Assembly (NCBI GenBank): GCA_963709405.1
Contig: CAVPXM010000055.1
Coordinates: forward strand, 391,656-455,655
Source of the DNA: an uncultured Nitrososphaerales archaeon
GTDB taxonomy: Archaea; Thermoproteota; Nitrososphaeria; Nitrososphaerales; Nitrososphaeraceae
Reading direction: 5' to 3'
DNA: 64,000 bases
Every line of letters begins with the position of its first letter. The stretch's first letter is position 1. A program made the position numbers and the translations under genes. The notes below the pieces were generated by a model. The model saw only the letters and a program-made list of their open reading frames with translations. It was not told the DNA's origin and made no database searches. Shown here one piece after another: positions 1 through 64,000 of this stretch.

Positions 1-73
1 ATTTATCTAAAATAGATACATAATGTTTGAAAGAGCTATCGGTCTGTAATACCTTGTAGTTACTGGTTGACAT
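1..73 (-). CDS. 5' end of a gene running off the window (MSTSNYKVLQTDSSFKHYVSILDK...)
   Basis: ATG at 73-71 and an open frame to the window edge; too short to assign a function. Confidence 0.3.
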   Translation of the reverse strand, partial: MSTSNYKVLQTDSSFKHYVSILDK

Positions 74-304
74 GAATTTAGCCTTCTGTGTTCGGTTGAC
101 CTGGAGGATTAGTATATCCTACTAAAATTGTGATGTGAACTGGTTTTATGTGACTAATCCTACTTACTCAATCCCTAAATAGCTTTGGTGATTCGGTGTG
201 AACGTTTGGTTGACAACTGGACGCGGACCGTGAAGAACATTCCAGCTACAATTCTGCCCCTCATTAGAGAAGATTCTATATTGCTCTTTCATTCTGAACA
301 AAAG

Positions 305-889
305 CTAAGCATGATCTGAAAGTCTTTCCGTTCTCTCAATCTCATTCGATAACGTGCCCATATCGGTCTTCAGGATTTCTAAGAGACTTTTATTGTAAAT
401 AACTGCAGCCGGATGAATTGTTACAAGGTACTTCACTCCATCTTTTTTCAGTACTCGCCCACGGTTTGCTCTAAATCCGTTTCCGCCGATGAGAGAAGAA
501 TACGCCGTTTTACCCAACACGCCAATCAAGTTGGGCTTCAAAAGAGATATTTGTCTTTCCAGATACATTTTGCATGCTATCTTCTCATCCTCGGCTGGGA
601 TCCTATTCCCAGGCGGCCTGCACTTTACTATGTTGGTTATAAAGATCTGGGATCTGCTTATTCCGGCCTCTTCCAAAACTTTGTCCAAAATCTTGCCGGC
701 TGCTCCCACGAACGGGCGGCCAAGTTCATCTTCTCTTCTTCCTGGCGCTTCGCCAATGAGGACTACCTTAAGACGCGATGACCCTTCTCCAGGCACGGCT
801 TTTGTTCTGGTGCGAAATAACCTGCAAAGTCTGCATACTGAGACTTCTGATGTAATCTTATCTAGAGAATCATCAATAGTACCATCCAC
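305..889 (-). CDS. udg: Uracil-DNA glycosylase family 4
   Basis: CxxCxL Fe-S ligands, GEAPG, GRPFVGAAG, NIVKCRPP and HPAA motifs. Confidence 0.92.
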   Translation of the reverse strand: MDGTIDDSLDKITSEVSVCRLCRLFRTRTKAVPGEGSSRLKVVLIGEAPGRREDELGRPFVGAAGKILDKVLEEAGISRSQIFITNIVKCRPPGNRIPAEDEKIACKMYLERQISLLKPNLIGVLGKTAYSSLIGGNGFRANRGRVLKKDGVKYLVTIHPAAVIYNKSLLEILKTDMGTLSNEIERTERLSDHA

Positions 890-1276
890 TAATTTATTAC
901 TATAATAATGTTAGTATACGTGAGGACTACGCCATTCAACTACCGAGTATCCCTTACCAAGAATCTGACAATATGCCATTTTCCCAAACAATTATTGTCA
1001 ATTGAGCATAGTTTATGCTATAAATGGCACCAGTATTTTTCTTAATTTCTGCTTGTTAGATCAAATCATACGATGTTGCTAGTTTTTCGTAGAAAACTAG
1101 TCTGAGGCTCTTTAACAATTGGCAAGAGGAATGAGACAAGTTCTAAACTATTGGCGTGTATATTTCTACTAGAGAAAGAAATTTTAGGGAATTTAGAACG
1201 AAACTTCTATGTTTTTAAACTATAATTTGCTTTTGGATTCTAAATATAATCGGATTGAGTACCATAAGAGAACAAC

Positions 1277-2448
1277 TTGGCTGCATCCTCTTTATTAATA
1301 ATTATCGTGGTTATAGCAATCGGTAGCCTGTTCTATTCATTCTATCACGCAGTAGATAATGTGGTAGCGGCACCAATAAAGGGACCAATATCGGCCTCTT
1401 CAGATCCGCAGACTAATTCTTCAGATCCACATAGTAATGCTCCTTTTCCGAAGAAGCTGCTCTACCACATGGAATGACCCTCAAGATAGTCTCGCCGGCG
1501 AAGGGCCAGCGACTTCAAGTTGGTAGTAACCTTACAGTTACAGGGACATCTTCAGACAACTCTACAAGCAACTGTCAAGTCTCTCTAATGTTAAATGACT
1601 TGAAGCCATATCAAAAGACAACACCAACTGGAAATGGAAGCCACGCCGGGAATGATTATTCAACCTGGAGGTATGTCATGAATAATAGCAAGTATGGTTC
1701 TGTTAAGGAGGGAATAAATAAAATCACATCCAAGTTAACCTGTGCTGACGTTAATCATTCCGGTGCCACTAATAGCGCATTAACGAAATGGTACAGCGTA
1801 AACATAACTGGAATTGCAGCGAAATCAGTCGAACCCGGCCGCCCTCTCTTGTCAAAATTACCAGTCAATTACGCCTTAAATCGTACGAGCTCTAGCCCAA
1901 CGTCACCTACTAATTCGAGCAAGGCAAGTTCATTACAATCCGTTGCATCAGTATACAAACCCATCGAACCTACAACTATAGCAACAAAAACCAATACGAC
2001 ATTACGTACAATGGCAGTCTGGTTAAATGTTGGGAAAGATCCGATTACCACCGGGCAGAGACAAACTATTAAAGTTACAGTTACTGATGGTTTAACAGCT
2101 TCCAATATTGCTGGAGCAAAGGTGATAACAAGTATTCAACCATTATCATCATCTTCTATGGAACGGCAATTTTTCGGATTTACCGGTCCTGATGGCAAGC
2201 TATCTAGATCATGGAAGATGGCAGATGAAGGAAAATTTGACACTACCCACAATATCTACGCTACAGTAACAGCAGCTGGTTATGAGAACAAATCGATAAG
2301 TGGAACCTTTAAAGAAATTTCCCCACAAAATACCTTCCAAAGTGTTAACAGTAAGGTTGATGACTTATCCAATAAGATCTTTGACGAAGTAAAGAAAGGA
2401 TTTGATCAGAATGGACTCATTCCAAAGCTTCCTATACCCTTTAATTGA
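1277..2448 (+). CDS. Secreted or membrane-anchored Ig-like domain protein; ORFs 1277-1477 and 1474-2448 are probably one frameshifted gene
   Basis: N-terminal hydrophobic segment; KIVSPAKGQ...TVTGTSSDN..CQVS..NDLKPYQ...NKITSKLTC module typical of Nitrososphaera surface proteins; Ser/Thr-rich linker. Confidence 0.6.
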
Positions 2449-2870
2449 GAACACTTTGGTGGGCCACCAGTGTGGAAGGCTAAAGAATGGAACAACTAGA
2501 ATATCACTAATATATTGAGATCGCTTGTGAATACGTATCCTGTTCATAAAAGATCAGGAAAGAGCTTTTTTGTGTTATGATAATTCAGCATTTTCGTAAC
2601 ATACGTTGCTATATTCTCCCGCTTTCTACCTCAGAGATTATGTAAGCCATACGATCTTGTAGCTTTAATTCTTACGCCTACCGAGCACATAATGCCCTTG
2701 ATCGGGTGAACCTAAAAACGCATCGAATGGAACCTAGTCAGGTAAAACTTTGTTCCAATATCACAAGTCATGTCCTTAATAAACGCTCGAACGTGTGGAG
2801 TGGAAACTTTGATATCAGTCAGACAAGCATGCGAAGCGTTTATTTTTAATCATGCAAACAGTTCTAATTT

Positions 2871-3202
2871 AATGAACAAGAAGCTAGTGATAGTGATTAT
2901 TGCAATAATAGTAATAGTTGGGTTAAGTGCTGCGGTGATTGCAGTGAATCCCTCAAATACCATCTTACCAATTCCACCACCGATAGAATTGCATAATAAG
3001 ATTGGGAACAGTTCAAGTCTACGCGAAAAGACCCCTCAATAGTACTTTAAATCCATCTTTGTTCATTTTATCAATACATCACACATCTGCACGTTACATG
3101 ACATACCGTTGGAGCAACAATGACACATCTTCTAACTATTTTGGAAGACGATTGGATACACTCCAAGATACCACTGGATCGATCCCCACGCAAAATCCGT
3201 AG
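2871..3202 (+). CDS. Small exported or membrane protein, probably frameshifted near 3000
   Basis: MNKKLVIVIIAIIVIVGLSAAVIAV signal-like start; overlapping downstream ORF 3002-3202. Confidence 0.35.
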
Positions 3203-3869
3203 CTATTTTGACTTTCTAACGAGAATATGAAACAAGTTTTGCTCTCGTCTGATTTCAGAGTACTGGTTGCGAGTGTTGTTCTGACCATCTCATCATTTCT
3301 AGATCCGCGGTAACATCATCTGAGACTATATGAATGACGTCGCCGATATCCACTTGCTTTAGTAAGTCATCCAACTTTGCGAGGGTAGATGAACACTCGA
3401 CTCCTACTTCAAACAATTCGTGGTCAGGAAATGCTACAAAGCATCTGATACGTAATCGTTCTATCTGAGAGCGCACAATATCATGACAATTCTTAATTGT
3501 ATTAAGATGCTGGATATCAGACACTAATTTATCGCTCTTAATAATTGAAAACCACCCAAGAGCGTATGGAGAGTCATTTACAAGTCTTGAATTGCAGGCC
3601 AATAATTCGTTGATCTCTACGATCTTACCTGTCACAGGCGATCTAACAACACCAAAATATTTGCCGGTTTCTATAGTGCCCAGACTTCGTCCTCTTTTGA
3701 TATCAGTATTTATCCCTTTCAGGTTTACCTTAGTTAGTTTGCCTGCTAGCGAGGGTAGAATAGAATTGATTCCAACTCTCACCAGGTATTCACTCTCGAC
3801 CTTGGCCCATACAAAGTTATCCGGATCGTAGAGCAGATCATCTGGAAATGAACAATGGTCAACTTCCAT
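3203..3869 (-). CDS. GcvH/LbpA-like lipoyl-carrier domain fused to a TusA-like domain (frameshift near 3258)
   Basis: FPDDLLYD, VRVGI, GTIETGKYFGVVRSPVTGKIVEIN (lipoyl Lys), NDSPY..GW; C-terminal GVEC...GDVIHIVSDD..ADLEMMRW. Removing one base gives the ending EIRREQNLFHILVRKSK*. Confidence 0.8.
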
Positions 3870-3978
3870 GTATTATGAAAAACCTCATGCGACGAACCAT
3901 TACAGGGATATGCAAAGTTAATATAAATATTCCTTAGCGCAGAGGAATCAAAAGTAAGTCGCAATACTGAAACTTGTT

Positions 3979-5145
3979 TTAACGACGAAAAACACAGTTA
4001 TTCCTTAATGCCGCATCTAGATTTCGCTCAGACGTCCATTCTCGTTTGTACGTTTCGTCCTTGAGTTTGAGCCCCTTAAACATTTGAAAGTAAACCTGTT
4101 TGATTTTATTTTGTTTTTCGAATTCTGATTGGATCCATAGACTTTCAAACATAGAGACGTTAAACGACAACGTGGAGTCATCATTGGAACAACTTGCTCC
4201 AGCTATCGCTGGTACATGTTCTTTATTGTTTACCTCGCGTCTCAATTTAAGCGAAAAAGAGATTGCTTGATCGATTATGATAGTTATGTCCTGAGAATCC
4301 AAGCTTTTATAAAGGAAGTTCATGTTTTTGTCCAAATCCTTTTCCTTCAGTAAGAGTTGTGGGGCTGCGGCCTCTTTATCACTTTCAGAGAAGTCGGTTG
4401 CGACATGTATTAGTATTTTTACTTCCAGTCCATTTTGACGCGCATTTCTCAGCAAGTCTAAAATGCCTCTATCTCCAATCGATCGAGTGGCCCCCACTGT
4501 AGGTAGTATGACAAGTATTTCGTAAATTGCCGCGTTTAGATAGTTTATACAATATCTAAATATTTGCTCCGGTTCGGTTGTTAGATTAATAATAGTTGCC
4601 ATTCGATCCCGCTCTATTTGCACAATTCTCTCTTTTGCCGGAACAGCATTATTCCAAAGGTTGTCAAAAAGGAATTGTTGCATTTCTACAAAGGATCTGT
4701 TATTGCTATAAAGTAGTAATTGATGCTCAGTAATCGGCGTTACCAGTACTTTATTCTGCATCGGATCCTTTACCATTGTTGCAAAGCCCCAATATTGTTC
4801 ACCGTCGCATAGCGAAAAGCTGACCCTTAGACAGTCTACGTGACGGACATCACTATTTTTAATAAATTCCTTCCAATAAGTCAGTGTTTCAGGGGTAATC
4901 TCTGTTACAAATCTGCAGTTTACCCCTTTGTGTAGCAGATGCTTACTCACTTCACAGAGTGTTGAGGACAAATTATTACCAATCGAAGATTTGGATTGAG
5001 ACGAACGACTCATAGGTACAAAGCAACAATCAAAATAGCGAGCTGCATTTGAAAGTGTACCAGATAGAAATTTTAAGTAATTGTCTGGACGGATTATAAA
5101 ACCGGCATTTTGAGAAATTGAGCTCTCGTTTATGGAGGAACTCAT
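3979..5145 (-). CDS. Tandem TrmB/PLD-like domain protein resembling the N-terminal sensor region of Nitrososphaera histidine kinases, without a kinase domain
   Basis: RFVTEIT..VRHVD..SFSLCDG...QQFLFDNLWNNAVPAKERI, then EILVILPT...VKILI...IIIDQ...SMFESLW. Confidence 0.55.
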   Translation of the reverse strand: MSSSINESSISQNAGFIIRPDNYLKFLSGTLSNAARYFDCCFVPMSRSSQSKSSIGNNLSSTLCEVSKHLLHKGVNCRFVTEITPETLTYWKEFIKNSDVRHVDCLRVSFSLCDGEQYWGFATMVKDPMQNKVLVTPITEHQLLLYSNNRSFVEMQQFLFDNLWNNAVPAKERIVQIERDRMATIINLTTEPEQIFRYCINYLNAAIYEILVILPTVGATRSIGDRGILDLLRNARQNGLEVKILIHVATDFSESDKEAAAPQLLLKEKDLDKNMNFLYKSLDSQDITIIIDQAISFSLKLRREVNNKEHVPAIAGASCSNDDSTLSFNVSMFESLWIQSEFEKQNKIKQVYFQMFKGLKLKDETYKREWTSERNLDAALRNNCVFRR

Positions 5146-5293
5146 GATATATTTACGACAGTTATTTTAACGTTCCATATAATAAAGGCATATAGTATAA
5201 AGATATGATAATTTCACTTGGGCTATGAGTTTTGTGAAAACTGTAATAAGTTAGGTCAGTCTATATAATGAGCTATCGTGCTTAGATTATAAT

Positions 5294-5549
5294 ATGCCAG
5301 TGTACCTCGATGTCCATAAAGTTACCTTTTAAAGAAAATCAGCTGAGAGAGTTAGTGAAGGATCCCGCGGACGAGTTTGGCGTCAGGCATGTTAACCTTT
5401 TCTACAACAGGGAAGCCAGCGTATGTTTCTGCCTTCTCGATGCCCCCAATAGAGAAGCTGTTGTCAAGCATCACGATAAGGTAGACATTCAATGTGAATG
5501 GATTACAGAGGTGACGATGGCCAGTGGAGAACAGTTCTCCCCCAAGTGA
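5294..5549 (+). CDS. DUF4242 (SCO4226-like, nickel-binding) protein, frameshift near the start
   Basis: ATG at 5294 gives MPVYLDVHK, which continues into FGVRH...CFCLLDAPNREAVVKHH...CEWITEV. Confidence 0.75.
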
Positions 5550-5700
5550 TAACCCAGTAACTACAGAATGCATAGTCTTTGCTCTATAGCGAATCAACGA
5601 TCCCGGGAATGGAAAAGATTCAATATAACGTTGTTACCCCCTATAAAAAAAGTGCGTCCCTCGCCTACTTTATGATAAGACGCAGGTATTAGGCTCGGAG

Positions 5701-5979
5701 TCAATTATCTTGCTTTCCTAGACCGCTTGAGTTTAAATATCCCGGATCATAACACATATCATCTTTGTACCTTATGGTGTCCCATTCTATAAAATCGTGA
5801 ACGTCAAACTCGAGAGTCTTGAAATTATTTAATTGCACGGTTACAGTATGCCTCTGGTAGTTATACAAAAATTTTGAAGCTTTGGCCAATCCCCGGTCCA
5901 GGTGACAGAATTCTAAATATCTGGAGAAAATTTTGTGAAGGTGTTCCTCGCCTGTTTTGCACTTGCATAAGAGAGACAT
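5701..5979 (-). CDS. Hypothetical protein
   Basis: 92-aa ORF with an AT-rich, TATA-like upstream region. Confidence 0.45.
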   Translation of the reverse strand: MSLLCKCKTGEEHLHKIFSRYLEFCHLDRGLAKASKFLYNYQRHTVTVQLNNFKTLEFDVHDFIEWDTIRYKDDMCYDPGYLNSSGLGKQDN

Positions 5980-6266
5980 GATTGTTTACGTTTATTCAGA
6001 CTCATTTCTTACATAAAAAGACAAGTCATAACCAATTATTACAAATAACAATCTCACAGAATGCATTAAAGGTCAATTTATGATCATGACGTTGTGAAGC
6101 TGAGATCAGCATATAAGGAAATGCTTTTTACATGATTCAAGTATCATACATACTGGTACCTATTCATTAATTCGCAACACCTCCTATAACCATTTGACTT
6201 CTAGTGTCTGTGACAGACAACAAATTGGAGATATATGAAAAGCGCCCTTTGAATACCAGTAAAAGA

Positions 6267-6770
6267 CTATTTTCTGAAGAGTTTGAGCACCTTAATCATT
6301 ATATTGATTGAAGCTGCTGACAATATCCATGACATCATAGTGCTAGCTACAGCTGCTTGATAGGGAGCTAAAAAGGCCATTTGAAGCATCTGGTAGCCAA
6401 TCAAAACCTTTGATGAGGAGTATATTACTTCAGATACGGAGAAAGTTGCTAGTAATTTTTTTACATCACTTTTAATCCTATCAACTTTTCTCTTTCCTGT
6501 AGTTGGATCTAAATATCGAAATTTGTTATCACGATAATAAAGCAATGCGAATAGAGGGAAGAAAACTGAATATTCAGTAGCTAACGATAAAACAGAAGTT
6601 GTAAAATTGTTGGTATATCCATAATGTAGAGCGTAGACTTGGGTTAATATACTACCCACAATTAGCGATGCTATGCCAGACAATACTATATTCTTATTGA
6701 AGAATATTACATCTCTATATCTATGGTAAAGACACTGAAGTTTGGTCCTGCCGTTGATTTCACTTTCCAT
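6267..6770 (-). CDS. Membrane protein (about 4 TM, GtrA-like architecture)
   Basis: Two pairs of hydrophobic helices around a basic loop. Confidence 0.6.
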   Translation of the reverse strand: MESEINGRTKLQCLYHRYRDVIFFNKNIVLSGIASLIVGSILTQVYALHYGYTNNFTTSVLSLATEYSVFFPLFALLYYRDNKFRYLDPTTGKRKVDRIKSDVKKLLATFSVSEVIYSSSKVLIGYQMLQMAFLAPYQAAVASTMMSWILSAASINIMIKVLKLFRK

Positions 6771-7398
6771 TTGCTAAATTACGCACTCTCTCAAGTTTGT
6801 AGGTACGATAATGTTATTCATCAAAAACATCGCCACTAACATCTCATATCGCAATGTCATATTTTAACATTATTCGAATGGCACAATATATATCTTTGAG
6901 AACTTCTTGTGTTTTTGCTCCAAAAATGGGAGCTCTACTATGGAATATGTTCGATGCATTTCTATGTATTTCGTGAAGGAGGATATTCACAGATTGGGTC
7001 TAATGTATCTTTCAAATGCCGCCGGTTACTGTTAATTGAATTGAATGAAGACCGAATTTGTGATATAATATGATGATGAAGTAATACTTCTACGATAGTA
7101 ATACAACCAAACAAGCTTGAATTGGGATAGACACTATCAATGGGATTCCAGTCAACACTCAAGAAAGAGATAACTCGACGAGCTTATTATGAGATTTTAA
7201 GTCAGGCATAAGTGGAGGTAGTGTCGTAAGCAAATTTATTGGGGCATAATCTATTGGTTGAAGTCGAAAGCAAGGCTTCAATCCTTCTATAAATCGCTGT
7301 TTTGATCTTACTTTGATACGAAAAATAATCTAGATTTTGACTTGTAAGATAGATAGTGTGGAATATATATGAGATTGTATCTTAAATTTAATACATTA

Positions 7399-7530
7399 TT
7401 GGAAGACGGGAATAGTAACAAAAATGTAAATAATACAAAACGCAGGACTACAAAGAAAGGAATTATACTGACTGGCATAATAGTTGCGGGGATTATTCTC
7501 GCGAGCTTTTTGGTGTATCTAGTACCATAG
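7399..7530 (+). CDS. Small membrane protein missing from the ORF track (MEDGNSNKNVNNTKRRTTKKGIILTGIIVAGIILASFLVYLVP)
   Basis: Manual translation from TTG 7399 to TAG 7530; basic patch followed by one TM helix. Confidence 0.5.
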   Translation: MEDGNSNKNVNNTKRRTTKKGIILTGIIVAGIILASFLVYLVP

Positions 7531-7689
7531 ACCGAGCATCAGATACTGGCTGTATTTAGGACGTTTACAGTGTGACTTTCAGTCTACGTCAAATTGTTGT
7601 GTGCGAATATAGTGTGACAATAGTGTGAAATTTCTTCATTCAGATAATAATAGACAAAATAAATAATACACAAATACATCGTCCATATC

Positions 7690-8088
7690 TTGTATTATAA
7701 ATTGGCTGGAGCCAATAATTTTGCCATCGAGAAGTCCAAGTCTGAGCGGTGCGTAGAATGGATGAACGCTTACTCCAAGAAGCAAAATAAGAAATTTGAG
7801 GCAACCCTTAGCGGAGACCATTTGACAACAAAAAATTTTGGAGATTTCGAAATGATATCTTGGAAGGGCGAGTGGTCATTTGCTCGACAGATCGTCGTTA
7901 GAGCGAGCAGCAAGGTAGGAGCAAAGGTTATCGAAGCAGGATACCATAAGAAGGGCAATCTCATCCAGGGATTTTTTGGGCTAAACCAGGAATTTGCAAA
8001 AGTCTATAGCAATGGGACATTTATTGGGAATATTATATTGGGGACGAAATCCGGAAAATGGATCGCCAAGTTTGAAAAGCTGGGATAA
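7690..8088 (+). CDS. Hypothetical protein (basic)
   Basis: 132-aa ORF with protein-like composition. Confidence 0.6.
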   Translation: MYYKLAGANNFAIEKSKSERCVEWMNAYSKKQNKKFEATLSGDHLTTKNFGDFEMISWKGEWSFARQIVVRASSKVGAKVIEAGYHKKGNLIQGFFGLNQEFAKVYSNGTFIGNIILGTKSGKWIAKFEKLG

Positions 8089-8290
8089 GACCCCCATCGT
8101 TTCACTGCAAGCCTTGTTTGCATTCTACCCACTACTCTAAATCACTAATTAAACAAGAAAGGTATATAGCGACACGAATTTTCGACATTCTCCCATTACC
8201 CTTTCTATAGTTTTGTCCGAGCCTTAAAAAGCAGAAGGTAATTAGTGTGGTTATAATTTCTTTGTTCTTAAAATATATGCTTAATCTAAT

Positions 8291-8695
8291 CTACTCTGCC
8301 TTTTTGAGTAGGAGACCATGCCTCTCATCAAAACCTGTAACCCTGACTTTTGAGCCTATTGGCAAATCGTTTGAAGTTGAAATATTACTTAAGAAACCGG
8401 ATGCTTTTATGGGTTCGTCTTTCAATTTAAATACGACCCAGGCGTACGACCCAGCGTCTTCAAAGCCCTCTGGTGCAACAGCCAGTATTGTATAAGTGAC
8501 TACAGTTCCTACTCCATCCAACTCTACAAACTTGAAAGAATTTTTGCCGCATTTCTCGCAAAAATATACGGTTTCAAGCATATAATGACCATCATATGTA
8601 CACTGGTTAGCGAGTATCTTTCCATTTATAGCAGATTTGATAAATTTATCGCGGACACTATAATTGTCATTCTTTCCCTGTTTCATATCAGACAT
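8291..8695 (-). CDS. DUF35 Zn-ribbon/OB-fold protein (thiolase partner)
   Basis: CTYDG and CEKCG Zn knuckles, GTVVTYTI OB-fold; lies directly downstream of the thiolase. Confidence 0.88.
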   Translation of the reverse strand: MSDMKQGKNDNYSVRDKFIKSAINGKILANQCTYDGHYMLETVYFCEKCGKNSFKFVELDGVGTVVTYTILAVAPEGFEDAGSYAWVVFKLKDEPIKASGFLSNISTSNDLPIGSKVRVTGFDERHGLLLKKAE

Positions 8696-8697
8696 AC

Positions 8698-9862
8698 TCA
8701 GTGCTGAACCTTCCTAAAAATATGAACCGCGAGCACTGGCACCAGTGGCTCCAAAGTTATGCGTTAATGCTATCTCGGCATCCTTTATCGTTCTTTGTCC
8801 AGCTTTGCCAGTAAATTGCTCGAAGACTTCTACCACTTGTCCTATACCTGTCGCACCTATCGGATGACCCTTAGCCTTTAAACCTCCAGATGGATTTATG
8901 GGAATCTTTCCAGTCAATCTTGTATCACCATTCTTTACCCGTGCGGCAGCTGTACCCTTCTCAAAAAATCCGAGATCCTCGGTGTCGATTATCTCGGCAA
9001 TTGTAAAACAATCATGGACTTCAGCAAAGTCTATATCACGCGGGGTAATGCCGGCCATCTTATATGCTTGCTTTGCTGCATTGACTGTACTTGGTATGGT
9101 CGTAATATCCTCTCTACCTTGTATAGCTGCAGGGGAAGCACCTCTTCCCGAACCAATTATTTCGATATAAGGCCTACCTGTAGACTTTGCAAATTTTTCA
9201 TTGCACAGTATAAGAGCAGATGCCCCATCTGAAAATGGACAGCAATCATAGAGCTTCAATGGAGACGCTACAACAGGAGATTTCATTACATCATCAATTG
9301 TTATCTTTCTTCTAACATGCGCTTTTGGATTGAGCATTCCATTATCATGGTTTTTCACAGCAACGTAGGCAAGATCCTCCTCGCTGGCTTTGTATGTGGA
9401 AAGATAGGCTCGAGCAATTGAAGCGAACAGACCTGGAAAAGAAGCGCCATTACCACCTTCGTAAAAAAAATCAGAACAATATGAAAAGAGGGTGGTACTT
9501 TGGGTGGTTCCAGTATGTGTTATTTTTTCGACTCCTACCGCAAGAAGACAGTCATAAAATCCCGCATAAACATTAGCAAATGCTTCTCTAAGCATCACGG
9601 ATCCCGACCCACAGGCCGACTCGATTGTTAGGCCAGGAACATAGGGGATTCCCAAATTACTCATGATTACCGGCGCGATATGGACTTGCTTGTCAGCCGC
9701 GCCAAAAACATTAGAAATATAGCCTGCCTCAATATCCTTTGGCGTGATACCGGCTGAAATTATCGCTTCCCTAGACGCATTCAAAGCTAACTCTATAATG
9801 CTTTCGTTTAGCTTTCCGTATCTAGTACTACCTGCCCCTAGAACGCAGACCTTATTTGTCAT
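8698..9862 (-). CDS. Archaeal (SCP2-type) acetyl-CoA acetyltransferase / thiolase; frameshift in the last codons
   Basis: ESACGSG, EVHDCF, NPSGGLKAKGHPIGATG, THNFG; corrected end reads AVHIFRKVQH*. Confidence 0.92.
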
Positions 9863-10274
9863 ATCCGAAAAAATACATTTTTGGATATAAAAACGTTAGA
9901 GGCAACTTGCAAGTTAGAGTTTATTAAAGTCGTTCAGTAACCTATTTGGCTTGATCGGAATGGTAAAATCTACCTTCATGAGATTTTTCCAAAGTATTTA
10001 TCTCCGCGGCGAGATTAAAAGAAGCAAACAGCTATAGTAGGCTATTAACAAACACATTATAAGAGACCTATCATCATAGTCGCGTATCAATTTCATCGCC
10101 TGCTTACTCAAAGCCGAGAATGAAAATATGAAATTAGCGTACAAGACCAACCAAGATGAAGGCGACAGAGAGGCAACATTTCTGTGGTGTGCATAAAGAT
10201 AACGCATAGCCATCATCGGATTATTGCGATAGACCTAACTGAGAATTCGATGATGTCCATTTAACCAAGCCGGT

Positions 10275-11150
10275 CTAGCTAAAAATATCTAAATCATTTC
10301 TATACACATCCGTACGGCGATTTTCAAGCAACGGAAGTGAAGCTCTGACTTCTTTAATTCTTGATATGTCAATTTCAATAATTTCCATACCTTCTCTGTT
10401 TCCCATATCCAACAGAACTACGCCAAAGGGATCTATAATCATACTTCTTCCAGAATATATATTCCCGACCTGGTCTGGCGCTATTACAAAAGATCCATTT
10501 TCAATCGCTCTAGCTTTAAGCATCGTCTGCCAATGTTCTTCTTTCATTATTCCGTGAACCCATGCTGATGGAACAATAAACACGTTAGCGCCATTTCCTG
10601 CCAATATCCTTGACATTTCAGGGAATCTGATATCATAGCAGATCATAATGCCTATCGAAGCAGATCCCAATCTAGTAGGTCGATTGATTTTGTCACCAGC
10701 GATGAATTTGGCCGACTCTTTGAAACCTAGAGCATCGTATAGGTGGAGCTTTCTGTATATCGAGGAGATTTTTCCTCTCCGATCTATGATTACAGCGGTG
10801 TCATGTACTCGATGCTCAGCAATGTTGTCAGGTTTCTCATATATCGTTGCGATTACGTGAATATTGTTAATTCGCGCTGCGTGGCGAAGCTCCGAGATAA
10901 ATTTTCCTCCCTTGACCGTTTCTGCTGTCTTAGCCAAGGTCTCCACGTCTTGTTCTACCGGCGAAAAGCTCATTAGAAATTCTGGAAAACAGATAGCAGT
11001 AGCTTTACCAGCCGCTGCGCGACTTATGTACTCTATAGATGCGCTTAAATTTTCGACCTTCAGCTCTGATGATTTCATCTGCACGACTGCGACTTTACAA
11101 ATCTTCACCAAAATTCTTGGATCGATAGCATTGGCTAAACTAAAAAGCAT
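10275..11150 (-). CDS. Carbon-nitrogen hydrolase (Nit1/Nit2-like amidase)
   Basis: FPE, YRKLHL and ICYDIRFPE catalytic triad motifs; ARAIEN. Confidence 0.9.
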   Translation of the reverse strand: MLFSLANAIDPRILVKICKVAVVQMKSSELKVENLSASIEYISRAAAGKATAICFPEFLMSFSPVEQDVETLAKTAETVKGGKFISELRHAARINNIHVIATIYEKPDNIAEHRVHDTAVIIDRRGKISSIYRKLHLYDALGFKESAKFIAGDKINRPTRLGSASIGIMICYDIRFPEMSRILAGNGANVFIVPSAWVHGIMKEEHWQTMLKARAIENGSFVIAPDQVGNIYSGRSMIIDPFGVVLLDMGNREGMEIIEIDISRIKEVRASLPLLENRRTDVYRNDLDIFS

Positions 11151-11277
11151 TTCTCCTGATTCTCGATTTGTTACAATCGAGAAGCATCATAGGTGCAAAT
11201 ACCGCTTACGACCGAAACACTAGTCAATTCTGAGATGACGTTTAAAAAAATTGTCGTCAAGGAATTGACTATCTTGA

Positions 11278-12100
11278 TCATGGACTGTGAAATACAAAGA
11301 TAAAAAAACTAGAAATCGCTGCTCCGATGAACGACCCGAGGATATTAACCACATTATTATCAATAAATCGTAATCCTGCATGCTGAATTGTGCTGACATT
11401 ACAGTGGACAATCTTTCTCTCAGAGTATTTATTACATATTGTACATCTATACTTACATTGTAAGGTCTCTCCCAGGGCGCTATCAACGTTAGTAGACAAG
11501 ACACCTGACGTTATGCATGCGACAACGATTACTGCAAACTGACTCATTTCCCTGGAAAATAGCGCACCGCAAACTGTCCCGATTATTAGCGAACCTACAA
11601 TCGCAGCGATCTCGCCTCGCAACGTAACTCCACCTGAATGTCCTCTGAGGATCGTCCTTCCAGTTAAGATAGATCTCGGAGTGGATTTACTTAACAGTCC
11701 AACCTCAGTTGCGAGTGTGTCGCCCAGTGCGAAAGCTAGGGAACCCGCGAAGCAGAATAAATACACATTATTATTTCCTGAAACATAATAAATTATTGCA
11801 AACAATGCAGATGGTCCTCCATTAGCTAAGACGCTAGGCCAGCCCCTTGCTCCTCTATTCCTTTCTGAAAAACCGCCCTCTTCCTTTTGCTTATATTTGT
11901 GTTTAGTAAAGTATGACGCAGTAAGGAAGAAGGAAAGTAATGCTAAAAACCATGCGACACCGCCGAACAATAGGGTGACGAATCCAATCGGTACTGCGAG
12001 CAAAGGCACCATAAGCATCAATCGCATTGATCCTGTAAGCAAAAATCGTCAGAGCAACCATCAGCAAAAGCCAACCTGCTGACTGGTCCAATGGCAGCAT
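11278..12100 (-). CDS. DUF92/TMEM19 family membrane protein (frameshift near 12005)
   Basis: GARGWPSVLANG, DTLATEVG, SGGVTLRG, DSALGETLQ, DNNVVN; N-terminus lies in ORF 11903-12100. Confidence 0.85.
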
Positions 12101-12367
12101 ACAGTTACTGTTATTCCCTCCTATACATATGCTTCAATTTTGAGACCGAACACCTACCGAACCCTAGTGCTCGTCAAAGATTGTAGTTGATACCTTCCCT
12201 CATTCGTGCCATAATGCTCTTTATCCTTACATCGGTTGAATTAGTGTTTGATTAGAATGCAAATTGTCTAATTCTGACAGATCGCTGTTTCAAATGTAAA
12301 ACGCCATCGAATCTAAGATTTCGAATCTGAAGCCTGGTTTCAAGAAAATTCATAGAAAATACTAAAT

Positions 12368-13084
12368 GTGTTTTCATTGTACTCTTTTTGGATATTTTTG
12401 GAGATTCTAGACAACATTTCCTTATTTGACCTGAACAAACGAGTGATCGCTTGTAATTTGTGCCCTCGTCTTATGCAATACTCTGTCTACATTGGAAGAA
12501 AAAAGACCAAACGTTTTGTAAATGAGCAATATTGGTCAAGACCTGTCCCAAGCTTCGGAGATCCAAAAGCCAAAGTACTTATAATTGGCTTAGCACCCGC
12601 CGCTCATGGCGGGAATAGAACCGGGCGAATGTTTACTGGAGATAGCTCGGGAGATTGGCTGGTAAGGGCATTATTCGAGTCGAAGTTTGCAAATATGCAA
12701 ACTAGCAATCACAGGGATGACGGACTTGTACTGAATGACATTTATGTCACTTCGGTCATAAGATGCGCACCTCCCAAAAATAGGCCTCTTGGATCTGAAA
12801 TAGAAAGCTGTTCAAGATATCTTTTGAACGAATTGGAAATCTTGAAATCGGTCCAGATCATTTTAACCCTAGGCCGAACCGCTTTTCATACCTATTGTAG
12901 GGTTTGCCACTTGAAGTCGCTCACATTTAGTCACGGCAAGTCATATTCTATTGACAAGAACAAAACCCTTGTTGCGTCGTACCATCCTAGCAGGCAAAAT
13001 ACCAATACCAGGCGGCTTAGCTGGAAGATGTGGATAGATGTATTCCACACACTAAGGTCGTTATTGAGGTCTGATGGCAAATAA
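12368..13084 (+). CDS. Uracil-DNA glycosylase family 5 (UdgB-like)
   Basis: GLAPAAHGGNRTGRMFTGD and YHPSRQNT signatures. Confidence 0.9.
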   Translation: MFSLYSFWIFLEILDNISLFDLNKRVIACNLCPRLMQYSVYIGRKKTKRFVNEQYWSRPVPSFGDPKAKVLIIGLAPAAHGGNRTGRMFTGDSSGDWLVRALFESKFANMQTSNHRDDGLVLNDIYVTSVIRCAPPKNRPLGSEIESCSRYLLNELEILKSVQIILTLGRTAFHTYCRVCHLKSLTFSHGKSYSIDKNKTLVASYHPSRQNTNTRRLSWKMWIDVFHTLRSLLRSDGK

Positions 13085-13319
13085 GTTCGTATCAGAATTA
13101 AAAATTAATGGATTGTCAATTCATTTATCAAAAGACGATTAGGACAAATTCTGCCCTTCGAAGCTGAATTCCAATGATTGACGATCTTGGAATCAGTGAT
13201 ATACAGAAATATCCGATCACGCTTAATCGATAATTTAAGAATTTATAATATGTTAATATCTCAAAACAATTGAGGGAATGTTAGGCTCGAAACTCATTGC
13301 AAGTAATATTTCTAGTAAA

Positions 13320-14321
13320 TTAGGCTAGGTAATTTGGTTTTGGCAGCATTCCGGTTTCAAAGTCCTTTCGCTCCTCATTCCTTATCACAATTTCTTCAAA
13401 ATACCTAATAATAGTAACTTCGGAGATCTTAGGTATCACAATTTCTTTGTCTTCAATGAGATCTAGTAACAGCGAGGGAAAATTTACTCCCGCCAGTGTT
13501 GCAAAAATTGTTCCTCCTCCCATTCTAGGATTGACTTCGACGAGCTTCAGAGTTCCTTCTGAAGATTCTTTCATCTGAATACAGCATGGTCCTCTTATCC
13601 TTATACAGCGGGCAATCTCCAAACAATTCTCCTCAAGTTCTATGTCGCGCACAATTTTACCTTTAGTTGAAATTCCTGCCTTCGTTTGGATCCTGATCCT
13701 AGGAACGGCTATCAAGGGTTTTTCATTCAGATCGCTTAATACGTCTATGGTATATTCTGTTCCTGGAAGAAACTCTTGATATATCAAATCATTCATTTTC
13801 GATGAAATGTATTTTAGTTCAGATTCATCGTCTATTTTCATAATGCCACGACTTCCTTTACCAAACCTAGGCTTTGCGATAATTGGAAATTGCTCGACAT
13901 GGCCAGGTTCGTCAGTAGTTTTAGGGACCGAAAAATCATGACGCAAATATTGATAGGTTTGCATTTTGTCACGGCATATTTCAAGGCTCTTTCTATCGCT
14001 AACTATAGCATGAACGCCCATTTCCAGGAGCCGTTCTCGATTTTCGCTGTATGGATATATGTCGAATCCCGATGTGGGCATAAGAACCTGAACTTTATGC
14101 CTTTTAATTATTTCTAATAGCCTCTCCACGAATAAACGATCATCAGCTTCAGGAATCACCTCGTTAAAATCTGACATGAAAAAGCCTGCTGAAAGATAGC
14201 TTGAATCGGTGGCTACGATTTTGCCCTTGTATTCAGCCATTCTTAATGACTTAATTGCATTAATGCCCGCGGGTGCGGCTGCGCCAGGAATGAGTACGAC
14301 GGATATTTCTGGGCTAGCCAA
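13320..14321 (-). CDS. ATP-grasp ligase (carbamoyl-phosphate-synthase-like)
   Basis: CRDK, IIAKPRFGKGSRG, YQEFLPGTEYTID, EVNPRMGGG. Confidence 0.88.
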   Translation of the reverse strand: MASPEISVVLIPGAAAPAGINAIKSLRMAEYKGKIVATDSSYLSAGFFMSDFNEVIPEADDRLFVERLLEIIKRHKVQVLMPTSGFDIYPYSENRERLLEMGVHAIVSDRKSLEICRDKMQTYQYLRHDFSVPKTTDEPGHVEQFPIIAKPRFGKGSRGIMKIDDESELKYISSKMNDLIYQEFLPGTEYTIDVLSDLNEKPLIAVPRIRIQTKAGISTKGKIVRDIELEENCLEIARCIRIRGPCCIQMKESSEGTLKLVEVNPRMGGGTIFATLAGVNFPSLLLDLIEDKEIVIPKISEVTIIRYFEEIVIRNEERKDFETGMLPKPNYLA

Positions 14322-15470
14322 CGGACATTACCAAGAAGTACTCTGTGTTTAACGATATAATAAATATTTATATAAAGAGTTATTGGACCATGTTAACTGG
14401 AATAGTGGGTAGATATCGCTAGCAATCTCATGCTTAGATTAGGAGCAATCTTTTCATTAGATTCCTTAAGTTGAACAGCACCGTTATTTGCTGGCTTTTT
14501 AGAAAGCATGCTTTTGATAGATTCCTTCAAGGCTTTTTAGAAGTAAAACTCAGGGATATTGAAGGAATCCGAGTATGTTAGATTAGCATATACATTATAT
14601 TGCGTTCTGAGAAATTCCAAGGTACCACCGTTTTTTCATCGAAAGAGCAACCATGTGTTTAATGCATAGCAGCATCTGGTCTCGCTGACTGTACGACGGT
14701 ACGCGGGTAAGAGGTATAGAATGTTTGTAAAAGTGTTGATAGAAGCATATTATCGAGACAGTTCTTCAGATATCCCATATTTCACACTTTGCTTCTCTTC
14801 AGAGCCTTGCCCAAGAATAAGTGTGGTACACTAGATATACATATTTGCAGGGATAGGTAGACTCGACTGAATTCAAGGTTATACAGGCATCACCACAATT
14901 CTATACTGAGAGAACTGAACTGAGAAGAAAAATGAGATATGAAAATTAATTAACGATAGGTGCTGAGTTGGTCCAACAGATAATCTGTAGGTTTAAAGAT
15001 AAGACCAGCTTCGACAAGATACGATAACATTGATTTCTGGTCAAGTATAACAAGGACATCAAATATCCTTCCATTATCTGTTGTTACGGGTGACAATGGA
15101 GTTGAGGGTAGTGAAGATAATCATCTTTTGATAAGATAAGCTTCGGATGTATTAAATGTAATCACAGATCGATTTGAAGATCTGCTGATATGAAAGACGC
15201 ATGGTAAGTATAGGAAACAAATGAAGCGCGGCCAAATTGTTGTACAATTAACGAAACAAGGATGAAACCATAATATCAGTCATAAAAAGTTGTCTGGAGA
15301 ACATATAACACCGAAGATAGTAAGAACACAAAACAGGGAATTATCATTCGAATGCATAGCCTCCAAAACCCAGAGATTAACTAAGTTTTCTATAATTACA
15401 TGGTTTCTACAAGACCTTATTTGGTGTTACATTTAAGACTCGCTAAAGCTGTGATGGGTTGGGGAATAAA

Positions 15471-16097
15471 ATGGTTGTAGACACTTCAGCAGATTATCAT
15501 ATTCATTCAAACTACAACGATCACTCCGATTCTGATCTCACCATCAATAATGTTATACACTTCGCAGAAAAAAATGGTTTAAAAAAAATCGCGTTTACTG
15601 AACACGTTAGAAGAAGTTCTGATTGGATTCCAAAATATTTAAACGAGATTCAGATATGTGCCAGAAATTCGCCTCTAGAAATCATACCTGGGTTCGAGGC
15701 AAAAATTCTATTGAATGGAAATATCGACTGTCCAGATGAATATCGGAGCAAATACTTTCTGGTTGCCAGTTTTCACACAGTTTTTGGAGACAAAGAGCGT
15801 TGGATCACTGCTCTCAAATCAGCCATTAGAGATCCCAGTGTAGATGTAATCGGCCATCTGGCTCCCGAACCCAGTTTCAAGATTATTGAGGGTGAGATAT
15901 ATTCTATAGCAGAAGAAATAGTGCAAAATCGTAAGATCGTTGAGCTAAATGCCAAATACCGTAGACCGCCTTTAGACTGGATAATATCCTTTAAGAACAG
16001 TGGAGTCAAATTCCATTTGGGCAGTGACGCTCATAGTCTCACGTCCATAGGACGCTTTGATCAGATAGCTAATCTCATCGCTGCGGTTGATGAGTAG
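15471..16097 (+). CDS. PHP-domain phosphoesterase
   Basis: DYHIHS, FTEH, GH, GSDAH metal ligands. Confidence 0.88.
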   Translation: MVVDTSADYHIHSNYNDHSDSDLTINNVIHFAEKNGLKKIAFTEHVRRSSDWIPKYLNEIQICARNSPLEIIPGFEAKILLNGNIDCPDEYRSKYFLVASFHTVFGDKERWITALKSAIRDPSVDVIGHLAPEPSFKIIEGEIYSIAEEIVQNRKIVELNAKYRRPPLDWIISFKNSGVKFHLGSDAHSLTSIGRFDQIANLIAAVDE

Positions 16098-16347
16098 CGA
16101 TATAGTGGGAATATTATAAAGTCTGTGCAAAATATGTCTTTTAGCCGCTTACTTTACATAGATAATTTGTAAAATTTAGTTGGATATTCTACTATCGCTT
16201 TGTTATGGGTAGTTTCTCAGTGATAATCGTAGAAGATTTTCTACTCTTACAAACATTAAAATTGCTTAAATTAGTGGCGATTGAAAATCGTATTGTAAGT
16301 GATTACTTGACAAAGTACAAATGTTTGAACGGAAATTTATATAGCAG

Positions 16348-18056
16348 TTGGGATTTCTTATGTTAGTCAATAGTTACATGACGACATCGGAAATAGGGCA
16401 AAGGCACAGTGTGAGATCTCTATTTTCGAAATTTGAAACGGTCAGGAATCAAGTTATTTCTGATTACATCTCCTCTTTTCCTGAAACACTTTCTGAAGCA
16501 GCCGAAAAGTTACTAGCACCAAATCGTCAGTTTCCTGTGATGAATGAACTGGTTATGTCAAACAGGGTAAGAATCGGAAGGTTTATCGAGAAATTCCACA
16601 ATGAGGCAGGGACAACCAGCTCTGATGTGAAGTATTCCCTAAATGCTCTGAACAGTCCTTCAGTTGAAATACTTGTGTCAATTCATCAACCAAACCTCTT
16701 TGCATTTGCTGGAGTTTATAAAAAAATCATCCTTCTGCAGTGTTTGAAATCCATTGCTGAGCAGAAGGGTATCGGTAGGAAATTCATAAACATGTTCCTC
16801 ATAGTCGACCATGATTTCATGGATGAGTTTTGGATACGCCATGCCCAACTCCCTAGCCTACGTCATTCTAATGGTATATTAGAGCTTAGGTTACCAATAA
16901 GGGTTCGTGATAGATGGCGGTTAATGTGCAATATGCAAGCACCAAGAAAATCTTTAATAGACTCTTGGAGAAAGCAAGTGACTTCATGGATAAAAAATGC
17001 GGATTCGCCATTATATCCAACTAAGTCAGAAAAATTTCAACTCCTGAAAAATTTGGACGAAATGTGGTATCAAGTTGAAGAATCCTATTCCAGATGCAAA
17101 TCCTATGCTGATTTTAATTCATTTATTATTTCTCGCTTGGTAAATACAATTTGGGGTTACGATACCCTATTTGTCAGGCTTTCCGATATACCTGAAGTAT
17201 TCGAAGATGGGTTCAAGTTTCTTATATCTAATTATGAAAAATATGCCCTAGCCCTGAACCAGAGCGAAGAAATGTTTGCAAGCCAAGGAATAAATACCGG
17301 CGTTAGTTCGAGCTCATACCTTAATGCTCCAGTCTGGCTTCACTGTAAATGCGGGAGCAAGGCTTCGGCAAAGATAGTTGAAAGCGGATTGGAGAGGCTA
17401 TATCTAGTTGGCAAATGCATAGCATGTAAGAGTGATCTGCAAATAGAGGTGGGATCGCGGGATAACCTTGACTTGTCTGGAGACACATTGCATTCCATAT
17501 CCCCTAGAGCAATACCTATCCTATTACTATTAGCTAGGGATCTGGGTATAGCGTGTTACGCTTCAGGGACAGGAGGAAGCCTAGGCTATATGTTAGTGGG
17601 GAGAATGGCCTTCACGCATCTAGCAGTTAATATGCCTCTAACTACAGTTTGGCCAGCTGCAGATATCTACAATGGAATAGGGCAATCAGAGGCGCTATCA
17701 CATATGAGAGTAAATAATGATATAGAACTGAGAGTCCTACTTGGAGAAACTGAGATCCATGAATGCTGAATATGCAGAAAGGATAACGCCCTTAATAGAT
17801 GAGCGTAATAAAGGAATCAAAGCTGGCCAACCAATAAAGAACATACTATCAGATATGTTTGCATTAAAGGAATCTCAAAGGAGGGTGCGTCACATGATTA
17901 AAACTGCAACGAAAGCTGAGAGCCGCAATAGACTTAAAACCATGTATAATCGATCACGTTGTGAACTATGGTATCAGGAGGATCGAATCCCAGTGGAAAG
18001 AGAACCTTATGGCAAATGATGATCTAGCAGCGCCAATTTTCTTGGTTAAAGAGTAG
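16348..18056 (+). CDS. BshC-like putative amide ligase with a Zn ribbon and C-terminal coiled coil (two frameshifts, near 17740 and 17920)
   Basis: SIHQPNLF...YKKII...VDHDF resembles the BshC GQQ..LF...YK...EDHD motifs; HCKC/CIAC; frames continue to TAG at 18054-18056. Confidence 0.5.
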
Positions 18057-18097
18057 TAACTAGTGAATTATATTTTTATGCAACGTGTGACTAAATA

Positions 18098-19177
18098 ATG
18101 GGTCACCGAAACCAGCTCAATGTACTCGTTACTGCATCTGGGGGCATCATAGGAGAAGGGATAATTAAGTGCCTGAATTGGGCCAATTCATCGTCAAAAG
18201 ACGATACAGTCTATTATAGAATATTTGCCACTGATATGGATGCTAAGGCGGCCGGATTGTATAGGTGCAATGGGACCGGATTCCTAGTTCCACGGTCCTC
18301 TTCTCCAGATTACATAGATGCCATTATTTCTATTGCCAGAAAAAATGATATAGATGCCATATTTGTTGGATCGGACAAAGAGCTAATAATACTCGGCCGA
18401 TTGCAGAACAAAATAGAAGCTGAAACTAATGCAAAAATTATTTCCAATCCTCTGAATATATTGGAGCTGGCCAGAGATAAATGGAAAACCTATGAATTCT
18501 TGGAATCTAATAATTTTTCAAGGGCCGAATCTTGTTTGCCGAAAGACAAGGATGCTTTCATTTCACGCTATGGTTTCCCTTTGGTAGTAAAACCTAGGGA
18601 AGGATATGGTTCGATGTATTTTACAGTAGTAAATGATGAAAGCGAATTAAAATATGGCATATCAAAAATTGAGGAAGTAGGTTGGCGACCGATACTTCAA
18701 GAATACTTGAAAGGCAACAATACTGAGTTTACGACTGGAGTGACCGTTGATAAACGAGGAGATCGAATAATGTCATCGATATCGATCCAGAAAACAATAA
18801 AACACGGACAAACGTATAAAGCCATAATCGATAGCTTCAACGAAATTCGTCGTCCATCTGAAGAAATTGCAATGAAGCTGGGTGTACGCGGTCCTGTTAA
18901 TATTCAGGCTATGCTTGTTGAAAACGAAGTAAAGGTTTTCGAAATAAATCCTCGATTTTCAGCAACTTGTCCAATGCGTGCGGTTGCAGGTGTGAATGAA
19001 CCAGATATTATACTCAGAAATATTTTCATGAATGAAGATTTTACTGCAACAGAGTACAAAAAATTATTATGTATGAGGTACTGGCAAGAAGTTTATATAG
19101 AGTATTCCACCTATGAGCAGACTTCACATCAAAGAATGGTTAGTGAAAGCAATTCACTCGTACCTTGTTACTTTTGA
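18098..19177 (+). CDS. ATP-grasp ligase (carbamoyl-phosphate-synthase-like), second paralog
   Basis: ARDKWKT, VVKPREGYGS, LQEYL, FEINPRFS. Confidence 0.88.
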   Translation: MGHRNQLNVLVTASGGIIGEGIIKCLNWANSSSKDDTVYYRIFATDMDAKAAGLYRCNGTGFLVPRSSSPDYIDAIISIARKNDIDAIFVGSDKELIILGRLQNKIEAETNAKIISNPLNILELARDKWKTYEFLESNNFSRAESCLPKDKDAFISRYGFPLVVKPREGYGSMYFTVVNDESELKYGISKIEEVGWRPILQEYLKGNNTEFTTGVTVDKRGDRIMSSISIQKTIKHGQTYKAIIDSFNEIRRPSEEIAMKLGVRGPVNIQAMLVENEVKVFEINPRFSATCPMRAVAGVNEPDIILRNIFMNEDFTATEYKKLLCMRYWQEVYIEYSTYEQTSHQRMVSESNSLVPCYF

Positions 19178-19213
19178 CTTAAATCTCTAACGGAATAATT
19201 GCTATGTTACCTT

Positions 19214-19852
19214 CTACCATTTCGATACCCTAACTACCTCAAAGGCTTCGGCATACTCTGTATTCATCTGATACCCTCTGTATCGGCATCTACCTATTAT
19301 CGCGTCAATCCAATATTGTCCACATCGGATTTTTTGTGAATCGAAGCAGTTCAAAGCATTCTTCTTAATTTCTATAGTATTTGCAATATCCACATAAAGT
19401 TGCGGTCTAAAGGCAGACTCCGTAATACCGCCAGGTATCGTGGTCTCGTACATGAATAGATTATTCAAGTCACGACAGGCAGCAATTACAGCTCTGGTTA
19501 AGGCTTGATGATCTTGATGCGAATCCCCTATCCACTGAGTAAAAACTGCATCCGGTTGGTGTTCTCGCACAATTTTGTCTATTATCCCAACAAACTTCCT
19601 GTTAAACACTACCTCATCGGGGGACAAGTCAAGGAGCTCCGGGTTACCGCAACCCATTAGCTTCGCCGAATTCGTCGCTTCAGACTGCCGTCCCTCCTTA
19701 GTATCGAACTTTACAAAATTTGGTAACGTAGCTATAACAAGGTGAACGTTGTAATTGTCATTCTGTGAAAGCTTGGCTACGGTTCCACCCATGCCTATCT
19801 CTATATCATCTGGATGTGCACCGAATATGAGTATAGATTCTTTTCTATTCAT
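19214..19852 (-). CDS. PIG-L/LmbE family N-acetylglucosaminyl deacetylase (BshB/MshB-like)
   Basis: GAHPDDIE, R..E, DSHQDH, C-terminal AEAF. Confidence 0.9.
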   Translation of the reverse strand: MNRKESILIFGAHPDDIEIGMGGTVAKLSQNDNYNVHLVIATLPNFVKFDTKEGRQSEATNSAKLMGCGNPELLDLSPDEVVFNRKFVGIIDKIVREHQPDAVFTQWIGDSHQDHQALTRAVIAACRDLNNLFMYETTIPGGITESAFRPQLYVDIANTIEIKKNALNCFDSQKIRCGQYWIDAIIGRCRYRGYQMNTEYAEAFEVVRVSKW

Positions 19853-19887
19853 ATAATGACCCTACAGCAAATATAATTTAAAAGATT

Positions 19888-21033
19888 CTAAATTACTTTA
19901 CAACCGTCTGAATTACTCTCCTTAAATGATCGTTTTGGTTCGGCATTCACAATTATGCTCCTAGTTTGTCTATACCTTTTGTAATCCTCATCTACTTCCA
20001 TCGCTGCTGCCAACATCTTACTTCTTATTGACTTGGAAGATTGCAAGAACATCTTAGTATCTTTTGGTAGACAATGGCCGCCTATTCCATCCCTTGGCTC
20101 AAGTATATCCACATTCCATTTTGTGTTTAAAGCATCACGTAATTCTGCAAAATTTATGTTGTTTGCTTGACAGTAAAGATAAAGATCTTCGGCAAATGCT
20201 ATTTGTAGATATCTGTGTGCATTTTCAGCAATCTTTGTAATTTCAGCAATTTCTACTTGAGGTACTGGATGCATACGAATCCCCAAGCTCTTGGGAGTAT
20301 TCACTGTATCATGATCTTTGATATTATTGTTATTCGTATTTTCGTTATATTTCTGTCCTGATCCTAGTGCTACTGCTACTGGTACTCCTGCTTCTGTCCG
20401 GCCTTCTCCTCCTCCTCCTTCTCCTCGTCGTCCTCCTAGTACTCTACCATCATAAAATTGCATGGCTACATTTAGACAGCACTCACAAACTCCACCCAAT
20501 ACTCGCAACTGATTGACACCATGCTCTTCTTGTTCTAATGCATACCAGCGATGTGGAGCATGAGCTACATGTAGTCTATGATTAAGCATTTCAAATACCT
20601 TCTTTGATGTACCTTTTGGAATAGTACTTTCTATTGATACTAGTGCTCCATTCTTTGCTTCTTTTGAAATCTTTTCAACTATAGATAATAGACCATCTAT
20701 TTGTGGAGAAAACATGTCATCTGGTTTGTGAGTAGAAACGCATATGATAAAGACATCGAATTCACTAAAATCGATAGCGTTATTGTTATTACTGCTGCTA
20801 GTACTACTGCTACTACTACTACCACCATCACTACCGTCATTACCACCAATCTTTTTTATTCCAGCTAATTTCTGTGCACGATCTATTGCTTTTGTACTTA
20901 TATCATAGCCATACGTATCAAATCCTCCTTGTTCCTTGACATATTTTGCTACAGGTAAACCGAGTTGGCCCAAACCTATCACAAGAACTTTTAAGCGAGA
21001 ATCAGCAGAGTGTTGTCCTTCTATTGTCGACAA
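19888..21033 (-). CDS. UDP-glucose/GDP-mannose dehydrogenase family protein with low-complexity inserts, lacking the C-terminal domain
   Basis: GLGQLG Rossmann motif, IEST, AEITKIAENA, GIGGHCLPKD. Confidence 0.85.
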   Translation of the reverse strand: MSTIEGQHSADSRLKVLVIGLGQLGLPVAKYVKEQGGFDTYGYDISTKAIDRAQKLAGIKKIGGNDGSDGGSSSSSSTSSSNNNNAIDFSEFDVFIICVSTHKPDDMFSPQIDGLLSIVEKISKEAKNGALVSIESTIPKGTSKKVFEMLNHRLHVAHAPHRWYALEQEEHGVNQLRVLGGVCECCLNVAMQFYDGRVLGGRRGEGGGGEGRTEAGVPVAVALGSGQKYNENTNNNNIKDHDTVNTPKSLGIRMHPVPQVEIAEITKIAENAHRYLQIAFAEDLYLYCQANNINFAELRDALNTKWNVDILEPRDGIGGHCLPKDTKMFLQSSKSIRSKMLAAAMEVDEDYKRYRQTRSIIVNAEPKRSFKESNSDGCKVI

Positions 21034-21251
21034 GTCTTCAAAACTGATCGAGAGCTATTATTATTAAAGAATTAAGGAACAAAAAAACATAAATTGTTAG
21101 CTATCATAACTTTGATTTTTTATAAGGTAAACTCAATCTAGGGCGGTATATTTTTTAGGAACACCCACATCCTTTATACAAAATCTTTATCATTACAACT
21201 CAAATGTTATAGAAAATAATCTTAAAATTGGCAATGATATGATGAGAACTG

Positions 21252-21848
21252 ATGCTCAATAAACTTAGAAAACGGCTTGATCCATTTCTCACCAGGCTCG
21301 CCCTTGCATTCGTTTCCAGGGGTTTTTCCCCCAATAGCCTGAGTCTTATAGGTTTTTTTGTTTCGATTGCGGCTGGAATAATGTATGCTCTATCATCACA
21401 TGTATCACTAAGTAATTACTATTTCAACACTCTAATTGGTGGAATACTTCTACTAATTGCTGGTCTATTCGACATTCTAGATGGGGCAGTCGCCAGGGTC
21501 ACCAACCAAATCTCTAATCGTGGAGCCTTCCTTGATTCATTGCTAGATAAGGTGGCCGAGGTAGTTGTGTTCATATCTATATTTTTAGGCAATCTTTCAA
21601 CACCTATCTGGTGCTTGATTGCTATTAGTTTATCACTCCTTGTTAGCTATACTAGGGCACGTGCAGATTCTTTGCATATCCCACTAATCGGCATTGGGAT
21701 TGGAGAACGTGCCGAGAGATTACTAATAATTGCCCTGGTTGGCATGATTCCTCTCTATGGTGCGATGCAAGTAGCAGTTATAATGGTATCATTTGTGGCT
21801 GGGGCGACGATTGTTCAAAGAATAAATACTGCAAATAAGAAGCTATAA
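21252..21848 (+). CDS. CDP-alcohol phosphatidyltransferase (archaetidylinositol-phosphate synthase-like)
   Basis: DILDGAVAR...GAFLDSLLD signature; SYTRARA and GERAER. Confidence 0.9.
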   Translation: MLNKLRKRLDPFLTRLALAFVSRGFSPNSLSLIGFFVSIAAGIMYALSSHVSLSNYYFNTLIGGILLLIAGLFDILDGAVARVTNQISNRGAFLDSLLDKVAEVVVFISIFLGNLSTPIWCLIAISLSLLVSYTRARADSLHIPLIGIGIGERAERLLIIALVGMIPLYGAMQVAVIMVSFVAGATIVQRINTANKKL

Positions 21849-21863
21849 CAATATAAAAGTATA

Positions 21864-22152
21864 TTACCTCAATCTTCCTGTGTTTCTTCTATCTGATTCA
21901 GATCGCACTTTGACTACACCTCGATGAACAGCACATGATACGCAATAGAATTTTACATCTGTCGAAGGTGCAATATATGCCCCTTGTGCCTTCAGCTCTT
22001 TTGCTAATGTCGGTTCGACAAGCGTTACTCTACCCGTGACTTTCTTTGCTTTATCTCTTGGAACCATCGCACCACACTGGCTACAATGAACAGTACCCTG
22101 AACTCCCTTTTCCTCCCTTGGTCCGTCCTCTACTTGTTCGCTTCTTTGGCAT
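21864..22152 (-). CDS. rps26e: 30S ribosomal protein S26e (one frameshift)
   Basis: Start MPKKRTSRGR.., then VHCSQCGAMVPRDKAKK and YCVSCAVH. Confidence 0.92.
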
Positions 22153-22429
22153 GAATTGCTTTTCCTCGATCTATGCTTTAAATCTTATGATGTTCCACTG
22201 CCTATTCAAGTGAATTCCTCAGTCCATCGGTGCGAACATAAGACCAATTATGACAACGCAGATCGAGAGCAAGAAACGTTTCTACTAAAATATTATCAAA
22301 TTCGTACCTTCATGCAATGCGAGTTAAAGCAACAATATAAGACCAACGTTTAACCCTTCACGATTCTGGTTTATCTCGCACTTGTCTTTAAATTGAGCTG
22401 TAAATTATTAGTAACTGCAGGATCAAACC

Positions 22430-23434
22430 ATGAAGATAGCCATTTCTGGAACAGATTCGAGAGATTATCGTTCGATTATACAAATAAAGAAGCTGCTAGA
22501 TTCATTAGGATACGCTCCGAAAGTAATGAAATCCGGAGATTATGAGGTCGCAAAAGAGGTAGATCTGGTTCTGATTCCAGGGGGAGACAGAGGGATCTTG
22601 GATTACTTTCATAGGGTCGTGACAGATTCTGCCCCCGTTATTGGGATTTATGAGTCAGATTCTACTGGATTTCTGGCACAACTCAGTTTAAGGGATCTAG
22701 AATTGAAATCATCTAAATTAACCAGAGGTGACTATGAAATAGATCAGGTAGTGCGCCTAGCTGTAAACGTCGATGGAAATGAAGTCCAACCAGTACTGAA
22801 CGATGTAGCAGTATTTCCCAGCAAAAGCGCGATGTTGATGGAACATGTGCTTAGAACAGATTCTAAAGACGTGTGGCATGACAATAGCGATGGTGTCATT
22901 ATATCGACTCCAACGGGCTCGACGGCTTATTCAATGTCAGCTGGTGGACCAATGGTGATCCAGAGATCCAAGGTTTTTGTAGTAGTCTCAGTGAACTCTG
23001 TTGATAACACCCGGCGACCATTGATTGTTCCCGACGATACGAAGTTAGAAATCGTTAATCTTATGAGTAGATATCATTGCGAAGTTATCCTCGATGGCGG
23101 TTCCAGGTTGCGAATTAAAAGGATACTTGAATGCCAAAGGCACGAGTTTCCTGCTAGATTTATCCGTCTTTCTACCGATTCCTCAGCCATTTCACTCATT
23201 GCAAAGAAAGTTAAGATAGCAGAAGACCTATTGAGCATGCCAGCAAGCGCTAAACTAATTCTAAAGACTTTAGAATATGAAGGGGCATTGAGTCAGAGGG
23301 ACCTTAGAAGGAGGACAATGTTACCTGAAAGGACAGTACGATTATCTTTGAGTCATTTGTTAAAGGGAGACTACGTACGAAAGAAAACATCTCTTCGCGA
23401 CGCCAGACAACATATATTTGAACTCAAGATTTAA
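22430..23434 (+). CDS. NAD(+) kinase with a C-terminal winged-helix domain
   Basis: GGD, LND, DGVIISTPTGSTAYSMSAGGP; C-terminal SAKLILKTLEYEGALSQRDL...PERTVRLSL..L. Confidence 0.85.
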   Translation: MKIAISGTDSRDYRSIIQIKKLLDSLGYAPKVMKSGDYEVAKEVDLVLIPGGDRGILDYFHRVVTDSAPVIGIYESDSTGFLAQLSLRDLELKSSKLTRGDYEIDQVVRLAVNVDGNEVQPVLNDVAVFPSKSAMLMEHVLRTDSKDVWHDNSDGVIISTPTGSTAYSMSAGGPMVIQRSKVFVVVSVNSVDNTRRPLIVPDDTKLEIVNLMSRYHCEVILDGGSRLRIKRILECQRHEFPARFIRLSTDSSAISLIAKKVKIAEDLLSMPASAKLILKTLEYEGALSQRDLRRRTMLPERTVRLSLSHLLKGDYVRKKTSLRDARQHIFELKI

Positions 23435-25058
23435 GAGATGCAGCACGAACAAACCCGACAAATGCCTCTTCGGGTTTACCAGGTCTACTACTAAATTCGG
23501 AGTGGTATTGGGAGGCGAAGTAAAAACGATGTTTTGGAATTTCGATAATTTCTAGCCTTTTGCCGTTGTCGGAAAATGCAGACAAGGCTAGACCATTTTC
23601 TAGCAATAGCTTCCTGTAATATTGATTAAATTCATAGCGATGTCTATGTCTTCTATATATCTTGACGCTCTTATAGATATCTACAGCTACGGTCATTGGG
23701 ACTAAATTTATTTCGTGACTTCCAAGCCTCATAGATCCTCCAAGTTCCGTAGTTGCCCTCTGTTCAGGCATATACTCTATTACAGGATCCTCTGTGTCAG
23801 GATCAAGTTCGGTAGAATTTGCATTCTCTATCGAGCAAAGATTACGCAAAATTGCTACGATTGCAAGCTGAAAACCGAAACAGATTCCTAGATATGGAAT
23901 ATTCTCTAGCCTAGCAAAGTTGGCTGCGTTTATGATGCCTTCGCTTCCCCTTTTTCCAAACCCACCAGGGACCAAAATACCATTGTAACTCCTAAGATGA
24001 TCTAAGCCTCTTGCACCATTGTGGTCCTCAAGCTTTTCCGATTCGATCCAGTCAACTTCGACCTTTTTTCCGATACTGGCTCCCGCGTGTGATAGGGCAT
24101 GGTAGACACTTACATAGCTATCAGGAAGAGAAACATACTTTCCCACAATTGCGATTTTTATTGAACCTTCGTATGTATGGAACGACTTTGTGACAGATCT
24201 CCAATTAAGCCACCTAGGCGTACAATTGTTTAAGTGTAGTTTTTCAGCAATCACCCCTAGCATTCCCTGACTCTCCAACAATTCAGGAACCTTGTATATT
24301 GACGGCGCATCGTGGCAAGATATAACGGAATTTTCTTCTATGCTTGCAAATAAGGATATCTTTCGTCTTGCTTCAGACGTAATCTTTGTTTTACATCTGA
24401 CAGCGAGGATATCTGGTTGAATTCCTATTCTTCTTAATTCTTGCACGCTATGCTGGGTAGGCTTAGTTTTTTGTTCACCTACTACATCAAGGATCGGCGC
24501 AAGAGTCACATGTATGAAGAGAGTATTCGCGCGTCCGACTTCGAGTTCTAGCTCCCTGAGAGCTTCAAGGAAGGGTAGGCTTTCTATGTCTCCTACCGTT
24601 CCACCACATTCAACCACGACGATGTCTAAACACTCTCTACTAGCGATTTTTCGTAACTGATTCTTGATAGCGTCCGTAATATGCGGTATTATCTGAACGC
24701 ATTGGCCTAGATATTTTCCTTGTCTTTCTGCACGAATTACGTCTAAATAGACTCTTCCAGTAGTCAGGTTATGATCCTTAGATAGCGCTATATCGAGAAA
24801 TCGTTCGTAATTACCCAAGTCCATGTCACATTCTCCACCATCATCGGTCACAAAGACCTCACCGTGTGCAATTGGGTTCATGGTCCCCGCGTCACAATTT
24901 ACATATGGGTCGATCTTTATGCATGAAACTTTGAAGCCGGATAGCTGTAACAATTTGGCTGTCGACGAGGTTATCACGCCCTTACCAATGCCAGACATGA
25001 CACCTCCAGTCACGAAAATAAATTTTGGTCCATCGACCTGCTTCTTAATCGACTGCAC
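23424..25058 (-). CDS. pyrG: CTP synthase
   Basis: [36 protein letters not shown]. Confidence 0.97.
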
Positions 25059-25382
25059 ATCACGTTTTAGCTGATGGCCCTTTTATTCCTTTTTTATTTT
25101 ATTTTTATCACTGAGATTCGTCGTACATACGAATACTTTCGATTGACCATGTTTATGCGGATACTTGGGAGCTTCCTGCGCAGCCGTCAGAAAAGTTACA
25201 ATATCGGTTGAATCAGAGAGTTACTTCTATCGTTAAAAAGTCATGGTTCAGTTGATTTCACAAGCGAGAAGGACTATTGAAATATACTAGAATCCAAGAC
25301 AAATTTGTGATCGAAAATTTTACCAAAAATACGGAGATCTGATTAGGTCCTTTATATTCACGGACTATGCCAATACTTACAA

Positions 25383-25679
25383 TTAGTCAATGTAGCCCAC
25401 ATTTCTAAAGAAAGATACAATTTGGATTACATACTCGTTCTGTAAATCTAAAGCGTACATTTTGTTTGCCATTCTGGTCTCCTTTACCCATCCTATCTCC
25501 ATCAAGTCGTTAAGATTACGCTTAATATCCTCTCTTTTTAGCCGAGTTTTGTTATGTAACACGTAAATGGTTAGCATTCTCCCATTTTCTGCTAGCGATT
25601 TTAGGATTTTTATCTTTCCTAGTGTACCAAGGCCTTGCTCTATTATTTCTTTACTAGTTCGTCTACTATTCAATCTCAC
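25383..25679 (-). CDS. ArsR-like winged-helix protein; start uncertain (ORF track extends it to 25799)
   Basis: LGTLGKIKILKSL...IYVLHNKTRLKREDIKRNLNDLMEIGWV...MYAL. Confidence 0.7.
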   Translation of the reverse strand: MRLNSRRTSKEIIEQGLGTLGKIKILKSLAENGRMLTIYVLHNKTRLKREDIKRNLNDLMEIGWVKETRMANKMYALDLQNEYVIQIVSFFRNVGYID

Positions 25680-26896
25680 AACTTGTTCTCTGCATAATGC
25701 TTGATTTTGTGAAGGAGCATCGGTTCGAGATCTCTGAATGATGCTCCCACTATCCCGATTTCCTTCAATGACCTTATGTCTATAACTTTCTTGGAGCACA
25801 AATTATCTAGATGATCTTCAATCTCTAATTTCTTCAACTTGAATTCCTCGGCGACATCTAAAGCACTGAGACGGATTTCCTTGAGTTCGACATAAGGCTT
25901 TCTCTTTGCTCTGATCGTCCTGATTACTGCCATTAGGGTATAAACCTGAGATGGTGGTAATGCATCTAGATTAACGGTTGCGGCCGCAGGATGAATCTGT
26001 GAGTAAACTTGTCTAACCTGGTCTATGGTTATTCGACCAGTTCCTTGAGTTTCTGCCAGCTTACCTGAATAGGCAAGTAGATCTAGTGCAAATCTTATGT
26101 CGCCGTGAATCATAGATGAGGTAGTAATCTTTGCAACTTCGTCTATAATATCGGAGCCAATGGCCTTCGGTTTAAAAGCTTCGGAACATCTTCTATCTAG
26201 TATATCACTGACCTGTTTAAGTGTATATTGAGGAAATTCCATCGGTATTCTTCCAAGAGAGCTGAGCTCTGCATGATCCAGTTTGCCGTAAAATTCCTTA
26301 CTCCTTGCGATAAAAATAACCATTTTTATGTTACACGGAGAGCCAGGTTCAAATTCATTAAGACGAGTGAGATCATAAATTACTCCAGTGTCCTTCGTAT
26401 TTTTTATTAGATAGTCAATTTCATCAAGTATTATCAAGGCGTATTTTTTACTTTCGCGTAGGTAACGCAGCAAGTACCTCAACATCTCTTCTGCGCTAAC
26501 CCCCTGTGATGGAATATCTGGTCCTAGTTTTTCTAGGAGATACCTATATATTGCAAATTTATTGCCGCCTTGCAGTTTCAGATTCACGTAAACCGTTACT
26601 AGTGGCAGCCTGTTCCTATCGAAATGTTGTTCAAGCACCTTTGAACACTTTAGGACTGTGGATGTCTTTCCTATGCCAGCTGATCCTAAAATCTGCAATA
26701 CAGTCAACGGACAATCGTCTGGAGATGAAGGCCCTATGAAAACATGGCAAATTTCTTCAATTTGTTTTTCACGATGCGGAAGTTCATTAGGAATGTACCT
26801 AGCAGATAATTTTGTTTGGTCCAAGAATATGGCACTTTCCATGGTTTCCACAGAATAGATTACCGCATATGTAATATTAATTATCCTCGCGAGCAT
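25676..26896 (-). CDS. cdc6: Orc1/Cdc6 replication initiation protein
   Basis: YIPNELPHREKQI, GSAGIGKT Walker A, IILDEID Walker B, GDIRFALDLL. Confidence 0.93.
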   Translation of the reverse strand: MLARIINITYAVIYSVETMESAIFLDQTKLSARYIPNELPHREKQIEEICHVFIGPSSPDDCPLTVLQILGSAGIGKTSTVLKCSKVLEQHFDRNRLPLVTVYVNLKLQGGNKFAIYRYLLEKLGPDIPSQGVSAEEMLRYLLRYLRESKKYALIILDEIDYLIKNTKDTGVIYDLTRLNEFEPGSPCNIKMVIFIARSKEFYGKLDHAELSSLGRIPMEFPQYTLKQVSDILDRRCSEAFKPKAIGSDIIDEVAKITTSSMIHGDIRFALDLLAYSGKLAETQGTGRITIDQVRQVYSQIHPAAATVNLDALPPSQVYTLMAVIRTIRAKRKPYVELKEIRLSALDVAEEFKLKKLEIEDHLDNLCSKKVIDIRSLKEIGIVGASFRDLEPMLLHKIKHYAENKL

Positions 26897-26912
26897 GACT
26901 TACCCATTCGAG

Positions 26913-27719
26913 TCAGAAATATTCTGTAATCTTGTTGTTCATCGACTCCCTAATCAAATCTCTTACCTCTTTTTTTTCAGACCTAGTTCGATAATCTGAA
27001 AGTTTCGCTATGAATTCGAGTTCCTCTGGGGACAAATCTAATTCCCCATTAAACATCTCGTTAAAGATTATTTTCTGGTTAATTTTTTGAACTATCGAAA
27101 TGACCTTATGCATTTTACCGACCTTATTCCCTAGCCCATTTTCAAATAAGACCCTTGCGATTTGTCTCCTTGGCATATCAAAGAAAGTGTTTGCTACAAA
27201 TCTATCATAGGAGTAGAGCATTTCAAAGCAATCGTCCTTGCCTGTATAGCCCACAATAGTGCTTGGGAATAGACTTAGCATACGATCATGCACGACCCTT
27301 TTGGAATGATTCTCATCTAAAACAAGTATAGATCTGCCGAAAGTCAATATTGCATTAAGTATTTGATTAGGAAGACGCTCATCTAACACATCATCATCAG
27401 ATTTTAGCTCAACTGGATAGAAATGGATATGGTCTATCCTGGACCTTTCAATTCTAGCAAACTGGCTTAGTAGTTTTCTTCTAACTAAGATATCATTAAA
27501 ACTTTCGCATTCTTGCATTGAAAGACAAGAGGACGCTAGATTTTCGCCTTTTAAGATTCTCACTACAACGAGATCAAAACTTCTGAAATAGTATTCATTT
27601 TTTACAAGTATTTTCTCATTTACAAAGTCGTAATTTCTTCTTAGATCAAAAATATTGCCTTGGATATGACCGGAGTTTATTGCGTTGACAAACAGATCTT
27701 TTAACTCTCTTTCTTTCAC
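26913..27719 (-). CDS. Putative PD-(D/E)xK nuclease-fold protein
   Basis: SFDLVVV...PVELKSDDDVLDERLPNQI...FGRSILVLDENH resembles sce7726/MmcB-type motifs. Confidence 0.45.
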   Translation of the reverse strand: MKERELKDLFVNAINSGHIQGNIFDLRRNYDFVNEKILVKNEYYFRSFDLVVVRILKGENLASSCLSMQECESFNDILVRRKLLSQFARIERSRIDHIHFYPVELKSDDDVLDERLPNQILNAILTFGRSILVLDENHSKRVVHDRMLSLFPSTIVGYTGKDDCFEMLYSYDRFVANTFFDMPRRQIARVLFENGLGNKVGKMHKVISIVQKINQKIIFNEMFNGELDLSPEELEFIAKLSDYRTRSEKKEVRDLIRESMNNKITEYF

Positions 27720-27927
27720 AGTATCATCATCAACTAAGATAGTACATTCATCACCAGTGTCAGGTATGCGCTTTTCGTGGAAGGAAAAATATCAGCTTCC
27801 TTTATGCGAATGCGGCTAGACCTAATATTCCATCGTAAAAACTTAATCATTCCTAGTTATCGATCAGCAATTATACACAGATCCAAAATCAACCATCAAT
27901 TTTCTATCTGAATATATTAATAGACGC

Positions 27928-29166
27928 TTAAAGCCGATTCTTTTTGAAGAGATATTTCTGCTTAGAATTTCTTGCCTTAGCATAGTTCATTATTATATCC
28001 ATGTCCTTGTCTCCGCGCCCTGAAAGAGTAACCACAACATATGAAGTGCTATTTAATTTCTTTGCGATTTTAATCGCATATGACAGCGCATGCGAGGACT
28101 CTAATGCAGGGATAATACCTTCGTACTTGCATAAGAATAAAAAGGCATTAATCGCATCGTCATCATTACAAGTCACATATTTAACCCGATTGACGTCTTT
28201 CAGATAAGCGTGTTCAGGACCAACGGCTGGATAATCCAATCCAGCTGAAATGCTATGAGTGGCAAGTACTTGTCCGTATTGATCCTGCAACAGATAGCTT
28301 TTCATGCCGTGTAATATCCCCTCAGAACCAGCACAAAGGGACGCCGAGTGCTCTCCGGACCTGATTCCCTTTCCACCAGCTTCAACCCCATACAGCAAAA
28401 CATCTGATTCGTTAATAAACTGATGAAAACTTCCTATCGCATTGCTTCCACCGCCGACACATGCAACAACTGCATCTGGAAGTTGCTGGTACGCTTTAAT
28501 CATTTGATCCTTTATTTCGCTTCCAATAACACTTTGAAAATCCCGAACGATTGTCGGATACGGATGTGGACCCACTGCCGAGCCTATGAGATAGTACGTA
28601 TTCCTCACATTTGTGATCCAGTCGCGTAATGCATCGTTAATAGCATCTTTTAGAGTCTGTGTTCCTGAGGTAACCGGATGAACTTTTGCTCCCAATAACT
28701 CCATTCTAAAAACGTTCATTTTTTGTCTGCTCATGTCTTTTGAACCCATATAGATTTCTGCGTCCAGGCCCAAGACTGCGCAAGCAATTGCAGTCGCTAC
28801 GCCATGTTGACCGGCTCCGGTTTCTGCAATGACCCTCCTTTTATTCATATTTCTTGCGAGCAGAGCCTGGCCCAGCGTATTGTTAATTTTGTGAGCACCA
28901 CCATGCAATAGGTCCTCTCGTTTCAGTAAGATCTTCGCCCCTCCAACATATTTGGTGAGATTTCTGGCATAATATAGTGGTGTAGGTCGTCCTGCATAAT
29001 TCCTCAAATACTGACTTAGTTCTTCACAAAATTCAGGTTGACTATGATATTTTTCATATGCGGATTCAAGCTCCTCTATTGCAGGAACAAGTGTTTCGGG
29101 AATGAATTTACCGCCATACCTTCCAAATTTTCCCCTTATTTGAGAATCAGATAGCAGTCTGGACAT
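27928..29166 (-). CDS. trpB: Tryptophan synthase beta chain
   Basis: [33 protein letters not shown]. Confidence 0.97.
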
Positions 29167-29208
29167 CTATCTTATCTCTAACACATGATATTTTGAAGGT
29201 TGCGGTGG

Positions 29209-30024
29209 TCATAGTGACAAATAAAGCTCGCGCAGTTTAGCTCCAACATTATCTGCTGCCATTATGCTGGTGCCAATTAAAAAAGCGTCAGCACCTACAT
29301 TTCTCAAACGCCTTATATCACTAGCTTCGACTATGCCACTTTCGCTAACAACTATATTTTCTCCCTTAGCATACTTTGTAAGTAACGCTTCGGTATTATG
29401 AATATCAACTTCGAGGCTCTCTAAGTTACGATTGTTGATTCCTATAATTGCATGTATATTCTTGTTAACTGTCAAGATTTCTTCAAATTCTATCCCTGTG
29501 TGTACTTCGAAAATTATCCGGACGTCCTTCTTCATTGCATATTCGGCAAATCTCTCTATGCTACCCTCAGCCAAATGCTGATCAAATATGGCCTTTATTA
29601 GCAAGATATAATCAGCGCCAAGTGCTTTTGCAGCGTCAATTTGTACTTCACTGACTGTGATGTCTTTCATAACTAATGGGAGAGCTGACACCTTTCTCAC
29701 AATAGACAAGGTTTCTATCGAGCCGTTGAAGAGAAAGGGTTGAGTTAGAACAGAGAGCCCTATGGCTCCAGCAGATATCATTGTGGCCGCAATTTGTTTA
29801 GCATCGCCTACGTCAACTGACCCGATTAGGCCGATTGAAGGCGAGGCAAACTTGATTTCAGCAATTATAGGTGCATGTGAACACGAAATGATGGGGGCAT
29901 GCAAACTTAAAGATTGATGAGTTTTGGACGTATATTTTTCGGTTTCATAGGCTCCGTTATCAATAGATCTATAGGAATTATTTGCAAGTTTTCTTAGCAT
30001 CGAAGAGCTTTGAAATTTACTCAT
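29209..30024 (-). CDS. trpC: Indole-3-glycerol phosphate synthase
   Basis: IIAEIKFASPS, LSVLT, GINNRNL, SESGI, LIGTSIM. Confidence 0.94.
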   Translation of the reverse strand: MSKFQSSSMLRKLANNSYRSIDNGAYETEKYTSKTHQSLSLHAPIISCSHAPIIAEIKFASPSIGLIGSVDVGDAKQIAATMISAGAIGLSVLTQPFLFNGSIETLSIVRKVSALPLVMKDITVSEVQIDAAKALGADYILLIKAIFDQHLAEGSIERFAEYAMKKDVRIIFEVHTGIEFEEILTVNKNIHAIIGINNRNLESLEVDIHNTEALLTKYAKGENIVVSESGIVEASDIRRLRNVGADAFLIGTSIMAADNVGAKLRELYLSL

Positions 30025-30078
30025 TTGTCAACTTGTTATCTACCAAAATATAAAATGATAATAATCGTGGCATATAGG

Positions 30079-30402
30079 CTATGGAAGAACTATCCCTGAC
30101 ATATCCCGGGCAAAAAGTATATTATTTAATGTAACCTGAAATTTAGTGCCGTTACGTTCCACAATAATCTCGATATCATCAAGAGAGTCAGATGCAGCAG
30201 TACTTTCCATTTTTCCAATTACTACGTGTATAGATTCGTGGGAAATCAGCGCTTCCATGAACGGTTCTATTTCGCCAAAATCATTAAGTTCTGCTTTAGC
30301 ATTTTCCTGAGATATAATTATAAGCATAGTTTCCTTATCGTAAGTAAAGTAAGCAGGAGATTTGTCTAAGGCGCAAGCAATAACGAAATCATTTATAGTC
30401 AT
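30079..30402 (-). CDS. Small acidic hypothetical protein with an HExxH motif
   Basis: ALISHESIHVVI. Confidence 0.6.
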   Translation of the reverse strand: MTINDFVIACALDKSPAYFTYDKETMLIIISQENAKAELNDFGEIEPFMEALISHESIHVVIGKMESTAASDSLDDIEIIVERNGTKFQVTLNNILFARDMSGIVLP

Positions 30403-30827
30403 TGTACTTCAATCAAAAATATATAAGCAAATAAAGAATCAAGAACCATATAGCGCCGCAGCCGGTTACCATCGACACTTGAAACGAGCATATTCCGTGA
30501 GAGTAGATGGTAAATCAAGTTGTATCAAAAAGCGTAATTACAGTTTATGATTGTTACTCTTTGATACATAGTTAATATTTACTAGAATTATACCAATACT
30601 CTAAATCAGCTTTCGAAATTACACATTAATTCATGTGCGGTTAGTAATGATTCGAAATTAGTATGCGCTCCTCTTTTGATTGGCTTTAAAGGAAAACATA
30701 AACAAATCCGTCTTATCTACAACAAGTATCTAACACCATCTATTCTTCGAAAACCCGTAGAATTGCAGTCAATCCGACTGGGAAGAGGCCTATTTAACTC
30801 CTCGCCAAAGGAAATAGTCGAAAATTT

Positions 30828-33362
30828 CTAGAGTGTGAAATACTCGGCTTTTGGATGGTGGACGACGATAGCGGCAGTTGATTGATCAGGAATTATTTGT
30901 CCAGCTTCAGTTAAACTCATACCGGATTTTGTGGCATCCAAAATTTTCCAAACCAAATGATGCTGAGAAATGTCAGGACAACTAGGATAACCCCAACTAT
31001 ACCTCAGGCCACGTCTAGGTCCAATGCCTAATTCGTCTTTGATTCTAGAGTTTACCCATTCGGCCAATGCTTCAGCAGTCTCTACAGCAAGTCCATGTAA
31101 GTAGAACGCATCAGTATATCTATCCTCGCTGTTCCATTCATCAATCACATTTTGTACCCTTGATCCCACGGTTACCGCCTGAAACGCTACCAAGTCATTC
31201 TCTCCAAAATAATCTGTCAAACAGAGGTGCTTTTCTCTTGAAGAACGTGGGAAGTCGAATATGACCTGTCCATCACCATTAGGCAGATCAACTGCAAGCT
31301 TATCCTTGATGTTGTGACATCTAGAATAACAGTAGACAGCCCTAGGTTCAAAAAGTGATTCCTCTATTACCCTCTTCTTCCATTCATCTAGCAGTTGCTC
31401 TGCCTCTTTCTGCAAACCACCAGCAGATCTACCACGTATCCCCCATGAGAGAACGAAAAGTGATTTCTTATTAATGAATTTCCACACATCATCCAAAAGT
31501 AATTGGTTTGGCTCTAACCTAATCCGCCGATTAATATGTGGTGGTTTTGGAGGCTGTACAGGAACTATTTCACTTCTGTAATCCGAAACAGGCAATTCTA
31601 ACCTGCTCCTCTTTTCATCCCAATGAATTAGTTTTTCCCTCCATTCCAAAATATAACTTTCTCTCTCACTAGACATCAAATTGTTCATGACCTTTAGGCC
31701 ATCAAACGCAGTTTTGCAATAAAACACACCCGGTTGGTAGATTCCCCCTTCCTTCGCAATTCTATTAATATAAGTACTGTTTATTGCGGCTCCTCCACAA
31801 AGAATTGGAATCGTAATGTTGTTTTGTCTCAAGTGTTCGACAAGATACTGCATCTGTTTTGAGGTTGAAACTAGGAGGGCGGATAGACCAACGGCATCTG
31901 CATGTATTTCATTTATCCCTTCAACAATTCTCGGAATTGGAACTTGCTTCCCGAGGTCATAAACAGTGTATCCATTGTTAGAGAGTATAGTCTTTACCAG
32001 GTTCTTGCCTATGTCGTGAACATCACCATAGACGGTACATAACACCAATTTGCCCTTACTAACTCCTTCCTTTCTGATTAAATATTTCTCAAGTTCTGCA
32101 ACTGCGGCTTTCATACATTCGGCGGATTTCAATACAAATGGAAGAATTAGTTCGCCCGAACCAAATTTGTCCCCAACCTCTTTCATTGCTGGTAGTAATA
32201 CTTCATTTAATGTCCTGACCGCGGCATCATGAACCGCTTGTTTCGAGCCATCAATTATTAGCTCGTTCTTATCATTATCAAAGGTAGCATCGCCTTTTAT
32301 AGGTCTAATAACCCCATCGATATGATCGCGAATCGCCTTGACTACATCTTTTTCTATTCCATCACCCAACCTGTTGACGATCCTGAAATAGCAACGTTTG
32401 CTTGCATCCCAATTTGGGTCTACTTCAATTTTATTCCTAATTACAGATGACCTTGATAGAGATTTACCCTCCTGAAAATAGGAGATTAGTTCAGATAAGG
32501 CATTTTGATGGATATTGAAAACCAAGTTCTCAGCTAACGTTCTTTCATTTAATGTAATGTCTGAATAAGGAATGATATCCTTGGCGTTTATGATGACTGC
32601 ATCCAAACCACTCTTTATGGCATGATACAAAAATACAGAATTTACTATCTTCCTAGCAAGAACTGGTAAACCAAAACTAACATTACTCAAACCCAGCACT
32701 GTAAAGGAATCCGGCAAGTTTTCCTTGACTAGTCGTATGCCATCTAAGGTAGATTTGGCGGAATCTTGAAATTCTGTTTCCCCAGTAGCTAGGGTGAATG
32801 TTAAAACATCAAAAATGAATTGCCACGGCTTAAGATCGTATCTCTTACCAGTATCAATAAGAAGTCTTGCGGTATTTAACTTCTCTTCGGCAGTCTTAGC
32901 CATACCATTTGGACCTATACACATTGCAATCGCTGGAACCCCATACTTTTCCATGAGTGGTGCTAAGAGATGAAATCTACTCCCGTCCCCTTCGAGATTG
33001 ATCGAATTGATTATGGGCTTACCAGGAGTTAGCTTCAGAACGGCTTCAATCACTTTAGGATCAGTTGAATCTATTACTAGGGGGGCATCGATCTCATTAC
33101 TGACTCTCTTTACAAGCTTTGACATAAATTCAAGTTCATCTGAGCGCTCAGTTGTAGCAACACAGACATCTAAGCAATGTGCGCCATCTTCAACTTGTGT
33201 AGCAGCAAGACGAACTAATCCGTCAAAGTCTCCTTTCAAAACCATTTCCTTAGCCTTTCTAGAACCCTGCGAGTTAAGTCGTTCACCTATGATCAGAGGA
33301 GGCGGTTCTTGCCTCAAATCCACTGCCTTAAAGGCAGAACTTATGCGGGGGATTTTGGTCAT
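30828..33362 (-). CDS. metH: B12-dependent methionine synthase, pterin-binding, cap, cobalamin-binding and reactivation part
   Basis: IGERLN, IDST, GLSNVSFG, GDVHDIGKNLV, RYSWGYPSCPD. Confidence 0.95.
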   Translation of the reverse strand: MTKIPRISSAFKAVDLRQEPPPLIIGERLNSQGSRKAKEMVLKGDFDGLVRLAATQVEDGAHCLDVCVATTERSDELEFMSKLVKRVSNEIDAPLVIDSTDPKVIEAVLKLTPGKPIINSINLEGDGSRFHLLAPLMEKYGVPAIAMCIGPNGMAKTAEEKLNTARLLIDTGKRYDLKPWQFIFDVLTFTLATGETEFQDSAKSTLDGIRLVKENLPDSFTVLGLSNVSFGLPVLARKIVNSVFLYHAIKSGLDAVIINAKDIIPYSDITLNERTLAENLVFNIHQNALSELISYFQEGKSLSRSSVIRNKIEVDPNWDASKRCYFRIVNRLGDGIEKDVVKAIRDHIDGVIRPIKGDATFDNDKNELIIDGSKQAVHDAAVRTLNEVLLPAMKEVGDKFGSGELILPFVLKSAECMKAAVAELEKYLIRKEGVSKGKLVLCTVYGDVHDIGKNLVKTILSNNGYTVYDLGKQVPIPRIVEGINEIHADAVGLSALLVSTSKQMQYLVEHLRQNNITIPILCGGAAINSTYINRIAKEGGIYQPGVFYCKTAFDGLKVMNNLMSSERESYILEWREKLIHWDEKRSRLELPVSDYRSEIVPVQPPKPPHINRRIRLEPNQLLLDDVWKFINKKSLFVLSWGIRGRSAGGLQKEAEQLLDEWKKRVIEESLFEPRAVYCYSRCHNIKDKLAVDLPNGDGQVIFDFPRSSREKHLCLTDYFGENDLVAFQAVTVGSRVQNVIDEWNSEDRYTDAFYLHGLAVETAEALAEWVNSRIKDELGIGPRRGLRYSWGYPSCPDISQHHLVWKILDATKSGMSLTEAGQIIPDQSTAAIVVHHPKAEYFTL

Positions 33363-33431
33363 TTATTTTTAGTGTAGACAATCATTGAGATGCCTAATCT
33401 AAAACTTTAGATCATACTGAGACCTAATTTC

Positions 33432-34382
33432 TCATTCATTTCGGTCTATTATATGTCTGAGCTCTAAGATATGGGCAGGAGTTGTACCACAACAACCTCC
33501 AATTATTCGAACAAATTTATAGTTTGTTATAAATTCCTTCATTTTTTGTCCCATCTCTCCTGAACTCATCTTATAAATTGCTTTACCGTTCACATTTTCT
33601 GGCATTCCTGCATTCGGAACAACCAGGATGGACAGATCCTCTTGCTCGTTTAACCATCTAATGCTAGGTGTCATTTCTACAGGACCAGTTGAGCAGTTCA
33701 GTCCGAATACAGTGATACCCATATCACAAATGGTCGTATATGCTGCCTGGACGGTCGTCCCCAACAACATTTTGCCATATTGATCTAAGGTAACATTACC
33801 TATGACAGGGACTGTCCTACCCATGTGCTGCATAGCTAGGTGACATGCTTCGATAGCCAGTTTAACCTCGAGAATATCTTGACTTGTTTCAATAAGCAGT
33901 GCATCGACTTCGCCCTTAAGCAAACCCTCGCACTGCGGTACGAATGCCTCTTTGATTTCGTCAGGAGATTTCTGTCCCAGATCTGGATCATTAGAGCTCG
34001 GAAGAAAGCCCGTAGGACCTAATGAACCGATTACGTACTTGTCTGCGGGTGAGAATTCGTTACACACTTCCCTAGCAAGCTCTGCTGATTTCTTATTAAT
34101 CTCGAAGGTTCGTTCTTTGCATCCATATTCAGACAATTTAATTTTATTGCCACCAAATGTATTTGTCTCGATGCAGTCTGCACCCGCTACAAGATAGCTT
34201 CTGTGTATTCTTTTGATTAACTCAGGATTGGTAAGAACAAGTCCATCATTAAATCCCTCCATCATATTTGGAAAGTCTTGTCGGCCTAGATTTGAACTCT
34301 GGATTTGAGTTCCCATCGCCCCATCGAACAATACGACGTGATCGTGAATAGCCTTGAGAAACGGTATAGCCAAGTAGACCAC
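33432..34382 (-). CDS. metH: Methionine synthase homocysteine-binding (S-methyltransferase) subunit
   Basis: FDGAMGT, ETNTFG, GLNCSTGP, PNAGMP, IGGCCGTTP. Confidence 0.93.
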   Translation of the reverse strand: MVYLAIPFLKAIHDHVVLFDGAMGTQIQSSNLGRQDFPNMMEGFNDGLVLTNPELIKRIHRSYLVAGADCIETNTFGGNKIKLSEYGCKERTFEINKKSAELAREVCNEFSPADKYVIGSLGPTGFLPSSNDPDLGQKSPDEIKEAFVPQCEGLLKGEVDALLIETSQDILEVKLAIEACHLAMQHMGRTVPVIGNVTLDQYGKMLLGTTVQAAYTTICDMGITVFGLNCSTGPVEMTPSIRWLNEQEDLSILVVPNAGMPENVNGKAIYKMSSGEMGQKMKEFITNYKFVRIIGGCCGTTPAHILELRHIIDRNE

Positions 34383-34475
34383 AATTTATCACTCATTACT
34401 TTAATAAGCTTGCGAGAATCTATCTAGTCATATTCATAAGCATATCAGTCACTGTGGCGTCTAATTATCTCCGAA

Positions 34476-34491
34476 ATAGAAGGTATTTATA
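34476..34491 (+). promoter_or_regulatory. Putative archaeal BRE/TATA box for the tRNA
   Basis: Purine-rich stretch followed by TTTATA at 34486-34491, about 43 nt upstream of the tRNA. Confidence 0.4.
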
Positions 34492-34533
34492 CCATGGAAT
34501 TACGGCTAGTAACATAAATCTCTTGACCTGGTT

Positions 34534-34609
34534 GGGCTCATAGTTCAGTTTGGATAGAATGGTCTGCCTGCGGAGCAGTTGGTCGAGGGTTCAAATCCCT
34601 CTGGGCCCG
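34534..34609 (+). tRNA. tRNA-Arg(GCG)
   Basis: Acceptor GGGCTCA/TGGGCCC, D arm GTTC..GAAT, anticodon arm CTGC-CTGCGGA-GCAG, T arm GAGGG-TTCAAAT-CCCTC; CCA not encoded. Confidence 0.93.
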
Positions 34610-34667
34610 TTACGATATTAGTGCTTTTTAGTGGGTTTTCCCAAAAATAAGGTGAAAGAGAAGAAAA

Positions 34668-35918
34668 TTGGAAAACTCGGAAAAATCTGCTATTGAAGCA
34701 GAGGCTCTGGACCCATGGTCATTGTATATTTATGCTATGAAAGCACCGATGACTAGGGATAGATACAAAACCAGATTAGCCAGGTTCTTTGACTTTATAG
34801 GTCTGGAGCTAAGTCCAAATGAACTTGACTATAGGGCAAGAATATTTGCTCAGAAAGGAAGAGAAAATAGCAGTTGGGTTCTAAACAATATACTCAAGTT
34901 TGTTCAGTATCAAAAAGATAGAGTAGATAGAAAAGAGATAACTGCTGCTACTATCAGAAATTACATCAAAAGTATCAAATTGTTTTGTGAGATGGCAGAC
35001 ATATCAATTCCATGGAAGAAAATAACTAGGGGACTTCCAAAAGGCAGGAAATATGCAGACGATAGAATTCCTACACTAGAAGAAATAAGAAAGTTAATAG
35101 AATACCCTGATAGAAGGATCAAAGCTATAGTTTATGCAATGACTTCTTCTGGAATCCGTCTAGGAGCATGGGACTACCTTCAGTGGGGACATATAAGACC
35201 TATTGAGAAAGACGGTGAAACAGTCGCTGCAAAAATGATTGTTTATGCTGGAGAAGATGATGAATATTTTACTTTTATATCTCCTGAATCTTTGAGAGCG
35301 TTAAAGGACTGGATGAATTATAGAGAAATATCCGGAGAGCAAATAAACAACGATAGCTGGATAATGCGTGACCTGTGGGATACAAGGGTGGCACAGGGTA
35401 GAGGACTAGTCACCAAACCAAAAAAACTATCATCTCTTGGTATAAAGAGACTCATGGAAAGAGCAATTTGGGCACAAGGTTTAAGAAAAAAATTAGAACC
35501 AGGAAAAAAGCGGCATCCATATCAGGCCAATCATTCTTTACGTAAGTGGTTTAAAACACGCTGTGAAATCTCAGGCATGAAGCCTATCAATATTGAAACT
35601 CTTCTTTCACATAATATAGGAATAAGCAATTCATACTATCGTCCAACTGAAAATGAGCTTTTAGAGGATTATCTCAAAAGTGTCGATAGCTTAACAATCA
35701 ATGGCAACAAACTGGCCTTACAAAAGCAGCTAGCAGATTTAACAGAAAAGAGCAAACAGGAAAATTATATTATAAAAGGAAAATTGTCAGATAAAGAAAC
35801 AGAGATAGAAATACTAAAACAGCGTGATTCTATGAATACAGATGCAATTGGAAGCCTAACTGACAAGTTTATGCAACTGACGCAAGAAGTTGAGGAGCTA
35901 AAGAAGAAAAATAAATAG
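34668..35918 (+). CDS. Tyrosine recombinase / integrase with a C-terminal coiled coil
   Basis: SSGIRLGA (R), HSLRK (HxxR), LLSH (H), SYYRP (Y). Confidence 0.92.
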   Translation: MENSEKSAIEAEALDPWSLYIYAMKAPMTRDRYKTRLARFFDFIGLELSPNELDYRARIFAQKGRENSSWVLNNILKFVQYQKDRVDRKEITAATIRNYIKSIKLFCEMADISIPWKKITRGLPKGRKYADDRIPTLEEIRKLIEYPDRRIKAIVYAMTSSGIRLGAWDYLQWGHIRPIEKDGETVAAKMIVYAGEDDEYFTFISPESLRALKDWMNYREISGEQINNDSWIMRDLWDTRVAQGRGLVTKPKKLSSLGIKRLMERAIWAQGLRKKLEPGKKRHPYQANHSLRKWFKTRCEISGMKPINIETLLSHNIGISNSYYRPTENELLEDYLKSVDSLTINGNKLALQKQLADLTEKSKQENYIIKGKLSDKETEIEILKQRDSMNTDAIGSLTDKFMQLTQEVEELKKKNK

Positions 35919-35929
35919 CTTAATTTGAT

Positions 35930-36330
35930 TAAAATCTTACAGAGTTGGCAGATTTATCAAGTAGGAAGGAAGATGAGTATACAAACGCAGGAAAGTAATC
36001 TTTCACTCGTTTCGTAGATTTGTAAAGAGAAAAATAACTAATCAAACTAGGAATGATACTTTTGGTGAATGGTTTTTGGGCACTCGAAATCTCCTTACTA
36101 TACAACTAAGAATGAAGAACTAAAGCGCACATATAGAGATGATTTCATGAAATATTTGACATTTCTGGACTATCCTACACTTGACTCAACAGCTATGAGC
36201 TTTGAAGCTAAATTAAATCCAGTAGTAGAACAAAAGCATCAAGAAATTGCAGCGTTAACTTAAGCAGCTAAGACAAGAAAATGAAAAAATGAGGCAAAGG
36301 TTAAGTGAACTGGAAAAGAAACAAAAATAA
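35930..36330 (+). pseudogene. C-terminal fragment of a second tyrosine integrase
   Basis: Manual translation across frameshifts gives LADLSSRKED..KRRKVIFHSFRRFVK...GEWFLG/HSKSPYY...MKYLTFLDYPTL. Confidence 0.75.
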
Positions 36331-36335
36331 GAATT

Positions 36336-36908
36336 CTATTTGTTATTTTCACTAGCACGTCTAACTACTGGATTGCTCAATTTGTCTAATACCTTCACAA
36401 ATTCAGAAATCTCAGGCATATCACAATGAATATGACGATATTTGTTGCGATACGTGATGCTCTTATCATTATAAGTTAAGTTTTCGATTTTTCTAGCTTT
36501 GACTTCTTGTTCAATTTTTTCGCTGTTTGGGACTAATTGAGTTCTTTTTACTAACGTCCCTTTTTTACTTTCCACTTTAATTTGTTTTATTTTTAAATAT
36601 TTTTTACAACGGTCACTGTAAATAATTGATTGAAAGGTCGAATCTGGAATAAACATTATTTCTTGTTTACCTAATGCTTCGCCTAATGCTCGTATAGCTT
36701 CATTGCACTTCACTTTTAGTTGGTTAAATCCTACAGGTACATGACGAGTTTTATAATAATAGAAGCAGACTATTAGAACTATTAACCAGCGCTCGTGATA
36801 CACAAGTTGCGTCCAATCTAGGCCGTCAAACTGTTCCAAATATTCTTCTTCTAAAAAATTTTTTGGGCGTTTCGTGGACAGTAAGTACGACCCCTTCCAT
36901 ATAGACAT
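36336..36908 (-). CDS. Element-borne hypothetical protein, possibly winged-helix; start uncertain
   Basis: Long basic ORF divergent from the AbrB-like gene. Confidence 0.5.
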   Translation of the reverse strand: MSIWKGSYLLSTKRPKNFLEEEYLEQFDGLDWTQLVYHERWLIVLIVCFYYYKTRHVPVGFNQLKVKCNEAIRALGEALGKQEIMFIPDSTFQSIIYSDRCKKYLKIKQIKVESKKGTLVKRTQLVPNSEKIEQEVKARKIENLTYNDKSITYRNKYRHIHCDMPEISEFVKVLDKLSNPVVRRASENNK

Positions 36909-36909
36909 T

Positions 36910-37071
36910 GTGAATTCAAAACTAGTTACAAAAATTTGGACATCAGGCCATAGCTCTGCTTGTCTGGTGATTCCGAAAAAAGTTGCACTCGAACACGGGC
37001 TTACGGATGATGCGCACGTCGTGGTGGAAAGTACTGAAAATGGCATTTTAATTCGTAGACTGGAAATTTAG
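36910..37071 (+). CDS. AbrB/MazE/SpoVT-type DNA-binding protein
   Basis: TKIWTSGHSSACLVIPKKVALEHGL....VVVESTENGILIRRL. Confidence 0.75.
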   Translation: MNSKLVTKIWTSGHSSACLVIPKKVALEHGLTDDAHVVVESTENGILIRRLEI

Positions 37072-37085
37072 GAGGAAAAAAGAAG

Positions 37086-37271
37086 ATGAAGATTGTTGTT
37101 ACTACTGGTAAGGCTAGTCCCGGCTATAAACATTTAAAAGGACAAACTAGTCTGGCAGACTTGGGATTCATTGCCAGTCGCCCGTTTGACAGAGTAAAAG
37201 TCTCCCGACAAACGAAAATTAGCGAATTTTTCCAAAGGAGGAAAGTGAATAATGCCCTCGCCTCCCATTGA
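37086..37271 (+). CDS. Small basic hypothetical protein
   Basis: GGAGG upstream; overlaps the next gene in an operon-like manner. Confidence 0.45.
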   Translation: MKIVVTTGKASPGYKHLKGQTSLADLGFIASRPFDRVKVSRQTKISEFFQRRKVNNALASH

Positions 37272-38632
37272 GGAAATCGAAATCAATGATGCACTAAGAG
37301 AATTGAAAATAACAAAGTTCCAAAAGTTAGATTCCATCTTTCAAGTCTTTCTAGGTGAGAATCGCCTAATTACTATAGATATTGCTAAAGAAGCTTTAAA
37401 GACTCTTAAGAACTTACAAAATGCGGCAGAGGAAAGCGGTCTTGATAAAGATAAAATTGATAGTCTAAAAATTATTGTAGCAAAAGATTATCCCGAACTT
37501 CTCAAGTTAGTTGAAGTAAAGCAAGAAACTGATACTAAAAGTGATAAGGAAAGGGAGAAATCCTCTGCAGGTGTGGCAATTCGGTTAGTGAAGAAATTCT
37601 GTGAGGAATTTTTTCTTGATAACTTAAGTCAGCCTTTTGCAGCAATTAAAGTGGATGAACATGTAGAAGTCATTCCTATTAAAAATAAGAGATTCAAAAA
37701 TTGGGTATCAAAGTTATACTATGATGCTACTAAACAAGAAAACAAGTCAGACAATTCAATAGGAGATATTTTAAGCAGTGAGGCATTGAATAGCGCTTTA
37801 CGTGTAATAGAGGGTGAAGCAATATTTAGTAAGAAAGAACCTAAGCAACTTTACTTGCGTGTGGCCAAAACTGAAGATGAAACAATTTACTATGATTTGG
37901 TAAATAAAGATTGGCAAGCAGTAAAAGTTACGCCTGAAGGTTGGAATATAATTTATGCGCCTCCAATATTCAAAAGACTCAGCCATCAAAGAGCTCAAGT
38001 TTTTCCAGATAGAAACTACCCGAGCGACATTTTTGATAAGTTCATTAATCTAATGCGTCTTTCTGAAAATCCAGATAACAAGCTATTATTTCAGTGCTAT
38101 ATCATTTCCCTGTTTTATTACGGCATAGTTCATGGCAGCTTTGATGTTACACGGAGAGGGTGGTACTGCAAAGACTACACGTCAAAAGCTAATAGGATGG
38201 ATTGTTGACCCTAGCGCAACTTTAGTTGTAACTTTACCATCTAATACGAAAGAGGCCGCGCATGTAATAGTAGGTCATTATCTTTGTTACTTTGATAATA
38301 TCTCAAAAATCTCTGATGCGATGTCGGATTTACTTTGGACCGCTATAACTGGGGCCGGAATTGTTAAAAGGGAATTATATACAGACGACGACGACATTAT
38401 CAATGAGGCCCGACACTGCTTAGGGTTAACGGGTATTAATTTAGTTGCAACTAAGAGTGATTTAATTGATAGGGGATTAATAATTGAACACAAAGTAATT
38501 TCAGAGCGCGAGAAAAAACGAGAGGAGGTATTATATAGTAGCTTTCATGAAATGCGTCCTGGGCTATTAGGGTATATTATAGACAACTTGGTAAAGATTC
38601 TCAAGTGGAAAAAAGAACATCCACAAGGGTTG
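37252..38632 (+). CDS. Plasmid/phage-type replication ATPase (SF3-helicase-like), frameshifted near 38135 and truncated at the junction
   Basis: YLRVA...YYDLVN.DWQAVKVTPEGW...PPIFKR; Walker A HGEGGTAKTT, YFDNIS, KRELYTDDD, LTGIN, SDLIDR. Confidence 0.7.
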
Positions 38633-38767
38633 CAACGGAATCCCCAGCTTCTCGAGGTCTTCATCGGTTAGCTCGGGCAACAGATCCAAATCGATCTCTT
38701 GCTCGGAGAACAGCTCGACGTACTTGTCGAGGCCAAGTGCCCTGAGCCAATCCGCTGTGGACCGCAT
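38633..38767 (-). pseudogene. Truncated N-terminal SAM domain of a bacterial gene (typical start of SAM-cyclase-AAA proteins)
   Basis: MRSTADWLRALGLDKYVELFSEQEIDLDLLPELTDEDLEKLGIPL stops where the archaeal DNA begins. Confidence 0.8.
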
Positions 38768-39017
38768 GTTCCCTTGGTCTGTCGGCATGTGTGCGACTCT
38801 CGCGCCCGGCGCAAAGAAGACACCGGAAGAGCGACCAAGTGACGTAGGTATGTGAGAGTGTACGGTAGTTCCTAGCCAAGTGCCCAGGGTATGGGGCCTC
38901 ACCTCCTGTGTGCGGCTTAGCGTCCGAGATGGCGCGTTCCACCAACGCTCTGCGAGTGCGCCGCGTTGCTCGCCATGTAGCGAACAGCGCGGCGTGGAGT
39001 TGGCTGGTGAAAGAAAC

Positions 39018-40632
39018 CTACTGCCCGTGTGCCGCCCGCGCCTTCTCGATCTGAGCTTTCACGGCCTCGAGGTTGAAGCTCGCGCCCGGCTGCATCGGCG
39101 GGAACTCGATCGCCGTCTGCGCGACCTTCGCCACTTCCTTCTGCACGAACTGGAAGCGCCAGAACTCGTAAAGGAACCAGTTGTAGTACGCGATCGACCC
39201 GTTGGCCCCGCTCGGCATGCCGGTGCGCTCGTACGGGTCGAGGCGAAGGTTGGTCAGGATCGGCCAGTCGACTTTGATCGTTCCGCCCAGCCAGCCTTGC
39301 GGCTGATCGGTGAACCGGTATTTGAAGTCGTTGATCCGCACCGCCGAAAGCGTGCCCTCGGTGAAGTAGAAGATCTCGTGGCGTGCCGATGGGCCCTTGC
39401 CGGTGATCAGATCCATCTGGTTGTAGCCGTCCAGGTGCACCTTGTACGTGCGATCACCGAGTTGCTTGCCCTTCAGCAGCTCATCGGTGATGTTGGGGTT
39501 GCCGGCTGCCGCGACGAGCGTCGGGAACCAGTCCAGGCCGGACATGATCGCGTTCTGGACCTTGCCCGCCGGCACCTTGCCCGGCCAGCGCAGGATCATC
39601 GGCACACGGAAGCCACCCTCGAGGGCCGTGCCCTTGCCACCGGCGAACGGCGTCTGGCCGCCGTCTGGCCAGGTGAAGTTCTCGGCGCCGTTGTCGGTCG
39701 TGAAGCCGACGATGGTGTCGCCTTCGAGGCCGGCGTCCTTCACATATTTCATCACCGAGCCGACGATATCGTCGATCTGCGCCATCCCGGCTTCTTGTAT
39801 GGACCAGTTGTTCTCGGAGTTACGCATCCCTTCATACTTAGGTGACAGATGCGTGACAACGTGCATGCGCGTGGGGTTGAGCCAGAGGAAGAACGGCTTG
39901 CCGTCCTTGCGCGCCTTGTCGACGAACTTGAGGGCGTGGTCGAGGATCTCGTCGTCCACGGTCTCCATCCGCTTGGGACAAAGCTCGCCGGCGTCCTCGA
40001 TCTTCTGCTTGCCGATCTTACCCCAGCGCGGTTGCACGGTCGGGTCATCGACATTGGTCGCCCACGAATGGACCATGTTGCGCGGGCCTACCGTCTCCCT
40101 GCAGCGCCTGCGGGTAGTTCGGGTGGCAGTGGTCCTCCATCGCATCCAGGTGATAGAGGTAGCCATAGAATTCATCGAAGCCGTGCATGGTCGGCAGGAA
40201 CTGGTTGAGATCGCCCAGGTGATTCTTGCCGAACTGGCCGGTGGCGTAGCCCATCGATTTCAATGCCGTCGCGATCGTCGGCGCCTGCGCCGGCATCCCG
40301 ATCGGCGACCCGGCCTGCCCCACCGTCGTCAGGCCGGTGCGGATCGGCAGCTCGCCAGTGATGAAGTTGGCGCGTCCGGCCGTGCAGCTCGCCTCAGCGT
40401 AGTAGTCGGTGAAACGCATTCCCTCGGACGCCAACCTGTCGAGGTTGGGCGTTCTCATTGCCATGATCCCCTGGTTGTAGGCGCCGATGTTGGCCCAGCC
40501 GATGTCATCGCCCATGATCATGATGATGTTGGGTTGCTTTGCCGTCTGGGCCTGCGCGAGCGCCGGGCACGCCATCGCGAACAACGCGATGAGCGGCGCC
40601 CAGAGCACCCGCAGACTTCTCGTTGCGTTCAT
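39018..40632 (-). CDS. Arylsulfatase with signal peptide (frameshifts near 40100)
   Basis: PNIIMIMGDDIG, SCTAGRA (CxxxR), GKNHLG, DNG, EGGFRVP. Confidence 0.92.
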
Positions 40633-41278
40633 GCACTACCTCGTTCGTTGGTTGGAGAGAAAGAAACGGTGGGTTGGGACAGAATTGGCGTTGAGGCGGG
40701 CTCGTCCCGCCGCGAGGGTGGGGCAAGCAACACCTCCTGTCAATGAGACCAAGGTCCCGGAGCGGCTCGGCCGGTTGCGTCCGAACCCGCCTGTGGCGTC
40801 GCGCTCGACCATCCCGACGCAAGATGTCACGCGGACATTCCGTCGCCGGACGAATTCGCCGTCCGCGGCATGACGAACGAAGATGAAGTCCGCCGATGGT
40901 ACACTCGCACAGGTCTCGTGCACGAGAAATCAGGGCCCCAAGGCAGTGCTCGGCCTTGTCGCCGCCGCGAAGAATGTCGGCGGACAGCGACCGCAGGAGC
41001 GGTCGCCCCGATGATAGGCGCTCAGACTGGAGTCTGTTGCATCACCTCAGCGTCTGCGCCGTTCGAGCCGCAGCTGAGTCGGAACCCGGCTCGGCATGCT
41101 GCGGAGCCCTCGTGAATCATGCAGGCAGCCGACGCGCGCCGGATGCAAGTCGGCCCGGATCCGTAAGCGATTTGTAAGGGCCGATAGGTTAGGCTATGCG
41201 TTTCATGACCGGCGCGGTAGTTCCCATCACTCTTGCGTTTGAATTTCCCACGGTCCGATCCCTGAAGAGGAGTTCACC

Positions 41279-42301
41279 ATGCCCGCACCGAAATGCTGCT
41301 TCGACCGCATCCTCCCGCGTGATCTGCTGCGCCCCCGTGAAACGACACGAGGCCCCGGCGGCCGGGTGCGTGCCCTTGCACCCAAGGGGAAGAGCTGGAT
41401 CAACGGCTCCACGCTGCGAGTGCGGTTCATGGGTGGCACGGCGGCCGAGCAGGCTACCGCGCGCGAGCAAGCGGCGTGGTGGTCGGCCGTAGCCAACCTC
41501 AAGTTCGATTTCGGCAACGCTCCGGACGCCGAAATTCGCATTACATTCGACCAGAACGACGGGGCCTGGTCGAACATCGGCACCGACGCGCGCACCGTGC
41601 CGTCCAATCAGGCCACGATGAACCTGGGTTTTCTCGACGGCGGTACGGCTGCGCACGAGTTCGGCCACGCCATCGGCCTGGCGCACGAGCACTCCAGCCC
41701 CGCCGGCGGGATTCAATGGAACGAGCCCGTCGTGCTGAAAGCGCTGGCCGGCCCGCCCAACTTCTGGGACCCGGCGACCACGCGGCACAACGTGTTCTTC
41801 AAGTACTCGATGGACAGCGTCAATGGCACCGAGTTCGACCCCGACTCGATCATGCTCTATGCCTTTCCGGCGCAATGGACGCTCAACAACGTCGCGACAC
41901 ACGCCAACGATGTGCTCTCGCGCATGGACAAGGAGTTCATCGCCGGCGCCAAGATGTACCCGAAGAGCCAGCCCGGCCTGCCTGGCGCTGTGGCGCTGAC
42001 TGTCGGTGCACCGCGCCTCGAGGCTGCGATCGGCAAGCCCGGCGAGGAGGACCTGTATCGCTTCCGTGCGGACAAGGACGGTGTGTACGTGATCGACACA
42101 GTCGGCCAGACCGACGTCTACATGAAGCTGTTCGGGCCCAACAGCCCCACCGCCCTGATCGAGGAAGACGACGACAGCGGCCTTGGCCTCAACCCGCGCA
42201 TCTCCGCTTCGCTGATGGCCGGAGACTACTTCGTCCAGGTGCGGCACTACGACAAGAGCTCGGGTACCGGCAAGTACTCGATCGCCGTAAAGAAGCGCTG
42301 A
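41279..42301 (+). CDS. Metzincin (astacin/M12A-like) peptidase with a C-terminal PPC-like domain
   Basis: HEFGHAIGLAHEH, DPDSIMLY Met-turn; EEDLYRF...DVYMKLFGP...EDDDSG; RBS GAGGAG. Confidence 0.85.
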   Translation: MPAPKCCFDRILPRDLLRPRETTRGPGGRVRALAPKGKSWINGSTLRVRFMGGTAAEQATAREQAAWWSAVANLKFDFGNAPDAEIRITFDQNDGAWSNIGTDARTVPSNQATMNLGFLDGGTAAHEFGHAIGLAHEHSSPAGGIQWNEPVVLKALAGPPNFWDPATTRHNVFFKYSMDSVNGTEFDPDSIMLYAFPAQWTLNNVATHANDVLSRMDKEFIAGAKMYPKSQPGLPGAVALTVGAPRLEAAIGKPGEEDLYRFRADKDGVYVIDTVGQTDVYMKLFGPNSPTALIEEDDDSGLGLNPRISASLMAGDYFVQVRHYDKSSGTGKYSIAVKKR

Positions 42302-42364
42302 TCGTGCGAGCCGGCTGCCGGCTTTCCGGGCAGCCGGTGCTCTATTCGGCGCTGGGGCTCGAGC

Positions 42365-43111
42365 TCAGGCAGCGGCTCCCGTGCAATCGCCTTCGACCGT
42401 GAGCACTGGCGCAGCTCGCCGGTAGATCAACAGACGTCCCTTGTACGCGGCGGCTGCGGCCGAGGCCGGCCTGTTGAGCCGTTCTTCGCGCATCAGGAAG
42501 CCCAGGGCCGCCATGTGCCGATTGAAGGCCGGCCGATTGCCGCGGTCGGGGTCGACGATCCACACTTCTCCCGCCGGCGACGAGTGGCGCGCGATGAATC
42601 CCGCGAGAGCCGCGCTTGCATCCCGCTCGTATAGAAGGTCGCTGCCGATGACCAGATCGTATTCGCCTTGCACGACGCAACGCGCCGAGGCGGCTTGCCG
42701 TCCCGGCGTCGGCGCCTCCAGGCCGCCCCAGTGACCGTGCCGGTACTTCATCGGTCCCAGACGATTCAGACGCAGGTTCTCCTCCAGAAAGCGCTCGGCC
42801 AGAGGGTGGCAATCGCTCGCGGTCACATCGGCACCTCGGCGATGGCCGACGAGGCTTGCCAGGGCGAGCCCGCAACCGATCTCCAGGATCCGCTCACCGA
42901 AGCACACACGCCTGAGCGCCAGGCGCGCCGCCAGGTGCTCGGCGGACGGCCAGAGCAGACCGAACAATGGCCACCCCGCCGAGGAGATGCCCATACGATC
43001 GGCTTCCCCGAGCGGATCGAAGAACTGCCCGCGATCGAGCAGCGAGCGGATGACCAGATCGTCAACGCCCGCGATGGCGACACGCTCTCGCTTAGTCTGG
43101 TAGCCGGGCAT
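42365..43111 (-). CDS. Class I SAM-dependent methyltransferase (Methyltransf_16-like)
   Basis: [30 protein letters not shown]. Confidence 0.88.
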
Positions 43112-43288
43112 CGATCTGGATAGGGAGCCGCATGAAGCGCTTCGAAGCAAGGAGGGGTCCAGGAGCACGGGGGGCGCCCGGATCCGCTTTCGCCCGGCGG
43201 CGCCGCCGACCGGCCCCGGCCAAGCCCCGCCGGTCGGGGATGGCAACGCGCACTACCGGCGATACTGGTTCCAATGTCTGGTTTTCAG

Positions 43289-44500
43289 CTATGCGCTGAC
43301 GGGATGGCTTGCCAGCTCCATCTTGCCGATCTGGTTGCGATGCACCTCGTCGGGCCCGTCCGCCAGCCGTAGCGCGCGAGCCGCACGCGTACGCGCCGGC
43401 GAGAAACGGATCTGCGACACCGCCGCCGCCATATGCCTGAATCGCCCAGTCGATGACCCGCGTCGCCATGTTCGGCACGGCAACCTTGATCATGGCGATC
43501 TGCTTGGCGGCGACCTTGTTTCCCTCGCTGTCCATCGTGCGTGCGGTTTGCAGCACCAGCAGCCGCGCCTGATCGATGAGGATACGCGCTTCGGCGATGC
43601 GCTCCAAAGTCACCGTTTGCTCCGCGATCGGCTTGCCGAAGGTCACGCGCACGCGTGTGCGGCGGCACATCATCTCCAGCGCACGCTCCGCCAGCCCGAT
43701 CAACCGCATGCAGTGATGGACCCGGCCGGGTCCGAGCCGGCCTTGCGCGATCTCGAAGCCGCGTCCCTCGCCCAGCAGCAGGTTGGCGACAGGCACGCGC
43801 ACCTGCTCGAAGATGATCTCGGCGTGACCGTGCGGCGCGTGGTCGAAGCCGAACACCGGCAGGTGACGCACGACCTTGACGCCTGGCGCATCGATCGGCA
43901 CCAGGATCATCGACTGCTGGGCGTGGCGCGGCGCGTCCGGGTCGGTCTTGCCCATGAAGATGAGGAGCTTGCAGCGGCGATCGATGGCGCCGGTCGCCCA
44001 CCACTTGTGGCCGTTCAGGACATAGTGGGCGCCGTCGCGCCGGATCGAGGCTGGCGATGTTGGTCGCGTCCGACGATGCGACGTCCGGCTCGGTCATCGC
44101 GAAAGCGGAGCGGATCTCTCCCGCGAGCAGCGGGCTCGAGCCATGCCCGCTTCTGCTCTTCGGTTCCATAGCGCAGCAGCACTTCCATGTTGCCGGTGTC
44201 CGGCGCGGAGCAATTGAACGCCTCCGACGCCCATTCGACGCGTCCCATGATTTCCGCGAGCGGCGCGTACTCGTAGTTGCTCAACCCCGTGCCGTGCTCC
44301 CGTGCGGCAGGAACAGGTTCCACAATCCCTGTGCCTGCGCTTTGCGCTTGAGGTCTTCCATCAGCGCGAGCGGCTGCCAGCGGTCGCCTTGCGCGACCTC
44401 GTGCTCGAACCTGGCTTCGTTCGGATAGATGTGCTCGTCCATGAACGCCGACAGGCGCGCCATGAGCTCTTTGGTGCGGTTCGAATAGTCCGAGATCCAT
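43289..44500 (-). CDS. Acyl-CoA dehydrogenase (several frameshifts)
   Basis: [61 protein letters not shown] across fragments. Confidence 0.9.
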
Positions 44501-44584
44501 TGTGCCGCCCGGTTCGGTGAATCGATTGAGGCAAAGTAGCACGCCGGCTATGATCCAGGAAATGAATTGATCGAATGCTCAAAC

Positions 44585-45512
44585 ATGAAAACCGTTCATC
44601 TATCGAGAATCGACCTGAACCTGTTCGTCGTCTTCGATGCGATCTACACGGAGGGCGGCATCACGCGTGCGAGCAAGCGGCTGAGCCTGACGCAGCCGGC
44701 CATCAGCCATGCGCTCGGGCGGCTGCGCGAGCTGTTCGACGATCCGCTGTTCATGCGGCAGGGCAAGGCGATGATCCCGACGCCGTTGGCGCGCGTGATG
44801 ATCGATCCGGTGCGCCAGTCGCTGCAGGGCTTCGAGGCCACGTTGAAGCGCGTCGACCGTTTCGATCCCGCGACCGCACGCAAGCATTTCACGGTGGGCA
44901 TGCGCGACGTGCGCGAGCTGACCGTGCTGCCCGAATCTGCTGCGGACCGTCACGCGCGCCGCGCCGTTCATCGACATCGCGATCGTACGCGCCGAACGCA
45001 AACAGCTCGAGACGGAGCTCGCGGCGGGCACGCTCGACGCGGCGATCGACGTTCGCCTGGCACTATCCGATGAGGTGCGACGGCAGCTTATCAACGCCGA
45101 GCGCCTGGTCGTCGTCGCGCGGCCGCGCCATCCGGCGGTCAAGCGCGAGCTGGATCTGGAGACCTACTTGTCGCAGGAGCACATCCTGGTGAGCTCCCGG
45201 CGCCGCGGCTTCGGTGTCGAGGACTACGAGTTGAGCCGGCACGGATTGAAGCGGCGGATCCGGCTGCGCTGCCAGCACTACTTCGCGGCGTGCCGCGTGG
45301 TGAGCGAGACCGATCTGATTCTGACGATGGCGGAGCGCTATGCGCGGATCGTCAATCGACTGTTCCGCAATCGCGTGCTGCCCTTCCCGCTCGAGGTGCC
45401 GAACTACGACGCTTATCTGTATTGGCATGCGAACGCGGAGGCCGATCCGGCGAATCGCTGGCTGCGGAATCTGTTGATGGCGGCGTTTCGGGAGGCCGGC
45501 ATGAGGAAATGA
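44585..45512 (+). CDS. LysR-family transcriptional regulator (frameshifted), divergent from the acyl-CoA dehydrogenase
   Basis: IDLNLFVVFDAI...LSLTQPAISHALGRLRELFDDPLF; C-terminal LYWH...DPANRWLR. Confidence 0.9.
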
Positions 45513-45598
45513 ACGCAGCCTGGTCATACTATGACATTCGTCAGATTGAGCGCTCATGCCGGGCGTGCTAGGGTTCGACCGCCTTCACGGGAGGAGCC

Positions 45599-47482
45599 AT
45601 GGAAGACGCGACCATCGAGTTCAATCTGATCACGTTCGAGACTCTCCGCACGGCGTCGTACTCGTCTGCGCGGATCAGCCGCGCGGTGCTGCGGGATCGG
45701 ATTCTGTTTGCGCGCACCAATCAGGGCAATCTGGCCAAGCTGCAGGTGCAGTCGGGGGACGACCTGATGATTACACGGCTGACCGTTTACAACCCGGCCG
45801 GCTGCATCATCAAGATCGCCAGCAACATCAGGATCCGCAGCTCCTTCAGCTGCGACCTCGACGAGGCGCGCGAGTCGTCGACGGGCGCGGATTTCTGGTG
45901 GCACGGCATCTCGCCCGGGGTGCACTACATCGAGCCTCGCAATGCCGCCACGTTCCATCTGTGCCGGGGCTTCGACGACATCACGTTCGATGAGATTCGC
46001 GCAGCCCCGTTCGTTGCACGGCGCGTGGAGCGGCCCGCGCTGCGCGAGCAGATTCTGTATTGCAAGACCAGCCAGGGCCGCTACGCCAAGCTGGCGGTCG
46101 AGGCGGGCGACACGCTGATGGTGCGCCGGCTGGTGGTTTACGGTGCCGATGGCGCCATACAGCTCAACCGGTCCAACATCTCGGTGCCGCAGACCTATAC
46201 GCTCGACGTCGACACCGGCAACGTCGGCGCCAGCGGCTACGATCTTTGGTGGCAGGCCGAGACCGCAACGTCGTTCTTTCTGACGCCGGCGAACGGCGCA
46301 ACCATCTCGTTCCAGTCGTACTTCCGCTTCGAGAAGTATCTTGCGCTGCTGCGTAGTGCGGCGATCCGCGCGGCGCTGGTGTTTGTCGACAGTGCCGGCA
46401 CCCGTGCGTATGACGCCTGGTCCGAGGCCGACAAGCTGCACCTGCGCGAATTCCTGTACATGCGCGAGACCGGCGTGGAGCTTCCGATCGCCGGCCCGCC
46501 GGCCCTGACCAGCGACCGGTTCATGAGCCGCTGCGACGCGTGGAAGATTTTCCTCGCGCACGCTGTGCAGTCGCTGTGGCTGGATGCCAACGGCCGCGTT
46601 CCGTGGCGCCTTTCGTCGGCCACCGCCGAGGCGCTCACGCATCTGTTCGACATGCGCAAGCTTCTGAGCTTCTCGCCCAGCAGCGGTCACAGCTTCGAGC
46701 TGGGCACCATGGGCGCGGCGACGCACTGGAGCCCGTCGATCTCGTACGATTTCCTGACGTCGCAGGCGCTAGTCAAGGCAAACGCCTGGTCGACGATCCA
46801 GGCAGTGGCGGATTGGTGTCGCGCCAACCTGATCCACATCACGGGCTATATGTATGACACGGTAGGCGGACCTTTCGCCACCCAGGCCGACCAGTGGGAG
46901 TACATCTACGGCTATCGCGGGCTGCCCCTGGTCGACAAGATGATCTATCCGCTGCCCGGCCGCCGCCACACCACGCACGGCTGCTGGGGAACCGACGGAT
47001 TCCTGGCGGCCGTGCTGCGCACGGTGAACATCCCCGTGCGTCACGGCAGGTCGAATTTCAGCGGCCAGATGCACAGCCGTGCGGAGTTCTTTACCGTCGA
47101 TCGCAATCTCGCGCATGGTGACGATCCATACAACGGCTGGGTGCGCCTGGGCATCAACAACGTTCCGATCGACCGCATCTTCCTGACCGGCGCCGAGCTC
47201 GCGAGCCAGATCGACGCGCCCGCTCCGCTGCCCGGCAAAACCGTGGCGGAGACCGCCTCGTTCAACCACTCGAAGCACTCGGCTGCGCTGGCCGTCGAGT
47301 TCAAGACGAACTACCTTCTGCACTATCGCTGCATGGACCGCGCGAGCGGCGCCACCGGCGCAGCGTCGCAAGTGTGGATGAATCTCCACGAGTTCTATAC
47401 CGATGCGCAGATTGCGACGATCGTTGCGGATTGCGACACCGCCATCGGTGCGATCGCTGGAGGGTGCTCGGCGATTCATTGA
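45599..47482 (+). CDS. Hypothetical protein: two ~117-aa repeats plus a putative transglutaminase-like Cys-His-Asp domain
   Basis: 627-aa intact ORF with RBS GGAGG; GCWGTDGFLAAVLRTVNIPV..MH..HGDD. Confidence 0.65.
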   Translation: MEDATIEFNLITFETLRTASYSSARISRAVLRDRILFARTNQGNLAKLQVQSGDDLMITRLTVYNPAGCIIKIASNIRIRSSFSCDLDEARESSTGADFWWHGISPGVHYIEPRNAATFHLCRGFDDITFDEIRAAPFVARRVERPALREQILYCKTSQGRYAKLAVEAGDTLMVRRLVVYGADGAIQLNRSNISVPQTYTLDVDTGNVGASGYDLWWQAETATSFFLTPANGATISFQSYFRFEKYLALLRSAAIRAALVFVDSAGTRAYDAWSEADKLHLREFLYMRETGVELPIAGPPALTSDRFMSRCDAWKIFLAHAVQSLWLDANGRVPWRLSSATAEALTHLFDMRKLLSFSPSSGHSFELGTMGAATHWSPSISYDFLTSQALVKANAWSTIQAVADWCRANLIHITGYMYDTVGGPFATQADQWEYIYGYRGLPLVDKMIYPLPGRRHTTHGCWGTDGFLAAVLRTVNIPVRHGRSNFSGQMHSRAEFFTVDRNLAHGDDPYNGWVRLGINNVPIDRIFLTGAELASQIDAPAPLPGKTVAETASFNHSKHSAALAVEFKTNYLLHYRCMDRASGATGAASQVWMNLHEFYTDAQIATIVADCDTAIGAIAGGCSAIH

Positions 47483-47516
47483 TGGCGTGTCAGCCACCAC
47501 GCCAACTGCCGCCCTC

Positions 47517-47692
47517 GCAGGCGGTTGAAAAACTCCCTCTCCCTTGACGGGAGAGGGCGGGGGTGAGGGTGAAGCGGGCCGATGCATTGCTGCAACCTGA
47601 TGCTTTCGTTGTGTTGTTTTTCCTCCCCTCACTCCGACCCTCTCCCGCAAGGGGAGAGGGAGAATGCGCGAACCGCTTTTTCAACAGCCTGC
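47517..47692. mobile_element. MITE-like element with 16-bp terminal inverted repeats enclosing inverted REP-like palindromes
   Basis: GCAGGCGGTTGAAAAA ... TTTTTCAACAGCCTGC (1 mismatch); internal CCCTCTCCC-n-GGGAGAGGG hairpins. Confidence 0.7.
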
Positions 47693-47874
47693 TGGACAAT
47701 ACGCGTGTTCTATCGGGTGCGCTGCGACACCGGCGGTACAATCGCTTTATTGACTTCCTCGGAACCCCCGATGGGGCAAACTGGTGGCATTGCTGGCCCT
47801 CACGCGTCACGGTGGTTCGAGGCGGAGAGCGATCTTGCTGAGCGCGCTCGCCTATTGAGGCTTGCGGAATTGGC

Positions 47875-47990
47875 TAAGGAACCTCTGATTAATGTCATCC
47901 CCGCGCAAGCGGGGATCCAGAAGTGCTTGACTACCCTGGGTTCCCGCTTGCGCGGGAACGACAGCCTGAGACTTGATCAGAGTTTCCCTA
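47875..47990 (+). repeat. 116-bp MITE/REP-doublet element, copy 1
   Basis: Ends TAAGGAACCTCTGAT / ATCAGAGTTTCCCTA; two internal palindromes ATCCCCGC-GCAA-GCGGGGAT and TTCCCGC-TTGC-GCGGGAA. Confidence 0.8.
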
Positions 47991-48054
47991 ACAAAGTTCG
48001 TCGTCCCTTGCAGGTTGCTGCTTACCTGCAGGACGAAAACGTAAAGGAGTGCCC

Positions 48055-49095
48055 GTGAGGCTGGGAATACTGCTTCGATATGCGGGAGAGGCCGGCGGCC
48101 CGCGCATGGACCTGGTGCTGGAGGCCGAGCGGCTGGGCTACACGTCGGTGTGGGCGGGCGAGTCCTACGGCACGGATGCCGTCACGCCGATCGCCTGGGT
48201 GCTGGCCCGCACCAGCAGGATCAAAGCCGGCACCGGCATCATGCAGATGTCGGCCCGCACCCCGGCCTGCGCCGCCATGACGGCGGCGACACTGCAGGCC
48301 ATGTCGAACAACCGCTTCCTCCTCGGCGTCGGCCCATCGGGGCCGCAGGTGATCGAGGGTTGGCACGGCGTGCCGTACGGCAAGCCGCTCACCCGCACGA
48401 AAGAATACATAGAGATCGTGCGCAAGGTGTTCGCACGCGAGGCCCCGCTGCAGCACCGGGGCGAGCACTACCAGATCCCCTACGCGGGTGCGGACGCGAG
48501 CGGCCTCGGCAAGCCGCTGAAGAGTATTCTGCGCGCAAACCCCGATCTCCAGATCTACACAGCCGCGATCTCGCCTGCCGGGCTGCGCACTGCGGGCGAG
48601 GTCGCCGACGGCGTACAGCCGTTCCTGATGAGCCCGGAGCGCACTGGCATCGTCACCGAGCCAGTGCTCGAAGGGCGGCTGGCAACGGGAAAGGGCCAGA
48701 CGCTGACCGACTTCGACATCGCCCCGTTCGTGTGCGTCGCCATGGGCAAGGACCTGCAGGCCTGCCGCGACGCCATCAAGCCGCAGATGGCGCTTTACAT
48801 CGGCGGCATGGGCGCACGCGGCAAGAATTTCTACAACGACTACGTGAAGCGCATGGGCTACGAGGCGGCCGCCGCGAAGATCCAGGACGCGTACCTGGAC
48901 GGGCGCCGCGACGAGGCGATCGCCGCTGTCCCGGACAGCTTCATAGACGAGACGGCGCTGGTGGGCCCGCCCGAACGCATCAAGGACCGGCTGCAGGCTT
49001 GGAAGGAGAGCTCCAAGGATGGCAAGATCGGCACCATGCTGCTGGGCGGTGCCACCATCGATGCGCTGCGCGTTGTCGCCGAAGCCGTTCTCTAG
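48055..49095 (+). CDS. LLM-class (luciferase-like, F420-type) oxidoreductase
   Basis: AERLGYTSVWAGESYGTDA, LGVGPSGPQVIEGWHG, YIGGMGA..NFY; RBS AAGGAG. Confidence 0.9.
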   Translation: MRLGILLRYAGEAGGPRMDLVLEAERLGYTSVWAGESYGTDAVTPIAWVLARTSRIKAGTGIMQMSARTPACAAMTAATLQAMSNNRFLLGVGPSGPQVIEGWHGVPYGKPLTRTKEYIEIVRKVFAREAPLQHRGEHYQIPYAGADASGLGKPLKSILRANPDLQIYTAAISPAGLRTAGEVADGVQPFLMSPERTGIVTEPVLEGRLATGKGQTLTDFDIAPFVCVAMGKDLQACRDAIKPQMALYIGGMGARGKNFYNDYVKRMGYEAAAAKIQDAYLDGRRDEAIAAVPDSFIDETALVGPPERIKDRLQAWKESSKDGKIGTMLLGGATIDALRVVAEAVL

Positions 49096-49250
49096 CCGAT
49101 GGGGCGAGCACTCCGACAGACGGCGTTGAGCCCCGCTCGGGCGTGTGGTACGGTTGGTACGGTTTGAATTTCCTCTCCGTGGTCCGTTATCCGTTCGGAC
49201 TTCACGTCATTGTTCAGTCGCCTTATTCATGACAACCCTGGAGTAACCCT

Positions 49251-49596
49251 TTGAGTACCGATACCCCCGAGTCCAGCCGCAAGGCGCAGATTGACGCTCT
49301 GCTTCTCAAACTCCCAGGCGTCAGCGCAAGAAAAATCAGCGGACTTGACGCGTACTTCGTCAGCGACAAGATGTTTGCCTGCATCAGCGGCGACGGCATC
49401 GGACTGCGCCTGCCCGTCGCCACCGCGACCGAACTGCAGTTCTCAAGGGACAACGTCGTGCCGTTTCAGCCCGGCGGTACGGCAAGTACCAGGGAATGGA
49501 TACAGATAGACCGCGCCGAGGCAGCCGAGTACGAGAAGGATCTCGAGCTGTTTCAGAGCCTCGCTCGAGTTCGTGAAAGGCGCTCGGACCCGCTAG
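49251..49596 (+). CDS. TfoX-N/YjbR-like small protein (frameshift near 49560)
   Basis: LPGV..RK..G..AYFVSDKMFAC...LRLP...PFQPGG...REWIQI; corrected end SLEFVKGARTR*. Confidence 0.6.
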
Positions 49597-49750
49597 ACCG
49601 GCCGCGTTGCGGAGGCGCGTTTCGACCCTCGGGAGAGGTTCGAGCATCCGAAAGCGGTCGGGCTCCGTGAGATTCCAGACGCTTGCTGACCCAAACCCAA
49701 TGGGCAAGCATCAACACGAGCACAGGTCCAATGATCACAACGACCAGCAT
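49553..49750 (-). CDS. Small single-TM protein
   Basis: Strong RBS GGGGAGG; MLVVVIIGPVLVLMLAHWVWV. Confidence 0.35.
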   Translation of the reverse strand: MLVVVIIGPVLVLMLAHWVWVSKRLESHGARPLSDARTSPEGRNAPPQRGRSSGSERLSRTRARL

Positions 49751-49965
49751 GGGAAACCTCCCCTTTCAGGCGTCGGTGGATATCAGCGACTTGGCTCCAT
49801 CGTGGCGAGTTGCTGCTGCCGGCTCAGCGGCACAGTGCACTGGCTGCGTGTGACGAATTCAACTCAGGGGCTTTGGACTGCAAGCCCCTCAAAGCGGCCA
49901 GCTCGTCGCCCCCACGCACTGCTACGAGGTTCGCCTTACCTGCCGACGACCTCGGCGTCTTGCAC

Positions 49966-50068
49966 CCTCCCTTGCGTCCGCAGGACGCGGGGGAGGGCCG
50001 GGGAGGGGGCGAGCGCCTCGCTGGCTGCTTCTCCCCATCCAAACCTTCCCCGCAAGCGGGGGAAGGAA
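49966..50068. repeat. REP-like palindromic doublet
   Basis: CCCTCCC..GCGTCC-GCA-GGACGC..GGGAGGG and CCTTCCCCGCAAGCGGGGGAAGG. Confidence 0.6.
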
Positions 50069-50142
50069 CAGTGGTCCCGCAAATGTCCAACTGCTGCTGC
50101 CACCCCGGCAGAGCCGGGGGTCTCCCCTCTACCCTAGCTAGC

Positions 50143-50258
50143 TAGGGAAACTCTGATCAAGTCTCGGGCTGTCGTTCCCGCGCATGCGGGAACCCAGGGT
50201 AGTGAAGCACTTCTGGATCCCCGCGTGCGCGGGGATGACACTAGTCAGAGGTCCCCTA
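50143..50258 (-). repeat. 116-bp MITE/REP-doublet element, copy 2 (inverted relative to copy 1)
   Basis: Reverse complement closely matches 47875-47990; its terminal TA overlaps the stop codon of the adjacent gene. Confidence 0.8.
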
Positions 50259-51197
50259 GCTCAACGCACCCACCCATTGCAGCGCCCGCTGCAAGGCGGC
50301 ATTGCGGTCCGCGCCGACGAACATGATGGACAGGATGATCTCCTCACAACCGGAGGTGCGCATGAAGGTTTCCAGCTTCTTGCGACATTGATCGTCGGTC
50401 CCGTGCAGCACGACGGCCTCGACCATGCTGGTCGACCAGGTGCCTTGCCGCGCCTCGGGATAGCCGGCGGCCGCGAACATCTCCTGATAGTTGGTGAGGC
50501 GCGGGTAGTGCGGCAGGAATTCGTTGACGCCTTGCTGCAACTCGGCCGGATCGCTGGTGAGCGCGAGGAAGGCATGGCCGATGAGCTTGGGACGCGCCCT
50601 GCCCTGGCGCGCGGCGCCGCGTTCCAGGGCGGGCAGAGCGGCATCGCGCAGGTAGGGTGCCGGGCAGAGCCAGCTCACGGCGCCCTCGGAGATTTCGCCA
50701 GCCAGTTCGAAGGAAATCGCGCGCAATGCCGAAATGATGATGGGCACCTGCGCCCCGTAGTTGAGCTTTGCGTGCACCTTGAAGTGTTTGCCGTCGAAAT
50801 CGGTCTGGGCACCGGTGAGCAGGCCCTTCACCACAGCCACGAATTCGCGCAGATGACCGAGCGGTTGTCGGTAGGGGATGCCGTAGCGGCCTTCCATCAC
50901 GGTGGCGTGACTGGGACCGAGGCCGAGCACGAAACGCCCTGGAGCCAACTGCGCAATGTCGGCGGTTTGCTGCGCCACCACCAGCGGATGCCGCGGAAAG
51001 GTGGGGACGATGGCGGTGCCCATTCTCACGGATCGCGTGGTGGCCGCCGCGGCGGCGAACACCGTCAAGCCATCGGGACCGGCGCCGGTGGTGAGCCATA
51101 CCGTAGGCACTCCCGCCGCCTCCGCCTGAGCGATCGTCTGCAGCATGGTCGCGGCGGTTGGTTGATGGATCGCAACGCCTACCTGACTTAGTGCCAT
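50256..51197 (-). CDS. LLM-class flavin/F420-dependent oxidoreductase
   Basis: AEAAGVPTVW, RMGTAIVPTFPRHP, GRFVLGLGPSH, LAGEISEG; RBS GAGGGAGG. Confidence 0.88.
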   Translation of the reverse strand: MALSQVGVAIHQPTAATMLQTIAQAEAAGVPTVWLTTGAGPDGLTVFAAAAATTRSVRMGTAIVPTFPRHPLVVAQQTADIAQLAPGRFVLGLGPSHATVMEGRYGIPYRQPLGHLREFVAVVKGLLTGAQTDFDGKHFKVHAKLNYGAQVPIIISALRAISFELAGEISEGAVSWLCPAPYLRDAALPALERGAARQGRARPKLIGHAFLALTSDPAELQQGVNEFLPHYPRLTNYQEMFAAAGYPEARQGTWSTSMVEAVVLHGTDDQCRKKLETFMRTSGCEEIILSIMFVGADRNAALQRALQWVGALS

Positions 51198-51547
51198 TCT
51201 GACCTCCCTCTGCTGTCGAACCCTGACCTGAAGCGCATCATGATAGTTTGCCGAGGCTTGCGCGCTAAGAGCGGAACGCGTCGCTACTTGTGCAGGATAG
51301 TATGCAGGTCGGCCGTCCCAGGTCTCGCGCGTCATTTCAAGCGCGTGACAGGCGTGACGCCGCGGCAGTTTCGACCTTGACAAGAACCTCCCAAAACACA
51401 GCAAGTTCGTTCGATCCTGCGCGCGTCCGACCGAGTAAAGTGCGCACATGCCTTCACCGAGACCTGTGTGCGCAGCCTGTAACGACGCCCACTTTCGATG
51501 TCACTACCAGAGGAGGCAAGAAAGAGCCGCAAACGCAAGGAGAAGTG

Positions 51548-51901
51548 ATGAGTAGTTTGGGGGTGTTGCGCCAATTTGTGTATAAGCTGGGCCCCTATCT
51601 TATGCTGGAAGCCCTGTTGCCCGGCGGAACCGTGTTGGCGCTGCTCCTTTTCCTGTACCGAGGCAGGAAGCTGAATAGCGGAGATGATGCGCGCGGACCG
51701 GCGCTTGGCGTGAACGGCCGCGATCGCGCGTCATGGCGAGCGTCCGAATTGGCCGTCAGGCCAACATTGACGAACGCCGGGTTTCGACCCACAGCGGTAG
51801 GTCACGACTGTCCGCTAGCGGGCATCTCAACCTCCCCGGAACCTCGATATACCCGTGCGCGGTCGCCCACTGCGGGAGCTGCTCGGCACGAGACCCGCTG
51901 A
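51548..51901 (+). CDS. Small membrane protein (3' end uncertain)
   Basis: RBS AAGGAG; KLGPYLMLEALLPGGTVLALLLFLYR. Confidence 0.5.
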   Translation: MSSLGVLRQFVYKLGPYLMLEALLPGGTVLALLLFLYRGRKLNSGDDARGPALGVNGRDRASWRASELAVRPTLTNAGFRPTAVGHDCPLAGISTSPEPRYTRARSPTAGAARHETR

Positions 51902-52342
51902 GGATGCTTACGCTAAGCATGTCCCGGACTTCCACGTCGATCCGTGCTTAAGCCGGTAGGCTAGCGTACCTTTCACCCCCGTGCGTGGAGCTTGCCAGCA
52001 ACGGATCCGTGGCCGATTAGGCACGACGGCCCAAGCTCTGAACCATTCCATGAGGCTCGACGGCCTGGCTCGTCCAGAACCGTGCGGCTCGCCTCGCCTC
52101 CCATCGCAGCCCCCAGTCGACTGCCCCCAAGGCACGTCCCCCCGACCGCTTCCCCAGCGCCCGCAGGCCGACCCGACACCCCGCCTTGAGCCCTCCCGCC
52201 ACACGTGATACGGTTGAATTTCCTAGCAGTGCCGTGCCAAACCGTGCGACATTTGCGGTGACGCCGGAGCATCTGGCGCGTCCCCACCGGCCCGTATCGA
52301 ACCTCGACCCACCGGCGCCTCAGATACACCCATTCGCGAGAC

Positions 52343-58318
<5,976 letters not shown>

Positions 58319-58355
58319 TAGATCGGGAATGATCAGAATCGGGAGTGAGCAGGAT

Positions 58356-58703
58356 ATGGACGAATCGGTGATCGACCGAGCTGTCTACGCCGCGCTGCAG
58401 AATACGGTAGGTGCCGAGTTCGCGGCCGAGCTGGTGGACACGTTCATCGAAGAAGCGTCCGGCATGCTGGCCGAGCTTCGCAGCGCGCGCGCGGAAAACC
58501 ACGCCGATCGTTTTCGGCGTGCGGCGCATTCGCTCAAGTCCAACAGCAACACCTTCGGCGCAGTGAGGCTGGCCGCGCTGGCGCGCGAACTGGAGCTCAA
58601 GGGCCTGGATGCCGACCCGGCGCGCGACACGGCCGCGCTGGCGGCGCTGGAGGCGGAGTACGCGCGTGCCGCCGCCGCATTGAAGGACCTGCGCCATGGC
58701 TGA
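58356..58703 (+). CDS. Hpt phosphotransfer domain protein (in frame with the second receiver as sequenced)
   Basis: ELVDTFIEEA...RRAAHSLKSNSNTFGA..LA. Confidence 0.85.
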   Translation: MDESVIDRAVYAALQNTVGAEFAAELVDTFIEEASGMLAELRSARAENHADRFRRAAHSLKSNSNTFGAVRLAALARELELKGLDADPARDTAALAALEAEYARAAAALKDLRHG

Positions 58704-59866
58704 GCCCGGCTGCACGTCTGCTGATCGTCGACGACAACAAGGTCAACCGCCTGCTGCTGTCGCGCAGCGTGCAGATGCAGGGCCACCGCGCCGCGCTGGC
58801 CGAGAACGGCCGCGTCGCGCTCGAGATGCTGCGGCGCGAACCGTTCGACCTGCTGCTGCTCGATATCGAGATGCCCGAGATGGACGGCTTTGCGGTGCTC
58901 GAGCAGCTGAAGGCCGACCCGCAGTTGCGCGACCTGCCGGTGATCGTGACCTCGTCGGTCGAGGGGCTGGACAACATCGTGCGCTGCATCGGCCTGGGCG
59001 CCGAGGACTACCTGCCCAAGCCGGTGAACCCGGTGCTGCTGAAGGCGCGCATCGGCGCCAGCCTGGAGAAGAAGCGCCTGCGCGACCAGCAGAAGGAACT
59101 GGTGCGGCGCTTCGCCACCTCCGAGGTGGCGCAGGACCTGCAGCAATCGGGTTTCGCGCTCGGCGGCAAGCGCGTGCACGCGTCGGTGATGTTTTCCGAC
59201 ATCCGCGGCTTCACGGCGCTGGTGGAGAGCCAGCCGCCGGAAGAGACGATCGAACTGCTCAACACTTACTACACGCTGATGTTCGACGCCATCAGCAGCC
59301 ACGGCGGGGTGGTCAACCAGATGATCGGCGACGGGCTGATGGCGCTGTTCGGCGCGCCGCTGCCGCTCGACGATTGCGCCGGCAGCGCGGTGGCCGCGGC
59401 GCTGGAAATGATCGAGCTGATCGAGCAATTCAACCTGGAGCGCAGCGCGGCGCAGAAGCCAACGATCCGCATCGGCATCGGCATCGCCACCGGCGACGTC
59501 GTGGCCGGCTACACCGGCACGCAGCAGCGCGCCACGTACACCTGCATCGGCGACACGGTCAACCTGGCGGCACGGCTGGAGGCGCACACCAAGGTAGCGG
59601 GGCGCGGCATCCTGATCGACGAAGACACACAACGCGCGTTGAGAGGCGTGCGCACGGAGGCCCTGGGCGCCGTGCCCTTCAAGGGCAAGACCGCTGTGGT
59701 GGAGATTTTTGCGGTGGGAGGTGGGCAGGTTGACGCTTGGCGTCAGGAAAAAAACCCATCGAGCGCAAGGCGCAGGCGCGCGAACGCCAAGCGGGCGCGC
59801 GCGGTCGGACGCGAGCCGAGGACTTGCTCGAACGACATGATCAAGCACTACTACCCGGGAGTCTGA
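58696..59866 (+). CDS. Response regulator REC + class III nucleotidyl cyclase (frameshift near 58712; true end may be near 59733)
   Basis: LLIVDDN, LLLDIEMPEMDG; FSDIRGFT, IGDGLMALFG, IGDTVNLAARLE. Confidence 0.9.
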
Positions 59867-59869
59867 GCA

Positions 59870-60601
59870 ATGGCTGTCACCCCCAACCCAGCCGTGGTCG
59901 CGGAGCTCGCGCCGAACGGCGTGCTGCGCGCGGGGATCAACCTGTCGAACTTCCTGCTCGTCACGGGGCGTGCGGCGAACGGCGATCCGCAGGGCATTGC
60001 CCCCGACATGGCGGGTGAGATCGCCGCGCGGCTCAAGGTGCCGCTCCAGCTTATCGCCTACGAGTCGCCCGGGAAGCTCGCCGACGCGGTCGCCGACTGG
60101 GACGTCGGCCTGATCGGCGCGGAACCCGCGCGCGCCGCGCAAATCGCCTTCAGCGCCGCTTATCTCGAGATCGAAGCCACCTACCTCGTGCCGGCGGACT
60201 CGAAGATACGCTCGGTCGAGGAGATCGATCGCAAAGGCGTACGGATCGCGGTCGCGGCGAGGAGCGCGTACGATCTGTACCTCAGCCGCAGCATCAAGAA
60301 CGCCGAGCTGGTGCACGCGACCGGGCTCGACGCGTCCTACGAGCTCTTCGTGCGCGAAAAGCTCGACGCGCTCGCCGGGCTGCGTCCGCGTCTGGTGAAA
60401 GACGTCCAGAAGCTGCCCGGGGCGCGTGTGCTCGAAGGACGCTTCACCGCTGTGCAGCAGGCGGTCGGCACGCCCAAGGCGCGCGTCGCAGCCGCGGCCT
60501 TTCTCGCCGCCTTCATCGAAGAGGCGAAGGCTTCGGGACTCGTCGCGCGGCTAATCGAGCGCCACGGCGTGCACGGCGTCAATGTCGCGCCCGCTGCCTG
60601 A
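59870..60601 (+). CDS. Solute-binding family 3 (polar amino acid type) protein
   Basis: ELAPNGVLRAGINLSN, PARAAQIAFSAAYLEIEATYLV, EEAKASGLV. Confidence 0.85.
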   Translation: MAVTPNPAVVAELAPNGVLRAGINLSNFLLVTGRAANGDPQGIAPDMAGEIAARLKVPLQLIAYESPGKLADAVADWDVGLIGAEPARAAQIAFSAAYLEIEATYLVPADSKIRSVEEIDRKGVRIAVAARSAYDLYLSRSIKNAELVHATGLDASYELFVREKLDALAGLRPRLVKDVQKLPGARVLEGRFTAVQQAVGTPKARVAAAAFLAAFIEEAKASGLVARLIERHGVHGVNVAPAA

Positions 60602-61076
60602 TCCGCGACATCTTGAGGTCGGACTCGAACTGCCCGCGACGCCGGGGAGCTACGCGGTCTCCTTTTGCCGGTATTTCGGCAACCACACGCGTCTCATGTA
60701 CGGCCGGGGAGTAGATTTCCAGGATCTCGAGGTCGTCAGAGCAAGCCATCTCGTTGTGCACGATGCCCGGCGGCTGCAGCACGCAGTCGCCCGCGCGGAA
60801 CGTGAGCTCGCCCTCCTGGCCCTCATAGATGAAGCGGACCCAGCCCTTCAGCACGTAGAACATCTGGAAGTCGCATAGATGTTGGTGCAGGCCGGTGGTG
60901 TGCATGTCCTGATCACCCGTGTGATCGCTCTTCACCCGCACGACGTGGGCACGGAACTCACCGTGAGTCGCGTTATCGACGCCAAGATCGCGGTATTCCA
61001 GAAACTCGCGTAGCCCGTTCTTGTACACGCCGTCCTTGGCATAGCTCACCGAGAATTTCTGCTTTTCCTTGCTCAT
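60579..61076 (-). CDS. Cupin domain protein
   Basis: GLREFLEYRDLG, GLHQH.CDFQMFYVLKGW, QPPGIVHNE. Confidence 0.85.
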   Translation of the reverse strand: MSKEKQKFSVSYAKDGVYKNGLREFLEYRDLGVDNATHGEFRAHVVRVKSDHTGDQDMHTTGLHQHLCDFQMFYVLKGWVRFIYEGQEGELTFRAGDCVLQPPGIVHNEMACSDDLEILEIYSPAVHETRVVAEIPAKGDRVAPRRRGQFESDLKMSRIRQRARH

Positions 61077-61381
61077 GATTCTTCTCCTCTCGTTCGTGGT
61101 TCGTACGTGCGTGCCGGAGCGGATATCCCGCGTTATCCATAGCGTAGCGCCGAAACAGAAACCGGGTCAAATCAGGATGGGAGCGAGCTTAAGCTGCAGG
61201 GCGGCGGGGTCACCCATTGCCCGAGATATGCAGCACTCAGATTGTTCAGTCCGCCCCTCTTTTCACCCAAATATCAAAGGGCCTGCCCCGAACATCAAGC
61301 GACCGGCACGCCCGCTTCAAGCCCGCGCTTAGCGCGCGATAGCACGACAAATAGCGGGTCAATCAAGCTCAAAAGGAGTAG

Positions 61382-61687
61382 TCATATTTTCGGAGCTGAC
61401 CAGTCCGCGCGAATCACCCATCCCGCCAAGCGGCCGAGACAGTCCGAGAGATCGAACAAGCCAAAGAAAATGGAAAAGGCTGCTATCGAAAGCATAAACA
61501 TCGCCAGATAGCCTGGACCACTGCCGTAGAACAACAGATTCATTAATACCTCGAAGCTCATGACGGTCCGGGGATCGGTGAAGAAAATGCGTCGATATTG
61601 GGCCAATACGCGCCACGCCAACAATGCCAGGACCAGCCCGACCACTAGCAAGGCTAGAGACGTCGCCCAATCGAAGAAGGAAGGCAT
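61382..61687 (-). CDS. Small membrane protein, lower GC than flanks
   Basis: Hydrophobic segments; 101 aa. Confidence 0.5.
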   Translation of the reverse strand: MPSFFDWATSLALLVVGLVLALLAWRVLAQYRRIFFTDPRTVMSFEVLMNLLFYGSGPGYLAMFMLSIAAFSIFFGLFDLSDCLGRLAGWVIRADWSAPKI

Positions 61688-61880
61688 CTTTGAGCGCTAA
61701 TGTCCCGATTGAGCAGGCGCTGAGGAGTGAAGAGACGGGGGAAGGTAGTGAGTGCCCGTTGCTCAGGCGTTTGCGAGTGGCTCAGTGTTTTCTCTTGAAG
61801 GTCTGCTTTGCTGGTCAAACGTCGCTTGAACGGACGCGCGTCGTCCCATGGCACCTGCCGCTGGAACGCCCGCAGCGTTC

Positions 61881-62376
61881 TTATTTTCGATCGATGAGCC
61901 GATTAAGCTTGTATTGTAGATATAGCACGTGGAAGAAAAAGGTCAGCAGGCCACCGATCCAGTATCTATCTCCTTGCTTGGACGCAAAGTGCTCATTCAG
62001 CAGGTTGCGCAGCATGAACACCCAAACCAGGATGACGATGTTGCAGATCAGCCCGATGATTCTTGATATTGCGCTCACGCCCAAATCGTCGGGATAGATG
62101 CCCTGCAATAGATCTGCAGCGATACTCGCCACCAGCAGTCCAGCCGCTGCGAACGCCAGACCGATGGGAATCGCCCCGGAAGGGAGGATGCGGTTCAAAA
62201 TCCTGGTACGTGTGTAGAGCCAATATATTGGATAGATACCAACTGTAGTGAGCGTGAGCAGAAGCACCCACCAGGTGCTGAAACGTGGGAACGCTCCCCA
62301 CCGTCGTTACGTACGACGAGACGTCCACGTTCGCCTTCGGCGGGGCATAGGGGTTCATCGTAAGCTGGTTGGCCAT
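61881..62376 (-). CDS. DUF4234-like membrane protein with an N-terminal NPYAPP motif (frameshift near 62295)
   Basis: NPYAPPKANV; LLLTLTTVGIYPIYWLY; LYLQYKLN; RBS GGAGG. Confidence 0.7.
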
Positions 62377-62679
62377 CGTGCCCTCCAAGGATCGTCAACG
62401 CTAACTTAACTCCTCGAGTTCGCCCCGCAAATATGCGGAACGGCATAGGGGGCACTCGGCGCACGACAATGCTCTTAGAGAGAGGGATGACCGCGGACTT
62501 CGCTGTAAGGCCGGATCTACAGTACGTCTATTCTCAGCCACCGCTTCGCAGCGCGAATCGCTTGCCAGCGGCAGCGTTTTCAAATGTGGAGCTGGCGCTG
62601 TCAAATGAGTGCCCGAGACCAAGCGTTCAGTGCATCATAGGGCCGTGGCTAGTCGCGCGCATTGGAGGAGGAGTTGAAG

Positions 62680-64000
62680 ATGACTGCGTCTCGATTCAAC
62701 CGACGGCGTTTTGAAAGCCTCCGCAGCGGCGTCTGCGGCCGCGGCCGCTGCACCGTACATCCAGACTTCTCACGCAGCTGGCTCGCTCAGCGTTGGATTT
62801 TGGGATCATTGGGTGCCGGGGGCCAACGCCGTCCTCGACCAAACTTTGTAACTGGTGAGATCGAGGAAAAGGTCGATCTCAAGATCGACTATCTTCCTGA
62901 TCAGAAGCTCGTCCTCACGGGCTTCACGGAGGCGCAGGCGAAGTCGGGTCACGATATTCTCGCGCTCCCAACCTGGTTCGCGTCCGCTCAGGCTAGCAAT
63001 CTGGAACCGGTCGACGACATCATGGAGACGTTGATCGCAGACAACGGCAACGTCCTCGCGGCCGTTGAATACTTGGGCAAGCAGAGTGGACACTGGATAG
63101 GCGTGCCTGCCACGCCGAGTAGCCAGATGACGACTCCGTGCGCGCGCATCGATCTGTTCAAGCAGTATGTCGGGCTCGATATCACCAAGATGTACCCGCC
63201 GGAAGCGCCACCAGACAAGACGCTCACAGATCAGTGGACCTGGGACACGTTCTTGGTCGCGGCCGAGAAATGCTTCACTGCAGGCTATCCGTTTGGCCTG
63301 GGCCTCGGACAAACTGGCGACTCGGTCGACTGGGTCAGTGCGTTGTTCGCCTCGTACGGCGCGGAATTGGTGGACGCCAAGGGCAACGTGACGGTCAACT
63401 CGGATGCGACCAGGCAGGTATTGGAATACATGAAGCAGCTCGTGCCATTCCTGCCGCGCGACGTGTTCACCTGGGATGACGCCTCCAACAACAAGTGGCT
63501 CATCGCGGGGAAAGGCGCGCTGATAATGAACCCGCCTAGCGCTTGGGCGGTGGCCAAGCGCGACAATCCGAAGTTGGCAGAGTTACTGTCGGGACGTTAC
63601 CATCCCCAAAGGACCGAAAGGTCGTTATCGGCCAGCGCGGCCCAGCTTCTGGGGTATCTGGAAGTTTTCCAGCAACAAAGCCGCTGCGAAGAGCTTGCTC
63701 AGACATCTCTCGCAACGTTCGTCGGTGGAGCAGTTGGTCGCGGCGAGTGGTGGCTATGACATCCCTACCTTTTCGGGTCTGCAGAATTTCAAGATCTGGG
63801 CAGAAGAAGGGCCGCCCAAAGGAACCCTCTACCACTACCCGCCGGCACCCGATCAGACCGTTTGGATCTCGGGCTTACCTGCGCCACCCCCGATCGCTGC
63901 CCAGATCTACACGCAGGCTACGATTACGAAGATGATCGCGAGGTACGCACAGAGCGGCGAGTCGATGAACAAGACCCTGGCTTGGGCGGCTTCGGAGCTC
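62680..64000 (+). CDS. ABC transporter extracellular solute-binding protein (family 1, Tat-type signal); frameshifted and runs off the window
   Basis: RBS GGAGGAGG; FNRRRF; VGFWDHWVPGAN; WDDASNNKWLIAGKGALIMNPPSAWAVAKRD. Confidence 0.85.

Follow-up and report, generated by a model that had tools for sequence, protein, structure and literature searches.

What do six neighbouring genes of an uncultured Nitrososphaerales archaeon make, and do they make it together? The genes lie in the window analysed here (the whole 64,000-nucleotide stretch of DNA) and encode two ATP-grasp ligases, a PHP-domain phosphoesterase, a BshC-like ligase, a PIG-L-family de-N-acetylase and a dehydrogenase. An earlier, sequence-only reading interpreted them as one pathway with three candidate products: a bacillithiol-like thiol, a compatible solute or an amino-acid-decorated surface glycan. 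That interpretation is partly supported. Among the three products we favour the surface glycan, disfavour the thiol and hold the solute to be highly improbable, and we give about an even chance to a cluster that de-N-acetylates a HexNAc-based surface glycan in the cytoplasm and then decorates it with amino acids at the expense of ATP. A literature search found no publication on the gene cluster.

The cluster and its enzyme families

ORF, Pfam and NCBIfam calls confirm all six genes, at the positions given earlier and between core genes (Table 1): thiolase, CN-hydrolase, DUF92 and uracil-DNA glycosylase on one side, and archaetidylinositol-phosphate synthase, NAD kinase, CTP synthase and Cdc6 on the other. 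The domain calls made earlier are right for all six in Pfam and NCBIfam profiles, and a hydropathy scan detected no hydrophobic segment in any of the six proteins.

Table 1. Features of the cluster and its immediate surroundings, in window coordinates
Feature	Position	Strand	Basis
ATP-grasp ligase 1, 333 aa, PRK12767 "carbamoyl-phosphate-synthase-like" type	13320-14321	-	Pfam, NCBIfam
Decayed DDE_Tnp_1-type insertion-sequence transposase	14559-15415	+	translated match to L108 ORF
PHP-domain phosphoesterase, 212 aa	15459-16097	+	Pfam PHP
BshC-like ligase, 564 aa as in intact homologue P0001	16348/16360-18056	+	profile, AlphaFold2, Foldseek
ATP-grasp ligase 2, 359 aa	18098-19177	+	NCBIfam NF009402, Pfam
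PIG-L/LmbE-family de-N-acetylase, 212 aa	19214-19852	-	Pfam PIG-L
UDPG_MGDP_dh-family dehydrogenase, 381 aa	19888-21033	-	Pfam PF03721 + PF00984
Archaetidylinositol-phosphate synthase, 198 aa	21252-21848	+	NCBIfam NF040950, Pfam CDP-OH_P_transf

The 1.1-kb spacer between ATP-grasp 1 and PHP (14322-15458) contains no ORF and is, judging from its sequence matches, a decayed DDE-transposase insertion sequence outside the pathway. It has ∼40 scattered matches within its own genome (66-85% identity), and a copy in locus L108 bears a 335-aa DDE_Tnp_1 ORF whose product aligns to the window in three separate frames, with 57-66% identity. The gap between the two genes is 115 bp in a same-genus locus (L020, genome G006) and similarly short in other same-genus loci (L027-L031).

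ATP-grasp 1 matches ATPgrasp_Ter (84 bits), ATP-grasp_3 (69 bits) and PylC-like_N in Pfam, falls under the cut-off of NCBIfam NF009402 (190 bits; cut-off 218), and has as its closest solved structure 2pn1, a protein of unassigned function; ATP-grasp 2 exceeds the NF009402 cut-off (295.9 bits) and also matches ATP-grasp_3 and PylC-like_N. The phosphoesterase matches Pfam PHP at 38.8 bits (cut-off 26.4), its top NCBIfam models (PRK08392, PRK09248 and the histidinol-phosphatase HisJ type) all being under cut-off. For the PIG-L protein the Pfam match is firm (74 bits; cut-off 28.2) and the top NCBIfam match is BshB1 (TIGR04001; 103.7 bits, under the cut-off of 182.5). Since the hydropathy scan shows no transmembrane segment, this protein is predicted to be cytoplasmic.

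Named an NDP-sugar dehydrogenase earlier, the last gene product keeps its family, but the idea that it supplies uronic acid is in doubt. It matches only the NAD-binding and central domains in Pfam, PDB matches 4r16 and 3ojl span the same two domains, and TIGR03026 is matched at 134.5 bits (under the cut-off of 189.8) with the model covered to about position 299 of 413; the C-terminal nucleotide-sugar-binding domain was not detected among Pfam, NCBIfam or PDB matches. The protein additionally carries low-complexity inserts, and its family is multicopy (7 matches in its own genome, 11 in G004). A uronic-acid-supplying role is doubtful because the nucleotide-sugar-binding domain is absent and the family is multicopy.

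The BshC-like ligase

The gene for the BshC-like ligase is where the earlier reading put it, but it is not a single open frame: the window holds three frames, corresponding to residues 1-462, 457-526 and 513-564 of the intact homologue P0001, which is 98% identical and places the start at the ATG at 16360. In contigs of 4 of 4 public runs, which come from 4 other studies, a base is missing at 17730-17732 and another at 17918, so the two frame breaks are most likely extra bases in this assembly, i.e. assembly errors; the gene is intact in related DNA.

Does its product have a BshC-like fold? The sequence-only reading had staked itself on this point in advance, and profile, AlphaFold2 and Foldseek results all bear it out. 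A profile built from 56 family members matches Bacillus subtilis BshC (PDB 4wbd; E=7e-7) in two collinear stretches that take in a common GxG...Y; the AlphaFold2 model (pLDDT 95, pTM 0.93) has 4wbd as its first-ranked Foldseek match (E=1.7e-16, TM 0.58-0.60, 580 aligned columns), followed by class-I LysRS and other class-I synthetases. The protein is thus distantly related to BshC, which serves bacillithiol synthesis in bacteria, and is modelled with a class-I aminoacyl-tRNA-synthetase-type Rossmann fold. The likeness to 4wbd extends over the full length, from the Rossmann-like domain and GxG...Y stretch to the long C-terminal helices, but identity is only 14% in the structural alignment. The score against the curated BshC model PF10079 is 17.6 bits (cut-off 27 bits), TIGR03998 gives no match, and a search of this genome with curated BshC families found none. 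At the position of the HIGH motif the archaeal family shows HQPN in place of the Gln-Gln stretch of BshC. It further carries an inserted knuckle of four cysteines, and its invariant residues are H109, Q110 and the Cys pattern C329/C331/C353/C356.

Linkage and modules in Nitrososphaeraceae

Co-occurrence in other genomes was the second point on which the pathway proposal had been made to depend, and the genes do co-occur across Nitrososphaeraceae, among archaea that oxidise ammonia in soil. The clustering is well beyond chance, as it recurs across genera. Among 23 BshC-like loci with 3 kb on both sides (one per species, from kin, so that the counts overstate independence), 22 have ATP-grasp 2 (16 loci) or PIG-L (only 11) no more than 3 kb away from the BshC-like gene, and ATP-grasp 1 and PHP form a divergent pair in 39 of 40 loci with room. 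Within Nitrososphaeraceae, the BshC-like gene has ATP-grasp 2 as its constant partner. Both genes were found in 18 of 24 family genomes and neither was found in the same 5 (G004, G009, G012, G016 and G017), two of which are 97-98% complete; in the remaining genome (G003, 75% complete), the BshC-like gene is at a contig end and ATP-grasp 2 was not found. Outside the family, the BshC-like gene was found in only 1 of 16 genomes of the order, and one complete genome has two copies, each within a glycan-type cluster.

One indivisible six-gene pathway is not borne out. The genes form separable modules, namely BshC-like with ATP-grasp 2 (with or without PIG-L), ATP-grasp 1 with PHP, and PIG-L with the dehydrogenase, and G009 and G017 contain ATP-grasp 1, PHP, PIG-L, dehydrogenase and GT2 genes without the BshC-like gene or ATP-grasp 2. 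Since modules occur apart, one common product is not proven. Might two or three unrelated modules (ATP-grasp 1 + PHP; BshC-like + ATP-grasp 2; PIG-L + dehydrogenase) be adjacent through inherited gene order only? Their separation in G009 and G017, the inversion and displacement of ATP-grasp 1/PHP from the BshC-like gene in L056, L065, L071, L076 and L097, and the multicopy dehydrogenase all fit such an arrangement. Yet the modules remain no more than a few kb apart across Nitrosopolaris, Nitrososphaera and Nitrosocosmicus, even where order and orientation have changed (L065, L071, L076), and in a paralogous cluster BshC-like, PIG-L and ATP-grasp 2 genes are brought together again, with different glycan genes. 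We consider the absence of a common product rather unlikely.

Which product?

A related question is where the glycosyltransferase might be. The earlier reading saw no BshA-type enzyme in the window, but the missing glycosyltransferase does exist: in relatives, a PgaC/NodC-like GT2 or a PelF-type GT4 adjoins the cluster, and this genome has the GT2 on another contig. Of 33 loci with room, only 12 have the GT2 beside ATP-grasp 1. The GT2 has membrane segments at its N- and C-termini and a QxxRW-type motif, and its best NCBIfam matches are PgaC/IcaA (E ∼1e-33 to 6e-36) and NodC, both under cut-off. Besides a GT4 over the PelF cut-off (156.8 vs 100 bits), the second, paralogous Nitrososphaera cluster encodes an epimerase of the GalE type and a protein containing 9 hydrophobic segments.

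Bathyarchaeia-type relatives of the BshC-like gene (30-34% identity, most with a precomputed PF10079 match) adjoin PIG-L within glycan clusters. Overall, PIG-L is adjacent to the BshC-like gene in 9 of 13 distant loci with room, which backs the BshB/BshC-type logic proposed earlier (PIG-L deacetylase, then ligase), and an ATP-grasp gene is adjacent in 0 of these 13. Distant loci carry genes for a Wzx-type flippase, for glycosyltransferases of families GT2 and GT4, for epimerases, for a DegT aminotransferase and for a hexapeptide acyltransferase. Instead of glycan genes, the most distant subgroup (L117, L118, L120) has genes for RuBisCO-like, flavin reductase and aldolase proteins as neighbours. 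It is the cluster GT2 or PelF-type GT4 in relatives, and the Wzx, glycosyltransferase, epimerase and aminotransferase genes in distant ones, that lead us to favour a surface glycan.

A low-molecular-weight thiol of the bacillithiol or mycothiol kind would be made differently: a GT4 or other transferase would supply a HexNAc-aglycone, PIG-L would deacetylate it, the BshC-like enzyme would add cysteine and the ATP-grasp enzymes would make further additions. BshC is the nearest relative of the ligase in structure and sequence, BshB1 tops the NCBIfam matches of the PIG-L gene, and the PelF-type GT4 of the paralogous cluster weakly matches MshA (95 bits) and BshA (89 bits), both under cut-off. However, no transferase reaches a BshA-equivalog score, the patchy spread of the BshC-like gene ill suits a main redox buffer, duplicate copies each sit in a glycan-type cluster, and the context is one of processive GT2, PelF, Wzx and epimerases. 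The resemblance to bacillithiol synthesis lies in the genetic coupling of a PIG-L-family deacetylase to a BshC-fold protein; the partners differ, being ATP-grasp ligases, PHP and polysaccharide synthases here and BshA there. To our knowledge, the bacillithiol and mycothiol pathways have no counterpart of the extra ATP-grasp ligases or PHP, which also counts against a thiol, a product that we regard as quite unlikely. No thiol product is known in archaea (PMC7278568).

Could the sugar instead be part of a GPI-like polar lipid head group, with GlcNAc placed on archaetidylinositol, deacetylated by PIG-L as in eukaryotic GPI and decorated by the ligases? PIG-L is, by its Pfam name, the family of GlcNAc-PI de-N-acetylase, and the archaetidylinositol-phosphate synthase (NF040950, 151.6 bits, cut-off 180; CDP-OH_P_transf, 63.5 bits) is transcribed divergently from the dehydrogenase in the window as well as in several genera. 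The synthase adjoins the dehydrogenase in L017, L025, L048, L056, L064, L076, L081, L092, L129, L136, L153 and L177, and lies between ATP-grasp 2 and the dehydrogenase in L025, L076 and L092. However, some lineages with room (e.g. L137, L176) do not have it next to the dehydrogenase; where loci extend far enough, it moves with the neighbouring core genes NAD kinase and CTP synthase (L048, L056, L064, L081; only NAD kinase in L177), a pattern that resembles conserved synteny; no transferase of the PIG-A kind was found; and the distant BshC-like/PIG-L pairs are without such a lipid gene nearby. The link of the synthase to the cluster is uncertain, and we assign the lipid head group little probability.

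Six proteins without hydrophobic segments would suit synthesis of a soluble compatible solute (an aminoacylated sugar acid, for example), and ATP-grasp and PHP enzymes are, by their family names, found in small-molecule pathways. An osmolyte-type transferase is absent, though, the context is membrane polysaccharide synthases and flippases, and nothing links the cluster to salt or drought, hence our very low estimate above.

The surface glycan has partial parallels among known systems. In the PNAG (PgaC/IcaA) and Pel (PelF) exopolysaccharide systems the polymer is a HexNAc chain that must be partly de-N-acetylated to function, and transferases of the same kinds are associated with the archaeal clusters, although the GT2 is far under the equivalog cut-offs (116-127 vs 422 bits). 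The PNAG and Pel deacetylases PgaB, IcaB and PelA are extracytoplasmic and of a family other than PIG-L, and we know of no amino-acid re-acylation in these systems. In the Campylobacter jejuni HS:2 capsule, as described in PMC11800397, the amide between glucuronate of the growing chain and serinol phosphate is made in the cytoplasm by an ATP-dependent amidoligase (the C-terminal part of Cj1438), and a phosphatase (Cj1435) then removes the phosphate; the ATP-grasp 1/PHP pair may be analogous, with PHP in place of the HAD phosphatase. An archaeal precedent in chemistry, from a different phylum, comes from Halococcus morrhuae, whose wall heteropolysaccharide, according to PMC4187196, has N-glycyl-glucosaminyl bridges (an amino acid amide-linked to the glucosamine amine) as well as uronic acids.

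How, then, might the decorated glycan be made? We infer the substrates, the amino acid used, the order of the steps and the nature of the final product as follows. The backbone would come from the PgaC/NodC-like processive GT2, whose gene lies outside the cluster in this genome and beside it in other genera, or from the PelF-type GT4 in the paralogous Nitrososphaera cluster. PIG-L would take the N-acetyl group off HexNAc, either in a glycoside precursor or in a growing chain at the inner membrane face, the BshC-like enzyme would couple an amino acid to the sugar amine thus exposed, consuming ATP and yielding an N-aminoacyl-hexosamine, and ATP-grasp 2 would add or cap one further residue. Additionally, ATP-grasp 1 and PHP, as a second module, would make another amide, possibly from a sugar carboxylate and a phosphorylated amine, followed by phosphate removal. 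The substrates of the characterised PIG-L enzymes known to us are small glycosides or lipids rather than polymers; activity of a cytoplasmic PIG-L on a polymer would, if true, be new.

Content and integrity of the cluster

All six genes that the sequence-only reading had listed are present in the window, with families assigned by Pfam and NCBIfam (see the table). They lie between housekeeping genes, namely those for a thiolase, a CN-hydrolase, DUF92 and a uracil-DNA glycosylase on one side and those for archaetidylinositol-phosphate synthase, NAD kinase, CTP synthase and Cdc6 on the other, in a genome of 4.8 Mb and 100 contigs whose relatives are Nitrososphaeraceae according to public records. 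The PIG-L/LmbE de-N-acetylase carries close to its N-terminus the sequence AHPDDIE, which we take to be the metal-binding motif of the PIG-L family, and it scores below the equivalog cut-off of the BshB1 model TIGR04001 (103.7 versus 182.5 bits). An Rfam scan at E up to 0.1 found no RNA families in 13000-22000.

Positions of the features, with family matches and occurrence in related genomes
Feature	Position (strand)	Family match	Nitrososphaeraceae genomes	Same order, other families
ATP-grasp 1	13320-14321 (-)	PRK12767 'carbamoyl-phosphate-synthase-like' type; NF009402 190.3 bits, below cut-off of 218; Pfam ATP-grasp domains well above cut-offs	21/24	0/16
PHP phosphoesterase	15459-16097 (+)	PF02811 38.8 bits, gathering score 26.4	20/24	0/16
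BshC-like	16348/16360-18056 (+)	PF10079 (BshC N-terminal domain) 17.6 bits, E=0.0026, below cut-off of 27	19/24	1/16
ATP-grasp 2	18098-19177 (+)	PRK12767 'carbamoyl-phosphate-synthase-like' type; NF009402 295.9 bits, above equivalog cut-off of 218	18/24	1/16
PIG-L/LmbE de-N-acetylase	19214-19852 (-)	PF02585 74.1 bits, cut-off 28.2	19/24 (2 with paralogues only)	2/16 (36-37% identity)
Dehydrogenase	19888-21033 (-)	PF03721 and PF00984 only		
Other dehydrogenase family members, source genome (G000)	G000:C38:80456-81328; C63:145641-146707; C70:1750-2537			
Repeat of about 100 bp	14380-14485			
Match to transposase, three frames	14559-15415	DDE_Tnp_1		
First extra base; its heptamer CTGAGAG	17730-17732; 17726-17732			
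Second extra base; its heptamer CTGAGAG	17918; 17912-17918			
G+C switch	38640-38700			
High-G+C part	38700-64000 (window end)			
551-aa protein, nine hydrophobic segments	L015:14763-16418			
215-aa TPR/SNAP-like protein	L015:11664-12311			
Most distant BshC-like subgroup	L117:9001-10563; L118:5250-6815; L120:2235-3797			

One name did not survive closer inspection. The dehydrogenase, of the UDPG_MGDP_dh family, had been taken for an NDP-sugar dehydrogenase; of the three domains expected, the nucleotide-sugar-binding C-terminal one was not found in it, its reading frame stops about 30 residues beyond the central domain, and the subfamily model TIGR03026 is matched to about position 299 of 413, at 134.5 bits versus a cut-off of 189.8. 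The two-domain frames of relatives are likewise short (363-387 aa, for example, in the four copies of the complete genome G007), and paralogues are many, with 7 matches in the source genome and 11 in its relative G004. Because the domain is absent and the family is multicopy, the name is not justified. The window dehydrogenase has Ser/Asn/Gly-rich inserts, and one copy on contig C63, 94-98% identical, is split into two pieces.

Is the BshC-like gene intact? The window copy has no single open frame, and an intact homologue, P0001 (564 aa, 98% identical), aligns across three successive frames. Two extra bases are absent from the contigs of all four public runs (four studies) compared over 16300-18100, which are otherwise at least 99% alike in most pieces and one of which may be the source sample. 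Since all four runs lack the extra bases, we read the breaks as probably assembly errors and not as marks of a pseudogene; both bases fall within copies of one heptamer, a pattern that would be more in keeping with a systematic consensus error at a motif than with random mutation. About 40 sequences scattered over the genome match the 1.1-kb ORF-free gap that separates ATP-grasp 1 from PHP. One of these copies holds a 335-aa DDE_Tnp_1 transposase frame that matches the window, and the spacing of the two genes is 115 bp in the same-genus locus L020 (genome G006) and similarly short in loci L027-L031. On these sequence comparisons, the gap is a decayed insertion sequence. Directly upstream of the insertion-sequence remnant stands a separate repeat with a dozen or so other genome copies (74-89% identity), which may be a miniature mobile element. 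Elsewhere in the window, the G+C content rises from about 0.40 to about 0.62 within 300 bases, with values of 0.59-0.68 beyond the switch versus 0.35-0.42 before it. This switch is either a chimeric assembly join or a large foreign insert, and none of the eight ORFs around the boundary matched a Pfam family.

The BshC-like family

Judged by family models, the BshC-like protein falls short of BshC. Its match to PF10079 is faint, a PF10079 search across the whole source genome gave no match while Bacillus, Thermus and Deinococcus controls were positive, and the BshC equivalog model TIGR03998 is reached by none of the 21 family members tested (the window protein, P0001 and 19 relatives), with matches in two relatives alone, at 21-25 bits versus 265.8. 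Profile and fold comparisons reach further. A profile of 56 members matches the sequence of the Bacillus subtilis BshC structure 4wbd at E=7e-7 in two collinear stretches, and Foldseek with the AlphaFold2 model (pLDDT 95, pTM 0.93) returns 4wbd first, over the whole length (580 columns, E=1.7e-16, TM 0.58-0.60), with class-I lysyl-tRNA synthetase and then other class-I synthetases next in rank. The predicted structure thus has the BshC fold, with a Rossmann-like domain and C-terminal coiled-coil helices, its long helices spanning residues 454-488 and 493-524. Invariant in the family are H109-Q110 (HQPN), directly past the first strand, and four cysteines (CxC...CxxC) inside a beta-hairpin insert.

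The family is large, with at least 869 proteins at 90% clustering, nearly all of them without a name, and 376 clusters at 50% identity (E up to 0.001). One subfamily, 30-34% identical and from Bathyarchaeota/Bathyarchaeia where named, has a precomputed PF10079 match in most members and is the bridge between the BshC-like family and BshC. The fold, the profile match and this bridging subfamily, set against the missed cut-offs, make the BshC-like protein a distant BshC homologue and not a BshC. A kinship with WbqC, proposed from a likeness of motif, was rejected, the Pfam WbqC model being silent at the locus and its sole match in the genome lying elsewhere at E=0.09. In the most distant subgroup, whose proteins have about 520 aa and share 23-27% identity with that of the window, the neighbouring genes encode RuBisCO-like proteins, flavin reductases, a DeoC-type aldolase and a zinc alcohol dehydrogenase, with glycan genes absent; this subgroup may act in another small-molecule pathway.

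Modules, transferases and competing products

Do the six genes form one pathway, as the sequence-only reading had proposed? Each gene was searched in 41 related genomes including the source, with 24 Nitrososphaeraceae and 16 genomes from other families of the order. The genes usually co-occur in Nitrososphaeraceae, which bears out one part of that proposal, but they are separable: five genomes (G004, G009, G012, G016 and G017; 84-98% complete) lack both BshC-like and ATP-grasp 2, and of these five G009 and G017 keep ATP-grasp 1, PHP, PIG-L, the dehydrogenase and a GT2 glycosyltransferase. In 80 one-per-species loci mapped by tblastn, on short contigs from related organisms, ATP-grasp 1 and PHP stand next to each other in divergent orientation in 39 of the 40 with room. 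Where the BshC-like gene is flanked by 3 kb on either side (23 loci), ATP-grasp 2 lies within that distance in 16, PIG-L in 11 and either in 22. Co-occurrence and the two exceptional genomes together resolve the six genes into two or three modules, usually together and able to part. That modules are found apart would suit wholly independent modules with no common product, which we regard as rather doubtful; the recurrent deep pairing of PIG-L with BshC homologues argues for one logic, in which a sugar amine is exposed and then acylated with an ATP-activated amino acid. Of the 13 distant BshC-like loci (<40% identity) with room, 9 have PIG-L as an immediate neighbour and none has an ATP-grasp gene there; the surroundings consist of genes for a Wzx-type flippase, GT2, GT4, epimerases, a DegT aminotransferase, a hexapeptide transferase and exosortase-like proteins.

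The glycosyltransferase reported as missing is indeed absent from the window, but a candidate exists outside it: a 490-aa GT2 stands beside ATP-grasp 1 in many genera (12 of 33 loci with room), and its orthologue in the source genome (61% identity) is on contig C21 among unrelated genes. This GT2 has membrane segments at both termini and a QQIRW motif, and its best NCBIfam matches, to the PNAG synthase PgaC/IcaA and to NodC, are well under cut-off. The BshA cut-off is reached by no transferase, the PelF-type GT4 of relatives scoring 89 versus 273.7 bits. A second, paralogous cluster in Nitrososphaera (L015) has the order ATP-grasp 2, 9-hydrophobic-segment protein, GalE-type epimerase, GT4, TPR-like protein, PIG-L paralogue and BshC-like paralogue. 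Its GT4, which the window lacks, exceeds the PelF cut-off (156.8 versus 100 bits), and family models identified no other Pel protein there. The nine-segment and TPR-like proteins occupy the positions expected of PelG- and PelE-like partners; neither has a Pfam match above cut-off or an NCBIfam match, the TPR-like one giving a sub-threshold match to SNAP only.

These surroundings bear on what the product might be. A bacillithiol-like thiol would fit the nearest homologues of the cluster enzymes and, if real, would be the first archaeal hexosamine thiol, but the patchy distribution, the duplication of the BshC-like gene and the polysaccharide context agree poorly with it, and we consider it unlikely. 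We think it just as improbable that the cluster makes a GPI-like lipid head group, which the PIG-L family name and the adjoining inositol-lipid gene would suggest, but whose archaetidylinositol-phosphate synthase is linked to the cluster in only part of the lineages. The characterized PIG-L enzymes known to us act on small glycosides or lipids, which keeps a soluble or lipid product in play; among such products a compatible solute finds little support and is very improbable indeed.

Proposed chemistry and its meaning

Three of the six cluster proteins are predicted to be ligases that use ATP, and a hydropathy scan found no hydrophobic segments in any of the six, so the chemistry would be cytoplasmic. 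We hypothesize that PIG-L would free the sugar amine and that the BshC-like ligase would attach to it an amino acid activated by ATP, the acceptor being either a precursor glycoside or the growing chain. For the latter, the Campylobacter jejuni capsule is a documented precedent: in the relevant passages of PMC11800397, an ATP-dependent ligase joins serinol phosphate to glucuronate, and a phosphatase then takes the phosphate off. The ATP-grasp 1/PHP pair could act in a similar manner, by amidation followed by phosphate removal, and ATP-grasp 2, which in Nitrososphaeraceae constantly accompanies the BshC-like gene, might add or cap a further residue. The threonine-adding enzyme of Methanococcus maripaludis may be of the same ATP-grasp type; we do not use it as evidence, and a literature search on MMP1084/AglU and threonine found nothing. 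The substrates, the amino acid used and the final product are all ones that we infer. Halococcus walls offer an archaeal chemical precedent for an amino acid on the amine of glucosamine, their N-glycyl-glucosaminyl bridge, as described in passages of PMC4187196. Going a step further, and tentatively, we suggest as a possibility that Nitrososphaeraceae and other archaea with the PIG-L/BshC-like pair might make a hitherto unrecognized glycopeptide-like surface polymer, i.e. a HexNAc chain whose de-acetylated amines bear amino acids or short peptides, built by BshC-like and ATP-grasp ligases without ribosomes or Mur ligases. By analogy with the Halococcus links, these peptides might form bridges between glycan strands.

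Our literature searches found no paper tying BshC homologues to Nitrososphaera or to archaeal glycans. Among the matches listed for BshC and archaea, only one review treats archaea at length, and it merely counts InterPro hits; the bacillithiol passages of one paper found under Thaumarchaeota do not concern archaea, and titles and abstract openings on Nitrososphaera and mycothiol held nothing relevant. An amino-sugar-rich glycocalyx is only speculated in the pertinent passages of a 2024 comparative study of Nitrosocosmicus (PMC11559005). What would be new, then, is that archaeal glycan clusters employ the deacetylase and BshC-type-ligase logic anew, in combination with ATP-grasp ligases; this deacetylate-then-ligate logic would be widespread there and not restricted to bacterial thiol synthesis. 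To our knowledge, BshC chemistry has never been reconstituted. If the glycopeptide-like polymer is real, the sugar-amine aminoacyl ligase that has long been missing would be the BshC-like family of archaea, which would also offer a system for studying that chemistry. The soil ammonia oxidizers of the Nitrososphaeraceae are major nitrifiers about whose envelope and exopolymer chemistry very little is known, and the cluster gives them a conserved, testable set of enzymes that are candidates for the amino-acid decoration of amino sugars, including the N-aminoacyl-glucosamine links of other archaeal walls.
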